Source: Candidatus Thorarchaeota archaeon | GTDB taxonomy: Archaea > Asgardarchaeota > Thorarchaeia > Thorarchaeales > Thorarchaeaceae | Length of the DNA: 64,000 nt | Direction: 5' to 3' | Assembly: GCA_004376265.1 (NCBI GenBank) | Contig: SOKL01000115.1 | Coordinates: 12,699-76,698 of the forward strand | Shown here: positions 1-64,000 of the stretch, piece after piece | How the letters are laid out: the number at the start of each line of letters is the position of its first letter | How positions within the stretch are numbered: the first letter of the stretch is position 1 | Notes under the pieces: model-generated | Seen by the model: the letters and a program-made list of their open reading frames with translations, nothing else | Told to the model about the DNA's origin: nothing | Database searches by the model: none | Translations under genes and position numbers: made by a program

Positions 1-1
1 G

Positions 2-2071
2 ACTGCAGCAATTGCGTGGCCAGCTTACCAAGGAGATAAGGGAAGAGAAATCATTCGGATGGATGGAAGAATTCGTAGAAATGCAGGTGTGAGTCTCAGT
101 GAGAAAGTAACTGTAACAAGGGCGAATGAAGAGCCTGCAAAGAACGTCACTCTTGCCCCAACTTCAGTTCCAATCCGTCCTGAGCCGAGATTTGAGGAGT
201 TTGTGAAGAGAAAACTCCTGAACTGTCCCGTGACTACTCAAGATACTGTGTTCATTCCGATTCTAGGTAGAGCTATTCCATTCAAAGTAACGTCTATCAA
301 ACCAGCTGGAACTGTCGTGGTTCAGCATTCAACTATTCTCGCCATCGCAGAGAAACCAACTGGAGATATTATTGGTGCAGCACAGGTGACCTATGAGGAA
401 ATAGGAGGATGTTCTGACGCAATCCAGCGAATCAGAGAGATGGTAGAACTCCCAATGAAACATCCAGAGATTTTCAAAAGATTAGGTATTGATCCACCTC
501 GAGGTCTTATTCTTCATGGACCACCAGGAACAGGAAAGACACTCATTGCAAAAGCTGTTGCTGGAGAATCTGAGGCAAACTTCGTACACATTAACGGCCC
601 AGAGATTATGTCTAAATTCTATGGTGAGTCAGAACAGAAACTTAGGAAGATCTTCGAAGAAGCTGAAGAGAACGCGCCAAGTATCATATTCATTGACGAG
701 CTAGATGCAATCGCACCAAAAAGAGAGGACGTACAGGGAGAAGTAGAGAGACGTGTCGTTGCACAACTTCTAGCCACAATGGACGGATTAAAGGTCAGAG
801 GTCAAGTTGTCGTGATTGGCGCGACTAACCGTATTAACGCCCTAGATCCAGCGCTCAGACGCCCAGGTAGATTTGATAGAGAACTTGAGATTGGCGTTCC
901 TGATGAAACAGGCCGACTTGAGGTCCTCCACATTCATTCAAGAGGCATGCCTTTAACTTCAGAGGGCGAGGGGAAAGTTGATCTCCAACACTTTGCAAAG
1001 ATCACACATGGATTTGTGGGTGCGGATTTGAATGCACTCTGCAGAGAAGCAGCTATGAAGGCACTTAGGAGATACCTTCCTCAAATCAATCTAGCAGATG
1101 AGGAAATTCCTCAGGAGGTTCTAGATGAACTTGAAGTGCATAATGGTGACTTCTTAGAGGCGTTGAAAGAAGTTCAACCATCAGCAGTGCGAGAGGTCTT
1201 TATTGAGGTCCCAGATGTGAAATGGAGCGATATCGGGGGACTGGAAGAAGCTAAACAAGAACTCAAAGAAGTCGTTGAATGGCCACTCAAGAAACCAGAA
1301 TCATTTCGTAGATTGGGCATCACTCCACCAAAAGGTGTCCTTGTATTTGGTCCTCCAGGCTGTGGTAAGACGCTACTTGCACGGGCAGTTGCAACAGAGA
1401 GTGAAGCGAACTTCATTAGTGTCAAAGGTCCCGAATTAATATCGAAATGGGTAGGAGAGAGTGAAAAGGCCGTTCGAGAAGTATTCAGAAAGGCCAGGAC
1501 AGCAGCTCCAGCAATCATATTCTTTGATGAGATTGATGCACTTGCTCCAACTCGAGGTTCGGGTGGCGATGGTCCTGGAGGCGTTCACGACCAGAGAGTG
1601 ATCAGCCAACTTCTTACTGAGATGGATGGTTTAGAATCAATGAAGGACATCGTGGTCATTGCAGCCACGAACAGACCTGAACTTATCGACAAGGCCCTTT
1701 TGCGAACTGGTAGATTTGATAGATTCGTCTATGTTGATGCTCCTGATGCAGACAGTAGAAAGGCAATATTCGAAATCTACACAGAGGGGATGCCACTTGA
1801 TGACGATGTGATGAAGCAATTGAACAAACTTGTCGAACTTACAGAGAATTATGTTGGTGGAGATATCGAGGCAATCTGCCGTGAGGCTGGGATGAGAGCA
1901 TTACGAGAAAACATGGACACTGAGAAAGTAGCATGGAAACATTTCGAAGAGGCCATCGAATCTGTGCATGCTTCAGTGACCAAAGAGATGCTTGATCGAT
2001 ATCGAAAGATGAACCAGACTCTCCGTAGAACAACTGAAGGGGACACTGTAGTCCGTTCAATGTATAGCTAA
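2..2071 (+). CDS. cdc48: CDC48/VCP-like double AAA+ ATPase (5' end truncated by window edge)
   Basis: Two AAA modules are present: Walker A GPPGTGKT and GPPGCGKT, Walker B IIFIDELD and IIFFDEID. The frame is open back to nt 2, and the residues before the listed Met (..[22 protein letters not shown]) match the CDC48 N-domain. Confidence 0.95.
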
Positions 2072-2079
2072 ATGATAAG

Positions 2080-2349
2080 GTGAGTACAATGGCACCATGG
2101 AACTCTATGCCTATGCCAAACTTGGTCGTAGCAATAGTCAAGAAACGACGCGGCGTCATCCTTGATGACGAACTTATCAGAGCCTTGAAGAAAGAACTTG
2201 GAATTGAACCTAGTGAGGCTGAATTGAATGCGGCCCTACTTAAACTTGAGATAAACGGACTAGTTCATGTAAGTCAAATCACAAAGTCAAAACGTCGAAT
2301 CGAGGTAATTTCTGATGAACATACATTCCTCGCAGTCGATGAGGACTAG
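2080..2349 (+). CDS. small hypothetical protein, possibly winged-helix-like
   Basis: An 89-codon ORF (GTG start) lies 8 nt after cdc48 on the same strand, with coding-like composition. No motif was recognised. Confidence 0.4.
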   Translation: MSTMAPWNSMPMPNLVVAIVKKRRGVILDDELIRALKKELGIEPSEAELNAALLKLEINGLVHVSQITKSKRRIEVISDEHTFLAVDED

Positions 2350-2376
2350 TTGACAGAATCCATAGGAGTAAACCCG

Positions 2377-2838
2377 ATGACTGGGAAGAGAATCTTAGCA
2401 GCGGGAAAGTTCGACATCCTTCATCTTGGTCACATCGCCTATCTCGAACAAGCAAAGGAGCTTGCTGGAGAAGAAGGGGAATTAGTTGTTGTCCTAGCAC
2501 TCGATAAGACAATTGAGAGGGAGAGAGGTGCTCCACCGGTTTTCCCTCAAGAACAGAGACGGAAGATAGTAGAGTCTTTAGTTTTTGTTGACAAGGCAAT
2601 CATTGGACTTGATACTAATGATCATACTATCATTGTGGAGCAAATCAAACCGGATATCATTGCTCTTGGATTTGATCAGTATACCGATGCCCGTGCTCTC
2701 GAGAACCTTTTTGTGGAGAAGGGTTTGAACACAAAGATTGTGCGATTGGAGAAACGTGATGCGGATGGACTTTGTTCATCAACTCTAATCAGAAAGAGAA
2801 TAATCGACTACTATAGAGAGAATGGAAGACCACTCTAG
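2377..2838 (+). CDS. ribL: cytidylyltransferase-family nucleotidyltransferase, RibL-like FAD synthase
   Basis: AAGKFDILHLGHIAYLEQAKELAG carries the HxGH nucleotidyltransferase motif. At about 150 aa it is typical of archaeal RibL. ATG 2377 fits the family N-terminus better than TTG 2350. Confidence 0.6.
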   Translation: MTGKRILAAGKFDILHLGHIAYLEQAKELAGEEGELVVVLALDKTIERERGAPPVFPQEQRRKIVESLVFVDKAIIGLDTNDHTIIVEQIKPDIIALGFDQYTDARALENLFVEKGLNTKIVRLEKRDADGLCSSTLIRKRIIDYYRENGRPL

Positions 2839-2841
2839 TTG

Positions 2842-4209
2842 TTAGATTAGCAGTTCACCCCTTGCTTCAGCTTCGCGATTAATCGCGGATCTTTTCTCTG
2901 AACGTTCAAACTCCCATTTCCAAATCTTGTATGCTACAGCTGTTAGGAAGCCAATAAGGAATAGCCCTATCAGAGTTATCCACCATTGTAGAGGAAAATG
3001 TTCAAGGAAGTCAGGTAAAGGATATGCAATGAAATAAGGCCAATTACAGAGAATACCAAACGCATACAGAAGACCCACAACAGTGATTTGTTTCATATAT
3101 CCTATTGCATGTTTGTCTTTGTCAAAAAGAACCACGACTATACCAAGCCAGTATAGATACCAAGGCATGACCCATCGGAAAACAAAGAGTACTCCAGGAA
3201 GTAGATAGAGGTAGAAAGGTTTGAGCTCTAGAAGCTTCAGCCGTATAGATTTCCCTTCGAAATCACTTTTTGCAGGGAGGTATGCTCGTATGGTATATAG
3301 CATGAAGAAAACGTAGATGACTAGTGGAATCAGAGCAGGAAACCACGTGTGGAAAGTCACCGGATCAGTGACAAACTCAGGGGTGCCAATAGCTAAACCT
3401 GGATACAAGGGATTGACTATATAGGAACTATATTCCGATGTGTTGAATATATGTGAAAACAGTGAATCAAAACTGGCTCCGAAGAATGTTGGAATCACAG
3501 TCACACCCAGCGATAGTATGAACCAAATGGCTGAAACGGGGTTTCCAAGAAAGAATACAGGAAACGCTACTACAGGGTAAATCTTTGTCTGTACTCCCAG
3601 TCCAAGCGCGAACATAGCCTTGCCATGCTGTTTTTCTCTCCATAAGACAAATGACATCAAAAGCAAACAATCTACTAACGGTTCTAGCTTGCCTCCTCCA
3701 GCAGACATGATGATACCATAGATGAAATAACCTCCAAAGAACATCCTCGCCCAAAACTCAGTTTTTATCTTGTCACGTAATAGAATCGCAAGCAACACTA
3801 GGTTTAGATTGAAGACTAGGACTAGTATGAAATTGAGCCACAATTGCTGTAATCCACCGGCCCCTGGGAATATCCACGTAGCTATCGCGAAGAAGAATAG
3901 TCCAAATATGGGGTACTCGTAATTCACATTTGTAAGATAGTCGGGTAATGTATGCTCGCCGTCATCAAAGTTCCACTCTGGATGAATTTCAGTAATCCGT
4001 TCAACCAGGTAGGTATCATTCATCTGATAGATATCAAAACCGAATATCCAGAAAGCTTCACCATACATCTCGTTCCGGTTTCGGTCTCGTTGGATGACAA
4101 GAATATCAGCAAGGGGTATTGCGATCAGTGAGATTACTAGACTAAGTACTAGATACTTGCGGTATTCATAGATGCTTAGGCTAATTGCAGACAGCATTAC
4201 ACGTGCCAA
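2842..4209 (-). CDS. polytopic membrane protein, possible GT-C-type glycosyltransferase
   Basis: 455 aa with more than 10 predicted hydrophobic helices rich in aromatic residues. It neighbours sugar-modifying genes. No catalytic motif was confirmed. Confidence 0.55.
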   Translation of the reverse strand: MARVMLSAISLSIYEYRKYLVLSLVISLIAIPLADILVIQRDRNRNEMYGEAFWIFGFDIYQMNDTYLVERITEIHPEWNFDDGEHTLPDYLTNVNYEYPIFGLFFFAIATWIFPGAGGLQQLWLNFILVLVFNLNLVLLAILLRDKIKTEFWARMFFGGYFIYGIIMSAGGGKLEPLVDCLLLMSFVLWREKQHGKAMFALGLGVQTKIYPVVAFPVFFLGNPVSAIWFILSLGVTVIPTFFGASFDSLFSHIFNTSEYSSYIVNPLYPGLAIGTPEFVTDPVTFHTWFPALIPLVIYVFFMLYTIRAYLPAKSDFEGKSIRLKLLELKPFYLYLLPGVLFVFRWVMPWYLYWLGIVVVLFDKDKHAIGYMKQITVVGLLYAFGILCNWPYFIAYPLPDFLEHFPLQWWITLIGLFLIGFLTAVAYKIWKWEFERSEKRSAINREAEARGELLI

Positions 4210-4250
4210 CCAAGTCAGTGGGTGGATACGTGGTAAATAACCTTTGCTGG

Positions 4251-5804
4251 ATGATGCAGGGCAATGGTAATATAGGTAAACGAGAAGTCGACTTTCAACT
4301 CACCAGTATCTCACAGGAAGAGGAGGAATTGAACTTGGAAGAGTTCATCAAAAACAGCAGGTCATATGCGATTGCCGCTTGGATTCTGATTCCTGTTGTC
4401 ACACTTGTTTTCGAGTATTTTTGGACAATGCTGTTTGGTCTCAGCTTGTACGTGTTGAGGAATCTCATCTTGTTCATCATGGTACTAGTAGTCATCAATC
4501 TCTCCTTCAAGACATTCGTCCCGAGGTATAAGAGAGGAAGGATGTTGAGTGTTGGTCTGGTTTGGCTCATACTCTTCATTGTCTTTGATGTTCTATATCA
4601 CACCTATCTGCTGTCGATTGGGATAGACGCACTCCTGATTGACTACAATTTGTTCATAGGTGGACTTCGAGGACTCATTTTACTAGCAGTATTCCTTGGA
4701 CCGTTCTTCATGGTGAGATCTCGCATAGGAGATCCCGACCTCTTCGGTATGCCCATTGGTAAGATGGCAACAATTGGTTTACTGCCTTCTAGTCTGAAGA
4801 TTGCCTATTACAGGAGAAAGGGTGCCGAGATTGGAGAAGGGGTATCCATTGGGCCTCTGGCGATACTGGATTGTAAGAAAATAGTGATTGGTGATCATGC
4901 ACAAATTGGAATGGCCTGCATGATTCGCGCTAATGAGTTCACAATGGGTCGTTATTCAACTCTTGGAATGCTAGTGATAATAGACACTCATAAAGTAGTC
5001 ATCGGCGAAGAAGTGACAATTCAGGAGCAAGTGTATATTGGAGGTCTGAAGACAGACAAATCTGAAATTGAGATTGGTGATCTATCAATGATCTTCGCTC
5101 AGAGTGTCATCAATCCAACTCATCCGATTAAGATTGGAAAGAGGGTGGGAATAGGAGGTTCAAACTTCCTCTTCACACATGGAACTTGGCAACCAATACT
5201 CGAGGGTTTTCCTGTAGCATTTGGTCCGATTACAATCGAGGACGGAGTGTGGTTCCCCTGGCGTGTCTTTGTGCTTCCCAATGTCCACATCGGGAAAGAA
5301 GCCACAATAGGAGCAGGATCTGTAATTAACCGTGATGTTCCCGCCCGTAGTCTAGCTGTTGGAATACCGGCGAAAGTTGTTAGAAAGGATAAAGAGTACA
5401 TCAAGAGATACTCTGATACTGAGAAACGAGACATCCTAAGAAATATGCTAACTGAGTTTATAGCATATCTCCGAATCGAGGATTGGAAAATTGATGACCC
5501 GGATCTTCTAGAAGACAGTGCAAGTGCCACGTTTCGTACTCCAAGAGGGCCTTCATCAAAAGAAGACAACCAATTGATTTTCCTTTTCGAGAACACTACG
5601 AGCGCATGGGAAAAGGTCAATCAAAGAGCTTTCGTAATAACTCTCTTTGCTCTGGAAGAGCAAAAGGCAACCGAGCTGGAGCAAGTTGGCTCTTGGTGGT
5701 TTGACTTGGTAAATAGTACCTGGGGAGGAAAACGGACTAAAGTCAGCCTAGTCGTAAACGGTTGGCTCTCTCGATACGGACATTGGATGAAGTATACCTC
5801 CTAA
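4251..5804 (+). CDS. membrane-anchored hexapeptide-repeat (left-handed beta-helix) acyltransferase
   Basis: An N-terminal block of about 4 TM helices is followed by LbH repeats (IGEGVSIGPLAILD.., IGDHAQIGMACMI, IGEEVTIQEQVYIGG, IGKRVGIGGSN, IGKEATIGAGSVI). The start was moved to Met 4251 to avoid a 25-nt divergent overlap; this start is uncertain. Confidence 0.7.
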   Translation: MMQGNGNIGKREVDFQLTSISQEEEELNLEEFIKNSRSYAIAAWILIPVVTLVFEYFWTMLFGLSLYVLRNLILFIMVLVVINLSFKTFVPRYKRGRMLSVGLVWLILFIVFDVLYHTYLLSIGIDALLIDYNLFIGGLRGLILLAVFLGPFFMVRSRIGDPDLFGMPIGKMATIGLLPSSLKIAYYRRKGAEIGEGVSIGPLAILDCKKIVIGDHAQIGMACMIRANEFTMGRYSTLGMLVIIDTHKVVIGEEVTIQEQVYIGGLKTDKSEIEIGDLSMIFAQSVINPTHPIKIGKRVGIGGSNFLFTHGTWQPILEGFPVAFGPITIEDGVWFPWRVFVLPNVHIGKEATIGAGSVINRDVPARSLAVGIPAKVVRKDKEYIKRYSDTEKRDILRNMLTEFIAYLRIEDWKIDDPDLLEDSASATFRTPRGPSSKEDNQLIFLFENTTSAWEKVNQRAFVITLFALEEQKATELEQVGSWWFDLVNSTWGGKRTKVSLVVNGWLSRYGHWMKYTS

Positions 5805-5815
5805 TACGGTGACTT

Positions 5816-6850
5816 GTGGTGAAGGTTTCAAAGAGCGATTTCTATAGGAATGAGATGGATATCAAGTATGAACCACCTGCAGCAATGCAGTTTGGTATCA
5901 ATCTGAAATTGATAGAATACATTCCTTATCAGATTCGAAACTCCTTTGTTTCAATGCTCTCTCTGTTTAGACAAAAGTCATCCTCAGAATCTGAGAGGAG
6001 AAAATTTCCAATAGATGATTTGGCTGATAGACTGGATCCCTCAACTGACGAGAAGAGGGAGTTCTGGCAGAAGGACTTTGGAGTCATCATGACTCATGAC
6101 GTAGATACTAGAATCGGGTATGAATATGGGATGTCCAAATTTGTTGATATGGAAAGAGCGGAGGATTTGGTGTCCACTTTCAACATTGTCGCAGAATCGT
6201 TTGAATACGATATTTCCGAAGATTTCATAAAATCACTGGTTAGAGATGGCTTCGATTTTGGCATGCATGGACTTCATCATGATGGGAAGTTTGCATTCCT
6301 ACCGGTTTCTGAACAAAGAAAGAGAATAGAGGATTCTGCAACACGAGGGAGAGAATTAGGACTTCCTTCACTCGGATACCGTGCTCCGATGCTTCACAGA
6401 ACAAAGCTCATGATACGACATCTCACAGAGGCGGGATATGATTGGGATTCGTCATTCCCAGATACGGATGACTCCACGATTGGATATGAATCAACAGGAA
6501 GTCGGACCATCTTTCCATTTTATCCATTATTCCGTGTGGGAGAGGATTGGCAACAGAGCCCTGTTCTTGAGATTCCGGTGTCAATGCCGCAAGACTGGAC
6601 TTTGCTCTACTATTACAGACTCTCCGAAGAGAGTATGCTTCGAGTTTGGAAGAAGAAAATGGACTACATCAAATCAAAGGGGGGACTTGCTGTCTTCATC
6701 ATCCACCCCGATCCAGAGGATTTTGGCCATCCCAAATACCACAATTCATACAGGTCACTACTCAACATTATCAAGAAGGCGGACCCTGAGATCCTGACGT
6801 GTAGTGAGCTAACAAAACGTTGGAAAAAGAAATTTCCTCCACCTACGTGA
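5816..6850 (+). CDS. polysaccharide deacetylase-like protein
   Basis: MTHDVDT and GMHGLHHDG resemble the metal-binding Asp/His motifs of the carbohydrate-esterase (deacetylase) fold. The call is tentative. Confidence 0.5.
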   Translation: MVKVSKSDFYRNEMDIKYEPPAAMQFGINLKLIEYIPYQIRNSFVSMLSLFRQKSSSESERRKFPIDDLADRLDPSTDEKREFWQKDFGVIMTHDVDTRIGYEYGMSKFVDMERAEDLVSTFNIVAESFEYDISEDFIKSLVRDGFDFGMHGLHHDGKFAFLPVSEQRKRIEDSATRGRELGLPSLGYRAPMLHRTKLMIRHLTEAGYDWDSSFPDTDDSTIGYESTGSRTIFPFYPLFRVGEDWQQSPVLEIPVSMPQDWTLLYYYRLSEESMLRVWKKKMDYIKSKGGLAVFIIHPDPEDFGHPKYHNSYRSLLNIIKKADPEILTCSELTKRWKKKFPPPT

Positions 6851-8651
6851 GATAAGTAGGGCAAGGCCATGAGTCACATTTGAGACAGTTTGTGCACTTC
6901 TCTTCATCGACTGATATCTTACTTTCAACATGATTCAATGCACCATGTTCGCACTGTGGAACGCAAGATCCACATGCTTGGCAGAATAGTGCTCGTTTGA
7001 GAGCTCGTTCCATCTGACTGACGAGCATATCAACTGATTTTTCATTCTCACCACGGACTACTACCGACCCTGAGCTGAAAAGTGCGATGCTGTTCTCACC
7101 AACTGTAGTTCTCAATGCTCCGAGTTCTTCGGACAGGCGAGTCTTACCAAATATTGGGAATACCTTAGATACTCTGTTCAGGTCAATCCCTGAAGAGAAA
7201 GCGCCTTCTAGACTGAAGCCTGATTTGACACATGGTGAGACTCCTTTTGTTACTGATAGATTCAATGTCTGACCTGGACTTGGTCTGACATGGTCGATAG
7301 CCAGACCTAGTTTGTTTACCAACTCCATCTGGCCTTTAGGCAGGTTTTTCCATCTCCAAAAGCCCATGTTGACCCATTCATCAGGGAATCCATACTTTTC
7401 TGCCCATTCGTGCATTGTTGACTCCCATTGTCTATGGAGGTCGGGATGAGTTTCTCGTAGACTTTCGAGTTCAGCTAATGGTGAAGATGGACATAGATAG
7501 CATCCCATTCTATGGTACCCTCGATTGTACAATGGGTTGTAGACTTCTTTCTTTTGGAAGATATAGAGCCAAACTTCGAGTGCGTTCCAATTCTGTATTG
7601 GATTTGCAGATGTCTGACCTGGAACCCATGGATTTTCTGTAACTCTCGGTTCAATAGATCGTTGGAAAGACTCCAATTTCCTCTGTCCCATGAAGCTCAG
7701 ACTCTCTCCTCCCATCTCATCAGCAATTGAAGTGGCAGCAGGACCAAGCTTCAGAACCTTACAGCACCACCTGAAGTCTCGTGCTGGAGGTCCAAATGTA
7801 TCAATGGATTCCCAGAATCTATCACCAGCTCTCTGTCCGATGATCTTGACTTCACGAGATTCTGCAAAGTTCTCAATGTGTTCGATGGTTTCGGGTAGTT
7901 CTATTCCAGTGTCCATAAAGAAGATTGGCGGACTCTCTTCAAGTGATCTCTCTACAACTAAATAGGTGGCCAAAGAGTCCTTTCCACCGCTGAAGGCCAC
8001 AACTACGGGGAGATCATCTTGTTTAGCAACAGTTCTCTTAACAAAAGAAACGGCTTCTCCTTCAATCTTCTCGAGATCCGTTTCATTAGCTTGAACAGCA
8101 TCTTGCCAGGTAGCTTTCTTGTTGTTTTCTAAGGAACCCGTTGGATCAGCAACTGCACGAATTTTAACTGCAAAACCCTTCGGTTCGTTGGCCATTTCAA
8201 CACCAGTCATCCTAGATATTCCTGCAGCAACGACTTGTCCATCTGAATTGACAACCCAGACCTCATCGTTTACATTAATTCCAGAGTCGCATCCCTGAAC
8301 ACCAGGAACCATGAGATTTGCGCCATCTTTAAGATATTTTAAAACCCCATCGTGTAAAGACACCCATTTTTGTTTGCTGACGACACCAATTCTTCGTGCG
8401 CCCTCAAGAGAGAGAATGAATGTGTAACCACGTTTGGGAATGTCGAATCTGAGACGACCCACTATAAAACCATCAACAATGATCTCATACATTGCGTCAA
8501 GTGCTGAAACCTTATTTATCACAACAACCTTTTCTGGCGGAAGAAGGACCTTTCCCACACCTGTTCCAAATTGAGCATCAACTGCATTGATTGCTCTGAT
8601 TAGATGACCTTCCATCCCAGGAAATGCATCACCAGGTGGGGATAGATCCAC
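6843..8651 (-). CDS. PUA-domain / PAPS-reductase-like PP-loop ATPase with C-terminal 2x[4Fe-4S] ferredoxin-like domain
   Basis: PP-loop VVAFSGGKDSLATY is present, with an N-terminal PUA-like segment. The C-terminus carries CQACGSCVPQC and CTNCLKCDSWPC cysteine clusters. The frame stays open upstream to 8837 and encodes a CxxC..CxxC zinc ribbon (see findings). Confidence 0.8.
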   Translation of the reverse strand: MDLSPPGDAFPGMEGHLIRAINAVDAQFGTGVGKVLLPPEKVVVINKVSALDAMYEIIVDGFIVGRLRFDIPKRGYTFILSLEGARRIGVVSKQKWVSLHDGVLKYLKDGANLMVPGVQGCDSGINVNDEVWVVNSDGQVVAAGISRMTGVEMANEPKGFAVKIRAVADPTGSLENNKKATWQDAVQANETDLEKIEGEAVSFVKRTVAKQDDLPVVVAFSGGKDSLATYLVVERSLEESPPIFFMDTGIELPETIEHIENFAESREVKIIGQRAGDRFWESIDTFGPPARDFRWCCKVLKLGPAATSIADEMGGESLSFMGQRKLESFQRSIEPRVTENPWVPGQTSANPIQNWNALEVWLYIFQKKEVYNPLYNRGYHRMGCYLCPSSPLAELESLRETHPDLHRQWESTMHEWAEKYGFPDEWVNMGFWRWKNLPKGQMELVNKLGLAIDHVRPSPGQTLNLSVTKGVSPCVKSGFSLEGAFSSGIDLNRVSKVFPIFGKTRLSEELGALRTTVGENSIALFSSGSVVVRGENEKSVDMLVSQMERALKRALFCQACGSCVPQCEHGALNHVESKISVDEEKCTNCLKCDSWPCPTYLT

Positions 8652-8855
8652 CTTTCTAGGTTTAGTTCCGCATGTATCACATTCTGTGTCAGCTATTCTT
8701 GGAACATTGCATGTGTCACACCAAAAAAATCGTATTTTGCCGAGATATGGGGCATGGCCTCTTCGAAATTTCCCACGTCTGCGTTTTCCTCTGGCCAGCT
8801 GAGTACATCTCCGAAAGTTCTGGTCTGGCCATCTACATTAGCTATTTCCCTGTTG

Positions 8856-10637
8856 TTATAGGGCTAATTTCTTCAGAGTGTCTTTAGTGGGTTGACCTTT
8901 CGTATCCCAACCTCGGAGAGAATAATATTCCGGAATCATCACATCAAGGTGGACTACACGTTTTCTCGATCCACCTTCAGGTAGTGGTTTGAAGAACCTA
9001 GGCGGAAGTGTGTCATCCTCTGCGGTGAAACCTTCTCGTAGGTTGAATAAACGCTCTAGATTGTAGATACGTTCTCCTATACGAAGTATGTCACGACCAT
9101 CGATTTGAAGTCCCGTTCCAGCTGCAAGCATTTCGGCATAATCATCTACTGTCCAAGCAAAGTTTGTGAACCTGCATACAACCATAGAGTCCATTGCTGC
9201 AGACAGGTCTTGATAGAGCATGACAAGGTCTGCTTTTCCTTTAGGACTGTCGCGGTCAATGAGGACAGGTGATCCTAGTACTTCTGGACCAATTAGGTAA
9301 GACCTAAGGTGACATCCACCCCGATTTGATGTTGCATACCCTAGAGCGTGGCCTTGAGCTCCTCGCGGATCATACGCTGGAATCTCAAGTCCTTTCACTT
9401 GCATCGCGAGTTCTGGTGCACCATAACGCTCAGTAAATCTCTTTGAACCCTCCCCCATCTCTGCACCAAGACCTCGAGCATGTGCAATGTCATCAATGAT
9501 CTCAAGCACTCCCGTTGTATCACCGAATTTCAGGGGAGCATCTAGCTTGCCAATTTGTACTAGTTCCATAGCTGCTCCAATTGTACTTCCTACAGAGATT
9601 GTATCAAGTCCAAGTAGATTACACTGATTATTGGCAATAGCAATAAATTCCAAGTCGTTAATTCCACATTGAGGACCAAGAGACCAAATCGTTTCGTATT
9701 CAGGACCGCCAACCTTCTTTCCTTTGATCAGACTGACACGACCGCAACCAATGGGACAGCCATGGCAGTTGTATGTACCAGCAGAGAATCGTTCGAGTAG
9801 CTTCTCGCCTGAAACTCCCTCTGCATCATTGAATGTACCTTCTTGAAAATTAAAAGTAGGAAGCATTCCAAGCTCATTTGCAACATTGACGAGGACCGGT
9901 GTACCATAGACAGGTAATGACTTGTCCGTCACCCCATTCCTCTTGAGAAGTCTGCGGGCTCTTTCCACTGCTAGTTTTAACCGGTCAGGATCATGAACAC
10001 CCACGTCGCCAGTCCCTCGTGCGACAATCGCCTTCAGGTTCTTTGAACCCATTACAGCTCCAACACCTCCACGACCAGCTGCTCTATGCTTGTCAGTCAT
10101 GATTGCTGCCATGAGTCCTAGATTTTCTCCTCCAGGACCGATACAAGCGACTTGAGCTTTCGGATCTGTATCTTCAATGAGACCGTCAGTTGTTTCAGTA
10201 GTATCTTTTCCCCAGTACTTTGATGCATCTCGAATCTCCACTTGGCTATCATTGATCCAAAGATAAACCTGAGATGGTGACTTTCCATGAAAGACAACTG
10301 CAGCGAGTCCAGCACGTCGTAATTGTGGAGCAAAATAACCTCCAGCGTGAGAATCAAATATTGTACCAGTTTGAGGGGATTTGGTGATAACTACGAATCT
10401 TCCTGCAGTTGGTACACTGGTGGCTGTAGATGGTCCTACAGCAAACACAAGTAAATTATCTGGTGAGAGGGGATCGATACTTGGAGCCAAGCTATCATAT
10501 AGCAGTTTGACACCTAGACCGCGTCCTCCAATGTATTTCTCATAAAGCTCGGTTGGTATAGGTTCCCTATGCACACGCCCATCAGTTAGTGAAACATGAA
10601 GAATTTCAGCATTATCATAGAGTGAAGACTTTGACAA
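8856..10637 (-). CDS. aor: aldehyde:ferredoxin oxidoreductase family (tungstopterin enzyme)
   Basis: N-terminus ..LHVSLTDG..YIGGRGLGVKLLYD, Fe-S ligand motif CHGCPIGCGR, and a length of about 590 aa. TTG start with GGAGGT 8 nt upstream. Confidence 0.92.
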   Translation of the reverse strand: MSKSSLYDNAEILHVSLTDGRVHREPIPTELYEKYIGGRGLGVKLLYDSLAPSIDPLSPDNLLVFAVGPSTATSVPTAGRFVVITKSPQTGTIFDSHAGGYFAPQLRRAGLAAVVFHGKSPSQVYLWINDSQVEIRDASKYWGKDTTETTDGLIEDTDPKAQVACIGPGGENLGLMAAIMTDKHRAAGRGGVGAVMGSKNLKAIVARGTGDVGVHDPDRLKLAVERARRLLKRNGVTDKSLPVYGTPVLVNVANELGMLPTFNFQEGTFNDAEGVSGEKLLERFSAGTYNCHGCPIGCGRVSLIKGKKVGGPEYETIWSLGPQCGINDLEFIAIANNQCNLLGLDTISVGSTIGAAMELVQIGKLDAPLKFGDTTGVLEIIDDIAHARGLGAEMGEGSKRFTERYGAPELAMQVKGLEIPAYDPRGAQGHALGYATSNRGGCHLRSYLIGPEVLGSPVLIDRDSPKGKADLVMLYQDLSAAMDSMVVCRFTNFAWTVDDYAEMLAAGTGLQIDGRDILRIGERIYNLERLFNLREGFTAEDDTLPPRFFKPLPEGGSRKRVVHLDVMIPEYYSLRGWDTKGQPTKDTLKKLAL

Positions 10638-10644
10638 TATTCAT

Positions 10645-10650
10645 ACCTCC
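10645..10650 (-). promoter_or_regulatory. Shine-Dalgarno-like GGAGGT upstream of aor, overlapping the deoC stop
   Basis: The reverse complement of acctcc lies 8 nt upstream of the aor TTG start. This suggests translational coupling between deoC and aor. Confidence 0.5.
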
Positions 10651-11471
10651 TAATCAGTAAAGATGTTGTGTACCTTATCTGGACAGGTTAGACATCGTTG
10701 TTTGTACCACATGTAGACATCTTTCGGTTGTTTGGCAATGTTGGCCATTCTACTTGGACACGTCCAGCAGGGTTTATCGGGCTCCAGCCATGAATCGCTA
10801 TATTGTGCCCAACGAAAGTCCTCTACTATTGCGACACTTGCGCTCGTTCCCAGGCGATCAGCACCTGCATTAATCAATCGTATAGCATCCTTGAATGAAC
10901 GAATACCACCCGCGGCTTTGACCCCCATTTCGGGACCAACAGTTTCGCGCATCAAGCGGACATCATGAGGTGTTGCACCCATCGGTCCAAAACCTGTCGA
11001 AGTCTTGACAAAATCAGCACCAGCATCTTTGCAAATTAAGCACGCCTTGCGTTTCTGCTCATCTATCAAGAGCCCGGTTTCTAGAATGACTTTGACATGA
11101 GCATCTCCAGAGGCTGCTACAACTGCTTCGATATCCTTCTGAACAAGGTCGTAATTTGCATCTCGTAGGGCTCCTACATTCATGACCATGTCAATCTCAT
11201 GAGCCCCTTTCTTAACAGCCTCTTTAGTTTCACAAACCTTCACACTTGAGAGTGAAGCACCAAGAGGGAACCCAACAACAATACATACCTGAATTGATGT
11301 GTCCTTCAATAGCTCAACTGCATAGTCAATATGAGCTGAATTGATACAGATTGCTACAAAATCATACCTGATAGCTTCATCACAAAGTCGTTTGATCTTC
11401 GCATTTGAAGTATCAGCTTTCAGTTCTGTGTGATCAATCATGCTGGCAAGTTTTTCCACAGTGATATCCAT
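10650..11471 (-). CDS. deoC: deoxyribose-phosphate aldolase with C-terminal Cys-rich extension
   Basis: Class I aldolase motifs are present: ADFVKTSTGF (Schiff-base Lys) and GVKAAGGIR. An extra tail of about 50 aa carries CWTC...CLTC. Confidence 0.9.
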   Translation of the reverse strand: MDITVEKLASMIDHTELKADTSNAKIKRLCDEAIRYDFVAICINSAHIDYAVELLKDTSIQVCIVVGFPLGASLSSVKVCETKEAVKKGAHEIDMVMNVGALRDANYDLVQKDIEAVVAASGDAHVKVILETGLLIDEQKRKACLICKDAGADFVKTSTGFGPMGATPHDVRLMRETVGPEMGVKAAGGIRSFKDAIRLINAGADRLGTSASVAIVEDFRWAQYSDSWLEPDKPCWTCPSRMANIAKQPKDVYMWYKQRCLTCPDKVHNIFTD

Positions 11472-11540
11472 GGAGATGTCTCCGAATGTGAAATTGCTCC
11501 ACTGCCACTATATACCCTTCGAATTCTACAGTTGGCTTGA

Positions 11541-11882
11541 TTATCGGGGACCCAAATAGGATTTGATGTCGTCCAGTACCTCTTTTTGAAGTCTGATTAC
11601 GTCATGGACTTCAATCTCCTCCGCATCTTTCACTACAGAGTTAAGTTGTATTACTGTTCCGACTGCATCCACCTTGGAGAAATCAACAGGAAACTCCACT
11701 TCAGCGCCTTTTACAATAAGTTCTGAGCGGGTTGGATGGAGCGCGATCCTTATACTTCGTACAATGCCTATCCGTCTAGCTCTATTGTCTAGGACTTCCT
11801 TTCCCAACAATCTTCCCGGCATATTAAGCTCGTAAAGTTCTGCTTCGATACTGGGAAGGGCTTCCTTTGGTGGTGTTGTCAT
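11541..11882 (-). CDS. PRC-barrel domain protein
   Basis: LLGKEVLDNRARRIGIVRSIRI...VKGAEVEFPVDFSKVDAVG resembles a PRC barrel. Met 11882 is preferred over the longest ORF because the N-terminal 28 aa look non-coding. Confidence 0.55.
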   Translation of the reverse strand: MTTPPKEALPSIEAELYELNMPGRLLGKEVLDNRARRIGIVRSIRIALHPTRSELIVKGAEVEFPVDFSKVDAVGTVIQLNSVVKDAEEIEVHDVIRLQKEVLDDIKSYLGPR

Positions 11883-11975
11883 ATCTAATCGGCTCCTTTG
11901 CTCTACATGTCTTGATTGTAGGAGGCTTTTTACAGTGAGTATTATCACAGATATATGAAATCGCACGAGGCTTAG

Positions 11976-14291
11976 GTGTTGACCAAGAAGGAAACCTATG
12001 TAGAAAAGCCGTTGATTCGAAAAGATAGCGTTGAGTATAGGTCATACCAAGTCAACCTTGCAGAGGTTGCTGCAAAAGAGAGCACAATGATTGTCCTTAG
12101 CACGGGTCTCGGAAAGACTGTGATTGCAGCCCTTGTCGCTGCAAAACGCCTTTCTGAGTTCCCTGACTCTAAGGTTCTCTTTCTTGCTCCTTCTAGACCC
12201 TTAGTAGACCAACAGGCAAGGTATCTGAGAAGAGTGTTGGATATTGATGAGAGTCTTGTTGTGTGCCTTACGGGTCAGGACTCCCCAGAACAGAGGAAAA
12301 CTATGTGGGTAGATTCTCGGGTCGTTGTCATGACTCCTCAAGCTCTGCAAAATGATCTCGTTCTAAGAAGCTATGAGCTGCAAGATGTGTCATTGGTAAT
12401 ATTCGACGAAGCTCATCGAGGAGTAGGTAACTATGCATACACCTTCATCGCAGAACTCTACGAGAAACAGGGTAAGAATGTCAGATTACTTGGTCTCACA
12501 GCATCACCTGGTCATCAAGCTGAACACATTAGAAAGGTCTGTGAGAACCTACGGTTATCACATGTTGAGGTCAGGAGCGAGAAGAGCAGAGATGTGCGCG
12601 AATATATGGTCACTGTGGATTCAGAGATTCTGTTCATCAACCTTCCTCCAGAGATTGAGGTTCTAAAAGACATCCTCTACTCAATCATCGATGTCTATAG
12701 GGGACCAATACTCAACAATGGATTCAAACTACCGAATGCTAGGCGAATGACCAGAAAGGAAATCCTGAGGACACAGAGTGCTGTTCGAAAAGAGATCGGG
12801 TCGTATACTAAACCTCCCAGTTCACTCTTTTTAGTGATTCGCAATCTCACGGCTTTGCTCAGAATTGTGCATCTATTGGAGTTTATTGGTACCCAAGGTC
12901 TGATGCCAACCCATAGATACATTCAGGGAGTCCATGAAGAGATTCGTAACAAGAAGAGCTCGAAGGGTGTAAAGGACCTGTTGTCCAGACCTGAGTTCTC
13001 ACAATTCGAAAACCTTCTAGAAGCACTCATTGCAAAAGGCTATCGCCATCCTAAGGCAGATGCTATTCTGGAGATAGTCAGTGACCAACTGTCAGTCGAT
13101 CTGGATTCGCGGATTCTGATCTTCACGCGTTTCCGAGATACAGCAGTGGAGGTCAAAGAGACCCTTGAACAACTTGATTCAGTGAGAGCAAGTCGCTTTG
13201 TCGGTCAGAGCTCACGTGGCTCTGACAAGGGATTCAGTCAGAAGAAGCAAGTAGAGATTCTGGATGGCTTTCGGAATAACGAGTACAATGTTCTAGTAGC
13301 CACACAAGTCGGGGAGGAAGGTTTAGACATCCCTGAATGCAACTTAGTGGTCTTCTATGACTGTGTTCCATCTGTTGTACCCTATATTCAGCGACGAGGA
13401 AGAACTGGTCGTCGATCCCCAGGACGAGTAGTCATATTCGTTGCAAAAGGAACTCACGATGAGTTCTACCATTGGAGTGTGATAAATAAATTGAAGAAAA
13501 TGCCTAAAGCCCTCAAAGAAGCAGAGAGTGAAGAGGATGAAAAACAGACAAGTCTAGATGAATTTGTCACAGAGGATTCAGATATGCCAACTGAACGAAT
13601 GGTGAGTAAGGCACCTAAGAAGGAAGATGAAGAAATCCAATTAATTGTCGACTCCAGAGAGCTACCTACTGCTGTGGCTAGAGAACTCACAAGACTCGAT
13701 GTTAAAATATCTGGGGAGAGTTTGAAAATTGGGGACTACGTTGCTTCAGAGGAGGTTGCCATCGAGCGTAAGGAGAGTAATGACTTCATCCAATCACTGA
13801 TTGATGGCCGACTGTTCTCCCAACTGAGTGCACTTCGGTCAGCATATCGACGTCCAGTTCTCATTATCGAGGGTGAGCAGCTGATTGGTTTAAGGGCAGT
13901 GAATCCAGCTTCAATCTATGGAGCCTTGGCATCAATTGCTATACGAATCCAAGTTCCAATAATCTGGACTCGTAATTCTGAAGAAACAGCTAATGTGCTC
14001 TATAGAATCGCACACATGGAACAAGTTGAATCAAGCAAACCTCTCAGAACTCGTTCAGGAGAAGCGAAAGGATCCGACGCGGAGGCATTGGAATATATCT
14101 TGTCCGGATTCCCTGGAGTTGACACAGTGACCTCTAGAGCAATTCTTTCTGAATTTGAAACCTTAGAAGGAATCTTCTCCGCAGAATTCAAAGACCTGCA
14201 AAAAGTGAAAGGTGTTGGTCCAAAGATTGCAGGGCGAATAAGACGTCTCCTCACAACTAAGTATCCAGGCGCGAAGAGTGATAGTAATTAG
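11976..14291 (+). CDS. hef: Hef helicase/nuclease (archaeal FANCM/XPF homolog)
   Basis: SF2 helicase motifs STGLGKTVIA, FDEAH and QRRGRTGR are followed by an ERCC4 nuclease motif (GDYVASEEVAIERKESNDF). The C-terminus has an HhH (VKGVGPKIAGRI). GTG start. Confidence 0.92.
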   Translation: MLTKKETYVEKPLIRKDSVEYRSYQVNLAEVAAKESTMIVLSTGLGKTVIAALVAAKRLSEFPDSKVLFLAPSRPLVDQQARYLRRVLDIDESLVVCLTGQDSPEQRKTMWVDSRVVVMTPQALQNDLVLRSYELQDVSLVIFDEAHRGVGNYAYTFIAELYEKQGKNVRLLGLTASPGHQAEHIRKVCENLRLSHVEVRSEKSRDVREYMVTVDSEILFINLPPEIEVLKDILYSIIDVYRGPILNNGFKLPNARRMTRKEILRTQSAVRKEIGSYTKPPSSLFLVIRNLTALLRIVHLLEFIGTQGLMPTHRYIQGVHEEIRNKKSSKGVKDLLSRPEFSQFENLLEALIAKGYRHPKADAILEIVSDQLSVDLDSRILIFTRFRDTAVEVKETLEQLDSVRASRFVGQSSRGSDKGFSQKKQVEILDGFRNNEYNVLVATQVGEEGLDIPECNLVVFYDCVPSVVPYIQRRGRTGRRSPGRVVIFVAKGTHDEFYHWSVINKLKKMPKALKEAESEEDEKQTSLDEFVTEDSDMPTERMVSKAPKKEDEEIQLIVDSRELPTAVARELTRLDVKISGESLKIGDYVASEEVAIERKESNDFIQSLIDGRLFSQLSALRSAYRRPVLIIEGEQLIGLRAVNPASIYGALASIAIRIQVPIIWTRNSEETANVLYRIAHMEQVESSKPLRTRSGEAKGSDAEALEYILSGFPGVDTVTSRAILSEFETLEGIFSAEFKDLQKVKGVGPKIAGRIRRLLTTKYPGAKSDSN

Positions 14292-14296
14292 TGGAA

Positions 14297-14983
14297 TCAA
14301 TAGACGCTAGGGTTCTTTCCCTTGCCTCTCTTAAACGCTTCACGCATAACGTCTGTGAATCTTCGGCTCAATTCCCAGTAATCTAGGTAGTCCTTGTCAT
14401 CTAGTCGGACCACACTGAGTATCCTGCGAAACATCACATACAATTTTGGGTCGATTTCAGGAATTTGTCTGAGAGTTTCTTTAGCCAATGCTAATCCTCT
14501 AAGGTAGATTCTATCGCGTTCAGTGAAATCCTCAGCAATTGACTTCATCTCTTGTTCATTTTTCAATTGAAGACCTAAGTCCCTCATTGTACTCAATATA
14601 TCTAGGGTCTTGTCCAAATCGCGTTCTTCGCGTTCAAGAAGACCATCCATATCGCATGTGGCAATGAATACATTCTCAGCTGTTGCTCTCCAGAGCTTTT
14701 GCATGATGTGAGAGTCCCCGTTACCAGTTGGTTCGTAACCATCCTGTTCAACAAGTCTGCATTTTTCAAGCTCCTTGATGTGATATCTGACGGTCTGGGG
14801 CTTGATTTTCTTTTTAGGGTCTTTTTTTGAAAGAAACTCAACAAGTTCGGAGGTGGACATTCGTCGAGCTCTCAATGCATGAAGAATCTCTCTCCTACTC
14901 TCATCACTGAGAACTTTGTAGGCATCGATTGCGTCATCACCTGTGAGGACTCTTAGAGTGTCTATAGGTTTCGCCCCCTGCAT
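14297..14983 (-). CDS. ArsR-type winged-helix transcription regulator with C-terminal domain
   Basis: LSDESRREILHALRARRMSTSELVEFL...VRYHIKELEKCRLVEQ is a typical ArsR/SmtB wHTH. Start chosen at Met 14983. Confidence 0.65.
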   Translation of the reverse strand: MQGAKPIDTLRVLTGDDAIDAYKVLSDESRREILHALRARRMSTSELVEFLSKKDPKKKIKPQTVRYHIKELEKCRLVEQDGYEPTGNGDSHIMQKLWRATAENVFIATCDMDGLLEREERDLDKTLDILSTMRDLGLQLKNEQEMKSIAEDFTERDRIYLRGLALAKETLRQIPEIDPKLYVMFRRILSVVRLDDKDYLDYWELSRRFTDVMREAFKRGKGKNPSVY

Positions 14984-15110
14984 TTGTTTATCACCTAACT
15001 TTATACTATAAGCTTTGAGAAATGAACAATGCTTTGTTTTGCACGACACCTAATAGCCCAGAGGGCTACTAGTGTCGGTATTTCTTTAGGCAATTTAGTT
15101 GCCCTTATGA

Positions 15111-15356
15111 TTATGCAGGCACATAGATCCATTGCCGCATGTCTTGCAGGCATGGTACGCGCTTGATTAGTTGTTTCCTCAAGAGTTTACGAAGAGCATA
15201 TCGGACAGTTCTTGGTGCAAAAGACACCTTGTCCAAGAGCTGTTTTGGTGTGACACCATTTTGACCGGTGCTTCTAAGAATGTCTAGAACAATCATCTGA
15301 CTCTTTGTGAGCTTCATGTTCTTGAGCTCCTCTTGTAGTTGTTTATCGCTCATCAT
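15111..15356 (-). CDS. small winged-helix DNA-binding protein
   Basis: 81 aa. LTKSQMIVLDILRSTGQNGVTPKQLLDKVSFAPRTVRYALRKLLRKQLIKR is MarR/TrmB-like. Confidence 0.6.
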   Translation of the reverse strand: MMSDKQLQEELKNMKLTKSQMIVLDILRSTGQNGVTPKQLLDKVSFAPRTVRYALRKLLRKQLIKRVPCLQDMRQWIYVPA

Positions 15357-15640
15357 TGTTTGACTACCTTCCTAACGGAAATTATCAATATGTTGAGGTT
15401 TTCTAATAGAAATTGCCTCAATCAACTAATTAAATGACCAACAAAGTTACTTATTAACTTATCGCAGTCTGTAGAGGAAATGTCGCGGTGAGTGACCGCG
15501 CAATATTAACACTGTTAAGACGCACCATATAGCGATATCTGTCCATAGTCCTCTATGAACTATCTGTAGTCATCAAAAGTCAAGATGATAGAATGCGGGA
15601 AAGTCTTTAACTCTGAAGACTATGGGCAAAGTGACTTGAT

Positions 15641-16918
15641 ATGAAGAAGGCCGTCATACTTGCAGCAGGTGATTCAACGAGAATGTTGCCACTCTCTGCG
15701 AACCAACCCAAACATCTTCTTCCCATCGCAGGGAAACCTTTGATATATCACACAATGGAGGCCCTAGAAAAGGCAGGAATCAAAGAAACCTTGGTTGTAT
15801 ACGGATATCATGGTGATCAACTCCAGAAAGCTGTAGAAGCAAGGTCGTGGAAAATGGCAATTTCTTTTGTCAATCAAAAAGAACGCAAGGGAACAGGACA
15901 CGCTGCAGGATATGCCAAGAAGTTTGTTGGAAAAAAGGAAGCTGTTCTGATCTATGGTGATTTGATGGTGGGACCTGATACTTTTGAGGGTCTTATCGCG
16001 TATCACAAGAAAGGAGGGTATGAGTTTACCCTATCAACCAAGGTTATCGAAGATCCAAGTGCATATGGTGTAGTTGTTGTGAAGAAAGGAAAGGCATCTT
16101 CACTCATTGAGAAACCAAATCCTGAGGAAGTAGTGAGCAATCTCGTTAATGCGGGGATTTATGCAATCGGTGAATCACTATGGGAGGCTATTAACAATAC
16201 AGAACTCTCACCAAGAGGAGAATACGAGATCACTGATTCCATCTCAATGCTTATTGAGGGAGGTAATGTCGGTGCTTACACTCTCCCTTCATGGTGGTTG
16301 GATATAGGAAAACCATGGGATCTGCTTGAAGCAAACAAACAGGTTCTCGCGAACGAACAGAAACGGATAGAGGGTACTGTTGAAGATGGAGCCGTGATAA
16401 AAGGAAACACTATCGTTGAAAAAGGAGCTATCATAAAAAGTGGGGCGTATATTGAGGGACCGGTTTTCATTGGAGAGGACTCTGTGGTTGGACCGAATTG
16501 CTATATCCGTGCCTACACATCCCTCGGAAAGAAGGTCAAGATAGGGAATGCTGTTGAAATCAAGAACTGTATCATAATGGATGAAACTAATGTGGGGCAT
16601 CTATCCTATGTTGGTGACTCTATTATCGGTCAGAGGTCAAACTTTGGAGCAGGGACTATAACGGCTAATCTTCGACATGATGACAGGTCAATCTTTGTCT
16701 CCGTGAAAGGAGAACGTTTCAACTCAATGAGAAGGAAACTAGGTGCTATCATTGGTGATGATGTAAAGACAGGAATTGGAACCTCCATAGGTCCAGGCAT
16801 TGTGATCCATCAAGGTGCGCAGACCGGAATAGGTGTGATTGTAAGCAGAGACATTGAAGCCAACAAGCTTGTCATAACTAAGCAAGACCAAGTCATAATG
16901 GACGCTGATCACAAATAG
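15641..16918 (+). CDS. bifunctional sugar-1-phosphate nucleotidylyltransferase / acetyltransferase (GlmU-like)
   Basis: N-terminal ILAAGDSTRMLPLS..KHLLPIAGKP nucleotidyltransferase signature. The C-terminal half consists of hexapeptide LbH repeats. Confidence 0.85.
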   Translation: MKKAVILAAGDSTRMLPLSANQPKHLLPIAGKPLIYHTMEALEKAGIKETLVVYGYHGDQLQKAVEARSWKMAISFVNQKERKGTGHAAGYAKKFVGKKEAVLIYGDLMVGPDTFEGLIAYHKKGGYEFTLSTKVIEDPSAYGVVVVKKGKASSLIEKPNPEEVVSNLVNAGIYAIGESLWEAINNTELSPRGEYEITDSISMLIEGGNVGAYTLPSWWLDIGKPWDLLEANKQVLANEQKRIEGTVEDGAVIKGNTIVEKGAIIKSGAYIEGPVFIGEDSVVGPNCYIRAYTSLGKKVKIGNAVEIKNCIIMDETNVGHLSYVGDSIIGQRSNFGAGTITANLRHDDRSIFVSVKGERFNSMRRKLGAIIGDDVKTGIGTSIGPGIVIHQGAQTGIGVIVSRDIEANKLVITKQDQVIMDADHK

Positions 16919-16929
16919 TAGGGGATAGG

Positions 16930-18456
16930 ATGTCGCCCACGCCATTGAATGAGTTCAATGTAGTGACTAAGGACTCAAGTCGTGTTGAAATTCTCTTTGG
17001 ATATTGTTACCCATCAACATACAGAGCAGGAATGACAGGGCTTGCCCTTCACATATTCTATGCAACACTGAACTCACGGGACGACACTTCTTGTGAGAGA
17101 TATTTCCGCTACGATACTTCTTCCCCCTCTCACTCGGTAGAGAGTAATCGACCGCTCAAAGATAATCACATTGTTGGATTCTCACTCACCTATGAGGAAG
17201 ACATTATCAATCTTATACAGATGCTTGAACATGGAAACATTCCGGTTGTGGTGAAGAAAAGGGACAAGAATGACCCAATCGTGATTGTTGGAGGACCTGT
17301 AGTTTCGGCGAACCCAGAACCTTTCGTGAATTTCATTGATGCCTTTGTTATTGGTGATGGTGACCTCATCGTGCATGACATTGTGGATGCGATCAAAGAT
17401 AGTGATTCACGAGAAGAGGCAATGACCAGATTATCTGAATTGAGCGGGTTATATGTTCCAACAAAACCGAAATCAAGTGTAAGTCGAAATATCATATCCG
17501 ACCTGAACTCCCTTCCTTATCCTACAACTCAGATTATCCCAGATGTGCCTGAAGGGTCTCATCTGGAATCTGTTTTTGGTAGGTCATTTCTTCTTGAAGT
17601 GACCCGAGGGTGTGGACATTCGTGTAGATTCTGTCTGATTGGTCATATTTGCCGACCCAGGAGAACAAGATCACTGAAACGTCTAAAGGAACTCATTAAC
17701 TTGGGAAGAGAGGACACTCCAACAAGTAAGGTTTCAATGATTGGTTCTTCATTGGGAGATCTAGATGGACTTGAGGAACTTGTTTGTTGGACCGTAGAGC
17801 AAGGTCTGAAAGTTTCTGTACCGTCTTTACGTGCAGATTCTGTAACCAAATCGCTCCTTGATTGTCTTGTAATGAGTGGACAACGAACCCTCACAATTGC
17901 TCCGGAGTCTGGTTCCACACGAATGAGGAACTTAATGGGTAAAGGGTTAGATGACACTGATATCGATAACGCTGTCGAAGTTGCAAAAGAAGCGGGATAT
18001 AGCTCCCTGAAGCTCTACTTCATTATTGGACTTCCTGAAGAAACAGATGAAGATGTTAGAGCAACAGTTGATATGATTACAAAAATCGGAAAGACATCAG
18101 GACTCAAAGTAACTGCCAGTGTCAATCCATTCATTCCAAAGGCTCAAACCAGATGGGAGAGAGAACCTCAGCCGCCAATCGCAGAGATTCGGAGAAAAAT
18201 ACAGATTATAGAGAAAGGCGTAAAGGGGACGTCTAGAGTCACAGTAGAAACATTGGATCCTAGGAACGCTCGAATACAAGCAGCTCTCTCACTCGGAGAT
18301 AGATCTCTTGGTCCAGTAATTCGCCAGGCTTCCGAATATGGTGGACTTGGAGGATGGAGACGAGCAGAGAAAGAAACGAAAATCCCCCTTTTCTCCATTG
18401 CAAATGATGCTGAAAGGTTGAAAGGTCAACTACCTTGGTCGTTCTTAAGCAAATGA
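16930..18456 (+). CDS. radical SAM protein with N-terminal B12-binding-like domain
   Basis: CGHSCRFC is the CX3CX2C cluster motif. An upstream Rossmann-like segment reads PIVIVGGPVVSANPEPF. Confidence 0.8.
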   Translation: MSPTPLNEFNVVTKDSSRVEILFGYCYPSTYRAGMTGLALHIFYATLNSRDDTSCERYFRYDTSSPSHSVESNRPLKDNHIVGFSLTYEEDIINLIQMLEHGNIPVVVKKRDKNDPIVIVGGPVVSANPEPFVNFIDAFVIGDGDLIVHDIVDAIKDSDSREEAMTRLSELSGLYVPTKPKSSVSRNIISDLNSLPYPTTQIIPDVPEGSHLESVFGRSFLLEVTRGCGHSCRFCLIGHICRPRRTRSLKRLKELINLGREDTPTSKVSMIGSSLGDLDGLEELVCWTVEQGLKVSVPSLRADSVTKSLLDCLVMSGQRTLTIAPESGSTRMRNLMGKGLDDTDIDNAVEVAKEAGYSSLKLYFIIGLPEETDEDVRATVDMITKIGKTSGLKVTASVNPFIPKAQTRWEREPQPPIAEIRRKIQIIEKGVKGTSRVTVETLDPRNARIQAALSLGDRSLGPVIRQASEYGGLGGWRRAEKETKIPLFSIANDAERLKGQLPWSFLSK

Positions 18457-18562
18457 GAACAATAGTAATGTCGTCTTGACAAAGCTCTTAAGTCAATTCT
18501 TGGAAGTCACTCTTACGAAACGCTCTTGGCTGATTAAAGGTCAGGGTCGTTGGTGACGATGT

Positions 18563-18910
18563 ATGTCGGAAGATGGTGAATTTCGCAAAGAGTTTCCAAC
18601 TTTGAACAGGGAACTCAAGGAGAATACCACAAAGACATACAGGATAGATGGTGTCCGTACAATGTCGGAAGAATCAGAGTCTACCAAAAGCGAAAAGTCC
18701 GCCTTCGAACCGGATGTCGTGGACTATATTCGGCGCTGTGATACAATGTCACAAGCAATGGAAATTGTTGAATTTCTATTGAAGCAGAACGAGATTACTT
18801 CACCACAGGCAAAAGAGATCAAGAGTCAGCTTAATACTGAAGGCCTCAGAAGTTTTGGTGCGAAGAAAGAAAAAGACCACTATCTACATCATGGAGTCGG
18901 CGAAGAATAA
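18563..18910 (+). CDS. hypothetical protein
   Basis: 115-codon ORF with an ATG start and charged, coding-like composition. No family was recognised with confidence. Confidence 0.45.
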   Translation: MSEDGEFRKEFPTLNRELKENTTKTYRIDGVRTMSEESESTKSEKSAFEPDVVDYIRRCDTMSQAMEIVEFLLKQNEITSPQAKEIKSQLNTEGLRSFGAKKEKDHYLHHGVGEE

Positions 18911-19035
18911 TCGTGTAGACCCTTTATTTGATTGGAGTTTCCTCTTGCCACAACGCTCTATGATTAGAATCTAACTACAACTCTCTCAAACTAAAAGCCC
19001 GCATCACTACTCCGTCACTCAAAATATTCCTTCGA

Positions 19036-20436
19036 CTAGCTTGGTTTGTACACTCCCTTATCGCGAGCCCAAGAGATTGTTTCAGGATCACAACGTTTTA
19101 GCTCTCGCTCTGGGAAGTCACTGAGTAGATTCCAACCGATATCAAGTGTCTGCTCAAATGAGCGGTCTTCGAACTCACCCTGATTGATGAATTCAGTCTC
19201 GAACCTGTCAGCAAACTTAAGGTATTTCTGATCTCGGTCTGTCAATGCCTCAGAACCTACAACTGCAACTAAATCTCTGAGGTCACGACCCTCTGAGTAG
19301 GCATAGTAGAGCTGAGCCTGTATCTCTTTGTGGTCGAAACGGGTCATACCCTTGCCAATTCCTTCTTTCATTAGTCTACTGAGAGATGGACCTGGGTCGA
19401 TAGGCGGGTAAATACCTCTTCGGTGCACAGCTCTTCCAACGATAATCTGACCTTCTGTGATGTATCCAGTCAGGTCAGGAATTGGGTGGGTCATGTCATC
19501 TTGTGGCATTGAGAGAATTGGCATCTGTGTGATTGTACCATTTCTACCTTTAATACGACCTGCCCGTTCATAGATTAGACTAAGATCCGTATACAGGTAC
19601 CCTGGATAGCCACGGCGACCTGGGATTTCTGACCTGGCAGCACTAATCTCGCGCAGAGCCTCTGCATAATTCGTCATATCTGTGAGAATAACAAGAACGT
19701 GCATATCAGTGGTGTAAGCAAGATATTCTGCTGCAGTCAATGCGGCCCTTGGTGTGATAATACGTTCAATGGCGGGATCATTGGCTAGATTCAGAAAAAG
19801 GGTTGTGTGTTCTAACGCTCCTGTTTCCTCGAAAGATTGCATGAAGTATTGTGCCTCTGTTGCTGTAATGCCCATCGCACCGAATACTATGGCAAAATCA
19901 CCTTCCTCTCCTGGAATTTTCGCCTGTCTTACTATTTGTGCAGCAATCCTATTGTGAGGAAGACCAGAACCTGAGAAGATGGGGAGTTTCTGACCTCGGA
20001 CCAATGTGTTAAGACCATCGATTGAAGACAGACCTGTCTGAATTGGTTGTCGTGGATACTGTCTTGCATAGGGATTGATTGGAGAACCATAGATATCCCA
20101 GTGGTCTTCAGCTGTGAGGGGAGGCCCCTTATCAAGTGGGTTTCCAGCACCGTCAAGAACTCTTCCTAGAATCTCAGATGAAACTGGAAGACGCATAGTT
20201 TCGCCAGTGAATCTGGCCGAGGTGACCTCAGTATCAAGACCGCTGGTGCCTTCGAATACCTGAATGACTGCTCGTCCTTTACCAGTTTCAAGAACAGTAC
20301 CTGTTAACAATTCTCCAGATGGAGATCTGATTTTTACAACTTCGTTAAATGCTACATTATGGGTGCTCTCGACAACAAGTAGTGGTCCACTAACATCAGA
20401 AACTGTTCTGTAAATTATCGAAGATTCTTTAGACAT
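19036..20436 (-). CDS. atpB: A/V-type ATP synthase subunit B
   Basis: [15 protein letters not shown]..., [22 protein letters not shown], and a length of about 465 aa are typical of the non-catalytic B subunit. Confidence 0.95.
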
Positions 20437-20515
20437 CTTTTGAAACCACCTTGATTATTGAATCAGTGCTGTCTGCCGTTATCGTATCCAAGTTTTAAGA
20501 GTTACGAAGCGTCAT

Positions 20516-21025
20516 TTACAGCCAAGCAGCCACGTGAAAGAATGCAAGAACTGGCGCTAGCATTAAGGCTCGTACTATCATGGATTTACCCCGAGATGTA
20601 AGATCATTTGCAAAGGGGGTTAAATACAGAATAGTCCCGGCAAGTAGCCAGATACAAGCAATAGCATCTCCTAACCAGACCAATATCATGAATAACTCAG
20701 CATCAGTCATTCCAAAAATGCGTAACCATACAGCTGTGGCACTCTCAAGCGTTACTGGTTCAATACCACTAAATTGACCAAACAGGTTGACGATGAATGG
20801 ACCTCCGAAATATAGGACTATACCCAAACCAACCAGAATCTTGGAGAAACCATCACTGAAACCTGTAGCGAAAATTATCAGCCCAATCAATAGAACAATC
20901 AAGTACCCACGGACAGCAAGCGCAAACAAAACATTGAGAATGTCTCCTACAATACCGAACCAGTTCTCAGGCATCTGAATATCAAAGGGTGATTGTAGGA
21001 GTAAGAATAGCATCGCCTCAGCCAT
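20516..21025 (-). CDS. hypothetical membrane protein (about 4-5 TM)
   Basis: 169 aa and strongly hydrophobic. It lies on the same strand between the udg and atpB genes. Confidence 0.55.
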   Translation of the reverse strand: MAEAMLFLLLQSPFDIQMPENWFGIVGDILNVLFALAVRGYLIVLLIGLIIFATGFSDGFSKILVGLGIVLYFGGPFIVNLFGQFSGIEPVTLESATAVWLRIFGMTDAELFMILVWLGDAIACIWLLAGTILYLTPFANDLTSRGKSMIVRALMLAPVLAFFHVAAWL

Positions 21026-21069
21026 CTGTTACACAGGAGGGAGTCAGTATGAACGAATATAACAACCAC

Positions 21070-21621
21070 TCAAACCAAGTCTTGACTTAGTATTTTGAAA
21101 TCTTCTCTCATCGCTATTTTGATCTTCGGAAACCTGAGAGCTGCTGCTGGATGGTAGGTCATGAAATATCTCTGTGAATCACTCTCGACGAATCGGCCAT
21201 GTGATTCTGAAACTTTTCTGGGACCGAAAAGAGATGAGATTGCTACACCTCCTAGAAGCACAATGACACGAGGTTTGATTAACTCAATCTGTTGTTCTAG
21301 ATAGGGTCTGCAGACATTGATTTCGACCTTCTTTGGTGTTCTGTTCTTCGGGGGTCTTGATTTTAAAATTGATGTGATAAAGATATCATCACGTGCAAGT
21401 TCAATCTCTTCAAGTAAGGAAACTAGTAGTTCACCCGACCTTCCCACAAACGGTCGTCCGGTCTCATCCTCCTCGGCACCAGGTGCTTCTCCAACAAACA
21501 TTACAGATGCGTTACACGGACCCTCACCTGGCACAGCATTAGTGCGTGTTTCATGGAGCGGACAGAGTGTACAATATCTGATCGTTTCATGTAGCTTCTC
21601 GAGTTGTTTACAATTGGTCAT
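21070..21621 (-). CDS. udg: family-4 uracil-DNA glycosylase
   Basis: Motif A FVGEAPGAEED, motif B YHPAAALR, and N-terminal Cys residues (CTLCPLH) typical of the Fe-S family-4 UDGs. Confidence 0.88.
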   Translation of the reverse strand: MTNCKQLEKLHETIRYCTLCPLHETRTNAVPGEGPCNASVMFVGEAPGAEEDETGRPFVGRSGELLVSLLEEIELARDDIFITSILKSRPPKNRTPKKVEINVCRPYLEQQIELIKPRVIVLLGGVAISSLFGPRKVSESHGRFVESDSQRYFMTYHPAAALRFPKIKIAMREDFKILSQDLV

Positions 21622-21678
21622 GTCTAGTAGCTAGACTACATACTTGCGGATAAAGGCCGCGTATTCGTGGTGACCAAT

Positions 21679-23490
21679 TCATTGTGAAGATTCTTGGAAC
21701 GGGAGCCTAGATTCTGAGAATTCTTGAAGAAGGTTCTGAAACTCGCCTTCCATCTTCTTCTCGATAGCTTCCATCGTTTCATTGTATGTATCCCAGGGTG
21801 AGAGTTTCATCCTAGCTATGTTATCTAGAACACTGAGTTCCAAGATTCTACGAACCTGAACACCCATCTGAACAGCCTCAGCCATCCTCTTTGAAAAATC
21901 GATGATGATCTTCAGCATTCTGTAGGTCTTTCCAATCGGACAGTAAGTGTCAATCTCATGAAGCGCACTCTGTGTAAGAAAGTCCTCCTTGATCATTCGC
22001 GCAGCTTCCAGAATCGCACGTTCAGATTCAGGGAGTGCGTCAGGACCTACTAGTTGTACAATCTCTCTCAATTCTTGGTCCTTTTGTAGAAGTGCTAATG
22101 CCTCTTTGACAAGCTCTGGCCAATCTTCACCCATGGTTTCTCTCTGCCATTTTTCAAGAGTACCGAAGTAGAGAGAGTAGCTAGTTAGAGTGTTAATCGC
22201 TGGGAAGAACCTTCGTGCTGCAAGGTCTTTGTCAAGAGCCCAGAACACTTTCACAATTCTCAATGTTGCTTGAGTCACTGGTTCTGAGAAGTCACCACCA
22301 GGAGGCGAAACTGCTCCACATATAGTGATTGAACCAAGTTGGTCGCCGCCGCCACCAAGTGTTTTGACTCTCCCGCCGCGTTCATAGAACTGTGCAAGGC
22401 GTGAACCAAGATAGGCTGGATAGCCCTCCTCAGATGGTAGTTGACCAAGCCTTCCTGATATCTCACGTAATGCTTCTGCCCACCGTGAAGTTGAATCAGC
22501 CATAAGAGCAACGTCGAACCCTTGATCTCTGAAATACTCGGCAATTGTCACCGCAACATAGATTGACGCCTCACGAGCTGCAACAGGCATGTTAGAAGTG
22601 TTAGCAATCAGAACAGTCCGTTCCATCAAGGGGCGTCCTGACTTCGGGTCTTTCAAGTGTGGCCATTCTTCAAGAGCTTCGGTCATTTCGTTTCCACGTT
22701 CGCCACAACCTACGTAGACCACTACTTGTGCGTCAGCCCACTTTGCAAACTGATGAAGTGTCACTGTCTTTCCAGTTCCAAATCCTCCTGGAATTGCACC
22801 AGTACCTCCTTTTGCTTGGGGCATGAATGTATCAATGACTCGTTGACCTGTTATGAGTGGGGTGTCCATCCCAACACGGTCTTTGAATGGCCTTCCTATT
22901 CTGACCGGTGTCCTCTGCATCATCACAACATCATGAACGTCGCCATGTTGATCTTTGACCTTGCAGATTTCTTCTTTGACAGTGTATTCGCCCTTACTGA
23001 CGATTTCCGTAATTTCTCCTTCCACTCCTACCGGAATGAGGATCTTGGATGTGATGATACCGGTTTCAGGTACTGTACCAATAACATCACCTGGTTGAAC
23101 TTTGTCACCTTTCTTTACTGTCGGATTAAATTTCCATTTCTTCTCTTTGTTAAGACCCTCAACATTTAGACCTCTAGTGATAAAGTCGCCTGACAGTTTT
23201 CTCAGGTCTGGTAAGGGTCTCTGAATACCATCATAAATCGACCCGAGTAGTCCCGGACCAAGCTCTACTGAGAGAGAGTCCCCAGTGGATTTGACTGGTT
23301 CACCTGGAGCAAGACCAGAAGTCTCTTCATAGACTTGCGCTGTAAACTCAGTTTCTCCAACTTCGATTACTTCTCCAATCAGCTGCTGGTTTCCTACTCG
23401 TACCACTTCGTGCATACGTACTCTAGGTATTCCAGAGCATTGTACTACAGGTCCTGCAATGCTTTCAATTCGCCCTGTTACTTCTGTCAA
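21679..23490 (-). CDS. atpA: A/V-type ATP synthase catalytic subunit A
   Basis: P-loop GGFGTGKTV. The N-terminal beta-barrel IESIAGPVVQ is present. 603 aa, so no intein-sized insertion. TTG start. Confidence 0.95.
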   Translation of the reverse strand: MTEVTGRIESIAGPVVQCSGIPRVRMHEVVRVGNQQLIGEVIEVGETEFTAQVYEETSGLAPGEPVKSTGDSLSVELGPGLLGSIYDGIQRPLPDLRKLSGDFITRGLNVEGLNKEKKWKFNPTVKKGDKVQPGDVIGTVPETGIITSKILIPVGVEGEITEIVSKGEYTVKEEICKVKDQHGDVHDVVMMQRTPVRIGRPFKDRVGMDTPLITGQRVIDTFMPQAKGGTGAIPGGFGTGKTVTLHQFAKWADAQVVVYVGCGERGNEMTEALEEWPHLKDPKSGRPLMERTVLIANTSNMPVAAREASIYVAVTIAEYFRDQGFDVALMADSTSRWAEALREISGRLGQLPSEEGYPAYLGSRLAQFYERGGRVKTLGGGGDQLGSITICGAVSPPGGDFSEPVTQATLRIVKVFWALDKDLAARRFFPAINTLTSYSLYFGTLEKWQRETMGEDWPELVKEALALLQKDQELREIVQLVGPDALPESERAILEAARMIKEDFLTQSALHEIDTYCPIGKTYRMLKIIIDFSKRMAEAVQMGVQVRRILELSVLDNIARMKLSPWDTYNETMEAIEKKMEGEFQNLLQEFSESRLPFQESSQ

Positions 23491-23515
23491 AGTTCACAAC
23501 TCCGTATCAATCATG

Positions 23516-23839
23516 TTAGATGTTTATCTCAATTCCAACAGCTCTGCGTATCAATTCTTTTAGCACTGTTTCATACCCACCAGTGGTCCCATCTCTATCA
23601 GGAATCAGTAAGATAACTGGAACTGGTGATTGGGAGAGCTCTACAATGGTATCTTCTACCTCTGCGGCTAGAGGCTCTGTAATCATCACAAGACCCATTG
23701 TGGGGTCTCGAAAGTAGTGGTATAGCGAATCACGAGTTTCTGCTGGTGATTTTGGAATTGAACATTCACTCACTCCAACCAACCGAAACCCGGTGACCGT
23801 ATCTCTGTCACCAATTACTGCTATTTTATCACTGGACAT
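23516..23839 (-). CDS. atpF: A/V-type ATP synthase subunit F
   Basis: MSSDKIAVIGDRDTVTGFRLVGV is the typical F-subunit N-terminus. 107 aa, ending 25 nt upstream of atpA. Confidence 0.85.
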   Translation of the reverse strand: MSSDKIAVIGDRDTVTGFRLVGVSECSIPKSPAETRDSLYHYFRDPTMGLVMITEPLAAEVEDTIVELSQSPVPVILLIPDRDGTTGGYETVLKELIRRAVGIEINI

Positions 23840-23923
23840 TGAAGATTACCACTGAAGTCGGACTTAAGCTGATGCCTAACTGTCCTCTAAAAAGCATTTG
23901 GAATAGGAGTGAGAGATAAGAAT

Positions 23924-24409
23924 CTAGCTTGTGAATTGAACAATGATGTCTTGTTCTTCAACCAAAGTCCAACAATACAGACACTTTAGCTGAATAGGTT
24001 TTTGAGAAACAACCTCATACTTGCTGAGGATTGGTTCGCGTTCCTTGTTTGTCACGCACCTTTGATTTGGACACTCAAAGATACCAGTAATCGTTTCAGG
24101 TAACTCCACTCGGGTTTTTTTGATGATCTTGAAATCTTCAACCAGGTTGATTGTAGCCTCAGGCGCAACAAGTGCAATCCGAGCTACTTCCTCATCTGCA
24201 AGAAGTCGATGCTCGACTTTAACTATGTCCTTCTTCCCGATTTTTGAGCTGCTAATGTTCATAGCTAAAGAGACTATGTTACCGTCTTCACCTGTAATTC
24301 CAAGTATCTTGAGCACTTCTAGTGCTTTTCCAGCCCTGATATGATCAATCACTGTTCCATCATGAATCTTTACGATTCTGATTTTTTCAGCACCAACTTT
24401 CTCGGACAT
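23924..24409 (-). CDS. pyrI: aspartate carbamoyltransferase regulatory chain
   Basis: IHDGTVIDHI is present. The C-terminal zinc domain has Cx4C (CPNQRC) and CxxC (CLYC). About 160 aa. Confidence 0.9.
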   Translation of the reverse strand: MSEKVGAEKIRIVKIHDGTVIDHIRAGKALEVLKILGITGEDGNIVSLAMNISSSKIGKKDIVKVEHRLLADEEVARIALVAPEATINLVEDFKIIKKTRVELPETITGIFECPNQRCVTNKEREPILSKYEVVSQKPIQLKCLYCWTLVEEQDIIVQFTS

Positions 24410-24536
24410 GACCAATCACACGCAGGTTTGTCCTATAGGGAATTGGGATTTAGACTTTCCCCCATTGTTGTCAATCTTGATTCAGAGGCGAAGGTTGATA
24501 TGGATAGTAGAAGGAGCACTCCCAGAAGACGGTGAT

Positions 24537-25886
24537 ATGGTCTTGGTCTTAGAAGGTCTTGGAAAATCATTAAACTCGGCCCTGAAGAAACTCTTCGGAG
24601 CTAATGTTATTGACGAAGAGCTAGTGAAAGAGCTAGTGAAAGACATCCAACGTGCACTACTAGTCGCAGACGTAGATGTTAATCTCGTTATGGCAATAAC
24701 TGAGAGAGTAGAGGAAGAGGCCTTAGATGAAACCTTGCCCAGAGGTGTTTCACGTCGTGAACATATCATCCGGGTTGTATGGGACACATTAGCATTTTTC
24801 CTTGGAGAGAAGGCTGTTCCATTAACAATCAACCCTGGAAAACCAAACCTTGTCATGATGGTAGGCATTCAGGGTTCTGGAAAGACAACAACTATCGGTA
24901 AACTAGCTCGATACTATCAAAAAAGAGGAATAAAGACTGGAGTGATTTGTGCAGATAACTTCAGACCAGGAGCCTATAGCCAGTTGGAACAGCTAGCCGA
25001 GAGATCGAATGTTCCCTTCTGGGGTGATGAGGATGAAAAAGACGCCTCCAAATTGGCAAAGAAAGGTGTCAAGGAGATGCAGAAGAAAGGCATTGAACTT
25101 ATCCTCTTGGACACTTCAGGTAGACATAGAGAAGAAACAGGACTCATCAAGGAGATGCGTGACATCTCAAAGAGCGTAAAACCTCAAGAGATAGTGTTAG
25201 TCATTGACGGTACTCTTGGTCAACAGGCAGGAGTTCAAGCAGCAGCTTTCAAGAAAGCAACAGACATAGGGTCCATCATAGTCACCAAACTTGATGGTGG
25301 CGCAAAGGGTGGTGGTGCAATTTCAGCTGTCGCAGCGACTCAAGCACCTATCAAATTCATCGGAATAGGAGAAGGAATGGATGCGATTGAAATCTTCAAT
25401 CCATCGAAATTTGCTGGTCGGCTTCTTGGTATGTCTGATATTAAAGGACTAATTGAGAAGGTACGAGATGCTCAGATTGAGGTTGAAGAAGATGCTGCAA
25501 AGCGAATCATGAAGGGACAGTTCTCGCTGAAAGATATGATGGCTCAGATGAAGCAATTGAAGAAAATGGGACCCATTGGAAAAGTGATGGAGATGTTAGG
25601 CCTCCAGTACAAACTTCCGGAAGGTATGGCTGAAATTCAGGAAGAGAACATGAAGCGATGGGAGGTCATAATGAATTCAATGACTAAAGCGGAACTAGTA
25701 GAACCCAAATTAATCAAATCATCTAGGATAAAGAGAATTTCGAAAGGTTCTGGAACCACTCAAAAAGATGTGAGAGACCTCCTGAAGCAACATGAGCAAA
25801 TGAAGAAGATGATGAAGCAAATGGGAAAGCAGCGGAGAGGTCGGAAAGGAGGTATTCCAGGCTTTCCAGGTTTGCAGGGAATGTGA
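24537..25886 (+). CDS. srp54: signal recognition particle protein SRP54
   Basis: GIQGSGKTTTIGKLA, DTSGR and VTKLDG GTPase motifs, with a Met-rich M domain. ATG 24537 gives the canonical N-terminus MVLVLEGLGKSL. Confidence 0.95.
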   Translation: MVLVLEGLGKSLNSALKKLFGANVIDEELVKELVKDIQRALLVADVDVNLVMAITERVEEEALDETLPRGVSRREHIIRVVWDTLAFFLGEKAVPLTINPGKPNLVMMVGIQGSGKTTTIGKLARYYQKRGIKTGVICADNFRPGAYSQLEQLAERSNVPFWGDEDEKDASKLAKKGVKEMQKKGIELILLDTSGRHREETGLIKEMRDISKSVKPQEIVLVIDGTLGQQAGVQAAAFKKATDIGSIIVTKLDGGAKGGGAISAVAATQAPIKFIGIGEGMDAIEIFNPSKFAGRLLGMSDIKGLIEKVRDAQIEVEEDAAKRIMKGQFSLKDMMAQMKQLKKMGPIGKVMEMLGLQYKLPEGMAEIQEENMKRWEVIMNSMTKAELVEPKLIKSSRIKRISKGSGTTQKDVRDLLKQHEQMKKMMKQMGKQRRGRKGGIPGFPGLQGM

Positions 25887-25906
25887 TACCCCCATTATAG
25901 AATGTG

Positions 25907-26365
25907 ATGTTCGTGCGCCGCTTTCTTATTCTGTTCAAAGAGATTCCAATCGATAGAAGTTCAGTAAAGTCTGGACTAAACAGTCCTGAAGTGGTCACTG
26001 CGTGTCGATGTGTTAATGTAGGATTATTCGTATCAGGTGATCTTCGACGAAACGTGATTGTATCCTTAGCAGTAGGAAGTGTAGAAGATTTGAAGGTAGT
26101 ATCATTTCCAGGAAACTCACTAAGAAGGGTTTCACCAGACGAGAGGTCGATCTCCTTCTTCCTGCTAAAAGCGATTGAAAAGGCAAAGGATCTTGAACCT
26201 GAAAAATCACTTACAATGGATAATGGAATTGAGTTAATGCGGTCATCATTTGCTGAACTTGTTGAGTTGTGGGGTTCTAGTCTCGTTCAAGTACCCTCAT
26301 CAAGTCCAGAGCGATTTATCCTTAAAACTAATCTATCCTCTGACAGGATGGAAAACACACCATGA
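25907..26365 (+). CDS. trmY: tRNA (pseudouridine54-N1)-methyltransferase TrmY-like SPOUT protein
   Basis: VVTACRCVNVGLFVSGDLRRNV...FPGNSLRRVSPDERSISFFLLKA matches the TrmY pattern from memory (R.D.V.RC...ALF.SH..RR.., RPDERS). Confidence 0.7.
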   Translation: MFVRRFLILFKEIPIDRSSVKSGLNSPEVVTACRCVNVGLFVSGDLRRNVIVSLAVGSVEDLKVVSFPGNSLRRVSPDERSISFFLLKAIEKAKDLEPEKSLTMDNGIELMRSSFAELVELWGSSLVQVPSSSPERFILKTNLSSDRMENTP

Positions 26366-26400
26366 AGAAAGCTTCATAATATCAGCCTTGTAGTTTCTGA

Positions 26401-27606
26401 ATGGAATCAGTCATTGAGTGTGAATCTTTGCCTACCAATGTAACTCCCGAATTCGATAGACAAAGGTTAATCTACGAGGAAACGGAAGACCTCGCTCAGC
26501 GGATAGTAGAGCTTGAGAAACTCCTATCTCTAGCACCCAGACATAAGGGTGCAGAGAGAATGAAGGGGGATTATAGGAAGAAGTTAGCAACTCTCAAAGC
26601 TCAGTTAGATAAGAAACGTGACCTAGATCGTGCTCGTCGAAGTAGTGGTAGTGCAGAAGAGGGAGTTGTCCGAAAGGAGGGTGCAGGACAAATCTGCCTC
26701 ATAGGCATTACCAATTGTGGAAAATCCACACTCATCAATGCAGTTACGAACGCAGAATTTGATGTAGGAAACTATCCCTTCACAACACCGATTCCAACCC
26801 CAGCCATGTTGATTCTTGAAGACATCAATATTCAGCTAGTTGAACTTCCAGGAGTCTTTAATGGCAGTCACGAGGCAGGGATTGGTCGACAAGCCCTAGC
26901 AGTGGCTCGTAACTCTGACTGTATTGCTTTAGTTGTTGACCTCTCTCAAGATATTGAGCCACAGATGAGTATCATCCTTAAGGAGTTGGATGCAGCAAGA
27001 ATTCGTCTCAACAAAGAGAAGTCTGCGATTAGAATCGAGAGAGTGGGACTCGGAGGTCACATGATCTATGGTATCCAAAATTATCAGGGCGACATTGAAG
27101 AGGTGAAAGAATACCTCATAGCTCGCAAAATTACGAACATAATCGTTCGGTTTCAAAAACCCTCAACCTTCGACCAGCTTGTTGATGCCATGGACTCCAG
27201 TGTTGCGTATGTACGTGCAATGATTATAGCTACAAAAGGTGACTCAGAGGGGTCTGAAACAAGATTCAAAGAACTAGAAGAAAAATACAGTCATCGGTTT
27301 GACATAGTCCCGATATCTGCAGAGAATGATGAGAACCTCGATGGGATGAGCTGGTCATTCTATGAACATCTCGACATACTGCGAGTATATACGAAGATTC
27401 CCGGGAAAAAGAGTGAGGTCAAGCCAATTGTGCTTCCTGAAGGCTCTATCGTGGAAGATGCTGCACGAAAGGTTCACAAAGAATTGTTTGTTGAGAGATT
27501 TCGTGCTGCAGTCATACTCAGGGCTAATGATAAGATCAAGAGAAGAACCGTAGGCCTAAACTATCCTCTTCAGGACGGAGATATATTACAGCTAGCCCAC
27601 AGGTAG
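26401..27606 (+). CDS. DRG/Obg-family GTPase with C-terminal TGS domain
   Basis: G1 GITNCGKS, YPFTT, G3-like ELPG, and G4 TKGD are present. The N-terminal coiled segment is DRG-like. C-terminal TGS-like ..VGLNYPLQDGDILQL. Confidence 0.85.
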   Translation: MESVIECESLPTNVTPEFDRQRLIYEETEDLAQRIVELEKLLSLAPRHKGAERMKGDYRKKLATLKAQLDKKRDLDRARRSSGSAEEGVVRKEGAGQICLIGITNCGKSTLINAVTNAEFDVGNYPFTTPIPTPAMLILEDINIQLVELPGVFNGSHEAGIGRQALAVARNSDCIALVVDLSQDIEPQMSIILKELDAARIRLNKEKSAIRIERVGLGGHMIYGIQNYQGDIEEVKEYLIARKITNIIVRFQKPSTFDQLVDAMDSSVAYVRAMIIATKGDSEGSETRFKELEEKYSHRFDIVPISAENDENLDGMSWSFYEHLDILRVYTKIPGKKSEVKPIVLPEGSIVEDAARKVHKELFVERFRAAVILRANDKIKRRTVGLNYPLQDGDILQLAHR

Positions 27607-27615
27607 GGATTTTCA

Positions 27616-28353
27616 TTGGTAGAGTTTCCAAACTTGGTTGTGGTCCTTGTTGACCCTCAGAATCCAGGAAATGTTGGTTTTGTAACGAGAGTGTTAGCTA
27701 ATTTTGGAGTGCATGAATTAAGAATAGTAGGAGAGGACCCTCGTAAAGAGCAGTTCGCACAGATGTTCTCAGTACATGCTCATGACATTTTACACAAAGC
27801 AATCATCTTTGACGACCTAAAATCAGCACTTACTGATGTTGATTTAGCTTGGGCGTCAAGTGCAAGAGCTGGTAGAAATCATAGTGTCACACGGGCACTG
27901 GTCCCTCTTGCAGAATTGCCGGACCCAAATTCGCTGGATGGTCGTATCGCTCTAGTCTTTGGAAGAGAAAGTACTGGACTGTTCAATGATGAAATTGCAC
28001 TATGTGATCTTGCATTCACTGTTCCGACATCAAAGGAATATCCCAGTCTCAATCTCAGCCACGCTGTGTCAGTTGTGCTCTATCATCTTTTCTCAAAGTA
28101 CGCCCCCGAGGAACCTCGCCAACTCTCAGAAGCCAGAGCCGCAACACATCAAGAACGAGAGCAAGTGTCCAAATTCTTTGATGATGTTGTGGATCAACTA
28201 AGCCTGAAAGAGCATAGAATACCAATCGCAAAACAGGTTTTCAGAAATCTTCTTGGAAGAGCCTATATGACAGGAAGAGAGGTCGCGACTCTAACTGGTA
28301 TAGTGCGACGTATTAGTGAACTTGTAAATGACAACGAGAAGTTGGAAGACTAG
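27616..28353 (+). CDS. SpoU/TrmJ-like RNA 2'-O-methyltransferase
   Basis: VVVLVDPQNPGNVGFVTRVLANFGV and LVFGRESTGL..LNLSHAVSVVLY are SPOUT class motifs. TTG start. Confidence 0.8.
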   Translation: MVEFPNLVVVLVDPQNPGNVGFVTRVLANFGVHELRIVGEDPRKEQFAQMFSVHAHDILHKAIIFDDLKSALTDVDLAWASSARAGRNHSVTRALVPLAELPDPNSLDGRIALVFGRESTGLFNDEIALCDLAFTVPTSKEYPSLNLSHAVSVVLYHLFSKYAPEEPRQLSEARAATHQEREQVSKFFDDVVDQLSLKEHRIPIAKQVFRNLLGRAYMTGREVATLTGIVRRISELVNDNEKLED

Positions 28354-28889
28354 ATTCCATAACCCATCGTGCGTTTCAGTTCAGGATCGATTTTATCGAA
28401 GACTATCCTACACGGAGTGGGCATCTTTGGAGCTGCTTTCTTCAGCGCTTGCCTTGCTTCCTTGATGTGCTCTCTATTAACACGGATTGTGATCAATGAT
28501 TGACCAGGTCTGACCCGTGCGGCGATTCCAATCACTTTACCCCAAGCTTTTCTCATTCCATCCTGTACACGGTCTGCGCCTGCTCCTGAAATCATCTTGT
28601 TCTCGCGAAGATAGTGGTAAGGTTTCACTCGTATCCTAAGGTGATAGTTCGTCCTTCCTGTAGTTTTGGTCATATCCCTGTTAGAAGCAACACGTGCTGC
28701 CTCAAGCGCTTGGTGTCTGATTTGACACCTCTCAAGACCAACCAGTGAGAGTTCTACTTCGAAGTCCCCCTTAGTGTTTCCCATGTCAAAACTGACTATT
28801 CTGCTTGCGGGTTGTCTGTGAATGTACTTCTTTCTCACAAACGCTGGGCGATCACACTCGCGGTAGCAATGTCCTGGACGTTTTCCCAT
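28350..28889 (-). CDS. rpl10e: 50S ribosomal protein uL16 (L10e)
   Basis: MGKRPGHCYRE...RIVSFDMGN is the characteristic L10e N-terminus. Confidence 0.93.
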   Translation of the reverse strand: MGKRPGHCYRECDRPAFVRKKYIHRQPASRIVSFDMGNTKGDFEVELSLVGLERCQIRHQALEAARVASNRDMTKTTGRTNYHLRIRVKPYHYLRENKMISGAGADRVQDGMRKAWGKVIGIAARVRPGQSLITIRVNREHIKEARQALKKAAPKMPTPCRIVFDKIDPELKRTMGYGI

Positions 28890-28991
28890 TGATATCACCT
28901 GATTGGTTTACGGTCGATAACATGACCGGACTACACCGAACCCGCGGGGATTTCAATAAAAGGATTATGGACTGGCTATGTGGGTTAAGTA

Positions 28992-29855
28992 CTATCGCAT
29001 GATTCCGCTTCTCTTGACCACAACAACAACCATCACCAGGATTCCAATTGTAATTGATACGGCAATTCCTACTAGCATGAGATCCGATGGAGTGACCTCT
29101 GGCAAAAATGGTTGGTTGTGGATGGCTGTGAACTGAACATAATCATCTTCGAACACATCCATGGTCAAGTCCCAAGTTGCAGTCCTCCAAGGAGGATTAT
29201 TGTCAACTGTCACAAAATCATTAGGTGAAAAGGAGCAACTCTGAAGCAAAGAGGGATTCTTCATATTCATTATGATTACCTCATGCGTTGTTCCATTCCA
29301 CGAGTGGGCAGTAGCAACAAAGTATTGGAATGTGAAACCATTTTCTGCAGTACGGGATTCAAAGTCCATTAGAAATACGATATCTGTCTGTTTGTCTGCT
29401 TCAAGTGAACAATTGAATGTGATGAAATCTAGAAAATCCCAGCGTGCGGTTTGTGTTTCATTTTCACTAACAAGTTCATCATAATGAAGAATGACATGTG
29501 GGAGTAGTGTTTCGTTCTCAAGAATCTGAATTTCAGAAATATTACTCAACCAAGTATTTGGGCAAGCCAATCCAATTGTTGCTAGCTGAGTTTCTGGACT
29601 TAGGAAAGAGAATGTCGCGTTCATTGTGATATCATACGATACCCAAGCTCCTCCGGCTAGCGAGGGTTCTATAGTGAAGTTCACAAGGGCTTCTGGCATT
29701 GACATATTGTTGTCCAAGATCAGATATCCATAGGTTTGTTCAATGTATATGGCAATTGGATTCGCAGTGGTTTCGTGGATAACGAAATTAGGTAGTGAGC
29801 TTACAAGGAGACTAACTATGAACAATGTAACAGAAATTTGCCCCTTACTCGTCAA
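28992..29855 (-). CDS. secreted, C-terminally membrane-anchored protein rich in N-glycosylation sequons
   Basis: It has an N-terminal signal-like helix and a C-terminal TM segment followed by a basic stop-transfer sequence (VVVVKRSG). There are many NxS/T sites (NMS, NFT, NAT, NIS, NET, NCS, NGT). TTG start. Confidence 0.55.
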   Translation of the reverse strand: MTSKGQISVTLFIVSLLVSSLPNFVIHETTANPIAIYIEQTYGYLILDNNMSMPEALVNFTIEPSLAGGAWVSYDITMNATFSFLSPETQLATIGLACPNTWLSNISEIQILENETLLPHVILHYDELVSENETQTARWDFLDFITFNCSLEADKQTDIVFLMDFESRTAENGFTFQYFVATAHSWNGTTHEVIIMNMKNPSLLQSCSFSPNDFVTVDNNPPWRTATWDLTMDVFEDDYVQFTAIHNQPFLPEVTPSDLMLVGIAVSITIGILVMVVVVVKRSGIMR

Positions 29856-30094
29856 CTAGTGACACCTTCTACGCGAACACCAAGGAAGTAGTTCCAGTCA
29901 CTTGATAATGAATCTATTCGTGTACAAAATAGCACATCTAAAGGAAAATTGGGTAAGAAAACGAAAAGATGATGCATTGGCAACCTTTCGAAATCATATC
30001 ATTGCAATGGATTTCGTAAGGCTTTGTTTTGGAGTGTATAATATTAGAAAAGAAAGCAGTTGTAGCTGGTGTTCTGTCCATCATAGAAGACTGA

Positions 30095-32716
30095 TCATTT
30101 TCGTGAAGTAAATCCATCGTAGGGATATCCCTCATAGGTGTCAGAAGATGTGTATCGTTTCAGAATCCAGAGCGCTGTTATAGTTCCCATAATCGCTATA
30201 ACACCTAATCCGATCCACCCTAGGTTTGATACCAAATATTGTATCGCCCCCACACTTGGGTCCAATGGATCAAAGCCATTATTGTGTTCCCAAGAATCTA
30301 GATAGCCATCTTCATCACTGTCAGCAAGTGTTGGATTTGTACCAATCCAGAACTCCTGCAAATTAGTCAAATCATCCATATCCGGGTCTAGATGACTGTC
30401 ATCTACTAACGGATTGAGTGAATATTTTACTTCCCATGCATCGGGCAATAGGTCAAAATCGGTGTCAGGATTGAGTGGGCTAGTACCATAGATGAACAAT
30501 TCAGCTGAGTCAGATAAGGAATCAGAATCTGTATCATTTGTAAGCGGGCTAGTACCTGCGAGATACTCATCCAAGGCTGAGAGATCATCTTCATCATTGT
30601 CCTGTAAACTATCGTCGACCAACGGATCTAATCCATACTGAACTTCCCATCCATCAGGGATGGAATCCGAGTCCGAATCGTTATTCAAAGGATCTGTGAA
30701 ATAGAAATTAACTTCAGAACCATCAGTAAGATTATCTGAGTCTGCATCAGGATTGTTAGGAGGTGTACCTAATTCGAACTCAGTTCTTGAAAGAAGTTCA
30801 TCTTCATCACAATCATGTTCTAGGATCCAGAACCCACAATCAATGTCAATCACATAGATAAAACCGTCATTGTAAAAGGAGTCTATTGACAGTCCGTTAG
30901 TTTCGTATGAACCCACCTCGGTGATATAAGTAGAGTTCTGAGCATTGAGAATTCGAAGCCCAACCCCTTCAGCAGCAACAAAAAACAGTTCATTGTCAAC
31001 ATATACTCCGCGAACATAACCTGGTACACTGTACTCCCAGATTAATCCAGGATTTGCAGGATCGGATGTGTCGAAGACCTTAACACCAAAGTTTGCAACT
31101 GTCACAACTGTGATATTGTCTTTTACATGAATTCCTGTTTTTGTACCATAGATTGTGATGCTACTGTACCGAGTGGGATTATTAGGAATACTAACATCAA
31201 CTATCACCATACCTCCTTCATGGATATAGTACACATAGTCACCAGACTTGTCGAGTGTTTCAACATCGGACCCATAGGATCCAACTTCATATGGACTTGC
31301 AGGATTACTGATATCAACAACCACCAGTCCATCTATACCACATGCAAGGTATGCAAATTGCTGATCTACATGAACATCATATGTGTAGGTGGATGTTTTA
31401 CAATTGCCTAGGAGGGTGATATCTTGGGGATTTGTAACATTGAGGATCAATAGCCCGTTGTCTCTATCAGCTACATATGCGCGATTATCAACGACGAAAA
31501 CTTCTATAGCGTGACCCGGTGTTCTGTAGTTTCCAACTTCTACAGGATATGTTGCATCGGATATGTTTACAACCCTTAAACCAGCGAGATTATTTGCGAT
31601 ATACGCATAATCTCCATTCACAAACATACCCCTGGCACTTCCACCTGTAATATGGTTTCCAACTTCTAGCGGACTAAGCAAATTTCCAGCATATATGATA
31701 CTCAACCCTCTTTCAGAAACAGGAACGTAAGCGTAATTTCCGTTAACGATAACATCGTAGCCAGGTCCTGATATCGCGCAGCGTCCTAGTGGACTAGGAG
31801 TATTTGGAGAGGTGACATTGAATATCGAAAATGCACCATCTCCTTCGTTGGGATCTCCTTCTGAAACAAAAGCAGTACCGCCTACAACTTTGACATCGGA
31901 TGAATATTCTATTGTGTCATGATGACCAACCTGAGTTGGTGATGAAGGGTTATTTACATCAATAACGTGAAGTCCACCATATCCACTTGCAAGAAAGACA
32001 TGATTTCCTTCATAGGCTATTCCCAACGATGGCCATTCAGTATCGTAATATCCTATCTCTGTAGGACTTTCTTTAACACTAACATCAAACACACGAATAC
32101 CACCGTAGCTATCGGATGCATAGACAAAGTCGCCGACAACAACAAAATCAGTTAGTTTTCCAGAGGTATCACATTGACTTATCTCAACGGGTGCTGCTGG
32201 GTCACTTACATTGACAAGTACAAGACCACGATAGCTAATGATTACATAAGCAACCTCGGATTCGACGTAAACCCCCAACGCCCAAGCTGGAGTTCTTAGA
32301 TAGCTAATTCTCTTGGGAGCAAAGACATTGCTGATGTCGATTATTTGGAGCCCACCAAGTCTAGTGGCTGTATAGACATAGTCGCCCTCTGCATATATTC
32401 CCTCAACCACATACCCCAAGAAAACGCTTGATACGTGAGTAGGTTGAGTGGGATTTGATATATTCAGAATCTCCATTTGACGTCCATTTCCAATATAGGC
32501 TAAACCACCATCAACAAATACAGCATTACAGGGACCAATTGTCCAATTTCCAGTAGCTACAACATTTTCATTTGATATTTGAGCTTCTTGTATCTTAGAA
32601 AATGATGCTGTGTTGTCTAATGGTTCAGCGATAGAAGAAACTCCTACTTGCACTTGCATCACACCCAAAATGAGAGAAACAATCAGAAATGTATGTACAA
32701 GTGCTAGTTTAGACAT
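30095..32716 (-). CDS. large surface protein: LVIVD-repeat beta-propeller region plus thrombospondin-type-3-like Asp-rich repeats plus C-terminal TM anchor
   Basis: There are at least 10 repeats of the type GLQIIDISN, GLVLVNVSDPAAP, GLHVIDVNNPSSP, GLVVVDISNPASP. These are followed by DxDxDxxxD repeats (DPDADSDNLTDG, NNDSDSDSIPDGWE, TNDTDSDSLSD, ADSDEDGYLDSWE). It has a signal peptide and a C-terminal TM. Start at ATG 32716. Confidence 0.8.
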   Translation of the reverse strand: MSKLALVHTFLIVSLILGVMQVQVGVSSIAEPLDNTASFSKIQEAQISNENVVATGNWTIGPCNAVFVDGGLAYIGNGRQMEILNISNPTQPTHVSSVFLGYVVEGIYAEGDYVYTATRLGGLQIIDISNVFAPKRISYLRTPAWALGVYVESEVAYVIISYRGLVLVNVSDPAAPVEISQCDTSGKLTDFVVVGDFVYASDSYGGIRVFDVSVKESPTEIGYYDTEWPSLGIAYEGNHVFLASGYGGLHVIDVNNPSSPTQVGHHDTIEYSSDVKVVGGTAFVSEGDPNEGDGAFSIFNVTSPNTPSPLGRCAISGPGYDVIVNGNYAYVPVSERGLSIIYAGNLLSPLEVGNHITGGSARGMFVNGDYAYIANNLAGLRVVNISDATYPVEVGNYRTPGHAIEVFVVDNRAYVADRDNGLLILNVTNPQDITLLGNCKTSTYTYDVHVDQQFAYLACGIDGLVVVDISNPASPYEVGSYGSDVETLDKSGDYVYYIHEGGMVIVDVSIPNNPTRYSSITIYGTKTGIHVKDNITVVTVANFGVKVFDTSDPANPGLIWEYSVPGYVRGVYVDNELFFVAAEGVGLRILNAQNSTYITEVGSYETNGLSIDSFYNDGFIYVIDIDCGFWILEHDCDEDELLSRTEFELGTPPNNPDADSDNLTDGSEVNFYFTDPLNNDSDSDSIPDGWEVQYGLDPLVDDSLQDNDEDDLSALDEYLAGTSPLTNDTDSDSLSDSAELFIYGTSPLNPDTDFDLLPDAWEVKYSLNPLVDDSHLDPDMDDLTNLQEFWIGTNPTLADSDEDGYLDSWEHNNGFDPLDPSVGAIQYLVSNLGWIGLGVIAIMGTITALWILKRYTSSDTYEGYPYDGFTSRK

Positions 32717-32889
32717 TACAGAGCTCTCATCAACACAACACATCCGTTTGTTAATAATCTTGACAAAATAGCATCATCGTACTATTTCAAATCAATGACC
32801 TGAAACTACAATGGAAGCTGCATTGATAACCTCTCAAGTATAGTACCGAGGTAGGGATTTCGCAAGACACCGAAAAGGAGTGTTGAAAA

Positions 32890-33111
32890 GTGGGAAAGAC
32901 AGGAGTCGCAGGTGGCGTTTTAATCTTCATAGCAGGCTTGGCAGTTACCCTCGATGATCTACATGATTTTGTGCCAGGTACTGAGTTTCTTCAATGGATA
33001 CCAGGTGGTACCGATCCATTCATCATATTTGGATTTCAATTGCACCATCTCTACCTAGGCGTTATACTCATGCTGATTGGACTGGCCATAGCAATGAAGT
33101 ACGATGAGTAG
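32890..33111 (+). CDS. small hypothetical membrane protein
   Basis: 73 aa with two hydrophobic segments. No other support. Confidence 0.3.
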   Translation: MGKTGVAGGVLIFIAGLAVTLDDLHDFVPGTEFLQWIPGGTDPFIIFGFQLHHLYLGVILMLIGLAIAMKYDE

Positions 33112-33123
33112 TAGGCTTGAAAC

Positions 33124-33537
33124 CTACTTCTCGCTCTTGATTCGAGGTTCAGCTACGACCTGTATTGGATTGCCCTCAGGGTCCTTCAGATTGAAATAGG
33201 AAACCATGTCAGGAAGATCAGTTATGTCAGAAGTGTCGACTCCCTTAGTCTTAAGGTAAGTCTTGCAAGCATCAAGGTCTTCAACATCCATTGTGAGTGT
33301 TCCCGAACCCTGACGATGTTCACCCTCGCGTAACAGGTTGATACCTAATTTTGCACCTTCTGCAGGAAGTGCAAACTCAGCCCATCCAACCTCTGCATCA
33401 CCATCCCAAGTTATCTCAAATCCCATAACTTCGGAATAGAACTTCTTAGCACGATTAAAGTCCTTTACTTGATACTGGAAGTACACTGATCCCTTTTTGT
33501 AAGGCATTGGCCATTTCTTGTCGCCCATAGTAATCAC
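33124..33537 (-). CDS. glyoxalase/VOC-family protein
   Basis: VYFQYQVKDFNRAKKFYSEVMGFEI and ..FNLKDPEGNPIQV are typical of the VOC beta-alpha-beta-beta-beta modules. Confidence 0.75.
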   Translation of the reverse strand: MITMGDKKWPMPYKKGSVYFQYQVKDFNRAKKFYSEVMGFEITWDGDAEVGWAEFALPAEGAKLGINLLREGEHRQGSGTLTMDVEDLDACKTYLKTKGVDTSDITDLPDMVSYFNLKDPEGNPIQVVAEPRIKSEK

Positions 33538-33610
33538 ATTCGTTGATGGTTTGATATGTATTTAACTATTGTGAATTGAGAGTGGCGAATGCTCAAGTTC
33601 AGTAGAAGGA

Positions 33611-34621
33611 CTATGATAATGCGCCGATAATTAGCAGAGGAAAGATGATAGTTGCATCACCAATGACTGTTTCAAAGTTAGCCTCGGACTGCATCTTCTG
33701 CCAGGAAACACCCTCTACAAGTGGAGCTCCTCCTAGACTACCTCCTTCAGGACGGTCAAGTGTGATTTGTACAGCCATATCGAGACCTCCCCTTAGGATT
33801 GTAGATCCCATTGTGAAATGCTTGGTGAGACCTCCGCCAAGCATGATTGCACCAGTCTTCTTCTGTTTAGTCACAATATTTCCCAAGATACGAAGGTCCT
33901 TCACAAAGTCGAGAACCAGGTTTTTGGTTGTGCTATAGGTATAGAGATGGAATCCAAGCATTGAGTCCATGAGTCCAGGTGAAAAGATGGGAACTCCATG
34001 TTCAGAGGCTTGTTTCACAATAGATGTAGCATCATCTATAGTGTGACCCAATTCAGTAAGGAATTCACTTGGTGCTAAGGTTGTGAGTTTTTCCGCTGAA
34101 AGAGTATCGAGGAATGCGTAGATGCCCTTCTCAAAAAGCTCAAAGTCCTTCTCATGAACAAAGATGTCAGCTATTCGACCCATTCCAGCTTCTCTAAGCT
34201 CATGGTCATCTTTCGAAGGGGGTACTCGATAGTGACCACCACCATACGCCTCAACGAGATCATGGACGATGTTAGCCCCACTAGTAATTATTGTATCAAT
34301 AATCCCCTTCTCAACAAGGTGACTCACAAGGGTTCGTAGACCCCCAGGAACCATAGGACCTGACATTGAGAGAAACGTGAAACACTCAGGGTCTTCGAAA
34401 AGCCGTTTTGTGATGCTTGTGGCTCTGCCAAATCTACCTGCGCCAAGCACACCTACTCCTGACATTGCATCAACAAACTCGGAGATGCTTTTCGTCTTCT
34501 CTGGATTTATGTGATTGACCTTGTCCAAAAGAGCCACCAACAGCGAACCAGTTTGTGATTGGTGATAAATTGTTCTGTTATAAAAAGTAGAGGCGAGTCT
34601 AGGTCGGACCCGGGAGGGCAT
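33611..34621 (-). CDS. dys: deoxyhypusine synthase
   Basis: LSMSGPMVPGGLR, IITSGANIVHD and GGGLTKHF are typical DHS motifs. ATG 34621 is preferred over GTG 34633. Confidence 0.9.
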   Translation of the reverse strand: MPSRVRPRLASTFYNRTIYHQSQTGSLLVALLDKVNHINPEKTKSISEFVDAMSGVGVLGAGRFGRATSITKRLFEDPECFTFLSMSGPMVPGGLRTLVSHLVEKGIIDTIITSGANIVHDLVEAYGGGHYRVPPSKDDHELREAGMGRIADIFVHEKDFELFEKGIYAFLDTLSAEKLTTLAPSEFLTELGHTIDDATSIVKQASEHGVPIFSPGLMDSMLGFHLYTYSTTKNLVLDFVKDLRILGNIVTKQKKTGAIMLGGGLTKHFTMGSTILRGGLDMAVQITLDRPEGGSLGGAPLVEGVSWQKMQSEANFETVIGDATIIFPLLIIGALS

Positions 34622-34855
34622 GACCAAGACCACTCATTGTTAATTGGACATCAAATTGTCCACCCAGGAGCGGCACTGGGTTTAAACACGACCAAGACCC
34701 GCGAAAATCCACAATAGATTCCAAGATTAGTAGGAATCTGAAGATGGTTCACTTTTCCCTAATGAGAGTGTCCTATTCCTAGCACAATCTCCGAGTGGGG
34801 AGTGTACCGAAAGTAATCGATAGACACTCTTCAATACGTTTAAACGCATACTCTC

Positions 34856-35503
34856 GTGGGATGTCGCATGCAGCTGCCTGTCTATAACATGCTTACATTT
34901 GTGATATTTCTGCAGGCCCTTTTGCTGCAGACCTTTTGGTTGTTCATTGGACGTCGAGCTAGAAACAAATACCTGTATGATATCATGCATTTCAAAGAGC
35001 CAACTTCAGTAATGTCAAAATACTACCACTGGCGTGTTACCCGTTTCATGAACGCAGTGGTAGAGGGTATATTGTTCCAGTTTATCCTAGTAGGATCGTT
35101 AATGGTGGTTTCAATATTCATTGCTGATTTGTCCCTGTTTATGGATTCCATTCTCTTTGTTGCATTCGTCATGATTCTCTCGTTCGTCAGCTCAATGCAG
35201 ATGGCAAGGCGCGTAAAAGAGATCAATGATCAAGAGAACACAATCGTCACATCTATTGGTACTTCCACTGACAAATTCGGAATTGCAAGAGCTATGGTTG
35301 ATAATCTCTTTATGCAGGGTTCAATGGGTGATGGAAGGGTGTGGTTTGCACTATATAGAATCGCGCAATTACCTAATCCAATCGGATATATCATCAGAGA
35401 TGTATTATTTGAGAAGAACAGAGAGGTAGCTCGTTCGATGAAATATGCTAAGAAGGATGATCCATTTTCTACTCCTGATTCAGGTCCAGGAATTGAGTCC
35501 TGA
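34856..35503 (+). CDS. hypothetical membrane protein with C-terminal soluble domain
   Basis: Two or three TM helices are followed by about 100 polar residues. The start is ambiguous (34856, 34889 or 34985). Confidence 0.45.
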   Translation: MGCRMQLPVYNMLTFVIFLQALLLQTFWLFIGRRARNKYLYDIMHFKEPTSVMSKYYHWRVTRFMNAVVEGILFQFILVGSLMVVSIFIADLSLFMDSILFVAFVMILSFVSSMQMARRVKEINDQENTIVTSIGTSTDKFGIARAMVDNLFMQGSMGDGRVWFALYRIAQLPNPIGYIIRDVLFEKNREVARSMKYAKKDDPFSTPDSGPGIES

Positions 35504-35569
35504 GAAAAATGGAGTCTATTCAGTAAGTCTTATATCCAATTCCTAGGGGCGTTCACGAGAACTCCAATA

Positions 35570-35574
35570 GGAGG
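35570..35574 (+). promoter_or_regulatory. Shine-Dalgarno-like GGAGG upstream of rpl35ae
   Basis: GGAGG lies 8 nt upstream of ATG 35583. Confidence 0.5.
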
Positions 35575-35582
35575 AACTCCGC

Positions 35583-35867
35583 ATGTCAAAGAGTAAGGTC
35601 CTAACTGGCCGCAGAGGCGTTGTAGCAAGTTATCGTAGAGGTAAGCACCTACAACACACAAATCAGGTGATTCTAATTTTCGATGAGGTAAAGACACGAG
35701 CGGAGGCCGCAGCCTTGGTCAGCCGAAAAGTGAAATGGACTTCACCAGAAGAGAAAGAGTTCTTGGGCAATGTTCTTGGAGCGCATGGAAACAGCGGCGC
35801 AGTGCGTGCTAAGTTCCGCACAAATCTTCCAGGACAGGCAATCGGAACACCTGTTTTTCTGTTGTAA
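35583..35867 (+). CDS. rpl35ae: 50S ribosomal protein eL33 (L35Ae)
   Basis: ..YRRGKHLQHTNQVIL..., GNVLGAHGNSGAVRAKFRTNLPGQAIG is the L35Ae signature. Confidence 0.9.
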   Translation: MSKSKVLTGRRGVVASYRRGKHLQHTNQVILIFDEVKTRAEAAALVSRKVKWTSPEEKEFLGNVLGAHGNSGAVRAKFRTNLPGQAIGTPVFLL

Positions 35868-35997
35868 CCAATCACTAAGTTTTATCAAGACATCAGTGGA
35901 TGCCTAACCGGCTCCGATGATGCAAATTGGCTATCTGAGGACAGAAATGTCCAGCGACGAGTCATAGTTAGACTGAGGGGCCACATCTTGAATTGGG

Positions 35998-36573
35998 TTG
36001 TCTGTTTGTGGATGGAGGATAGAGATGCTTGATTGGATGATGTATTTCTTAGCGTACTTGTTTGCAGGATTTACACTCAAACTAGGTGATGATTTGCTGG
36101 ACGAGCTCGACAGCAAAGATCTGGCTTGGTATCCTCTAGCAATATCAGGAGTCCTTTTTGGATTACTCATGACGGTTTCAGAATGGGATTTAGTCCTCTT
36201 GACCAGTATTTTGATTGCAGTAATCGTGTCTGGGAAAGTTAACAGACCTCAGTTCATGGTAGGCTTCATTTTGATTATTGGGACAATTTGGTTGATTGGA
36301 TTTCCAGTTCTAACGACATGGTTAGACTTGTTTGCGCTTCTCATCATACTCTTTTTAGCCGCGGTTCTCGACGAAAAGGGCAATGATTGGGCAGACCAAG
36401 ACCACTCTCCAGTGGCGTATAAACTATTCAAATATAGATTCACACTCAAACTAGTTGCACTATTTCTTATCATTCCTTGGCCAATGTTTCTTGCAACCGC
36501 TCTAGGTCTCTGGGTCTTTGATTTTGGATATGAACTCTCAGGGTGGATAGTCAGGACTCGAGTCACATCATAG
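35998..36573 (+). CDS. hypothetical polytopic membrane protein
   Basis: About 6 hydrophobic helices and two acidic loops (KLGDDLLDE, VLDEKGND). The start is uncertain. Confidence 0.5.
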   Translation: MSVCGWRIEMLDWMMYFLAYLFAGFTLKLGDDLLDELDSKDLAWYPLAISGVLFGLLMTVSEWDLVLLTSILIAVIVSGKVNRPQFMVGFILIIGTIWLIGFPVLTTWLDLFALLIILFLAAVLDEKGNDWADQDHSPVAYKLFKYRFTLKLVALFLIIPWPMFLATALGLWVFDFGYELSGWIVRTRVTS

Positions 36574-37570
36574 TCTTGTACGCCAGACTGCAACAGATAT
36601 CCAAAAAGATTGGTTCTAGACCCATATTCCGGGCCAGATCGACACCCTCCTGACTGATGAGTGCAACACCATTCGTTCCACTCCTTATTGCAAATGCATC
36701 AGTGTCTATCTTGTGTTGACCCATAGGTCGTGCACATCCAAGAAGGAGAGGGATGTTTTTCAATCCGAGCCTCGCAATAGTCGTTATACGACCGATATCT
36801 TCAGGCGTGGGTGGATCAACTCCTTCCATCGCGGTCTTACGAATTGGGCTCAGGGCAATGATGACAATGGCAGCTGGCGAACCCTGTCCTATCATCTCCA
36901 GAGCTTCTAGCTCACCTCCAAGTTTACCATAGTCCAGTCCCACAAGGACATGGGGAACAGTGGGAACATTGAGCGATTCTAAGATGTCAAGTGAACGACG
37001 CATCTTCTCTGGTCCGTTCTTGATGTGATATACCTCTCGTGCAACCCTCTCGTCCCCAATGACATCAAGCATTGCCGCGTCAATCTGTGCTTCAGCCAAA
37101 GACTGTGCAGTCTGTTCACTCACAAGACCTGTATGTACAACAACTTCGAGATTCAATTCAGACTTTATCCGCCCAATGGCATCCCCAAATCGTTCAAGAG
37201 GAACGTATCCTTCTGAATCAGACCCACCACTGATCAATACACCTTCTCCACCTTGACTCTCAATCTGTTTACAGCGCTCGAAGAGGGTTTCAGGTGTGAT
37301 TGTGGATTCCATCCCTTTCAAGAGTTGTCCATTGCAGTGTTCGCAATTTAACGAGCAGCTTGTGCCAGTCACACTGAGAGAAACAAAATTGTTAGCCCTT
37401 ACTTGCTTGTGGTCCTTAATCTCATAGGGATAGGCGGTTGGACTGTAGCTGAGTAGTTCGTTTCCAAAGACTCTCAGACGTTCGTTGAAGCCCTGTTTCA
37501 TCCAATCCTTTAGCTCACTAGATGATGCCTGTAAGATTGATGTCCCATCAGAGATGAAATCAAAGTTCAC
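36563..37570 (-). CDS. radical SAM protein
   Basis: CSLNCEHC is the CX3CX2C motif. A GGE-like LISGG element is present. The C-terminus has a CCS motif. The subfamily could not be assigned. Confidence 0.8.
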   Translation of the reverse strand: MNFDFISDGTSILQASSSELKDWMKQGFNERLRVFGNELLSYSPTAYPYEIKDHKQVRANNFVSLSVTGTSCSLNCEHCNGQLLKGMESTITPETLFERCKQIESQGGEGVLISGGSDSEGYVPLERFGDAIGRIKSELNLEVVVHTGLVSEQTAQSLAEAQIDAAMLDVIGDERVAREVYHIKNGPEKMRRSLDILESLNVPTVPHVLVGLDYGKLGGELEALEMIGQGSPAAIVIIALSPIRKTAMEGVDPPTPEDIGRITTIARLGLKNIPLLLGCARPMGQHKIDTDAFAIRSGTNGVALISQEGVDLARNMGLEPIFLDICCSLAYKTMM

Positions 37571-37847
37571 TTATGTGCCTCTAGTAAACTCAGGAAACTC
37601 CTGCTTTTAGCATTACCATATTGACAAGATGGATACAAACAAGAACTAATTGGACATCAGACTGCACAGCTCATCACAGACATGTATGAGTGCATATTAA
37701 TTTCCATAAAAACTGAATCTATTTATTTGTTCTTTGACACCAAAAACGTTACGATTTATGGTACTTCTGAAAGCCATGCGATCTAACACACTCCCTCATA
37801 CAAAAGGAATTGTATGAGCTCATATACTTGTATCAGCATGAAACATT

Positions 37848-38165
37848 ATGAAAGAACTAGGTCTGCGGACTAGAGCCCAGAAAAAGGTTCGACGTGCGCG
37901 ACCAAAAGCCCGTAAGAAGAATTTGAATAACTCTTCTAAAGGGAAGTCCTTACTCTCCAAGAAGGAACTCGCATCAGGTTCTGGAGAGTCTGCAGCTGTT
38001 CACTTTGTCCAAATGGACCTTGTCAGTTCCAGTGATGAAGCTGATGGGAGTGATGATGACCTCGCTGTGGAAAGAACTGTGGAAACTCTCTCTGTGACTG
38101 GAAGTGATGACCCAGCATCAATACAGGAGAAGGAGGCCTGGTCTGTAGGAGGGATCCCATCCTGA
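37848..38165 (+). CDS. doubtful ORF: basic N-terminus, acidic/Ser-rich C-terminus
   Basis: It is the only ORF of at least 100 codons in an 800-nt gap. It is low-complexity and shares the interval with overlapping antisense ORFs of similar length. Confidence 0.25.
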   Translation: MKELGLRTRAQKKVRRARPKARKKNLNNSSKGKSLLSKKELASGSGESAAVHFVQMDLVSSSDEADGSDDDLAVERTVETLSVTGSDDPASIQEKEAWSVGGIPS

Positions 38166-38369
38166 TGATGACAGACAATGCTCTTGCTGATCTTGAAATC
38201 CCTTGGGTTTCGAGAGGTGGTGACACTGGCAAGAGAAGGGCGGAACACAGAAGTTTCTTGCTGTTGTGGTTCATTCACATTAAAATGTAAGAAATAGGTT
38301 ATAGGTTATGATAAAAAGGATGGATAACCAGAATTAATTAGAAACAAATGAGAGAGGTCTGAATCGGAG

Positions 38370-39110
38370 ATGAATTTAGCCAAAAAGATATTCAAGACTG
38401 CCCATGAGGAGGGTAGAACTTTTGTCCTAGAGCATGAAGCGAAGGACATAATGAAGGCATATGGTATCCCAATCCCTGCTTATGCAACAGCAAGTACAGC
38501 TGACGAAGCAGTCACCAAATCAAAAGAGATTGGATTTCCTGTGGTGCTTAAAATTCTCTCTAAGGATATTCTGCACAAATCTGATGCGGGAGGAGTCAAA
38601 ATCAACCTCAAAGATGAGGACTCTGTTCGAAAAGCATTCGATGATATCATGGAGAACGCGACAAATTACGGAAAAGAAAAGGGAATTGAGGTTGACCTCA
38701 GTCGTGGTGTATTCATCTCGGATTTTGTAGACATGGGCACCGAGATTATCGTAGGAGTAACAAAGGACCCGCAATTTGGGCATGCTCTGATGGCAGGATT
38801 GGGAGGGATCTTTGTAGAGGTTCTCAAAGATGTGTCATTTAGGTTGATACCATTCACTGAGGTGGATGCGAGAGAGATGCTAGGTGAACTCAAAGCCTAC
38901 AAGATACTCGAGGGTGTTCGAGGTCAAGAACCTCGTGACGTGGATTCATTAATCAATGTCATGCTAGCAGTATCCAAGATGATTGTGGAGAATCCTGAGA
39001 TAACCGAACTAGACTGTAATCCAACTTTTGTATATGAAAAAGGAAAGGGCTCATTGGTCGTAGACGCTAGGATACTAATTGGTAATTCAGATTCAACTAC
39101 TAGCCACTGA
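38370..39110 (+). CDS. acdB: ADP-forming acetyl-CoA synthetase beta subunit (ATP-grasp)
   Basis: LEHEAKDIMKAYGIPIP...IGFPVVLKILSKDILHKSDAGGVKINL is the typical ACD beta / ATP-grasp_5 pattern. About 245 aa. Confidence 0.85.
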   Translation: MNLAKKIFKTAHEEGRTFVLEHEAKDIMKAYGIPIPAYATASTADEAVTKSKEIGFPVVLKILSKDILHKSDAGGVKINLKDEDSVRKAFDDIMENATNYGKEKGIEVDLSRGVFISDFVDMGTEIIVGVTKDPQFGHALMAGLGGIFVEVLKDVSFRLIPFTEVDAREMLGELKAYKILEGVRGQEPRDVDSLINVMLAVSKMIVENPEITELDCNPTFVYEKGKGSLVVDARILIGNSDSTTSH

Positions 39111-40305
39111 TCAAGTAATGAAGAAGAATAAGTCCTTTCTTGAGATCGAGGTCAGTGAGTGGAGCTTCTGGTGAAACCTTAGCCTTACTCGCAAGTAGAA
39201 GCAATAGAGCCACTAATCTGGGGACAAGGCGAGCATATTGAAGTAAGAAGTCTTTGTTACCAGTGGAGTCTACAACAAGACCTTCTAATCTCCTGATCAG
39301 GAGTTTGATTCTTTCTTCAACACCTTCTCCTAATTTAAGACCCTGGAATATCTGGGCTGCAGCCGATTCATCCTGAAGAAACTCTGAGGAGATACCGATT
39401 TTATCAAACATCTCAAGCGCGCCAATAATCATAGAATCATAATGTTCATCTTCAAGACGTTCGATTCCCTGCTTGACAGCTTGAACCTGCCCTAACAACC
39501 GTATCGAATTGGTCAGAATTGTGCGAGAAGCACCTGATGTTGAGGACGCCATTCCAGCAAGTTGGTCTTTGTGAACATTCTCAAGACGTGCAGCCACTGA
39601 TTCATTGAGTTTCTTGTCAAACCCCGGAGAAACGCCAACATTGGCAGCTTGGGGGAGTATTGTGTGAGACCCGAGTCTACGAATTGTAGTAAGTGTTGTG
39701 AAGTCTTCAACGGGGGTATGGAAGAAAAGAATGCGGATTATATCATATCCAGTTTCAAAGTCAGCTTCAGTGGTCACGTTTCTACCCTGTGCCTTGCACG
39801 AAAATGCACTGAGCAAAGCCCACGACGAGAGCAGATCCTCTCGGAGCTCCCCTTGTAGTGCAGAATTTGCTAGTTCATGTTCCACGAGGAATCGAGATAG
39901 CTTGTCAGCAGCAGTTGTCGCTCTCTGAAGTGTTGCCCCACTCAGTTGTAAATCTGCAATTGATTTGATGAACTCCCTTGGTTCACGAGATGGGGGACGG
40001 AGGACAAAACCAGGGTCCTTCCTTGACATTAACCACCACTTCGAGGAAGATGTGAAGTAATCTAGCACATCAATTGCCACCGTAACATCTGAGAGTGTTG
40101 CAACATCTCGTCCGTCAAGGTATGCCACTAGACGAGTGAATATTCTAACGAACCGGGTAAGATGAACAGAAATCTTCTCACCTACGAATTGGCTGTCAGT
40201 GAATCTTGATACTATAGTTTCAATCTGACCAGGTATGGATTCCTCTAGTTGTGTGAATAACAAACCTCTGTAGACATCTACGGGGCTTCTAGACAAAAAC
40301 CTCAA
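39100..40305 (-). CDS. hypothetical, predominantly alpha-helical protein
   Basis: 401-codon ORF with a TTG start, lying 63 nt downstream of uppS on the same strand. No family was recognised. Confidence 0.6.
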   Translation of the reverse strand: MRFLSRSPVDVYRGLLFTQLEESIPGQIETIVSRFTDSQFVGEKISVHLTRFVRIFTRLVAYLDGRDVATLSDVTVAIDVLDYFTSSSKWWLMSRKDPGFVLRPPSREPREFIKSIADLQLSGATLQRATTAADKLSRFLVEHELANSALQGELREDLLSSWALLSAFSCKAQGRNVTTEADFETGYDIIRILFFHTPVEDFTTLTTIRRLGSHTILPQAANVGVSPGFDKKLNESVAARLENVHKDQLAGMASSTSGASRTILTNSIRLLGQVQAVKQGIERLEDEHYDSMIIGALEMFDKIGISSEFLQDESAAAQIFQGLKLGEGVEERIKLLIRRLEGLVVDSTGNKDFLLQYARLVPRLVALLLLLASKAKVSPEAPLTDLDLKKGLILLHYLISG

Positions 40306-40368
40306 GTCTCCTGTTGTGTCAAAGCTCTGCTTTTGATTTATAAAATACTGGATTACGTGTGAGTGGGA

Positions 40369-41145
40369 CTACTTCCCGTATCTTCTAGACCGTTCACCGT
40401 AGGAGCGTAAGGCACGCCATATGTCAATACGTCTCACAGCAGGCCAGTATATCTGTGCAAAATACAATTCTGAATACGCAGATTGCCATAGAAGAAAGCC
40501 CGAGAGCCGTTCTTCACCGGATGTTCTGATGATGAGATCAGGATCGGGTACGCCATTTGTGTAAAGGTGTCCCTCTATGATAGCTTCATCAATCTGAGAA
40601 GGCGTCATTATACCAGATTCAACCTTCTCACTAATCGCTCTCACTGCGTCAACGAGTTCTGCACGACCTGAGTATCCAATGGCAACATTGAGGACATGGT
40701 CGCTGTAATCGCTGGTTTCCTCTTCTGCAGCCCTGATGGCGAGTTGTACCCTCTCAGGCAGAAGGTCTACTCTTCCAATTGCTCTGATTTTGACTTTATG
40801 ACGATGGACATCAGGATTGCCAACCACTTCTGTAAACTTCTCTTCCGCCAAAGCCATGATCTCTTCTACTTCCTCCTTGTGTCTCTGAAAATTCTCAACG
40901 GAAAAAGCATACAACGTACAGACTTTGACATTGGCTTCCCACAGAATTCGCAGAACCTCCATGACCTTTGCAGCTCCCTTGTGATGTCCGTACCAGGGAA
41001 CATCAAGTCCGTGTTTTCTCGCATAGCGGCGGTTTCCATCTAGAATGATACCCACGTGATTTGGTGCCCAGTCCTTGTCCAGCTGGCGGAACAAGTAGTA
41101 TTCGTATAATCTATACACGGGACCGGACAAGTTCAATTCTAACAC
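40369..41145 (-). CDS. uppS: cis-prenyltransferase (undecaprenyl diphosphate synthase family)
   Basis: HVGIILDGNRRYA, ...IRTSGEERLSGFLLWQSAYSELYF. GTG start. Confidence 0.92.
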   Translation of the reverse strand: MLELNLSGPVYRLYEYYLFRQLDKDWAPNHVGIILDGNRRYARKHGLDVPWYGHHKGAAKVMEVLRILWEANVKVCTLYAFSVENFQRHKEEVEEIMALAEEKFTEVVGNPDVHRHKVKIRAIGRVDLLPERVQLAIRAAEEETSDYSDHVLNVAIGYSGRAELVDAVRAISEKVESGIMTPSQIDEAIIEGHLYTNGVPDPDLIIRTSGEERLSGFLLWQSAYSELYFAQIYWPAVRRIDIWRALRSYGERSRRYGK

Positions 41146-41209
41146 ACTCTGATTTGAAAAAAATTGGAATTATTCTCTTAATAGAGTTGATGCTGCGTAC
41201 GTAGATGTA

Positions 41210-41590
41210 CTAAATCATTTTCGAAATCTTCTCTGCAGCACGTTTCATATCTAAGAATATGAGACCTAGCTTAGCGTTTGCAGTTGTGGAAACTGTCAGA
41301 CAAGCGTTGACTCCAGCTGCTGTGACCAATAACCAACCATCGACACCCTTGACATTAACTTGTTCAAGATTACCTTTCCCAAGCTCTATTGCTGCCCTCT
41401 CACCAAGACTCAACATAGCAGCAGTCATGGCCGCGACCTTTGCCTCGTCTACGTCTGTAGGAAGAGCTGAAACGATTGGTAACCCTTCTACACTGACGAT
41501 GGCACAGGCTTCGATCTCGGGAATACTTCCCTGCAGTTCATTCAGAACGCCTTCGAGTGTATTTTCGCGGGTTTCTCCCATTGGCTTCAC
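41210..41590 (-). CDS. Roadblock/LC7 (MglB-like) protein
   Basis: IPEIEACAIVSVEGLPIVSALP..DEAKVAAMTAAMLSLGERA...GWLLVTAAG.. is the Roadblock pattern. It starts 6-15 nt after the MglA-like gene. Confidence 0.85.
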   Translation of the reverse strand: MKPMGETRENTLEGVLNELQGSIPEIEACAIVSVEGLPIVSALPTDVDEAKVAAMTAAMLSLGERAAIELGKGNLEQVNVKGVDGWLLVTAAGVNACLTVSTTANAKLGLIFLDMKRAAEKISKMI

Positions 41591-41596
41591 CTGTCT

Positions 41597-42169
41597 TTAC
41601 TTATACATCCTTTTCAAAATAACTTCTCTGGCTATTGCTTGGAATGCTCTCTTTACTCCTACGCCTTGCACTGCAATGGTTTCGTAGATAGGTACATTCC
41701 CACCAAGACCAAGGAGATCTAGCATCTCATCACGTGACATCCTATTCGGTAGGTCTCGCTTGTTGAGCATGACCACTATCGGAACATGACGTCCAAGTTC
41801 ATCTCCAAGGAACATCTTCAGCTCCTCAAAGCTCTCTATATTCTCCTCGCGCTGATCTGGTGAAGAGTCAGCAACAAAGAGAATTCCATCAGTACCCTGT
41901 AGCACTACTTTCCTCTGGTGTCTGTGTCGCTTCTGTCCGGCTACTGTGAAGACATCGAATAGGACTCTGCCGCCGGCGGACATAGGAACGTAATCGAAGA
42001 AGAGCGTACGATTTGTTTCATCTTCAATAGCAGTGAACTCACCCTTCTGCAGCCCTTCAACTTTTCCATAGAGCCAGCGAAGAGCAGTTGTCTTACCACC
42101 AAGGGACGGACCATAGAATACCAGTTTGAGATGAATGCGTCCCTTGTCGTCTTTTCGAATTGTAAACAC
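41597..42169 (-). CDS. mglA: MglA-family small Ras-like GTPase
   Basis: KLVFYGPSLGGKTTALRWLY, NRTLFFDYVPMS, FTVAGQ (Thr in place of the Ras-type Asp, as in MglA TVPGQ), GILFVADSS and LNKRDLPN. By recall these align closely with Myxococcus MglA. GTG start. Confidence 0.9.
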   Translation of the reverse strand: MFTIRKDDKGRIHLKLVFYGPSLGGKTTALRWLYGKVEGLQKGEFTAIEDETNRTLFFDYVPMSAGGRVLFDVFTVAGQKRHRHQRKVVLQGTDGILFVADSSPDQREENIESFEELKMFLGDELGRHVPIVVMLNKRDLPNRMSRDEMLDLLGLGGNVPIYETIAVQGVGVKRAFQAIAREVILKRMYK

Positions 42170-42344
42170 CTCTTTGTGTTAGTGCAGAAGTCCCTGAAGT
42201 GTGATGTTGATTGATTAAAAAGTTCAGTCTAATAAAAGGCTTTGTGGCACGGGAGGGTCTTCTCGGAAGGTCCTCTTCATAGATTGGACTCTTCATCTCA
42301 ATATGTTCTGCATAGGAGCTCCAGCACCGGTCACTAGTATATAA

Positions 42345-43013
42345 TCATTCTAATGCCTTTCTAATCTTGGCTACAAGGGCCTGTATTTTAGCTGGGTCTG
42401 GATTGTTCAAGTCTATGTTTCTCCATGGTATTCTAAGAATTTTCATCCCTCTACTCCAGTGATGTTTCTGTTCGTAAATTTCCTCAAGAAGCAGAAGATA
42501 CTCACGCTCCAGCTCTCCCAGATATTCTCTGAAGCTGTCATCTGGCATGGGACTCTCTGCGTCCCTTGCTCTTTTCCTCGCTCGTTGGTAGGCCTCATCT
42601 GGATGTACGTCAAGGTACAACAGCAAAGTGGGTGGCACCAACGACTGGTGCAAGATATTGTAAGCCACTTCGTAGGTGTCCCAGTCTATCTGCTCTATAT
42701 GACCTTGTTGTGTCAATAGCTTGGCGAAGACCCGATCGCCGGGGAGTCCACGGTCTACGATGTATCCCTCGGGACCTCCATCGACATAAGCTGAGTAGGC
42801 AGCCCTTTTCTGCAAGGCAAATCGTTTGTGTAACAACAGTATCTGCATGGGGAAGGCCCACTTGCTCATGTCTGCGTAGAACATCTTAAGGTAGGGATTT
42901 TGATCGACGGGTTCGTTGAGCCCCTCGTAATTCAGTTCTCTGCATAGGATTTTAGTTAGTTCAGTCTTTCCGGCTCCTATGATGCCTTCGACCCATATTA
43001 CTGGTTTAGTCAT
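42345..43013 (-). CDS. deoxynucleoside kinase family protein
   Basis: P-loop EGIIGAGKTELTK, VDRGLPGDRVFA (DRS/ERS-like), and an Arg-rich lid (QRARKRARD). About 220 aa. Confidence 0.8.
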   Translation of the reverse strand: MTKPVIWVEGIIGAGKTELTKILCRELNYEGLNEPVDQNPYLKMFYADMSKWAFPMQILLLHKRFALQKRAAYSAYVDGGPEGYIVDRGLPGDRVFAKLLTQQGHIEQIDWDTYEVAYNILHQSLVPPTLLLYLDVHPDEAYQRARKRARDAESPMPDDSFREYLGELEREYLLLLEEIYEQKHHWSRGMKILRIPWRNIDLNNPDPAKIQALVAKIRKALE

Positions 43014-43210
43014 TAATCTCTCATTAATACTGCAGTCATTTAAATCTCTGATTCTTTCTTAGTGTGAAGAGCTCAGAGTTCGCGCCAATTGGCCATGCCC
43101 CGTTTCTCAATGTTGACGGATAGACAGCAAGGAATTATCGATAGTATTTGTGCTTACATGATAACAAAGTTTGTCAAGCGTGGAGTGGTGCATTTCTGTA
43201 TAGAATGGTG

Positions 43211-43675
43211 CTAGACTCGTTCGAGTTCTGCGAGTGCTGATTTCAAATCCTCTTCGTCAAGTTCGCTTTCTTTTGGTGAGAGTGGTTCTACTGCAAGGAA
43301 TTTGTCAAGCTCATCAGCAAGCTGAGCGCCCTGTTTCTTCATGACAAGTCGTATCATTCCAATGTTGACCGACTCCTCTGATACAACACAAAGAACACCC
43401 TTTCCACACGCAGATGCAAAAATCTTGCCCTCTGAGAACTCGGAAGTGACTATCTCAAGCTCCCCAATCTGCAGGTTCTTGCCCTGTTCTTCGCTTGCAC
43501 AAAAGACTGCCGATGCGATTGCCCCTATACTATCCACATCTACGGGGTAATAGGAGAGCTTCGATACATTGGCGATTGTCAATCCAGTTTTATCCACTAG
43601 GATAACTTTTCGTATCCCCTTTTCTTGACGAATCACTTCTGTAAGGATCTTGTCGAAAACTTTCGCCTCACTCAT
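43211..43675 (-). CDS. Roadblock/LC7 domain protein with acidic C-terminal tail
   Basis: IRKVILVDKTGLTIANVS...DSIGAIASAVFCASEEQG...GVLCVVSEE, followed by the tail SPKESELDEEDLKSALAELERV. Confidence 0.85.
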   Translation of the reverse strand: MSEAKVFDKILTEVIRQEKGIRKVILVDKTGLTIANVSKLSYYPVDVDSIGAIASAVFCASEEQGKNLQIGELEIVTSEFSEGKIFASACGKGVLCVVSEESVNIGMIRLVMKKQGAQLADELDKFLAVEPLSPKESELDEEDLKSALAELERV

Positions 43676-43690
43676 TCAAATACACTCCAT

Positions 43691-44107
43691 TCATTCATTA
43701 TTCTTGAGGACAACCAATATTATGCCCTCACTCACTTCCGGTGCGATATTAATCTGACCCTTCGTTGTGTCAAGAGTCAGAAATGACAGTGATCCCTCCT
43801 GAAGTTCGCGCACAGCATCTAATGCCTTACCAACGAGGGAGGTTATTATTGCAGCGACATTCTCTGTAGTTTCGGCGTCCAGATCACTACTAAGTGGCAG
43901 ACCGTCCATGGTAGTCACGACAACTCCACGGACACCTTCTTGCGACTTAATCCTGGAAAGAATCCCTTGAAGTTTTTCTTGACTAATCAACTTACAGTAT
44001 CCTCGCTGTGTCAACTGTTCATTAACATCTACGCCGCAGTTAACTATTTTAGACTTGTGGAGATATGTTACCACTCCATATGTGTCGTTTGCGCATTCGG
44101 TGAGCAT
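43691..44107 (-). CDS. Roadblock/LC7 domain protein
   Basis: VRGVVVTTMDGLPLSSDL...ENVAAIITSLVGKALDA...GIILVVLK. The start is uncertain: the longest ORF begins at 44155, Met at 44107, or TTG at 44014. Confidence 0.75.
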   Translation of the reverse strand: MLTECANDTYGVVTYLHKSKIVNCGVDVNEQLTQRGYCKLISQEKLQGILSRIKSQEGVRGVVVTTMDGLPLSSDLDAETTENVAAIITSLVGKALDAVRELQEGSLSFLTLDTTKGQINIAPEVSEGIILVVLKNNE

Positions 44108-44178
44108 ATGGTGTTGTGTTACATGAAAAATAGTAGAGGCCGTGGGAAAAAACACGGCCTGTATTGTAATACATAGAA

Positions 44179-45804
44179 CTATACGTCGTCCACGTCGTCA
44201 TCAAAGAGCTTCTTTGAGCTTCTCTTCATTTGAGCAAGGCTACCAGTGAAGGCTCTATCAGCAGCTCCTGAAGGAGCGGCTTCGGGTGCTGCTGCAATCA
44301 TTGCTTCCTGTCGAACAATCTCCTCTTCCTCGTTGTTTAGGACATTGTCAGTCTTGTCTAGCATTGCTTTGACACTTGCAGGTGCACTCTTTGCCCTACT
44401 CTTCAGAGCTTTTCTGAAGGAGGCAATGCGTTTCCGGCCCTTCTCCCTTTCACCGCTGAAGGATTCCTCTCCGGCCTTCTGGGTGACAAAGGTCGCACCC
44501 ACTGTCGGATCGAGGGTTTTCATGATTTCCTCTTCCTTCTTCGACACACGAAGTTTAGTAGTTACTGCACGGACTCTCCGTGCACCTTTCTCGTCAGTAT
44601 AGGTTACTTGAACCTGTATTGGGATTTCGGCTTCCTTGATCTCTTTCTCGGGTTCTACCTCGAAATAGAGTTCATGATCTTCTCCTACGACTCCGATCTT
44701 GCTTTTACTCTTCTTCTTGAGCTGGTCAACAACCGCTCTTGAAACCCCAGAGGCATCTTTGATTATCACTCCAGGAGGTGTGATAAGGCGTACTTCAACA
44801 TCTCTTCCCAGAAGTGTAGCGCCTGCAAGCTCTGAGAGGCTTTTGTCAAGCTCGCTTGGTGTGACATAGTACATCTGGCCGCCTGTGGCCTCGGGCAATA
44901 GGCCCAAGGTCTGAAGTTCCATGCCCCTACCTGACGCGATGCCAACAACATCAACAGCTGTTCCTTCATCAAGGAACATCTTACCAATGTTTCCGTAGTA
45001 TTCGTCCGCAGGAGTGACTTGATAGCCCTCAAGGGCGCCAATTCCTTCATTAGCTAGCCCGTCAGTAAGTAGAACAACTCTACCAACATTACGATGTTTC
45101 GCTATCACGAACGCCATTGCGACTGCGGGACCAAGTGCTGTTCCACCTTTGTCTCGAAGTGCTTGTATGTGTGTCTTCAGCTTGTCCTTATTCTTGCCAA
45201 CACTTACTAACTTCACATCGTCAAGGAGTTTCTTTGTAGAATCCATGATGTCTTGGAGACTTGCAAACGAGTCTCTCGGAAGCTCAACTGGATTTCCATT
45301 CTCAAGATTTCGAGCCACAACGGAACTCTCAAACTCAATTAGACCGAACATCGTGTCTGGCGCATTTGCAGCAAGGCTGTCAATCGATGTGTTCAGACTA
45401 CGTTTTACAGCAGCAAGGTTTGCGCCTGCCATTGATCCCGAAACATCAATGAGTCCAAGGAAAGAACGTCCACCTACGGAAATTGTTTCGGTGTCTGTGC
45501 TTGGGTCTGGGGGAGGTTTGATTACGAAATCGGTGTCATCACCTGCAACAACCACTTCACCCTCTATCACATTCAAAGTTCCACAGAATGGGCATACAAA
45601 GTGCTTACCCACCTTTGAATCCTCTTTGATTTGGTCCACACTAAGAAGGAAACCATTGCACTTGTGGCATGCTATTGGTTTTCCTACGATCTTTGTTGTC
45701 TCATGCGCTAGATGACCAAATTCTACACGCAAAACGAAAGGAATGTCGCTCAGGACTTTCTTTGATGCAGGAAAGGTTTCTGAGCTAGTTCTCAACATAG
45801 GCAT
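44179..45804 (-). CDS. zinc-ribbon / vWA(trunk-like) / beta-sandwich protein with Sec23/24-like architecture
   Basis: CHKC-x21-CPFCGTLN, vWA MIDAS DVSGS, LLTDGLANEG, ..LLPEATGGQMYYV, and IQVQVTYTDEKGARRVRAVTTKLRV. It has a charged C-terminal tail. Confidence 0.8.
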   Translation of the reverse strand: MPMLRTSSETFPASKKVLSDIPFVLRVEFGHLAHETTKIVGKPIACHKCNGFLLSVDQIKEDSKVGKHFVCPFCGTLNVIEGEVVVAGDDTDFVIKPPPDPSTDTETISVGGRSFLGLIDVSGSMAGANLAAVKRSLNTSIDSLAANAPDTMFGLIEFESSVVARNLENGNPVELPRDSFASLQDIMDSTKKLLDDVKLVSVGKNKDKLKTHIQALRDKGGTALGPAVAMAFVIAKHRNVGRVVLLTDGLANEGIGALEGYQVTPADEYYGNIGKMFLDEGTAVDVVGIASGRGMELQTLGLLPEATGGQMYYVTPSELDKSLSELAGATLLGRDVEVRLITPPGVIIKDASGVSRAVVDQLKKKSKSKIGVVGEDHELYFEVEPEKEIKEAEIPIQVQVTYTDEKGARRVRAVTTKLRVSKKEEEIMKTLDPTVGATFVTQKAGEESFSGEREKGRKRIASFRKALKSRAKSAPASVKAMLDKTDNVLNNEEEEIVRQEAMIAAAPEAAPSGAADRAFTGSLAQMKRSSKKLFDDDVDDV

Positions 45805-45980
45805 TAAATATGCGCCTCCAAAATTTATTGGCTGACCTCTGCGTGAACGGTTTTAAGTGAATCGACGAAGAATATGTTCATAGAGTGAAATCTTGTTCCG
45901 AAAAAGAGAGAAACGGACCGACACGTAAGATATTTACACACTTATTGTCAGAACAGGATACTAGTCTAATCATACATTTA

Positions 45981-45986
45981 GGGAGG
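45981..45986 (+). promoter_or_regulatory. Shine-Dalgarno-like GGGAGG upstream of a Roadblock gene
   Basis: GGGAGG lies 11 nt upstream of ATG 45998. Confidence 0.45.
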
Positions 45987-45997
45987 AAAACTCACAC

Positions 45998-46363
45998 ATG
46001 GTGGATCAATCAAAGATAGAACAAATTGTTTCTGATACGATGGCTGCTAATGCAGATTTAGAAGGCATTATAATATGCGATGCCAAAGGAAAGGTGCTTT
46101 TTGGCCACACATTAAGTGCGGGAACAAAGCACTCAGATATTGCAACCCTTGCCGTACAAATTGCCGCTAATTCCTCCCAGCTCTCCGCAGGTCTGGACAA
46201 GGGAGGTCTAAAGGAAGTAAGTATTGCATCAGATAGCGGTTTCATTGTCATCCTTGGTGATGTAAAAATTGTACTTGCTGGAATAGCAGGTGAAAGTGCA
46301 CGTGAGTCATTGGGTCTTCTTAGAATGGCCTTGCGGCGCGCGTTAGTGTCGATAGTTGGTTAA
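45998..46363 (+). CDS. Roadblock/LC7 domain protein
   Basis: LEGIIICDAKGKVLFGH...DIATLAVQIAANSSQLS...GFIVILGD. It is divergent from the Sec23/24-like gene. Confidence 0.85.
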   Translation: MVDQSKIEQIVSDTMAANADLEGIIICDAKGKVLFGHTLSAGTKHSDIATLAVQIAANSSQLSAGLDKGGLKEVSIASDSGFIVILGDVKIVLAGIAGESARESLGLLRMALRRALVSIVG

Positions 46364-46562
46364 GAACGCGCCTATCAAAGTCAACAGAGTTACATTTTTC
46401 AATACATTAAAGGATGCCCTGATGGTCTGAATACGTTACCCAGACATAGCTGGGGTAATACTTGGGTCATACCAACCGTATTTAGGCCTGAGTAAAATCA
46501 GAATAACACACTCGGACTCGCCTTAGCTGATCTGACTGTAATTTGCCGGAAGGGAATGGGAC

Positions 46563-49500
46563 TTGGTTCACATTGAGAAGCTTGTATGCAAGGGCTTCAA
46601 ATCGTTCGGACGAGATTCAGTCAGTATTAAGCTCAATGAGGGATTCACCTGTATTGTAGGTCCCAATGGGTCAGGTAAATCGAATGTTGTTGACGCAATC
46701 CTATTTGTCCTGGGTCAGCTCAGTGCTAAGACTCTAAGGGCCACTGTCTTCTCAGACCTTCTATACTCACCGCCCAAGCCACACATGCCACCTAAGGCAA
46801 AATCTGCGGTTGTAGAGCTTCACTTTAACAACAAGGACCGCGAGTTACAGATTGATGCAGACCGTGTAGTGATTGAGAGGCAGTTAGATGACACTGGAAA
46901 ATCAGTGTGTCGAATCAATGGAAAGGTTGTTACTCGAACTGCAGTTCTTGATGTATTAGGCGCTATTGGAGTGGATCCGAACGGCTACAATCTTGTCCTC
47001 CAGGGTGAGATTGCCCAGATGGTCAAAGTCAATCCAAACGAACGTCGAAAGCTGGTTGAAGAGATTGCAGGTATTTCTGCTTATGATGAACAAAAAGATC
47101 GTGCTATGAAAAAACTCTCTGAAAGCGAAGTGAATCTGGGCAAAGTGGACATGCAGCTGCAGGAACGTCGTCGACAGTTGGAAAAACTTGATGAAGAGAT
47201 GTCTGATGCACGGCGTTACCAAAATCTCAATGACCAGATAAGAAAATACAGAATCGATATTCTTGCTTGGAGTACTATCAAAGGGAAATCGAGAATTGAA
47301 ACCATCAACGAAACACTTGCGCTCAGAGCGGAAGAGGCGGAGAGTCTGGTCAAGGAATTCGTCGAGGTAGAGAATGGCATTACTACAACAGACACTGAGA
47401 TTGAAAAAATAGACCATGATATTGACGAGATCACTGGAGGTGACTCAACCCGAATATCTGAGCAATATGGTGTCGTGTCTGCAGCAGTCAATCATGTGAA
47501 AGGTGACCTTGAAAGGGCACAAGAAGAGTTTGATAGAGCATCAGAAGAACGTAAATCTCTTAGTGAAGAACTTGAAACTACTCAAGATGAGATCAGCCAC
47601 AATGAGCAAGTGATGAAGGAGAAGAACAGCGAACTTACCGACCTAGAGAAAGAGATTGCTGGCACCGCAGCTCAAGTAATTCGGTTAGAAGACCTGTCTG
47701 AGAAGTCACAAGCAGCTTATTATGAAACAACTCTTAGACTTCAGGACCTGAACAACCAAATGCGTCACCTAGACGAAGGGGTTTCAGAGACCAGGTCAAC
47801 GATAAAATCAGATAACAGAGAATTAGGACTTGCGTATGAGGAAGTGCGAGATGCCACTGAGAGCCGTCAGACTACAGATAACGAGATTGCAGAGTTAAAG
47901 GAAAGTATTCCCGAAAAGAAATCTGAGTTCGAACAGTCTGAGGACCTTGAAAAGACAAAGCAGGCTGACATTGACAGCCTAACAAAACAACTCTCCACTG
48001 TGGATGCTGAAGTCACTGAAAGCGCTAAGATTGTCTCTCAGACAAGAGAAGAACTCATCAAAGTGCAAGCCCGGCAAGATGCCCTGAAGGAGGCGGAAGA
48101 TGCGTTTCTAAAGAGGCGCCGTGCGATTGCGATGGTCTTGAAACTAAGAGATTCTGATGTCATCAGTGGGATTCACGGGACTGTGGCTGAGCTTGGGACT
48201 ATTGACCCAGACTATTCAGTGGCACTGGAGATTGCTGGAGGAAACAGACTTTCTCACATTGTTGTTGAAAACGAACAAGTTGCAACTGAATGTGTGCAAG
48301 TATTGAAGACGGAAAAAGTTGGAAGAGCTTCTTTCATTCCTCTTGATAAGATTAAGACACACCCGCCCGGCAAGTTACCTAAGGATGACGGGGTTATTGA
48401 TTTTGCTCTGAATCTGGTCAAATTTGAACCAAAGATGCGTCCGGCCTTTGAATTCGTGTTCTCGAACACCATTATCACCGAGGATTTTGATACCGCAAAA
48501 CGTCAGGGATTCAGCGGACAGAGAGCAGTTTCTCTTGATGGAGACCTGGTTGAGCGTTCGGGATTAATGACAGGAGGTTATTTCCAAAAGGCTGCTGTGG
48601 GACTATCTCTTCAGGTTAAAGATACTAGCCCTCAGATTAGTGAGCGCCTTCAGGGGCTTGAGGATATACTTACTGACCTACGGGATAAACAGACTTCACT
48701 TCGTAAAGAAAAGAGCGCTAATGAAAAGGAAGTCCAAGAACTCGAAAAGACAAACTATCGTTTCCAAATGGAACTGAATAGACTTGAAGAACGTTTAGAA
48801 GAACAAGAATCAAAATCGGAACTATTGAGAGAGAGAATAGACAAGGCTAACCTTACGATTAATGAATTAGAAGCTCAAGTCAAGGAACTTCAAGAGCGAG
48901 ATGATGAACTCAGTGTTCAACGTGAAAGAGTACGAGCTCAGAGAGATGATGCCAATCAAGCCTTAGTCTCTACCGATGCCAACAAACTCAATCAAGAGAT
49001 TAAAGACCTGAAAGAAGTTCAAGAACAATATCAAAAGCAAAGAGAGAAACTACAGAGCGAGATTAGCTCTCTACGTGTGGCTCTAGATGAAAGACTTGGA
49101 CCAAAGGCAATTGATTCGGAAGCCAAGATTCATTCCCAAGATTCAATAATCCCAGGTCTTGAAGAAGAACAAAAACGACTACAGATGGGACTCTCAGAGA
49201 GAGAGGCTGAGTTTGAGAAACTCAAAGAAGAGAGAGAGCAAATTGATGATGCGGTGAAGGACAAACGTGTCCGTCAATTAGAATTGAAGGAGGAACTTCG
49301 AAACTTTAGGTTGAGACATGAGGAGATTCGAGAGGCACAGACCTCTAATGAGAAAGCAGTGTACCGTCTTCAGACGGAACAGAACCGGCTTGAAACTGAA
49401 ATTGTTGCATTTGTAGCTGAGTTGAATACCGTAGCAAACACTCAGGAAGCTCTTGAGGAGAAGGAAGATCAGCGCGAGCTCACCTACAAGGAAATCGAGG

Positions 49501-50153
49501 AGTTGGAAGAGAAGATCAAAGAGGTTGAGCGTGAACTCGAGGCCATGGGTCCAGTAAACCTCAAGTCGCTCACTGACTATGACATGGAGAAAGACAAGTA
49601 CGAGGAGATTGTTGACAAAAAGACTCGGCTTGAGAATGAACGCAATGAGATTCTCGTTTTCATGGAGGAATTAGAAGCAGAAAAGACTCAGAAGTTCCTG
49701 ACGGTCTACAACGAGATTGCAGACAATTTCTCTAAGGTATTCGGGCAACTCTCACCGGGTGGTGAGGCAACCCTATTGCTCGAGAACCCTGAGCATCCTT
49801 TGATGGGTGGGATTACTGTGAGATCTAAACCGCAAGGAAAAGAGCTTGTCACTTTGGATGCAATGAGTGGTGGAGAGAAGACAATCACTGGTCTAGCTCT
49901 CATCTTTGCCATTCAGATGTACAGTCCAGCAAGCTTCTACATATTCGATGAGATTGATGCGGCTCTTGACAATGTCAACGCTCACAATGTTGCCCTACTC
50001 ATATCAAAGATGTCAAAGAACTCGCAGTTCGTTGTTGTATCATTGAGAGATACAACAGTTCGAAAAGCTGACTTGTTGGTGGGAGTGTCGAATCAGGATG
50101 GTATCTCAAGGATTGTTGCAGTTGATTTGAAGGAGGTTGCGGCACCATCATGA
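46563..50153 (+). CDS. smc: chromosome segregation protein SMC
   Basis: N-terminal KGFKSFG..GPNGSGKSN, a long coiled coil with a hinge, and a C-terminal signature MSGGEKT plus Walker B YIFDEIDAALD. TTG start. Confidence 0.95.
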   Translation: MVHIEKLVCKGFKSFGRDSVSIKLNEGFTCIVGPNGSGKSNVVDAILFVLGQLSAKTLRATVFSDLLYSPPKPHMPPKAKSAVVELHFNNKDRELQIDADRVVIERQLDDTGKSVCRINGKVVTRTAVLDVLGAIGVDPNGYNLVLQGEIAQMVKVNPNERRKLVEEIAGISAYDEQKDRAMKKLSESEVNLGKVDMQLQERRRQLEKLDEEMSDARRYQNLNDQIRKYRIDILAWSTIKGKSRIETINETLALRAEEAESLVKEFVEVENGITTTDTEIEKIDHDIDEITGGDSTRISEQYGVVSAAVNHVKGDLERAQEEFDRASEERKSLSEELETTQDEISHNEQVMKEKNSELTDLEKEIAGTAAQVIRLEDLSEKSQAAYYETTLRLQDLNNQMRHLDEGVSETRSTIKSDNRELGLAYEEVRDATESRQTTDNEIAELKESIPEKKSEFEQSEDLEKTKQADIDSLTKQLSTVDAEVTESAKIVSQTREELIKVQARQDALKEAEDAFLKRRRAIAMVLKLRDSDVISGIHGTVAELGTIDPDYSVALEIAGGNRLSHIVVENEQVATECVQVLKTEKVGRASFIPLDKIKTHPPGKLPKDDGVIDFALNLVKFEPKMRPAFEFVFSNTIITEDFDTAKRQGFSGQRAVSLDGDLVERSGLMTGGYFQKAAVGLSLQVKDTSPQISERLQGLEDILTDLRDKQTSLRKEKSANEKEVQELEKTNYRFQMELNRLEERLEEQESKSELLRERIDKANLTINELEAQVKELQERDDELSVQRERVRAQRDDANQALVSTDANKLNQEIKDLKEVQEQYQKQREKLQSEISSLRVALDERLGPKAIDSEAKIHSQDSIIPGLEEEQKRLQMGLSEREAEFEKLKEEREQIDDAVKDKRVRQLELKEELRNFRLRHEEIREAQTSNEKAVYRLQTEQNRLETEIVAFVAELNTVANTQEALEEKEDQRELTYKEIEELEEKIKEVERELEAMGPVNLKSLTDYDMEKDKYEEIVDKKTRLENERNEILVFMEELEAEKTQKFLTVYNEIADNFSKVFGQLSPGGEATLLLENPEHPLMGGITVRSKPQGKELVTLDAMSGGEKTITGLALIFAIQMYSPASFYIFDEIDAALDNVNAHNVALLISKMSKNSQFVVVSLRDTTVRKADLLVGVSNQDGISRIVAVDLKEVAAPS

Positions 50154-50872
50154 TGGATGACAACTCACCCTTCTGGGCAACTCCACCATACATTCTTCTC
50201 ACAGATGTCCTACAACTGGATAAGGTTGAGCCTTGGAACGTAGATGTTGGCAAACTTGTCGGTAAATTCCTAGACGAGATGAAAAGACTGGGGGATATTG
50301 ACTTCCGCATATCTGGGAACGCATTATACTCTGCTTCTGTGATATTCATGAGGAAGACCAGAGAACTTGTACAACTCGGACTCTTGCCACCTGAGGAGAT
50401 TGAGGATGATGGAGAACTGGAAATTCCACTCATTCGCCCACCTTTCAGATTGACCAACAGACGGATAACATTAGAAGAACTACTCATTGCCATGGACCAT
50501 GTCCTAAGCAAGGGAGATAGACGTCGTTCCACTCCGACAAAACGGAAGTACAAATCAAAGGCAGATCCACTGACATTTCAGATGAATGTTGACCAAGCTA
50601 ACATCGAGGAAACAATTGCAGCCGTTTATGATGACATTTGTAGAATCATGAAGATAGGTGAAGCGACCAAGTTCGTAGATATACTGATGACCAATACACG
50701 ACAAGAGATCGTACGTGTGTTCTTCTCACTACTGTTTCTTTTTGAACGGGCATACATAGATATCTGGATGGATGAGGAGAGTGTCATCTGGGTGAAGCTC
50801 TTAGACCAGCCTGAGATTACAAAGGATGATGAATCATCCGAAGAGCAAATACAACCAGAAATCAAGACATAG
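50150..50872 (+). CDS. scpA: segregation and condensation protein A (kleisin)
   Basis: There is an ATGA overlap with the smc stop. ..VEPWNVDVGKLVGKFLDEMK.. is ScpA-like, and the size fits. Confidence 0.85.
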   Translation: MMDDNSPFWATPPYILLTDVLQLDKVEPWNVDVGKLVGKFLDEMKRLGDIDFRISGNALYSASVIFMRKTRELVQLGLLPPEEIEDDGELEIPLIRPPFRLTNRRITLEELLIAMDHVLSKGDRRRSTPTKRKYKSKADPLTFQMNVDQANIEETIAAVYDDICRIMKIGEATKFVDILMTNTRQEIVRVFFSLLFLFERAYIDIWMDEESVIWVKLLDQPEITKDDESSEEQIQPEIKT

Positions 50873-50882
50873 GGTGATCTGA

Positions 50883-51437
50883 TTGGATGAAGACATGATA
50901 ACTCTAGAAGCCGCACTCTATGTGTCTGGAAGAGCCCTAACCCTGGATGAACTGTCGAATATCATTGGGAAATCACAATCTACTGTCCAGAAATTACTGG
51001 ATGACCTTAGTTTCGAGTATAACCAGAAAGGTGGTGCTCTTGAGGTAGTCGCCTTGCCCAAGGACCGATATGTTTTGCAGCTCAAACCAGAATTAACTCC
51101 TAGAGTTGGCAAACTAATACCAGGTGGTCTTCTATCCTTTGCATCTCTTCAGACTCTGGTGTTCATCGCACTAAAACAACCAATCATACAGTCAGAACTA
51201 GTTGCACAACGTGGAACCCACTCTTACGATCATATCAGAGATATTGTCGAGAAAAAATTTGTTGACGCTATTCCCGAAGGTCGTTCAAAATTGCTAACAA
51301 CGACCAAGCTCTTTGCAGACTACTTTGGTCTAGACAGCGATCGCATCAAACTCAAAGCTCAACTCAAATTCAAAATGAAGAAGATACTTGATGATCAGCG
51401 TGAGTTTGAAGAAACTGCTGGCATAACTCATGGTTAG
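50883..51437 (+). CDS. scpB: segregation and condensation protein B
   Basis: LEAALYVSGRALTLDELSNI... and ..LVFIALKQPIIQSELVAQRG form the tandem wHTH typical of ScpB. The start is TTG 50883 or ATG 50895. Confidence 0.85.
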   Translation: MDEDMITLEAALYVSGRALTLDELSNIIGKSQSTVQKLLDDLSFEYNQKGGALEVVALPKDRYVLQLKPELTPRVGKLIPGGLLSFASLQTLVFIALKQPIIQSELVAQRGTHSYDHIRDIVEKKFVDAIPEGRSKLLTTTKLFADYFGLDSDRIKLKAQLKFKMKKILDDQREFEETAGITHG

Positions 51438-51453
51438 AATACCGAACACTCTG

Positions 51454-52467
51454 TCAGCAGACCCGTGGTATCGGTTCACCGTATGGAACTTGGATGATTT
51501 TACGACCACCGATTGTTGTTTTCATGATGACTCGCGCTTTTCCCTTGTGAACCTTGCCAACTACCTGAGCATCCTTTGTGGTTTTGTGTTTGGCTAGTGC
51601 ACCAAGCAAGTCCTCAGTCTTATCTGAATCTGTAGTCATAACGACAGTGCCTTCACAACTCATATGTAACGGGTCAAGTCCAAGTACACTGCATAGAGAT
51701 TGAACGGCAGAACGAACTGGTAACAGTTCTTCCTGAAGTTCGAACTCGAGTCCTGATTTTGATGCGATCTCATTAAGCGTCGCTGCAGTTCCCCCTCTTG
51801 TAGGATCTTTAATCGCATTTACTCCACCTACATCAAGACAATCACGGATGGGTTCCCAAAGAGGTGCCACATCACTAGTTAAATCGGTCTCGAATTTAAG
51901 ACCCTCTCGATGGGCCAACAGAGATGTACCATGATCACCAATAGGTCCTGAGAAGATAATATCATCTCCAGGTTTAGCCCCACTGTCCGCTATTGGGTGG
52001 TCGAGGTAGGGCACTCCTATGCCAGTTGTAGACATGATAATTCCATCTAGAGTTCCTGGAGGCATGACCTTTGTATCACCAGCAATCATTGCCACTCCAA
52101 GAGGCTCTATAATGCTGTTCAGGGACTTGAGGATTGTCCGCAGAGTATTGATTTCAACGCCTTCTTCTATGATGACTGTGTTTGTCATTGCCACGGGCTT
52201 AGCTCCCATGACTGCTAGATCATTGACGGTGCCGCAAGCTGTCAGAATGCCAAGGTCGCCACCCGGGAAGAAAACGGGGTGTATTGTATGAGCATCTGTG
52301 CAGACAATCAGATTGGCTTCAGCGGTGTGAAACGTTGCACCATCATCCATCTCGTCTAATCCAATTTCTCCAATCTTTCTATGACTGAAAGAGGGAATCA
52401 CTACTTCTTCCAGCAGACGTTGCATAATCTTGCCACCAGCACCATGAGCAGACTCAATCTTAGTCAT
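51454..52467 (-). CDS. hypE: hydrogenase maturation protein HypE
   Basis: The N-terminus AHGAGG shows the AIR-synthase-like fold. The characteristic C-terminal PRVC is present. Confidence 0.93.
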   Translation of the reverse strand: MTKIESAHGAGGKIMQRLLEEVVIPSFSHRKIGEIGLDEMDDGATFHTAEANLIVCTDAHTIHPVFFPGGDLGILTACGTVNDLAVMGAKPVAMTNTVIIEEGVEINTLRTILKSLNSIIEPLGVAMIAGDTKVMPPGTLDGIIMSTTGIGVPYLDHPIADSGAKPGDDIIFSGPIGDHGTSLLAHREGLKFETDLTSDVAPLWEPIRDCLDVGGVNAIKDPTRGGTAATLNEIASKSGLEFELQEELLPVRSAVQSLCSVLGLDPLHMSCEGTVVMTTDSDKTEDLLGALAKHKTTKDAQVVGKVHKGKARVIMKTTIGGRKIIQVPYGEPIPRVC

Positions 52468-52616
52468 ATGTCATCCTCCGGTTGTGTCGTATTTTGGAGA
52501 ACCCTTCGAAGTATTTGAAGAGGCCTCTTCGTACATCAGCAGGAAATTAGCCACTAAGTAAGACTTAAAACAAATCCACATTGAGCGTCATTGACTGAAC
52601 CAAGAGGTAGTCAGAA

Positions 52617-52994
52617 ATGGGTATCTGGCATAGAAGATCAACACGTACATCCACTGGCGCTCGATTGAGACAACTAAGGAGTAAGAGAAAACATCAGATG
52701 GGGCGTGATCCTACTGAAACCCTAATGGGTGAACCAAAGAGGATTACAATAGATAGTAGACGCAAGGCAAAGAAGACTCCAGCCCTACGACTCACTCAGG
52801 TCAATGTCACAGATCCAGCAAAGAATGTGACTTCCCGTGCTGAACTTCAAGATGTTGAGAAAAACCCTGCAAACATGGACTATCAACGTAGAAAGGTCAT
52901 CACTCGAGGTACTATTATCAAGACTTCAAAGGGTCGCGCTAGGGTAACCAGCAGACCTGGTCAAGATGGTATTCTCAATGCGGTTCTAATCTAG
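52617..52994 (+). CDS. rps8e: 30S ribosomal protein eS8
   Basis: MGIWHRRSTRTSTGARL...KRKHQMGRDPTET is the S8e N-terminus. Confidence 0.92.
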   Translation: MGIWHRRSTRTSTGARLRQLRSKRKHQMGRDPTETLMGEPKRITIDSRRKAKKTPALRLTQVNVTDPAKNVTSRAELQDVEKNPANMDYQRRKVITRGTIIKTSKGRARVTSRPGQDGILNAVLI

Positions 52995-53021
52995 ACTACC
53001 AATTTTGAAACAGTAGTTCTC

Positions 53022-53417
53022 TTAACCCGCAGTGGATTTTGAAACTTCAGCCTCAATGCTTGTTATCACAAAGTCTTTGCCGCCTGCGATTTTCGTGGAA
53101 CTCCCTCCACATTGTGGACACTTCATTGGCGCAAATACTGCAACTTGAGCGGGAATATCAGGATTGACCTTTGATTCACCTTCAAAGCCGCAGTCATCGC
53201 ATTTCAGACGTCCCTTGATTGTCTTTATTTTCAACTCAGCGTCCTCCAACACAGAGTTCTTACGCGCAATCTCGAAATTGAAAACAAGTTGTTCGGGCAC
53301 TAGGAAGGTGAACTCTCCAACTTCAACATGGACAACAGAAACCTTCGTGGCATTGTTGTTCTTCGCAGCTTCAATAGCTGTATCAACTATCGAACATGCA
53401 GCTGAGAATTCGTGCAA
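53022..53417 (-). CDS. hypA: hydrogenase nickel-insertion protein HypA
   Basis: (M)HEFSAA..., with zinc site CDDC...CPQCG. The second of two tandem TTG codons gives the canonical MHE N-terminus. Confidence 0.9.
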   Translation of the reverse strand: MHEFSAACSIVDTAIEAAKNNNATKVSVVHVEVGEFTFLVPEQLVFNFEIARKNSVLEDAELKIKTIKGRLKCDDCGFEGESKVNPDIPAQVAVFAPMKCPQCGGSSTKIAGGKDFVITSIEAEVSKSTAG

Positions 53418-53547
53418 CAAGTACCACCTGGACAGATGAGGATTGATTCTTGTTAAGGCATTTCCGTTGTGGTAGCGTGTTCAGACTCTTTATATGATTC
53501 AGTATCCTTTGCAGTAATATTCTGTTACGAAATGAGAGGGAGCTGAC

Positions 53548-54168
53548 TTGTCAAAGAGTGCAAAGGCTTCGAAGAAGAAAGGAACAACAAAGAGGACTAC
53601 CTCAACAAAGCCCAAACCCAAGAAGAAAACAGGAGCCAAAGCTAAGAAAACTACAAAGAAAGTACCAACGAAGAAGAAGACATCAGCTAAAAAGACCGGA
53701 AAGAAGACCCCGACAAAGAAATCTACAACAAGAAAGAAAAAGAAACCTCCCAAGAAGAAGGCTCGCAAAGCACCTTCAAAGAAGATTGTTAGCGACAATA
53801 TCGCAATGCTGAAGGAATTAGAAATCGAGATTAAAAGTGATGATGTGCAGGTCAGTCTTGGAGCAATAGAACGATTAGGTTTGCTAAATCACCCACAAGC
53901 CACTCGGGTTTTGATAGGAGCATTATCGGATTCGCGATACATGATAAGGATTCATGCAGCAGCACAGCTTGGAGAACGGCAAGATAAGAAATCAGTTGAT
54001 GCGTTGATAGCTTCTTTCAGCGATGATTCTATTTTTGTTAGACAAACAGTAGCAGGTGCACTTGAGAATATTGGAGGGGCAAAAGCAAAGAAAGCAGTGA
54101 CTCAAGCAGAGAAAGATGGAATTCTTCTTGATGAGCTTCCTGAAGGCAGAAGATTGATTGAACGATGA
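53548..54168 (+). CDS. Lys/Thr-rich basic tail fused to HEAT (PBS-lyase-type) repeats
   Basis: The first 90 or so residues are KKxT/KKTxKK low-complexity sequence. The C-terminal half (LIGALSDSRYMIRIHAAAQLG.., LIASFSDDSIFVRQTVAGALENIG) is HEAT_PBS-like. TTG start with GAGGG upstream. Confidence 0.7.
   Translation: MSKSAKASKKKGTTKRTTSTKPKPKKKTGAKAKKTTKKVPTKKKTSAKKTGKKTPTKKSTTRKKKKPPKKKARKAPSKKIVSDNIAMLKELEIEIKSDDVQVSLGAIERLGLLNHPQATRVLIGALSDSRYMIRIHAAAQLGERQDKKSVDALIASFSDDSIFVRQTVAGALENIGGAKAKKAVTQAEKDGILLDELPEGRRLIER
53560..53800. repeat. AAG/AAA/ACA-rich low-complexity tract (encodes the Lys-rich tail)
   Basis: Purine-rich near-periodic sequence. It leaves ORFs open in a second + frame and on the - strand. 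Confidence 0.7.
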
Positions 54169-54261
54169 TAGTTAAAATCAATCGATTTTTGGTATTCAAC
54201 AACGCTCTGCTTATATTGAAAGATGTCTGGCATCAGATGAATATCATGGAGAGATACTATT

Positions 54262-54807
54262 TTGAATGATTCCAATGACGAGATTTCTACAATCGAGTCA
54301 AAGATTAAGGATCTTGACCTGGATTATATGCGAGGTTTGGTTTCTGTAGAAGAATACACCAGACAGATTACTGATTTGACGAACCTGCTGGAGCGAGCTG
54401 GTGGTTCAACAGAAGATGTTTCGTCGGTTCATAAAGTCCAATCAACAGAACTACAAACGACTGAACTTGAACCTCCTCCATCTCAGAAACAGGTAACAGT
54501 TGATCCTGTAACAGCAGTAAAGAGAACTGTCGAGGGAATGCGCCGACTTGCATTAGAAAAGATTGCACAAGAATCAGGCATATCGACAATAAATGTGACC
54601 AAGATTCTAAATGATCTTCTTGATGGTCGAGAACTATCTGGAAGAATTGATCACGATATGGGTGACTTCATCCTTGGAACTGGAACTGGTCCAGCCCCAA
54701 AGACTATCGCTGTATGTCCCTTCTGCAGGAACGATCTCAAACGCATAGCAGTAAAAGGGGAAACTGTTACCTGTAGTATGTGTAGAGAATCGTTCATCAT
54801 ATCTTGA
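54262..54807 (+). CDS. hypothetical protein: N-terminal helix, linker, PCI-like winged helix, C-terminal zinc ribbon
   Basis: LEKIAQESGISTINVTKILNDLLDGRELSGRIDHDMGDFIL is wH-like. CPFC-x14-CSMC is present at the C-terminus. TTG start. Confidence 0.6.
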   Translation: MNDSNDEISTIESKIKDLDLDYMRGLVSVEEYTRQITDLTNLLERAGGSTEDVSSVHKVQSTELQTTELEPPPSQKQVTVDPVTAVKRTVEGMRRLALEKIAQESGISTINVTKILNDLLDGRELSGRIDHDMGDFILGTGTGPAPKTIAVCPFCRNDLKRIAVKGETVTCSMCRESFIIS

Positions 54808-54822
54808 TGTTCTGAAAGAGGA

Positions 54823-56100
54823 ATGCCCATGGACTTCTTTCAGGCATGTCTGAAAGCAGACGGTCGCGCAGCTGTCAATGCTATCAGGAAAATGGTTTCG
54901 TCAGCCCGCCCATCAGCAATTTGGGCAGTCTTGATGCACGGTGCTGCATGGCACGAACAACGTACGTATGATACACCCCATTCGACCATTGTTGTCAATT
55001 CGATTCACAGAATGATTGAGGACCTAGGTAATCATCCTGGTTTATCACCAAACACCTCATCCGATTCAATCAAAACCCAACTCGAAGAAGAGCGAAGAAT
55101 GGAACTGCAGGAATTACTAGTTCAGCGTTTAGCCTTTCATCTTACTGACATCGACCATTGGGCTCCAGAGAAAGGTCCACGATATAATGTGAACAAAGGA
55201 ATAGATTCGCCAGATAATGCACTTCGTAGATTCACGACTTCACTGAGGCAGAAAAGTGATGTTGGAGCTTGGGAAGCATCGGTCATTCTAACAACAAAAG
55301 AAGATCCTGTGAGGTTAAGACGTGTCGTTGCCTCACTCACAGCTGAGGAGCCAGACAAATTAGGGCATGGCTACATTATGCCATATTCCCTCATAGCAGA
55401 ACTCCCAAATGCAGAATATACTCGACCACATATTGCTGTACTTTGGCACTTGATGGAATATCTTGTGAGGAAAGTCCCTTCTAAAACTCCAGACGCGTTC
55501 TTGAAAGATGATAAGTTATCGAAACTGGTTAAGCCCACTGATTTGACACAATTCAGAGATGTCTTTTTGAATTCTATTGTGAACTTCGGTCTTCTTGGGC
55601 ATAATGCGATATTCGCACATCGAATCGCAGAGTCCAACGATCAAGGATTATTGACGAAAGATAATGTTGAATGGCTTGTTGGTAAACTGAAACAGAATAT
55701 TGGTAGTCCCATACTGCCTAAGGAAAAAATAACTCTCGATAGTATAATTCAGAAGAAATTTGAAAGTGATTGGGGTCAAGAAATAGTCGCCATTCGACTC
55801 CCTCAAACGAAGAGTGTTGAGGAGTGGCTCTCCAGAGAATTATCAGGACTCTGGACCAAGATGATACACGCAAAACCAGATGAGTTTGAAATGGCCATCA
55901 CAAGTTTCAACGATGATGATTGGTCACTCGTAAGAACGTTCCAATATCTCATGTCAACTCTTCTTGGAAATCCTAGTTCTACTCACGTGATAATCTTCAC
56001 ACAATCAGTCTGGAATCTTGTGGAACGTGGGTTAGTTCCTCAAGACTTGGCAACTCTCCAAGTTCATAGAATGCTTCGTAAATATCTCTATGATTGGTGA
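54823..56100 (+). CDS. hypothetical protein
   Basis: 425-codon ORF. ATG preceded by AGAGGA, 15 nt after the previous gene. No family was recognised. Confidence 0.6.
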   Translation: MPMDFFQACLKADGRAAVNAIRKMVSSARPSAIWAVLMHGAAWHEQRTYDTPHSTIVVNSIHRMIEDLGNHPGLSPNTSSDSIKTQLEEERRMELQELLVQRLAFHLTDIDHWAPEKGPRYNVNKGIDSPDNALRRFTTSLRQKSDVGAWEASVILTTKEDPVRLRRVVASLTAEEPDKLGHGYIMPYSLIAELPNAEYTRPHIAVLWHLMEYLVRKVPSKTPDAFLKDDKLSKLVKPTDLTQFRDVFLNSIVNFGLLGHNAIFAHRIAESNDQGLLTKDNVEWLVGKLKQNIGSPILPKEKITLDSIIQKKFESDWGQEIVAIRLPQTKSVEEWLSRELSGLWTKMIHAKPDEFEMAITSFNDDDWSLVRTFQYLMSTLLGNPSSTHVIIFTQSVWNLVERGLVPQDLATLQVHRMLRKYLYDW

Positions 56101-56172
56101 TTCACGACTTTTTCAGCATGAAGAAATGGTTGTTAAATTGATAGAGAGAGGGAGAAACCCTCTCGATTGAAC

Positions 56173-57735
56173 TTATTTCTTTTCACCTATTCTATAGGAC
56201 TCAGCAAGAAGGTCGGGAATATACCTAACCTTCATCTCAGTGCCCTTCATCATATCATTAATCTGGATTGTACAGAAGGGACACTCGGTGGTCACCATGT
56301 CAGCACCGGTTGCTTCAATGTACTCCTTCTTTGTATTGGCGATCTTCTGGGATAATTCACGATTACCAGCACGGACTCCGCCACCTGCACCACAACAACG
56401 ATTCTTGTAGGGATCATCGATGTATTCCACTCCGGGAATTAGTTTGAGGAGCTCGATTGGCTCTTCATAGACATGTTGACCCCTGCCTAGGTGACAGGGT
56501 TCATGATAGGTGATCTTCATCTTAATCTCACCCTTTGGCGGGACTATGTTCTCCTTACCAATTGTGTGAATCATGTATTCAGCCATGTCATGGACCTTGT
56601 AAAGTGGCGGTTCACCACGCTCTTCCTCAATGAAAGGTCGATGGTCTTCACGGAGAGTCTTCCCGCAACCTGCACAAGCAACTACTACTGTGTCACAATC
56701 GTACTTCTTACAGGCCTCTTCAAATATCTCAGTGACCCTTCGTGCAGCAGCATGAGCAGTGTTGAGGTCTCCAGTCCTGAACGCTGGACTCGCGCAGCAC
56801 CACTGTTCCTTTGGAACTACTACATCGACCTTATTGCGGTTCAAGACATCAATCAATGCTTTCCCAGTGTTCTGCATCCGGTAGTCTATGAGACAGCCTG
56901 TGAAAAAGGCAACTCGCCCACGCGGATTTTCCACAAAGAACTCTGCATCTTCCACCTCTTTGAGAAGTGGAACATCCTTTACGGGCACTGCCCTGCCGGT
57001 TTCCTTAATGGAGTCAAGAAATGCTTGTTGGCCTTCAGCTAATGGATAGCCAGCTTCGACTGCTTTCGCTCGAAGAAGCTCAACAGCTAAAGCGGGAATG
57101 TCTATCTTTTTTGGACAAATATCAGTACACATCTTACATGTTGTACATGAATAGACTGCCTCGTTCATTGCCATTGCAACACGGTCTTCAACATCTCGAG
57201 GATCGAGTTCCAAGCGAGCAATCTGGCGAATAATCATTGGACCAGGATATTCCCAAGTTTCATGGACAATTGGACAGTTGGATAGACATGCACTACACTC
57301 GATGCATTTCCGAATCTCACGAAGTTTCTCAATCTCTTCGGCATGCATGATTTCTGGGTGTTGAGGTTGTTTATCACGTGCAACATAGGGTCGGATTCGT
57401 CTGATTCGATAGGTTGTTTGAGCCATATCATTGACCAAGTCCTTGATGATGGGCATCTTCTCGAGGGGCTCGAGAACTAGGTCTTCCTCAGGATCGACTT
57501 TAGTTCGACATGCGATTCGAGCTGTGTTATTGACCTTAACTGCACAAGAACCACACTGGCCACCTCTGCATTCCCAACGGAATGCTAGGCTTGAATCGAA
57601 CTTATCCTGAATATAGAGCAAAATGTCAAGAACAGTCATTCCAGGCTCGTATTCTACATCGAAATCTTGGAAGTACGGTGCATCATCGCTGTCTGGATTG
57701 TATCGCTGCACGCTTGTTTTGATTGTCTTTGTCAT
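56173..57735 (-). CDS. tfrB: fumarate reductase/succinate dehydrogenase Fe-S subunit fused to CCG (HdrD-like) domains (TfrB-like)
   Basis: N-terminal 2Fe-2S (CRGGQCGSCAV), then CIECSACLSNCP and CTTCKMCTDICP, then two CCG-type Cys-rich modules (..WCCASP.., ..RCCGAGGG..CPFC). Confidence 0.85.
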   Translation of the reverse strand: MTKTIKTSVQRYNPDSDDAPYFQDFDVEYEPGMTVLDILLYIQDKFDSSLAFRWECRGGQCGSCAVKVNNTARIACRTKVDPEEDLVLEPLEKMPIIKDLVNDMAQTTYRIRRIRPYVARDKQPQHPEIMHAEEIEKLREIRKCIECSACLSNCPIVHETWEYPGPMIIRQIARLELDPRDVEDRVAMAMNEAVYSCTTCKMCTDICPKKIDIPALAVELLRAKAVEAGYPLAEGQQAFLDSIKETGRAVPVKDVPLLKEVEDAEFFVENPRGRVAFFTGCLIDYRMQNTGKALIDVLNRNKVDVVVPKEQWCCASPAFRTGDLNTAHAAARRVTEIFEEACKKYDCDTVVVACAGCGKTLREDHRPFIEEERGEPPLYKVHDMAEYMIHTIGKENIVPPKGEIKMKITYHEPCHLGRGQHVYEEPIELLKLIPGVEYIDDPYKNRCCGAGGGVRAGNRELSQKIANTKKEYIEATGADMVTTECPFCTIQINDMMKGTEMKVRYIPDLLAESYRIGEKK

Positions 57736-57747
57736 CTTGTGGCCTCC

Positions 57748-59436
57748 TTATGGTGGTGTAATCTTTGTGGCCACAACGTCTTCCTTTCGCAGATCCATCT
57801 TGCCATCCTTACCCTTGCGAATGACGATATTGTAATAGCCCTTATCATTGGGGTCATCATCAACTCGGTAGTGAGCACCTCTGCTACCCTTTCTCATGAC
57901 TGCAGCCTCAGCAACCATTCTTGCTGTAGTCACCATGTTAACAAATTCCATAGCCTGATGCCATCCAGGGTTGAACCGTTTCACAGGAACATCGACCTTG
58001 ATCTTGGGTACCACTTCTTTCTCTATTCGTCTGAGTTCTTTGACTGCATACTGCATGTCATCTTCCTTTCTGAAGATTTGGACCTTAGCCCACATGAGTT
58101 CGGTGAGCTCACTACGAGCGTCTGCAGGAGAGATGCCTTCCTTACGTTTGAGCATAGCTTCAAGCCTCTCAAATTCGTTCTTAATCTCCTCACGGTTAAC
58201 GCCCAGATTGTCGGTTTCCTTGGCATACTTTGCTGCATTTTCACCAGATAATGCGCCAAATACCTGAGTGTCTGCAAGTGCATTTCCCCCGAGTCTGTTT
58301 CCACCATGGACTCCACCTGTACATTCACCAGAAGCGAAGAGTCCAGGAATATTTGTGCCTGAGTTCTCGTCAATCTTGATGCCCCCCATGAAATGGTGGG
58401 CAGTTGGTGAAACCTGCATTGGTTCTTCGCGGATATCAACTCCAGCGTCTTCAAACTGTTCGATCATACTCTCCAATCTGAATTCAATAATTGAATGTGG
58501 AAGGTGTGATATGCTTAGATAGACCCCTCCATCCGGAGTACCCCTTCCTTCTAGAACTTCAGTCATGATTGATCGTGCAACCTGATCACGACCTGCAAGC
58601 TCCATGACCTCTGGATAATATCGGTTCATGAAACGCTCGCCCTTGCTGTTCAAAAGAATGCCTCCCTCTCCCCGAACAGCTTCAGTGACCAAGCGTCCTT
58701 TGGCAGATTCAGGTTTGACCATTCCTGTGGGATGGAACTGGATCATCTCCATGTCTATCATTTCACAACCAGTCTCATAGGCCATTCCATATCCGTCGCC
58801 AACATCCAACTGTGCGTTACTAGTGACACTGAAGATTCGACCAGCACCACCTGTAGCCATGACAACAGATTTTGCACGGAATACTAGGTAGTCACCATAT
58901 TTGAGGTCCACAGCACAGACACCAGATATCTTACCATCCTTGACTAGGAGTCTAGTAGCAAACACCTCATCAAACACCCTAACTGCAGTCTTGCGGATAC
59001 CCTCCGTGAGAGTGACCATTATCTCAGAACCTGTTCTATCAGATGCATAGGCAGTTCTACGCCAGCTCTGTTTTCCGAACACTCTCTGAGCAATCTTACC
59101 CTCAGGAGTCCTATCGAAGACCGCACCCATATCCTCTAAATCGAAGATTCTCTGTGGGGCATCCCTCACTAGAATTTCTGCAAGTTTCTGATCGTTTAGA
59201 TAATTGCCACCCACAATAGTGTCCTTGAAGTGAGTTTCAGGATCGTCATCTGGGTCTACATTGCCCAGGGATACATTGTAACCGCCCTCGGCCATGGCAG
59301 TGTGTGCCTTTCCGAGTAACTCCTTGCTAAGCATGATAACGTCCAGATTGTGATTTGAGGCTTCAATTGCTGCGCGGCAACCAGCACCGCCAGCACCTAC
59401 AACGAGAACATCGCACATTATGGTCTTGTAGTCCAA
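57748..59436 (-). CDS. tfrA: fumarate reductase/succinate dehydrogenase flavoprotein subunit (TfrA/SdhA-like)
   Basis: VLVVGAGGAG, QFHPTGM, GGNRLGGNAL. The start is TTG 59436 or ATG 59418. Confidence 0.92.
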   Translation of the reverse strand: MDYKTIMCDVLVVGAGGAGCRAAIEASNHNLDVIMLSKELLGKAHTAMAEGGYNVSLGNVDPDDDPETHFKDTIVGGNYLNDQKLAEILVRDAPQRIFDLEDMGAVFDRTPEGKIAQRVFGKQSWRRTAYASDRTGSEIMVTLTEGIRKTAVRVFDEVFATRLLVKDGKISGVCAVDLKYGDYLVFRAKSVVMATGGAGRIFSVTSNAQLDVGDGYGMAYETGCEMIDMEMIQFHPTGMVKPESAKGRLVTEAVRGEGGILLNSKGERFMNRYYPEVMELAGRDQVARSIMTEVLEGRGTPDGGVYLSISHLPHSIIEFRLESMIEQFEDAGVDIREEPMQVSPTAHHFMGGIKIDENSGTNIPGLFASGECTGGVHGGNRLGGNALADTQVFGALSGENAAKYAKETDNLGVNREEIKNEFERLEAMLKRKEGISPADARSELTELMWAKVQIFRKEDDMQYAVKELRRIEKEVVPKIKVDVPVKRFNPGWHQAMEFVNMVTTARMVAEAAVMRKGSRGAHYRVDDDPNDKGYYNIVIRKGKDGKMDLRKEDVVATKITPP

Positions 59437-59562
59437 CTGCAGTCCTCCAGTGGAGAGCTTTCTCCTTGGTTAAGTCCGTCGGGGCTGGAGCTTCTCTTTA
59501 AGAGTTACTGTTGTGCTACAGAGAAAGGATAGAGGAAGACCGAGGTTCGCCTAGAATTGTAA

Positions 59563-60171
59563 TCACTCTTTGACTCCGATTTTAGCATAAACATCTGCTT
59601 TTCGACTTGCAACAATCTTGTCCATGTCATCGTGCATACTGTTTCCATGTGAGTCCATTGTGACTAGTAGAGGTCCAAACTCCTCAGCGGTGATTACCCA
59701 TAGTGCCTCTGGCATCCCAAGATCAGACCATTCGTAGGCCCGTACTTCTTTCAAACTTTTTGCAGCCAAAGCGCCACATCCACCAGTGTAGCTACAGTAT
59801 ACAGAGCCGACTTCTTTCAGAGCGTCTAGAGTCTTCTTTCCCATACCACCCTTTCCGACAAGTATCCGAGCCTTGTACTTTCGAAGGAACTCATCCTCAA
59901 ACAGCTCCATTCTGATACTGGTGGTGGGTCCAGCAGAAACAATCTTCCATTTTCCTTCCTTTTGCCAGGCTACGGGACCGACGTGATAAATGACACTACC
60001 TTCAAAATCCACAGGAGGTTTCTCACCCTTTTCGAACATGTGGAGAGCTCGTTCATGGGCCTCGTCACGAGCCGTGTATACATGCTCGCCAGTGACATAA
60101 ACTACGTCACCAACCTTCAATTTACGGGCATCTTCTTCAGAGATGGGGGTTGTCAAGTGATATTCTGCCAA
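59563..60171 (-). CDS. class I (Fe-S) fumarate hydratase beta subunit
   Basis: LKVGDVVYVTGEHVYTARDEAHERAL, ..GKGGMG.. is typical of the Fe-S hydro-lyase beta/C-terminal domain. TTG start. Confidence 0.88.
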   Translation of the reverse strand: MAEYHLTTPISEEDARKLKVGDVVYVTGEHVYTARDEAHERALHMFEKGEKPPVDFEGSVIYHVGPVAWQKEGKWKIVSAGPTTSIRMELFEDEFLRKYKARILVGKGGMGKKTLDALKEVGSVYCSYTGGCGALAAKSLKEVRAYEWSDLGMPEALWVITAEEFGPLLVTMDSHGNSMHDDMDKIVASRKADVYAKIGVKE

Positions 60172-60172
60172 C

Positions 60173-61060
60173 TTAATTTCCCTCCAAGGGGTGTGTCAAA
60201 TATGTGACCTTCAGATCTTTCGTGATTATTGCAGTACTCTTTCGAGCAGCCCAACATTGGACAGCTACACCAACGGGTAAGCTGGCTGGATGACGCATTG
60301 CGTAGTCGACCTTTACACCAAGAACTGTTGTCTTTCCCCCAAGACCCATGGGTCCAATCCCAGTGGAATTGATGGCATCTATGAGCTCCTCTTCTATCTT
60401 GGCAACTTCTGGTTCTGGGTGTTTGTCGTTAAGTGGTCGGAGGAGTTGTTGCTTTGCAATCTTGATGGCGATATCTGAACCACCCCCAATGCCCACACCG
60501 ATGATATTGGGAGAGCATGCCTTGCCCATGTAGGAAAGCACATTGTCAACTACTAACTTCTTCACACCTGTGAGTCCAACACCGGGTTTGAGCATTCCAA
60601 CGATACTGACGTTCTCACTACCTCCTCCTTTTGGAAATGCGGTGATTTCTACAGAGTCACCATCAACAAGCTCCCAGTTTATCCATGGAATCTTCACACC
60701 AGTGTTGTCGCCTGAGTTACCACCAACGATTGGATTGACAGCATTTGGTCGGATTGGGACTTCAATAGTTGCCTTTCGGCTGGCATTAGTGAGAGCTTCT
60801 TTAATCTCTCCCATGAAAGGGAACTTAGCACCAACTTTGACGTAGAAGATCATTATTCCTGTGTCTTGACACATTGGAACACCGGTCTCTGCAATGTCAA
60901 GATTTGTCAGAATGGCAGAGAACTGGGTCTTTGCGGTTTCATCTGTTTCATTCTTGCTAGCAGCTATAAGAGCTGTTTTGATGTCAGAAGGGAGCTTGGT
61001 GACTGCCATTTTCAACAGACGAAATGTAGTATCATGAATTACTTGGTACGGATCTTCCAT
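60173..61060 (-). CDS. class I (Fe-S) fumarate hydratase alpha subunit
   Basis: ..PMCQDTGIMIFYVKVG.., ..FPKGGGSEN.. Its stop lies 1 nt before the beta-subunit start. ATG 61060 is preferred. Confidence 0.88.
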   Translation of the reverse strand: MEDPYQVIHDTTFRLLKMAVTKLPSDIKTALIAASKNETDETAKTQFSAILTNLDIAETGVPMCQDTGIMIFYVKVGAKFPFMGEIKEALTNASRKATIEVPIRPNAVNPIVGGNSGDNTGVKIPWINWELVDGDSVEITAFPKGGGSENVSIVGMLKPGVGLTGVKKLVVDNVLSYMGKACSPNIIGVGIGGGSDIAIKIAKQQLLRPLNDKHPEPEVAKIEEELIDAINSTGIGPMGLGGKTTVLGVKVDYAMRHPASLPVGVAVQCWAARKSTAIITKDLKVTYLTHPLEGN

Positions 61061-61219
61061 TTGATCAGCCTCTGAACAGTGAATTCGTGAGGTACGAGAA
61101 ATCGTCCTACACACAGGCCGCGGAAACAAACGGGTGCTTAATCTGTGTTACTATCAAGCCCAAAGGCTATGACTATAAACGAGTGTGACTAGATGATAAA
61201 AGTGGGAGTCTGATTATCG

Positions 61220-61603
61220 GTGGTTCTCAACTTCACAGTGATGTCCATTGCATCATTTCTTACTATCATCACACTCCTTGTCATTTATTCTATCCTCGAT
61301 ATTCGTGACCGCAAAGTGAAGAACGAGATTGTATTGATTGGTGGTGTCGTAGGCTGTTTGATTTTAGTCCTTACCGAGCATTTCGTACACAATACAGTAC
61401 TGCACTTGTCCGCTCTGTTGCTTGTTGTATCAATATCTTACATTCTGTTTAGAATTGGCTCAATTGGAGGGGCAGATGCTAAAGTCTTGTTCACTATTGC
61501 ACTCATGAGTCCAGGTATTGAACTGGGAGCTTGGAGTCAACCAGTTCTTGAAGCCATCATTGGACTTGGAGGGGAATTGTTTGTGCTGCTTCTCGGCGGC
61601 TAG
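61220..61603 (+). CDS. A24-family prepilin/preflagellin peptidase-like membrane protein, ended by a TAG that is followed in-frame by 31 more plausible codons
   Basis: The two catalytic-Asp contexts SILDIRDRKV and IGGADAKVL are present. After TAG 61601-61603 the same frame continues to 61699 as LYWSDKGRKRTPPMITSLFIGYLIVQLFALF. Confidence 0.7.
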   Translation: MVLNFTVMSIASFLTIITLLVIYSILDIRDRKVKNEIVLIGGVVGCLILVLTEHFVHNTVLHLSALLLVVSISYILFRIGSIGGADAKVLFTIALMSPGIELGAWSQPVLEAIIGLGGELFVLLLGG

Positions 61604-61739
61604 CTCTATTGGAGTGACAAAGGCAGAAAGCGCACACCGCCGATGATCACAAGTCTCTTCATAGGTTATCTTATTGTGCAGCTGTTTGCTCTATTCTAGA
61701 CATTTTTACTGCTGGATAGAACATTTGCAGGAATCAGAT

Positions 61740-62087
61740 TCAAAGGAGTAAAGCTGGCGGAATCACGAAAGCATAGATCAATGTCCAAAACACGACCCAA
61801 AGCATCAGAAATGAAGGTAGAGAGTTTGTAATCATCTTCTGGGTTCCGCCCATCATTTCAGGTTCAATATCCAGAAGATAACGAATCACTAAAAGAGCTA
61901 GGACATACATAAGAAAACCAAAGAGGACTCCACGTGTACCAGCAAACTCCCGTCCTCCGAATCCACAGACCAGAGCGCTAATCATCGCCAAGAAAATCTT
62001 CACATAGTACTGTTGGTCATTGGGCGTATCAGCCCATCGACCGAACATGCGGTTGGCGACGTTCTTAAGCGGTGTGAGGTCCATCAT
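61740..62087 (-). CDS. small two/three-TM membrane protein, possibly EMC6/Rab5ip-like
   Basis: 115 aa. ..MISALVCGFGG...GVLFGFLMYVLALLVI... and ..FLMLWVVFWTLIYAFV resemble human EMC6 by recall (..SVSALSGATAG..GFIFYLLASVLL.. / ..FTYVLFWTFLYGMV). Confidence 0.6.
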   Translation of the reverse strand: MMDLTPLKNVANRMFGRWADTPNDQQYYVKIFLAMISALVCGFGGREFAGTRGVLFGFLMYVLALLVIRYLLDIEPEMMGGTQKMITNSLPSFLMLWVVFWTLIYAFVIPPALLL

Positions 62088-62174
62088 GATTCACTGCCTG
62101 AATAAGGCAAGTTCAATCGACGATGTTATAATCATGTCGGTTTGTTTGCGAGATGAAATGACATGAAGAACTCG

Positions 62175-64000
62175 ATGAGTAATGTTGACATTCGACTCAT
62201 TCTACCAGAACTGCGTGAGGTTGCAGAAGGTGCCTTCATCAAGAATGTCTACCAGTATCGGGACATCTTTACGCTCAAACTCTACAAGCCAGGCGGAGGT
62301 ACGTCACAACTTCTTATTCAACCAAGTCATCGGATTCATCTCACCGAGTATGCACGAAAAGCTCCACGAGTTCCCCCAAAATTCTGTACAGTTCTGAGAA
62401 AGTATCTAAGAGACAAGCGGGTTCTATCCGTGAAGCAACACGAACTGGACCGAATTATCATCATTGAGATAGGGGATGAAGAGAGCTCCTACAAGCTTGT
62501 TGCAGAGTTATTTGGTAACGGAAACCTGCTTCTTTTGGATCCAGAAGACGTTATCTTCGTAGCAATGCGATACAAGAAGATGCGAGACCGGGATATTATG
62601 CCAAAGGCATTGTACGAGTTTCCACCCCCAAGAGGAACTGATGTTCTCACACTTGAGAAAGGAGCAATTGGAGGAGTAATTGAGGATTCCAATGCAAATA
62701 TCGTGAGAACGCTAGCTAGTCGGCTTAATCTCGATTCGTTGAGCTGCGAAGAAATCTGTGCCCTCTCAAAGGTCGCACCCAAGGTGATGACACCAGAGAT
62801 TGATAGTCAAACGCTTGCTGACTTAGAAGAAGGTTTCCAGAACTTCGTAGAGAAACTAAAGAAGGGGGTTAGTGAACCAAACATTGTACTTGATGATGAA
62901 CCTCCGGAAGATGAGGAACCTCAATTCATAGCATTCTTGCCATTTCGATTTGAATTGTATCAGGAACTACTAGCAGAAACCTTTGATCAATTCAGTCAAG
63001 CGATAGATGAGTTCTTTGGTGTTTCTGAGAGTGAACTCGAAGATGAGCAAGAGAAGGATGCACTCTCAAGGGAGCAGAAGAGACTGCAGAGGATAATTGA
63101 CAAACAGAATGAGGGTATTGAGAAGTTGGTTTCTAAGGCACAGATACTGAGAATCAATGGTGAGCTAATCTACTCGTTCTTCTCAGATGTTCAAGAAGTT
63201 CTGGAAACTGTTACGAAGGCAAGATCGGGAGGTCTTCCATGGGATGATATCATCAGCAGGATTGACGATGGTAGGAAGAAAGGCATATCATCTGCACAAC
63301 TGATTCAAAGAATTATCCCTTCACAGGGTCAGATTATCGTGAAATTGAACGATACAGATGTCACTCTGGATATTCGATTATCTGCTCAAGATAATGCTTC
63401 GCTGGCCTATGACCAAGCAAAGAAATCCGAATCAAAAGTTGAGGGAGCCAAGAAACAGATAGAGAAGACCAAAGAAAAGCTGGAGAAGATTGAGGTGAGT
63501 GCTTCAGAACCAAAAACGCCTCGAATTCGAGTTAAGACCCGAAAGAAACGGTGGTATGAAAAATTTCGTTGGTTCATTTCTTCAGAAGGCTTTCTTGTTC
63601 TTGGAGGTCGCGATGTCAAAAGCAACGAGAATCTAGCAAAAAGACAGATGGGGCCAAATGATGTCTTCTTGCATGCTGCATTACATGGTGCTCCCTATAC
63701 TGTAATCAAGGTGCCTGATGATCCACCTAGTGAGAGGACTCTTGAAGAGGCTGCACAGTTTGCGGTGTCCTTCTCAAGAGCATGGCAGGATGAACTTTCC
63801 AGTGGTGATGCGTACTGGGTCAATCCAGAGCAAGTCAGTTTCAGTCCACCTTCAGGTGAATACTTACCAACAGGGGCAGTGATGATCTATAAGTCGAAGA
63901 ATTATATTCGAAAGATGCCAATTGAGCTTGGAGTAGGAGTTTTACTTGAGGAGGAACATGCAATTCCTATGTCAGGTCCACCGTCTGCTGTAGCTGCCCA
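62175..64000 (+). CDS. NFACT-family protein (Rqc2/NEMF/FbpA homolog), 3' end beyond the window
   Basis: My own translation from ATG 62175 stays open to nt 64000. The N-terminus is MSNVDIRLILPELREVAEG..IHLTEYARKAPRVPPKFCTVLRKYLRDKRV..HELDRIIIIEIG (NFACT-N). A coiled coil follows, then KKRWYEKFRWFISSEGFLVLGGRDVKSNENLAKRQMGPNDVFLHAALHGAPYTVIK (NFACT-R/DUF814). Confidence 0.9.
   Translation, partial: MSNVDIRLILPELREVAEGAFIKNVYQYRDIFTLKLYKPGGGTSQLLIQPSHRIHLTEYARKAPRVPPKFCTVLRKYLRDKRVLSVKQHELDRIIIIEIGDEESSYKLVAELFGNGNLLLLDPEDVIFVAMRYKKMRDRDIMPKALYEFPPPRGTDVLTLEKGAIGGVIEDSNANIVRTLASRLNLDSLSCEEICALSKVAPKVMTPEIDSQTLADLEEGFQNFVEKLKKGVSEPNIVLDDEPPEDEEPQFIAFLPFRFELYQELLAETFDQFSQAIDEFFGVSESELEDEQEKDALSREQKRLQRIIDKQNEGIEKLVSKAQILRINGELIYSFFSDVQEVLETVTKARSGGLPWDDIISRIDDGRKKGISSAQLIQRIIPSQGQIIVKLNDTDVTLDIRLSAQDNASLAYDQAKKSESKVEGAKKQIEKTKEKLEKIEVSASEPKTPRIRVKTRKKRWYEKFRWFISSEGFLVLGGRDVKSNENLAKRQMGPNDVFLHAALHGAPYTVIKVPDDPPSERTLEEAAQFAVSFSRAWQDELSSGDAYWVNPEQVSFSPPSGEYLPTGAVMIYKSKNYIRKMPIELGVGVLLEEEHAIPMSGPPSAVAA

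Follow-up and report, generated by a model that had tools for sequence, protein, structure and literature searches.

Small GTPases of the MglA family carry their own arginine finger and work with a Roadblock protein as GAP. MglB and MglC in Myxococcus, and Ragulator in the case of the Rag GTPases, govern the nucleotide state or location of their GTPase. The catalytic arginine of Sec23 sits in the gelsolin domain. An MglA usually comes coupled to an MglB, in some cases to two, and archaeal MglA-type GTPases are among the nearest prokaryotic relatives of Arf, Sar and SRbeta (PMC4316618). MglC is a Roadblock paralogue within the Myxococcus polarity module (PMC9481161). For Asgard archaea, three Roadblock/longin families and two small-GTPase families were included in the core gene set (10.1101/2020.10.19.343400). 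A protein of the ArnA/ArnB archaellum regulators has been presented as an archaeal equivalent of the Sec23/24 core (PMC12852372), and published tests of Asgard Sec23-like proteins with an Asgard Arf found no nucleotide-dependent binding (PMC11914678).

The thorarchaeal locus analysed here combines an MglA-family GTPase, four Roadblock paralogues and a Sec23/24-like protein, Sec23L. It probably represents an inherited syntenic block of several transcription units, in which MglA-RoblA and RoblC-RoblB form a switch module and Sec23L is a monocistronic neighbour. As assumed in the preliminary description, a linkage of such a module with Sec23L was not described in the literature that could be searched.

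Gene content of the locus

Nine genes were checked for coordinates and strand. All ORFs were in place and the start of RoblC was the only correction (Table 1). Domains were assigned by profile searches with Pfam and NCBIfam, scored against the family cut-offs.

Table 1. Genes and putative regulatory elements of the locus, numbered by position in the window, the whole 64-kb stretch of DNA analysed.
Feature	Position	Strand	Description	Remark
RoblD	45998..46363	+	divergent fourth Roadblock paralogue, 121 aa	193-nt spacer from Sec23L
Sec23L	44179..45804	-	Sec23/24-like protein, 541 aa	Pfam, AF2 model, Foldseek
Terminator-like hairpin	44137..44160	-	8 bp, 6 G-C, then T-rich tail	18 nt past Sec23L stop
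ATGCGCAA box	44089..44096	-	conserved column block in intergenic alignment	upstream of RoblC-RoblB promoter
CACAAGTCTAAAATA	44045..44059	-	BRE/TATA-like element	~55 nt upstream of RoblC start codon
RoblC	43691..43990	-	truncated Roadblock (RBLC7 / dynein-LC7 / LAMTOR5-like), 99 aa, TTG start	start corrected from 44155
RoblB	43211..43675	-	full-length Roadblock (LAMTOR2/MP1/MglB-like), 154 aa	15 nt after RoblC
dNK	42345..43013	-	deoxynucleoside kinase	Pfam dNK 130 bits
CACAAAGCCTTTTAT	42232..42246	-	BRE/TATA-like element	upstream of MglA
MglA	41597..42169	-	MglA-family small GTPase, 190 aa	PDB MglA matches
RoblA	41210..41590	-	Roadblock partner gene, 126 aa, CvnB/Thor-RB-like	6 nt after MglA
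UppS	40369..41145	-	cis-prenyltransferase	TIGR00055 261 bits; 64 nt after RoblA
U401	39100..40305	-	all-alpha protein, 401 aa	no Pfam/NCBIfam family

The GTPase scored 133-136 bits against MglA structures in the PDB and 52.7 bits against the best Arf, Arf4, and was therefore affiliated with the MglA family, as previously proposed. Its motifs were the P-loop GPSLGGKTT, a switch-I Arg within NRTLFFDY and the G3 motif TVAGQ, in which Thr replaces Asp. The Roadblock cut-off of Robl_LC7 was exceeded by RoblA (63.6 bits), RoblC (58.2 bits) and RoblB (39.5 bits). In the PDB, RoblA matched 7f8m with 90 bits, 9jue with 66 bits and CvnB5 with 38 bits. RoblC matched 7f8f over its full length with 94.6 bits and the dynein light chain roadblock with about 52 bits; it also had LAMTOR5 matches. 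RoblB was further related to MAPKK1_Int (31.9 bits) and the NCBIfam MglB model (27 bits), its PDB matches included LAMTOR2 and MglB, and its C-terminal helix was acidic and conserved. RoblD remained below the Pfam cut-offs (Robl_LC7 19.7 bits against a cut-off of 23; LAMTOR5 23 bits) and was recognised by its match to PDB entry 9jq8, a 'Roadblock/LC7 domain protein' (E 3e-8), so that all four Roadblock genes first proposed were recovered. They shared only 18-26% identity and are thus not recent tandem copies. Searches of the remaining window with Roadblock and MglA models gave no further matches. Four Roadblocks within about 5 kb are far above chance (P < 0.01 by a rough estimate of our own, even with about 1% of genes being Roadblocks), so the proposed grouping of several paralogues around one GTPase is non-random.

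Sec23L comprised N-terminal strands, a 4-Cys zinc finger, a vWA trunk with complete MIDAS, a beta-sandwich and a helical domain. Sec23_trunk scored above its Pfam cut-off with 43 bits; Sec23_BS (31.9 bits) and zf-Sec23_Sec24 (17.3 bits) were slightly below theirs. The suspected Sec23/24-like fold was borne out by an AF2 model (pLDDT 87.9, pTM 0.88), for which the best 46 Foldseek matches in the PDB were all Sec23 or Sec24, with E values down to 1.4e-30 and TMq of 0.66-0.75. Residues C46, C49, C71, C74, D120, S122, S124, T222 and D248 were invariant. The protein was 88% identical to one of Thorarchaeota SMTZ1-45 named 'SEC24 family transport protein' by NCBI. A gelsolin domain was absent from the AF2 model and its Foldseek comparison, and Sec23L consequently lacks a Sec23-type arginine finger. 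The earlier argument from Sec23 as a GAP is therefore weak for Sec23L, also because MglA uses its own finger and a Roadblock GAP.

Among the other genes on this strand, dNK is a lineage-specific insertion between two units and lies outside the module. Among the 82 sources screened first (the window and L001-L081), dNK occurred in the window alone; in other genomes the junction of RoblB and MglA held unrelated inserts or none. UppS is possibly co-transcribed with RoblA, judging from a gap of 6-83 nt in most loci, and its function is, as far as known, unrelated to the module. U401, always preceded by UppS, was restricted to Thorarchaeota. It had 184 homologues and, among the matches listed, all source-named ones were unannotated proteins of Thorarchaeota or Promethearchaeota. 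Its AF2 model (pLDDT 87.5) was all-alpha, in agreement with the initial impression of an unrecognised helical protein, and found no match in the PDB (best E 0.09).

Transcription units

The distances of 6 nt between MglA and RoblA, 15 nt between RoblC and RoblB and 193 nt in the divergent spacer were re-measured without change. A gap of at most 24 nt had been given between Sec23L and the following Roadblock gene, based on an ORF at 43691-44155. The first 55 codons of this ORF showed no protein-level conservation in an alignment of 43 homologues. RoblC homologues begin with (M/L/V)ISQEKLQ, corresponding to the TTG at 43990, and gene calls give 99-100 aa. With this start, the gap is 188 nt; across 41 related loci it ranged from 151 to 654 nt.

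Within this gap, the hairpin downstream of Sec23L was the only one of the terminator-like sites in 39000-46700 that was both intergenic and in the sense orientation of the neighbouring gene. Its centroid energy was -14.4 kcal/mol and its MFE -15.3 kcal/mol (z -3.7). At this position, an automatic criterion recognised a hairpin and T-run, with stem sequences that differ between loci, in at least 20 of 41 related loci; inspection by eye added further ones. The CACAAGTCTAAAATA element hardly varied among 37 aligned intergenic regions, which also shared a Shine-Dalgarno-like block, GCGRGGAT, between this element and the TTG/GTG start. The ATGCGCAA box, present once in the window and clustering only about 100 nt past the Sec23L stop in 42 loci, is a candidate regulator site. 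The gap, the structure-conserved hairpin with T-run and the separate BRE/TATA-like promoter speak against the Sec23L-Roadblock-Roadblock operon of the preliminary description, with read-through past the hairpin being possible. In 38 loci, the gap between RoblC and RoblB measured between -4 and 26 nt. MglA and RoblA stayed tightly coupled: their gap was between -4 and 19 nt in all but two of 35 loci. The proposed GTPase with an adjoining Roadblock partner is thus supported. Of 20 aligned loci, 18 kept the element upstream of MglA as CCACAAAGGCTTTTAT, regardless of the upstream neighbour.

Conservation across Asgard lineages

About 85 thorarchaeal loci, with Sec23L identities down to 56%, showed the same order: RoblD (divergent) Sec23L, RoblC-RoblB, MglA-RoblA-UppS-U401. 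In all thorarchaeal genomes examined, Sec23L was flanked by RoblD and RoblC, and wherever a thorarchaeal locus had enough flanking sequence, RoblD kept its place and orientation. The suggested conservation of the neighbourhood thus held throughout Thorarchaeota. It failed in 37 Sec23L loci of other Asgard lineages (Hermod-, Jord-, Frey-, Hod-, Borr- and Lokiarchaeal, about 14 gene contexts), where no Roadblock or MglA was located within 5-10 kb. Conservation within Thorarchaeota is itself poor evidence of function. The unrelated flanking genes for SMC/ScpAB, UppS and acetyl-CoA synthetase subunits were kept equally, and the gene order is therefore inherited synteny. In addition, of the 38 loci that contained RoblB and MglA, 14 had unrelated inserts of up to 3.9 kb precisely between these two genes, among them P-type ATPase, CLC channel, NosD, TetR with methyltransferase and dNK.

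MglA evolved most slowly of all genes in the block (mean p-distance 0.03), and RoblB (0.08) was also slow. MglA, RoblB, RoblA and RoblC evolved 2-10 times slower than Sec23L (0.30), RoblD (0.32) and SMC. In an exploratory analysis, the residual divergence of MglA and RoblB was correlated (r 0.54, Mantel p 0.001); the expected signal for MglA and RoblA was absent from this trial. Outside Thorarchaeota, the RoblC-RoblB pair still accompanied genes of the switch: two distant, AT-rich contigs of only 1.5-1.9 kb, ending short of the region upstream of RoblC, held RoblC-RoblB-MglA (L128; MglA 49% identical) and RoblC-RoblB-RoblA (L129; RoblA and RoblB each 63% identical) contiguously, with RoblB 63-66% identical over both contigs.

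Functional interpretation

These findings well support a conserved module of MglA and multiple Roadblocks, and weakly support Sec23L as its effector. A single functional system, as first suggested, is plausible for the GTPase and the Roadblocks and unproven with Sec23L included, since the Sec23L operon and the cross-lineage linkage are not supported and the GAP argument is weak. MglA-RoblA would be a classic prokaryotic GTPase/Roadblock switch pair that is co-transcribed. RoblC-RoblB would be another two-gene transcription unit, under a promoter of its own, encoding a truncated RBLC7-type and a full-length LAMTOR2/MglB-like Roadblock. Together with RoblA, these most likely form a platform of several Roadblocks controlling the nucleotide state or location of MglA, with the Roadblocks acting as GAPs or platform components. 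The presumably monocistronic Sec23L would probably bind a ligand or partner via its MIDAS metal site and, with the divergent RoblD, be a thorarchaeal neighbour of the MglA/Roadblock module. The location of Sec23L inside the Roadblock cluster could reflect function, which counts against this reading, as does the missing rate signal for MglA and RoblA.

Alternatively, Roadblock-tuned MglA-GTP may recruit Sec23L or be regulated by it in a proto-coat or polarity system, like Sar1-Sec23/24 in COPII. The invariant thorarchaeal arrangement, Roadblock genes on both sides of Sec23L, its Sec23/24 fold and the proximity of archaeal MglA-type GTPases to Arf/Sar/SRbeta (PMC4316618) are in favour. So is the finding that 3 of about 14 lineage contexts have a small GTPase no more than three genes away from Sec23L (P ~0.07 for chance by our own estimate), but these GTPases belong to other families and the single directly adjoining case was not kept in orthologous contexts. 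The separate promoters and terminator-like element, the equally conserved housekeeping neighbours, the insertion hot spot between RoblC-RoblB and MglA-RoblA, the Sec23L loci of other lineages, the missing gelsolin domain, the negative Arf binding tests (PMC11914678) and the tenfold spread in evolutionary rates make such a system unlikely.

A Roadblock-scaffolded, MglA-independent adaptor of Sec23L and RoblD, perhaps with RoblC-RoblB, is somewhat less likely still. An RBLC7-type dimer could bind a Sec23L helix, as RBLC7 dimers bind partner helices (PMC10933270), or an acidic Roadblock tail could enter the MIDAS. The similar rates of Sec23L and RoblD, their divergent spacer, about 100-200 nt in most thorarchaeal loci and 0.9-1.6 kb in four (L011, L025, L026, L035), the acidic C-terminal helix of RoblB and the intact MIDAS fit this idea. 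However, orthologous Sec23L with the same MIDAS and C-terminal motif occurs in many lineages without an adjoining Roadblock, and on L128 and L129 RoblC-RoblB neighbours MglA or RoblA but, as far as these contigs reach, not Sec23L. Least probable is that MglA-RoblA and RoblC-RoblB alone are functional, unrelated to each other and to Sec23L, in an ancestrally accidental cluster: background synteny accounts for all conservation within Thorarchaeota, promoters are separate and more distant RBLC7 genes (L130-L135, 47-49% identical) stand alone among metabolic genes, but RoblC-RoblB adjoins MglA or RoblA in different orders on the two distant contigs, four ancient paralogues around one GTPase are improbable by chance, and MglA and RoblB covary in the exploratory analysis.

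Comparison with known systems

The favoured switch module resembles the MglA/MglB(/MglC) switch of Myxococcus xanthus and Thermus thermophilus in the Thr of G3, the intrinsic switch-I Arg, the 136-bit score, the Roadblock gene directly adjoining the GTPase gene, the extra paralogues (compare MglC) and the C-terminal helix of RoblB (compare MglB). It differs in the order of MglA before Roadblock and in three to four Roadblock paralogues, one of the truncated RBLC7 type; RomR/RomX and Frz partners were not seen at the locus, and the host is an Asgard archaeon. Ragulator-Rag (LAMTOR1-5 with RagA/C) likewise has full-length Roadblocks (LAMTOR2/3, like RoblB) and truncated ones (LAMTOR4/5, like RoblC and RoblD) around a small GTPase. 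The thorarchaeal GTPase, in contrast, is a single-domain protein of the MglA type that lacks the Roadblock domain at the C-terminus of Rag, and a LAMTOR1-like wrapping subunit was not identified at the locus.

As in the Sec23/Sec24 of the inner COPII coat with Sar1, Sec23L has a zinc finger, a vWA trunk, a beta-sandwich and a helical domain in the same arrangement (TMq 0.70-0.75), with a small GTPase gene at a distance of about 2 kb. Unlike COPII, there is one gene instead of a Sec23/Sec24 pair, the gelsolin domain is missing, the MIDAS is intact (degenerate in human Sec24A), the MglA-type GTPase has no evident N-terminal amphipathic helix, and Sec13/31 and Sec12 are absent from the locus. The Sulfolobus ArnA/ArnB regulators (PDB 8s05; PMC12852372) also pair a zinc finger with an archaeal protein of vWA(MIDAS), beta-sandwich and helical domains, but their finger is provided in trans by the FHA-bearing ArnA, and phosphorylation controls the complex. 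Structurally, Sec23L matched them far less well (TMq 0.46 against 0.73 for Sec23/24), and the locus has no FHA or kinase genes. Actinobacterial conservons couple an MglA-family GTPase (CvnD) to one Roadblock (CvnB; RoblA matches CvnB5), whereas the thorarchaeal locus has several and lacks the histidine kinase CvnA and CvnC (DUF742). The Asgard operon of LAMTOR1-like Roadblock, Rab-like GTPase and DENN (Liu et al., 10.1101/2020.10.19.343400) differs in its GTPase, its Roadblock subtypes and the DENN gene, which is absent here, but is likewise a rare conserved Asgard neighbourhood of Roadblock-superfamily and small-GTPase genes.

Gene content of the block

All nine genes claimed in the preliminary description of the cluster at 39100-46363 (the block) were present at its coordinates in the ORF listing, which also reproduced the 6 nt spacing between the small GTPase gene MglA and the Roadblock/LC7 gene RoblA. 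The start of the Roadblock gene RoblC was placed at 43990, because conservation among its homologues begins at (M/L/V)ISQEKLQ (alignment, n = 43), the start codon was TTG or GTG in 41 of 41 loci, independent gene calls gave 99-100 aa and the crystallised relative comprises 94 aa. The gap between Sec23L, encoding a Sec23/24-like vWA protein, and RoblC had been described as at most 24 nt; with this start it is 188 nt, and 151-654 nt elsewhere. Models trained on these proteins found no further Roadblock or MglA genes in the 64-kb window. The deoxynucleoside kinase gene (dNK) of the window was absent from all 81 loci (L001-L081) screened with a dNK model.

Features of the block in window coordinates, with mean p-distances within Thorarchaeota
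Feature	Position	Strand	Mean p-distance	Remarks
SMC			0.32	
RoblD, Roadblock-like	45998-46363	+	0.32	Diverges from Sec23L over 193 nt; SMC next
Sec23L, 541-aa Sec23/24-like	44179-45804	-	0.30	ORF listing, Pfam/NCBIfam
Terminator-like hairpin	44160-44137	-		8 bp; centroid -14.4 kcal/mol, MFE -15.3, z -3.7; T-run at 44125-44136
Conserved AATGCGCAAA box	44089-44096	-		~40 nt upstream of the RoblC-RoblB BRE/TATA-like element
Near-invariant CACAAGTCTAAAATA, BRE/TATA-like	44045-44059	-		~55 nt upstream of the RoblC start; followed by a Shine-Dalgarno-like block
RoblC, Roadblock, longest ORF	43691-44155	-	0.16	Corrected start 43990
RoblB, Roadblock	43211-43675	-	0.08	Pfam/NCBIfam
dNK, deoxynucleoside kinase	42345-43013	-		Pfam/NCBIfam
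MglA, small GTPase	41597-42169	-	0.03	Pfam/NCBIfam
RoblA, Roadblock	41210-41590	-	0.12	6 nt downstream of MglA
UppS, cis-prenyltransferase	40369-41145	-	0.21	Pfam/NCBIfam
U401, 401 aa	39100-40305	-	0.50	No family; Pfam/NCBIfam blank

The fastest-evolving gene of the block was U401. It always followed UppS and overlapped a convergent ATP-grasp gene by 11 nt. Its 184 homologues were unannotated; among those listed, every one with a source name was labelled Thorarchaeota or Promethearchaeota, and the gene is apparently restricted to Thorarchaeota. The AF2 model was a confident all-alpha structure (pLDDT 87.5) with no fold match in the PDB (best E 0.09). Pfam and NCBIfam assigned the protein to no family.

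MglA and the Roadblock proteins

The MglA protein has 190 aa and a single G domain. Its assignment to the MglA type held: MglA structures scored far above Arf, Sar or Rab (at most 53 bits), with 136 bits (E 8e-39) for Myxococcus xanthus MglA and 133 bits for Thermus thermophilus MglA against 52.7 bits for Arf4 of the next family. Family hallmarks were present. In G3/PM3, FTVAGQ aligned with YTVPGQ, with Thr instead of the conserved Asp (TxxGQ) and the catalytic Gln kept; this replacement is a feature of the MglA family according to PMC3000849. The intrinsic arginine finger of switch I was found as DETNRTLFFDY, aligned with TETDRTLFFDF. PMC4316618 describes the role of this Arg, and also that MglA as a rule comes with one MglB gene and in some cases with two. 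Genomic coupling to Roadblock genes, with four genes as the limit, was observed for RoblA, 6 nt downstream of MglA, and for RoblC and RoblB, at most three genes off.

The Roadblock identities given in the preliminary description were likewise retained. RoblA, RoblB and RoblC reached 63.6, 39.5 and 58.2 bits for Robl_LC7 (Pfam cut-off 23); RoblD stayed below it with 19.7 bits yet matched the crystallised Roadblock protein PDB 9jq8 (E 3e-8). Pairwise identity among the four proteins was only 18-26% and their subtypes differed. RoblA and RoblB are full length. RoblA was closest to 7f8m, 9jue and CvnB5, and RoblB, which has a C-terminal extension, to LAMTOR2/MP1 and MglB. The 99-aa RoblC belongs to the truncated RBLC7/dynein-LC7 type, with 53% identity to PDB 7f8f over the full length.

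With RoblC and 7f8f as seeds, a scan of metagenomes yielded two short AT-rich contigs of distant lineages, L128 and L129 (below 2 kb each, 34-36% GC). RoblC, RoblB and MglA were contiguous on L128 (196-1806), with 57%, 66% and 49% identity to the window, respectively. On L129 (177-1394) the order was RoblC-RoblB-RoblA, with RoblB and RoblA each 63% identical to the window. The neighbourhood was retained on both contigs despite changed gene order, which argues for a functional tie of the RoblC-RoblB pair to the MglA/RoblA switch. More distant RBLC7 genes (47-49% identical) stood alone amid metabolic genes. The divergence pattern within Thorarchaeota (table) fits a tie between these Roadblock genes and MglA. 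In the Asgard core gene set, small GTPases are represented by two families and Roadblock/longin proteins by three.

Between the L129 RoblC and the crystallised protein 7f8f, identity was 96.8%. The gene of that structure thus appears to lie in a Roadblock operon, of which the searched text of the structural paper makes no mention.

Rate covariation was calculated for 25 loci and corrected with SMC, UppS and ATP-grasp. The expected positive control, MglA-RoblA, failed in this analysis (r = -0.11). Sec23L covaried best with SMC (0.64), and the analysis carries no weight for Sec23L; the value for MglA-RoblB (r 0.54, p 0.001) is a lead only.

Domain structure of Sec23L

The proposed Sec23/24-like nature of the vWA protein was supported by both profile and structure searches. 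The best relatives of Sec23L were thorarchaeal and included the SMTZ1-45 protein named 'SEC24 family transport protein' by NCBI (88% identity), which assigns the window to a Thorarchaeon. The vWA trunk scored 43 bits for PF04811 (Sec23_trunk; cut-off 27), while zf-Sec23_Sec24 (17.3 bits, cut-off 25) and, slightly, Sec23_BS (31.9 bits, cut-off 33.5) remained below threshold. C46, C49, C71 and C74 of the zinc finger were invariant in 36 diverse homologues, from which a confident AF2 model was built (pLDDT 87.9, pTM 0.88). The model comprised N-terminal strands, the zinc finger, the vWA trunk (114-314), a beta-sandwich (331-421) and a helical domain (424-535). In Foldseek searches against the PDB, the top 46 matches were all Sec23/Sec24 chains (E down to 1.4e-30, TMq 0.66-0.75, with target-normalised TM only 0.49-0.59); next in rank came a bacterial vWA protein and ArnB of Sulfolobus ArnAB (TMq <0.5). 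Sec23L as an ArnB-type regulator was rejected, as this fold match was far weaker than that to Sec23/24 and the partner genes were missing.

The protein ends at residue 541, past the helical domain, and has no C-terminal gelsolin-like domain, which bears the Sec23 catalytic Arg for Sar1. All Asgard Sec23-like proteins are reported to lack the gelsolin domain, and no nucleotide-dependent binding to an Asgard Arf was observed for them in yeast (PMC11914678). The MIDAS of the archaeal Sec23L family was complete in all lineages sampled (D120-x-S122-x-S124, T222, D248), and a C-terminal R-x-S-x3-LF tail was conserved in them. The corresponding positions of human Sec24A are degenerate, with the aspartate and the second serine lost in the alignment. 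Since the MIDAS is intact in the family, Sec23L would most likely bind its ligand metal-dependently, by contacting an acidic residue in the partner.

Predicted transcription units

In an alignment of the Sec23L-RoblC spacer from 37 loci, a hairpin with a T-run directly followed the Sec23L stop codon; its stem sequence varied by lineage and pairing was kept. An automatic criterion recognised the hairpin in 20 or more of the 41 loci. An Rfam scan of 38000-47000 gave one match only, sub-threshold noise overlapping the hairpin. About 36 of the 42 thorarchaeal loci had the AATGCGCAAA box at the same position, and within 10 kb it showed no other consistent site. The box may represent a candidate binding site for a regulator. 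MglA had its own conserved element, CCACAAAGGCTTTTAT, regardless of the upstream gene. The operon of Sec23L and two Roadblock genes assumed in the preliminary description was not borne out, as the 188-nt gap holds the terminator-like hairpin and the BRE/TATA-like element.

Across about 40 loci, gaps were -4 to 26 nt for RoblC-RoblB, -4 to 19 nt for MglA-RoblA (two exceptions), mostly 35-83 nt for RoblA-UppS and 111 to 3925 nt for RoblB-MglA. The RoblB-MglA junction held unrelated inserts in 14 loci, for instance genes for a CLC channel, an arrestin-domain protein, a P-type ATPase, TetR with a methyltransferase or a NosD-like protein, besides unknowns. From the hairpin, the separate promoter-like elements and the spacings and inserts at the junctions, the predicted units are RoblD, divergent from Sec23L; Sec23L by itself; RoblC-RoblB; and MglA-RoblA, perhaps extending to UppS and U401.

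A regulatory motif common to the units was sought in the window and 42 loci, and neither such a promoter motif nor evidence for a regulon was found. The ATGCGCAA box was rejected, as it occurred once in the window and at one conserved position only across the 42 loci, and the 'CACAA + TATA' likeness of two promoters was not distinctive within the window.

The arrestin-domain insert, present in one thorarchaeal genome (L035:12823-13812, minus strand), matched Arrestin_N with 73 bits and Vps26 weakly, and likewise belongs to the trafficking-type eukaryotic signature proteins. One other thorarchaeal contig carried a TnpB/Cas12f-like gene (OrfB_IS605, Cas12f1-like_TNB) about 4 kb outside the block (L082:15614-17764, minus strand).

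Conservation of the linkage

Up to 10 kb around each homologue was compared. Where contigs were long enough, the order of the block was kept in about 40 thorarchaeal genome loci (Sec23L 56-97% identity) and in 42 metagenome loci; it was also found on the contig reached via the most divergent U401 homologue. The flanks were equally conserved: SMC-ScpA-ScpB lie at one end, and at the other end UppS, U401 and the genes for both acetyl-CoA synthetase subunits. The thorarchaeal linkage is therefore no more conserved than background synteny.

Conservation of the neighbourhood, the check proposed for the linkage, thus held within Thorarchaeota but not beyond them, where 37 Sec23L loci had neither Roadblock nor MglA genes nearby. 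These loci (24-45% identity) were Hermod-, Jord-, Frey-, Hod-, Borr-, Odin- and Lokiarchaeal plus one divergent 'Thor' MAG, and represented about 14 different gene contexts with housekeeping genes as neighbours. Relaxed Thorarchaeota-trained HMMs found no Roadblock within 5 kb of the 37 genes (about 340 ORFs), nor did Pfam on 102 representative small ORFs or a stricter first pass over the 10-kb flanks.

Small GTPases occurred near Sec23L in two contexts outside Thorarchaeota. With Thorarchaeota included, a GTPase lay within three genes of Sec23L in 3 of about 14 contexts, which is at most suggestive (estimated P ~0.07 at 1-2% GTPase gene density). In a Hod-like clade (L057, L059, L061, L063, L066, L068, L071 and L079), a Rab/Ras-like GTPase (Ras 153 bits) and AhpC/redoxin were encoded about 0.4-1.8 kb upstream of Sec23L on the same strand, in some loci with a beta-flower protein, within a larger syntenic block. 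This GTPase, 1.3-1.8 kb and three genes upstream, was rejected as a link to Sec23L, given the beta-flower and AhpC genes in between and the general synteny. The second context was a 223-aa GTPase on L067 (9135-9806, plus strand), about 125 nt upstream of a Sec23L homologue starting near 9932. In its G3 (GTPGL), both the usual Asp and the catalytic Gln are missing. Assemblies with Loki-, Thor-, Hod-, Heimdall-, Odin- and Hermodarchaeota labels carry it at 56-73% identity, which makes it a pan-Asgard core GTPase of a highly conserved family. It was dismissed as a partner of Sec23L, as the orthologues in two other genomes do not adjoin Sec23L.

Interpretation of the block

The block is probably best read as a conserved module of MglA with RoblA, RoblB and RoblC, with Sec23L and RoblD as lineage-specific neighbours and dNK, UppS and U401 as passengers. 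The four proteins of the module would form a regulatory unit of the MglA/MglB/MglC kind. The single GTPase-regulated proto-coat system suggested in the preliminary description draws on the Sec23/24 fold and the order kept within Thorarchaeota; with equally conserved flanks and 37 outside loci free of Roadblock and MglA genes, it is unlikely. One specific form, in which MglA under a Ragulator-like stack of Roadblock dimers would recruit or release the gelsolin-less, MIDAS-bearing Sec23L at the membrane in Thorarchaeota, is speculative and rather unlikely. If true, the pre-budding Sar1-Sec23/24 complex would have a living relative here, with the GAP function still in the Roadblock proteins and a coat subunit without it. 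We consider a complex of Sec23L and Roadblock proteins independent of MglA quite improbable. That the units are wholly unrelated to each other accords with the background synteny, and the Roadblock-MglA neighbourhood of the two distant contigs makes it very improbable.

No paper describing the linkage was found in the literature searched, in agreement with the preliminary description, and its view of the parts as known eukaryotic signature proteins is shared here. Small GTPases and Roadblock or longin proteins are encoded by the dozen in Asgard genomes. According to PMC10933270, their genes are rarely found in operons, so that a GTPase can usually not be matched to its regulator from genome sequence, and the GTPase genes of the cultured Lokiarchaeon MK-D1 generally do not share operons with Roadblock genes. 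The present cluster is useful as an exception, pointing to a single slowly evolving GTPase of the MglA type and to RoblA, RoblB and RoblC as its Roadblock partners. RoblC is a close relative of a crystallised RBLC7 protein, and the module can be expressed and tested jointly; the role of a Roadblock platform preceding Ragulator and dynein thus becomes a tractable question. With the thorarchaeal Sec23/24-like gene beside a candidate switch, the origin of the COPII inner coat can also be addressed by a concrete and falsifiable test of binding, of which a positive outcome is less likely on present evidence.

Comparison with known systems

ArnA/ArnB has a separate zinc finger and FHA subunit and partner kinases, whereas the zinc finger of Sec23L is in cis and Pfam/NCBIfam found no FHA or kinase genes in the block; the structural match of ArnB to Sec23L was weak (TMq 0.46; PMC12852372 on ArnAB). 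Sec23L shares trunk, zinc finger, beta-sandwich and helical domains in Sec23/24 arrangement with the COPII inner coat, but has no gelsolin domain and is encoded by a single gene in the locus. The module resembles Ragulator in its subunit types, full-length and truncated Roadblock proteins being mixed. It differs from Ragulator-Rag in that the GTPase has no Rag C-terminal Roadblock domain. Pfam recognised no candidate for a LAMTOR1-like wrapping subunit in the block, and U401 had no detectable similarity. In the best-supported reading, by analogy, the module would work like MglA/MglB/MglC; Myxococcus employs MglC as a second Roadblock paralogue.

Follow-up and report, generated by a model that had tools for sequence, protein, structure and literature searches.

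An already-reported Thorarchaeota relative of the COPII coat proteins Sec23/24, closest in sequence among eukaryotic proteins to the cpRAS-VWA and VWA-only family

The window, the 64,000-nucleotide stretch of Thorarchaeota DNA analyzed here, contains a gene that is an already-reported Thorarchaeota (Asgard) relative of the COPII coat proteins Sec23/24, and its product, a probably cytosolic protein, belongs to the Sec23/24 superfamily. As judged by sequence comparison, the closest eukaryotic relatives of this protein are not Sec23/24 but the little-studied, GTPase-linked cpRAS-VWA and VWA-only proteins (Elias & Novotny 2008, PMC2430557), examples of which are Dictyostelium CPRas1 and the Entamoeba VWFA proteins. 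On balance, we lean toward explaining the whole as a gelsolin-less Sec23/24-superfamily adaptor that would act through its MIDAS on a GTPase switch in Thorarchaeota.

Sec23/24 homologues of Thorarchaeota were reportedly first described in a 2017 Nature paper. Database entries from Thorarchaeota are 97% identical to our protein, and identity is 88% to an entry from SMTZ1-45 that bears the name “SEC24 family transport protein.” Asgard Sec23-like proteins without a gelsolin domain are described, and their structures analyzed, in a 2025 Nat Commun paper (PMC11914678), where their architecture is given as every Sec23 domain but gelsolin and Foldseek leads to Sec23/24. Because of these identities, the named SEC24-family relative and the 2025 description of gelsolin-less forms, the finding itself is already known; the protein belongs to the same family as the published Asgard Sec23/24-like ESP, has the same architecture and is itself no different. 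In the part of that account available, the vWA/MIDAS site, the cpRAS-VWA relatives and the Roadblock/MglA gene context are not discussed.

A sequence-only reading had placed a 541-residue open reading frame on the reverse strand of the window, and we confirmed it at exactly that position (Table 1). All of the strings quoted in that reading are present in the translation: IACHKCNGFLLSVDQIKEDSKVGKHFVCPFCGTLN, FLGLIDVSGSMAG, MFGLIEFESSV, GGTALGPAV, VVLLTDGLANEG, AVDVVGIASGRGMELQTLGLLPEATGGQMYYV, IQVQVTYTDEKGARRVRAVTTKLRV and the C-terminal DDDVDDV. The first of them is the zinc-finger motif C46-x2-C49-x21-C71-x2-C74. An NCBIfam scan of the protein returned solely a sub-threshold partial match (sortase target, in the vWA region). 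The AF2 model of the full protein had a pLDDT of 88.9 and a pTM of 0.89.

Table 1. Features of the Sec23/24-like gene and of its neighbors in the window.
Feature	Coordinates	Strand	Evidence or detail
Sec23/24-like protein gene	44179..45804	-	541 aa, 58 kDa, pI 5.6; whole ORF and stop codon
N-terminal beta-strands (residues 1-40, before zinc finger)	45685..45804	-	AF2 strands E4-6, E10-12, E23-28, E37-40
C4 zinc finger (residues 43-80; C46, C49, C71, C74)	45565..45678	-	Pfam zf-Sec23_Sec24, family alignment
Trunk/vWA domain (residues 114-315), complete MIDAS	44860..45465	-	Pfam Sec23_trunk, VWA, VWA_2
MIDAS D120-x-S122-x-S124	45433-45447	-	coordinates checked by translation
MIDAS T222	45139-45141	-	coordinates checked by translation
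MIDAS D248	45061-45063	-	coordinates checked by translation
Beta-sandwich (residues 331-421; IQVQ..Y.D..G.rR.R signature, Q397 invariant)	44542..44814	-	Pfam Sec23_BS, AF2 strands
Four-helix bundle (residues 424-535)	44200..44535	-	AF2 in full protein and alone
Acidic C-terminal end FDDDVDDV (residues 534-541)	44182..44205	-	low model confidence, family alignment
RoblC, Roadblock/LC7 protein	43691..44155	-	Pfam Robl_LC7 7e-16, LAMTOR5 8e-7
RoblB, Roadblock/LC7, MglB-like, C-terminal acidic extension	43211..43675	-	Pfam Robl_LC7 4.6e-10, MAPKK1_Int 1.3e-7
MglA-family small GTPase	41597..42169	-	P-loop GPSLGGKT, intrinsic Arg in RTLFFD, TVAGQ switch II, NKRD
RoblA, Roadblock/LC7 protein	41210..41590	-	Pfam Robl_LC7 1.4e-17; PDB 7f8m 7e-25
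RoblD, Roadblock/LAMTOR5-like	45998..46363	+	Pfam LAMTOR5 8.5e-5, Robl_LC7 7e-4, both below gathering score

In Sec23/24, the N-terminal strands form part of a beta-barrel. The same order of parts, N-terminal strands, C4 zinc finger, trunk/vWA and beta-sandwich, had been read from the sequence of the Thorarchaeota protein, and our analysis bore it out. We searched Pfam with this protein and with a family set of 30 Asgard Sec23/24-like sequences, which also served for the profile and the alignment. Sec23_trunk matched our protein above the gathering score (5.5e-11, 43 bits, against 27) and matched 28 of the 30 family members. Sec23_BS fell just below its gathering score of 33.5 (2.1e-7, 31.9 bits) and was likewise found in 28/30, at best with 7e-10. 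The zf-Sec23_Sec24 match was under the gathering score (E=0.0049, 17.3 bits), with 24/30 members matched and a best value of 5e-5. The four zinc-finger cysteines were invariant in all 30 aligned members, and the region aligned to the Sec24 zinc finger when the family profile was compared with the PDB.

The MIDAS was retained, as had been proposed. The five-residue site (D120, S122, S124, T222 and D248) is complete in the Thorarchaeota protein and invariant across the Asgard family alignment. As a contrast to Sec23/24, the intact site stands only in part, because yeast Sec24 also keeps the D-x-S-x-S and the threonine. The difference lies in the last aspartate, whose place is taken by glycine in yeast Sec24 and by glutamine in human Sec24A.

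The protein is truly homologous to Sec23/24, the match lying well outside what chance would give. Searched against the PDB, the profile of the 30 family sequences matched yeast Sec24 with an E value of 1.8e-24 over an alignment that covers the zinc finger and reaches as far as the helical domain; it matched Sec23A at 1e-9, and its positions from 8 onward aligned from residue 46 of human Sec24A. When the predicted structure was searched with Foldseek, the best 46 PDB matches were all Sec23/24 chains, with E values of 5e-30 to 8e-21 and TM scores of 0.65-0.76 normalized to the query and 0.5-0.58 normalized to the target. COPII Sec23/24 and the Thorarchaeota protein have in common the overall fold and the order of N-terminal strands, C4 zinc finger, trunk and beta-sandwich, and the alignment continues into the first part of the Sec24 helical domain.

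Some databases label relatives of the protein “VWA domain-containing protein,” “YegL” or “Mg-chelatase subunit ChlD,” and Pfam VWA and VWA_2 match it as well, as would be expected of a generic prokaryotic vWA protein (BatA, ChlD or YegL type) whose likeness to Sec23/24 came from the vWA fold alone. Against this, the alignment to Sec24 is a single continuous one that spans zinc finger, vWA, beta-sandwich and helical start, and the top structural matches are all to Sec23/24. The best 150 relatives are Asgard and eukaryotic, and, as far as these could be named, they include no bacterial vWA protein. Neither of the outcomes that the sequence-only reading had listed as refuting it, a return of generic vWA proteins alone or widespread bacterial vWA proteins as closest homologues, was observed. 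The Sec24 profile alignment together with the Foldseek matches effectively refutes a generic vWA protein, which we consider extremely improbable.

The C terminus turned out otherwise than the sequence-only reading had it. What had been taken for a charged tail of about 130 residues is a stretch of ∼120 residues (421-541) that is predicted to be ordered and to form a conserved bundle of four helices. Modeled in isolation, the C-terminal 124 residues gave a pLDDT of 91.4. Conserved within the bundle are a DPxxxxTxxVQxAGE block, an invariant Q442 and an R..S..LF motif near the end. Residues 537-541 have a pLDDT <50, and in the alignment the acidic terminus is confined to the Thorarchaeota protein and its nearest relatives, the other family members having basic ends.

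The helical domain had been called missing, and this claim needs correction. The first ∼50 residues of the bundle align with the start of the Sec24 helical domain (E 0.0054 for the domain alone). On the other hand, none of the 30 family members matched Pfam Sec23_helical at E<=1, so that, unlike in the COPII subunits, the bundle is not recognized as that domain. A Foldseek search of the PDB with the isolated bundle, a short helical query and hence a weak probe, returned generic helical bundles with a best E of 0.4 and no Sec23/24 chains among the 50 matches listed. The bundle sits at the position of the canonical helical domain and is a putative counterpart of it, but in isolation it has no significant PDB match. 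The absence of a gelsolin domain, in contrast, was upheld: Pfam Gelsolin matched 0/30 members at E<=1, and the protein stops at residue 541, whereas Sec23/24 carry the domain. According to PMC11914678, Sec23 acts as the GAP of Sar1 with a catalytic residue that its gelsolin-like domain supplies.

The similarity to cpRAS-VWA and VWA-only proteins exceeded that to Sec24. A search with the single sequence gave 95-140 bits to these eukaryotic proteins versus 20-27 bits to Sec24, and full-length scores were 230-320 bits versus ∼88. With an archaeal-only profile, the eukaryotic relatives scored a median of 232 bits, aligning over profile positions ∼22-530 of 538, versus 87 bits for yeast Sec24. The reciprocal eukaryotic profile assigned 301.6 bits to the Thorarchaeota protein versus 57.9 bits to yeast Sec24. 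Alignment of the archaeal with the eukaryotic family by hhalign gave a probability of 100% and an E of 1e-80 over 460 columns. The matches that could be named (Diadema, Entamoeba, Batillaria, Pyxidicula, a choanoflagellate and stramenopiles) come from true eukaryotes.

The likeness extends over the full length of the proteins. Elias & Novotny (2008) define the eukaryotic family by a conserved C-terminal half with a putative 4-Cys zinc finger, a VWA/Sec23-trunk domain and a further conserved region downstream, and the Thorarchaeota protein matches it there. Zinc finger, vWA, beta-sandwich and C-terminal helical module are present on both sides, as are the four conserved cysteines and an intact MIDAS, and the gelsolin domain is absent from both. 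Of 98 eukaryotic relatives, 83 retain the full MIDAS pattern DSSTD, and the Entamoeba members, at 520-547 residues, have the length of the Thorarchaeota protein. A fused circularly permuted Ras (cpRAS) domain was found in 21 of 120 eukaryotic relatives; the Thorarchaeota protein is without a fused GTPase domain and starts directly with the beta-strands and the zinc finger. In NJ trees, bootstrapped on capped distances with long branches left out, archaeal and eukaryotic groups separate, the eukaryotic one with a bootstrap value of 94 and the archaeal one with no more than 56. Given its Thorarchaeota source and the grouping apart of the eukaryotic sequences in these trees, the protein is a prokaryotic homologue of the cpRAS-VWA/VWA-only family and not a member of it. 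Searchable literature yielded no mention of cpRAS together with Asgard or Sec23, and none of the cpRAS-VWA kinship, of the Thorarchaeota Roadblock/MglA packing or of its absence in other Asgard archaea.

In the window, four Roadblock genes, identified by Pfam, and the gene of an MglA-type GTPase surround the Sec23/24-like gene (Table 1). RoblC follows it after 23 nt and is contiguous with it in every Thorarchaeota locus that extends far enough; the RoblC start codon is uncertain, since its N-terminal ∼60 residues are poorly conserved. RoblB lies a further 15 nt downstream, is 83-97% identical across Thorarchaeota loci and matches the NCBIfam MglB model at 3e-6, far under the cut-off. RoblD, which is divergently transcribed, lies on the upstream side of the Sec23/24-like gene at a distance of 193 nt, a position conserved in Thorarchaeota loci, and RoblA follows the MglA gene after a gap of 6 nt and is kept beside it. 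Against the PDB, the GTPase matched MglA at 8.4e-39 (136 bits), compared with 4e-13 for Arf and 2e-9 for Sar1 (40-53 bits). The hallmarks of MglA, a threonine replacing the aspartate in switch II (TVxGQ), an intrinsic switch I arginine and a Roadblock-fold partner, are all present, and the product is 94-97% identical in 36 Thorarchaeota loci.

The arrangement of Sec23/24-like, Roadblock and MglA genes was found in 36/36 Thorarchaeota loci with enough flank. Between the Roadblock pair and MglA lie insertions that vary in size up to ∼4 kb and, in this window, a dNK gene. Within Thorarchaeota, the housekeeping neighbors UPPS and SMC are as well conserved as Roadblock and MglA, so that synteny at the level of the class may reflect common descent and not function. 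The Roadblock/MglA neighborhood was absent beside homologues in Hermod-, Hod- and Freyarchaeota and beside a 46%-identical relative. The linkage is therefore lineage-specific, and a pan-Asgard operon is ruled out by the non-Thorarchaeota homologues examined.

In bacteria, MglA/MglB control the polarity of motility, and in Sulfolobus archaellum expression is regulated through phosphorylation by way of the ArnA(ZnF-FHA)/ArnB pair. A fused ZnF-vWA protein with an MglA/MglB-like switch could thus be an ArnB-like signaling scaffold that regulates motility, surface structures or polarity and not trafficking. ArnB has the same layout as the Thorarchaeota protein, a vWA domain followed by a beta-sandwich and a helical C terminus, with metal in the MIDAS, and in ArnAB, as in our protein, the zinc finger packs against this module (PMC12852372). 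Foldseek matched the ArnAB complex 8s05 (E 2e-15, TM normalized to query 0.47) and the Catenulispora vWA protein 4fx5 (E 4e-17), the family profile matched the ArnB MIDAS region at 8.7e-13, and the conserved R..S..LF near the C terminus is a putative phosphorylation site. However, Sec23/24 are by far the better match in both structure and sequence (TM to query 0.74 vs 0.47; E 1e-30 vs 1e-15). The zinc finger is encoded in cis, as in Sec23/24, and not supplied in trans by an FHA-domain protein such as ArnA (PMC12852372), and the scanned part of the cluster held no FHA-domain, kinase or archaellum gene. We regard an ArnB-like scaffold as unlikely.

With a small GTPase gene nearby and with fold and domain order in common with Sec23/24, the protein might also be a working inner-coat subunit of a proto-COPII, a minimal ancestral Sec23/24 recruited to membranes by an Arf/Sar-like GTPase for cargo choice and budding. 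Asgard Sec23-like proteins are indeed treated in print as Sec23 ancestors (PMC11914678). We think such a coat subunit quite improbable. The region of the Sec23 catalytic arginine is missing along with the gelsolin domain, and the bit scores above make the neighboring GTPase MglA-type and not Arf/Sar-type, while COPII works with Sar1. Neither a second Sec23/24-like paralogue nor an outer-coat gene was present among the ORFs scanned within about 15 kb. According to PMC11914678, three Sec23-like proteins from Asgard archaea, tested by co-immunoprecipitation in yeast, bound an Asgard Arf weakly and independently of nucleotide. Finally, a complete MIDAS and a likeness to the non-COPII cpRAS-VWA proteins that far exceeds the one to Sec23/24 suggest that partners are bound in another way.

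The protein probably serves a small-GTPase switch as an adaptor that depends on the MIDAS, and is neither a GAP nor a proven coat. Such an adaptor would join proteins to one another, the Mg2+ in its MIDAS engaging an acidic residue on the partner protein in the manner of canonical vWA and integrin I domains; we infer this ligand binding from conservation only. In Thorarchaeota, it may serve as a platform for, or an effector of, the small-GTPase switch, its gene probably being co-transcribed with the two Roadblock (MglB/LAMTOR-like) genes beside the MglA-type GTPase and that GTPase’s own Roadblock. A role as GAP is unlikely, because the gelsolin domain with the catalytic arginine of Sec23 is absent and because MglA has an intrinsic arginine and putative Roadblock-type GAPs. 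Coupling to a GTPase may have a parallel in the eukaryotic cpRAS-VWA proteins, which carry this module joined to a Ras-like GTPase. The cpRAS domain belongs to the Ras family and not to the MglA family and is present in only 21 of 120 eukaryotic relatives, two points that speak against this account. The yeast co-immunoprecipitation result in PMC11914678 also counts against GTPase coupling, but the GTPase there was an Arf, of another class than MglA.

The sequence-only reading had suggested a minimal or ancestral-like form of Sec23/24. The idea of an ancestral form is already in print for Asgard Sec23-like proteins (PMC11914678), and the nearest eukaryotic kin are cpRAS-VWA proteins instead. 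We tentatively offer a different history, one we find somewhat doubtful ourselves, in which the Asgard proteins would be archaeal counterparts of a probably LECA-age cpRAS-VWA/VWA-only family and not direct forerunners of COPII. That family would have kept the ancestral state, with an active MIDAS, no gelsolin domain and the same bundle, and the ancestral role would have been that of a MIDAS-dependent, GTPase-coupled adaptor. The GTPase would be encoded nearby in Thorarchaeota (MglA with its Roadblocks) and fused in cis in the eukaryotic cpRAS-VWA proteins. Sec23/24 would be a paralogous side branch, evolving fast, in which the final aspartate of the MIDAS disappeared and a gelsolin domain was acquired.

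Asgard Sec23/24-like genes are cited as a sign that parts of the vesicle-coat machinery predate eukaryotes. If their nearest eukaryotic kin are the uncharacterized cpRAS-VWA and VWA-only proteins, a “Sec23/24 homologue” in an Asgard genome says less about COPII-like budding than is usually assumed, and the ancestral function to consider would instead be that of an adaptor that depends on metal and is coupled to a GTPase. It also defines a phylogenetic question, namely when the gelsolin domain was added and when the MIDAS was lost.

Matches of 390-490 residues had the appearance of a prokaryotic sister family without the zinc finger, a candidate we rejected for the one match that could be traced. 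It came from a eukaryotic contig with introns on which the gene call had been split, and the zinc-finger exon lies upstream of it on the same contig.

Both the 541-codon Sec23-like ORF and the peptide strings quoted from it in the sequence-only reading were borne out, each string being located in the translation. The window protein contains a knuckle pair, C46-x2-C49-x21-C71-x2-C74, the vWA strings D120-V-S-G-S124, GGT222ALGPAV and LLTD248G, a TGG stretch, IQVQVTYTDEKGARRVRAVTTKLRV and a C-terminal DDDVDDV; no signal peptide or transmembrane segment was evident on inspection by eye. Pfam placed on it Sec23_trunk (5.5e-11; 43 bits vs a gathering score of 27), Sec23_BS (2.1e-7; 31.9 bits, slightly below the gathering score of 33.5) and zf-Sec23_Sec24 (4.9e-3), and generic VWA models matched too. 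When the protein served as a single-sequence query, Sec24 chains were the sole meaningful PDB matches. A family profile of 30 diverse full-length relatives matched yeast Sec24 at 1.8e-24, in an unbroken alignment running from the zinc finger through the trunk and beta-sandwich into ∼40 residues of the helical domain, and matched human Sec24A at 6e-22 and Sec23A at 1e-9. Across these relatives, Pfam detected Sec23_trunk in 28/30, Sec23_BS in 28/30 and the Sec23 zinc finger in 24/30. The AlphaFold2 model built on the 30-relative alignment was confident (pLDDT 88.9, pTM 0.89), and its first 46 Foldseek matches in the PDB were all Sec23/Sec24 chains (E 5e-30 to 8e-21; TM normalised to the query 0.65–0.76), followed by a Catenulispora vWA protein and the ArnAB complex. 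Pfam, the family profile and Foldseek thus establish the window protein as Sec23/24-like, with the zinc finger, trunk and beta-sandwich first proposed for it. A generic vWA protein is refuted by the continuous family-profile alignment to Sec24 and by the Foldseek matches to Sec23/24.

The vWA metal site (MIDAS) residues D120, S122, S124, T222 and D248, together with the four cysteines, were invariant in the 30-sequence alignment, which covers Thor-, Hermod-, Hod-, Freya- and Sigyn-type sequences and two Entamoeba proteins. The MIDAS is therefore intact, as had been claimed, but retention of DxSxS does not set it apart from yeast Sec24, which keeps D-x-S-x-S and the Thr, with Gly in place of the last Asp; in human Sec24A, two MIDAS positions are occupied by Asn and Gln. 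Because Sec24 retains some of these residues and replaces others, the real contrast is between a complete MIDAS under strong constraint in the window protein and a degenerate one in Sec24.

The sequence-only reading was also right that the gelsolin domain is missing, which Pfam found in none of the 30 family members; the window protein terminates at residue 541. Its “130-aa charged tail,” however, has to be abandoned, since residues 424–535 form a four-helix bundle in AlphaFold2 models (pLDDT mostly >90), both in the full model and when modelled alone. In the alignment, the bundle is conserved across the family, with a DPxxxxTxxVQxAGE block, an invariant Q442 and an R..S..LF motif close to the end. 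Its first ∼50 residues align with the start of the Sec24 helical domain, and as sole query against the PDB its top match was Toxoplasma Sec24 (E 0.0054). Pfam detected Sec23_helical in 0/30 family members, and a structure search with the isolated bundle gave no significant match. Models and alignments together point to an ordered helical domain at the position expected from Sec23/24, with partial homology, though only a putative counterpart of the canonical one. In the same alignment, only Thor-like sequences have an acidic end (FDDDVDDV, 44182–44205, minus strand), and most other family members carry basic K/R-rich tails behind R..S..LF. The acidic end might fold back and autoinhibit the protein by serving as a ligand of the MIDAS.

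More than 120 clusters match the window protein at ≥79% identity (best 97%), the named ones being Thorarchaeota MAGs, and 49 genome loci, nearly all labelled Thorarchaeota, bear the Sec23-like gene. The 88%-identical SMTZ1-45 orthologue bears the NCBI name “SEC24 family transport protein,” and reviews and genome papers count Sec23/24 among Asgard eukaryotic signature proteins. A 2025 study modelled Asgard Sec23-like proteins, noted that every Sec23 domain but gelsolin is present, and called them “true ancestors” of Sec23 (PMC11914678). Given these deposited sequences, names, lists and models, the finding as first stated was already known, and the window protein is a known Asgard eukaryotic signature protein.

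Searched exhaustively, a set of 1.8 billion representative proteins yielded 981 relatives. Leading them were about 45 archaeal proteins of ∼500–550 aa, then about 105 longer ones (E 1e-35 to 1e-22), of which those with names were eukaryotic: a sea urchin “circularly permutated Ras protein 1-like” and proteins from Amoebozoa, stramenopiles, a choanoflagellate and a mollusc. By Pfam, the eukaryotic relatives read zf-Sec23_Sec24, VWA/Sec23_trunk and Sec23_BS, preceded in some (21/120) by a Ras-like domain; those of Entamoeba are VWA-only (520–547 aa). They are the cpRAS-VWA and VWA-only family, with or without a circularly permuted Ras domain, defined by Elias and Novotny in 2008 and considered possibly present in LECA (PMC2430557). 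With an archaeal-only profile, the median score of cpRAS-type proteins was 232 bits, spanning profile positions ∼22–530 of 538, C-terminal bundle included, vs 87 bits for yeast Sec24; reciprocally, a eukaryotic profile gave the window protein 301.6 bits and yeast Sec24 57.9. The archaeal and eukaryotic families aligned by hhalign over 460 columns (probability 100%, E 1e-80), and the eukaryotic cpRAS-type profile reached Sec24A in the PDB at just 66 bits. The full DSSTD MIDAS is present in 83/98 near-full-length eukaryotic relatives, and the Thr and last Asp in all 98. Exploratory NJ trees separated three groups, with bootstrap values of 94 (eukaryotic cpRAS-type), 100 (Sec24) and just 56 (archaeal), and mean distances of 2.18 (archaeal to cpRAS-type), 2.93 (archaeal to Sec24) and 3.13 (cpRAS-type to Sec24). 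Distances and profile scores thus make the archaeal family a hub, near the cpRAS-type proteins and farther from Sec24; the nearest eukaryotic relatives of the window protein are cpRAS-VWA/VWA-only proteins, not Sec23/24. We found cpRAS mentioned together with Asgard or Sec23 nowhere in the searchable literature. On one eukaryotic metagenome contig (L055, 363–3181), a VWA-only relative is split by an intron artefact into a zinc-finger call and a trunk call; a Ras/Arf-type small GTPase gene follows on the opposite strand, a single anecdotal adjacency.

Features of the window around the Sec23-like gene
Feature	Position	Strand	Basis or remark
Sec23-like ORF	44179-45804	-	541 codons
RoblC (Roadblock, downstream pair)	43691-44155	-	Roadblock domain at residues 65-150 of 154-aa GTG-started ORF
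Deoxynucleoside kinase	42345-43013	-	Pfam dNK 1.3e-37; between Roadblock pair and MglA
MglA-type GTPase	41597-42169	-	8.4e-39 to Myxococcus and Thermus MglA
RoblA (Roadblock beside MglA)	41210-41590	-	PDB 7f8m “Robl_LC7 domain-containing protein,” E 7e-25
Unnamed 401-aa ORF	39100-40305	-	Same position, downstream of UPPS, in Thor loci; 39-82% identity
882-aa protein	30095-32743	-	Multiple LVIVD repeats (2e-64); bacterial TSP3 repeat
SMC (1196 aa), ScpA, ScpB condensation operon	46563-51437	+	Directly past divergent Roadblock; syntenic in Thor loci

Downstream on the same strand, the Sec23-like gene is followed after 23 nt by a Roadblock/LC7 gene, after 15 nt by a second, then by the deoxynucleoside kinase, the small GTPase and, 6 nt on, a third Roadblock; a fourth Roadblock-like gene lies upstream in divergent transcription. 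In MglB and the LAMTOR proteins, the Roadblock fold regulates GTPases or acts as a platform for them. The GTPase matched other families less well (Arf 4e-13, Sar1 2e-9) and has a TVAGQ switch II and the intrinsic arginine, sequence features that identify it as an MglA orthologue. The 36 Thorarchaeota loci whose flanks reach far enough keep the arrangement Sec23-like, Roadblock, Roadblock, variable gap, MglA, Roadblock; the first three genes adjoin in every case, and the gap to MglA spans ∼0.2 to ∼4 kb. By tblastn, none of the 49 related loci has a counterpart of the kinase; they carry other sequence in this gap, which is thus an insertion hot spot flanked by two units that are otherwise conserved. 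The position of the Roadblock domain within RoblC, and tblastn matches in other loci that begin at different offsets, leave its annotated start, or an N-terminal extension, uncertain. Among solved structures, RoblA has a close relative in 7f8m, which may be akin to the Thor Roadblock whose crystal structure Tran et al. 2024 reported (PMC10933270). MglA is 94–97% identical across Thorarchaeota loci and the Sec23-like protein 61 to 89%; with adjoining genes only 60–90% identical, constraint of this strength is unusual in a small GTPase.

Collinearity within the class carries little weight by itself, because the housekeeping UPPS and SMC genes keep their places across Thor loci equally well, and Hermod-, Hod- and Freyarchaeota homologues and a 46%-identical relative lack the Thor-type neighbours, having unrelated ones. 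This narrows the solid inference to a transcript that, in Thor, the Sec23-like gene very probably shares with two Roadblock genes. We suggest that the window protein acts as a cytosolic adaptor whose MIDAS-bound Mg2+ would engage an acidic residue on a partner and which, in Thorarchaeota, would work with Roadblock proteins and the MglA-type switch as an effector or platform, not a GAP. The eukaryotic cpRAS-VWA fusion offers a suggestive parallel for GTPase coupling, though with another GTPase family. A working proto-COPII coat, as Sec23/24 homology might imply, is disfavoured: gelsolin is missing, the neighbouring GTPase is non-Arf, none of the ORFs scanned within about 15 kb is an outer-coat gene, and the published binding data are negative, the 2025 study describing binding to an Asgard Arf in yeast as only weak and nucleotide-independent (PMC11914678). 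Kinship with cpRAS-VWA/VWA-only proteins, the invariant MIDAS and the Thor-specific Roadblock/MglA context provide a concrete, testable alternative to “proto-COPII.” An ArnB-like phospho-regulated scaffold for motility or polarity is plausible in view of the Foldseek match to ArnAB and the link of MglA/MglB to motility, but the likeness to ArnAB is much weaker than that to Sec23/24, and no kinase or FHA gene of this kind turned up among the neighbours scanned. As for the wider surroundings of the Sec23-like gene, the unnamed 401-aa ORF, which matched nothing in Pfam or NCBIfam, is only a possible member of the GTPase cluster, and the LVIVD-repeat protein is probably a surface or secreted protein of beta-propeller type.
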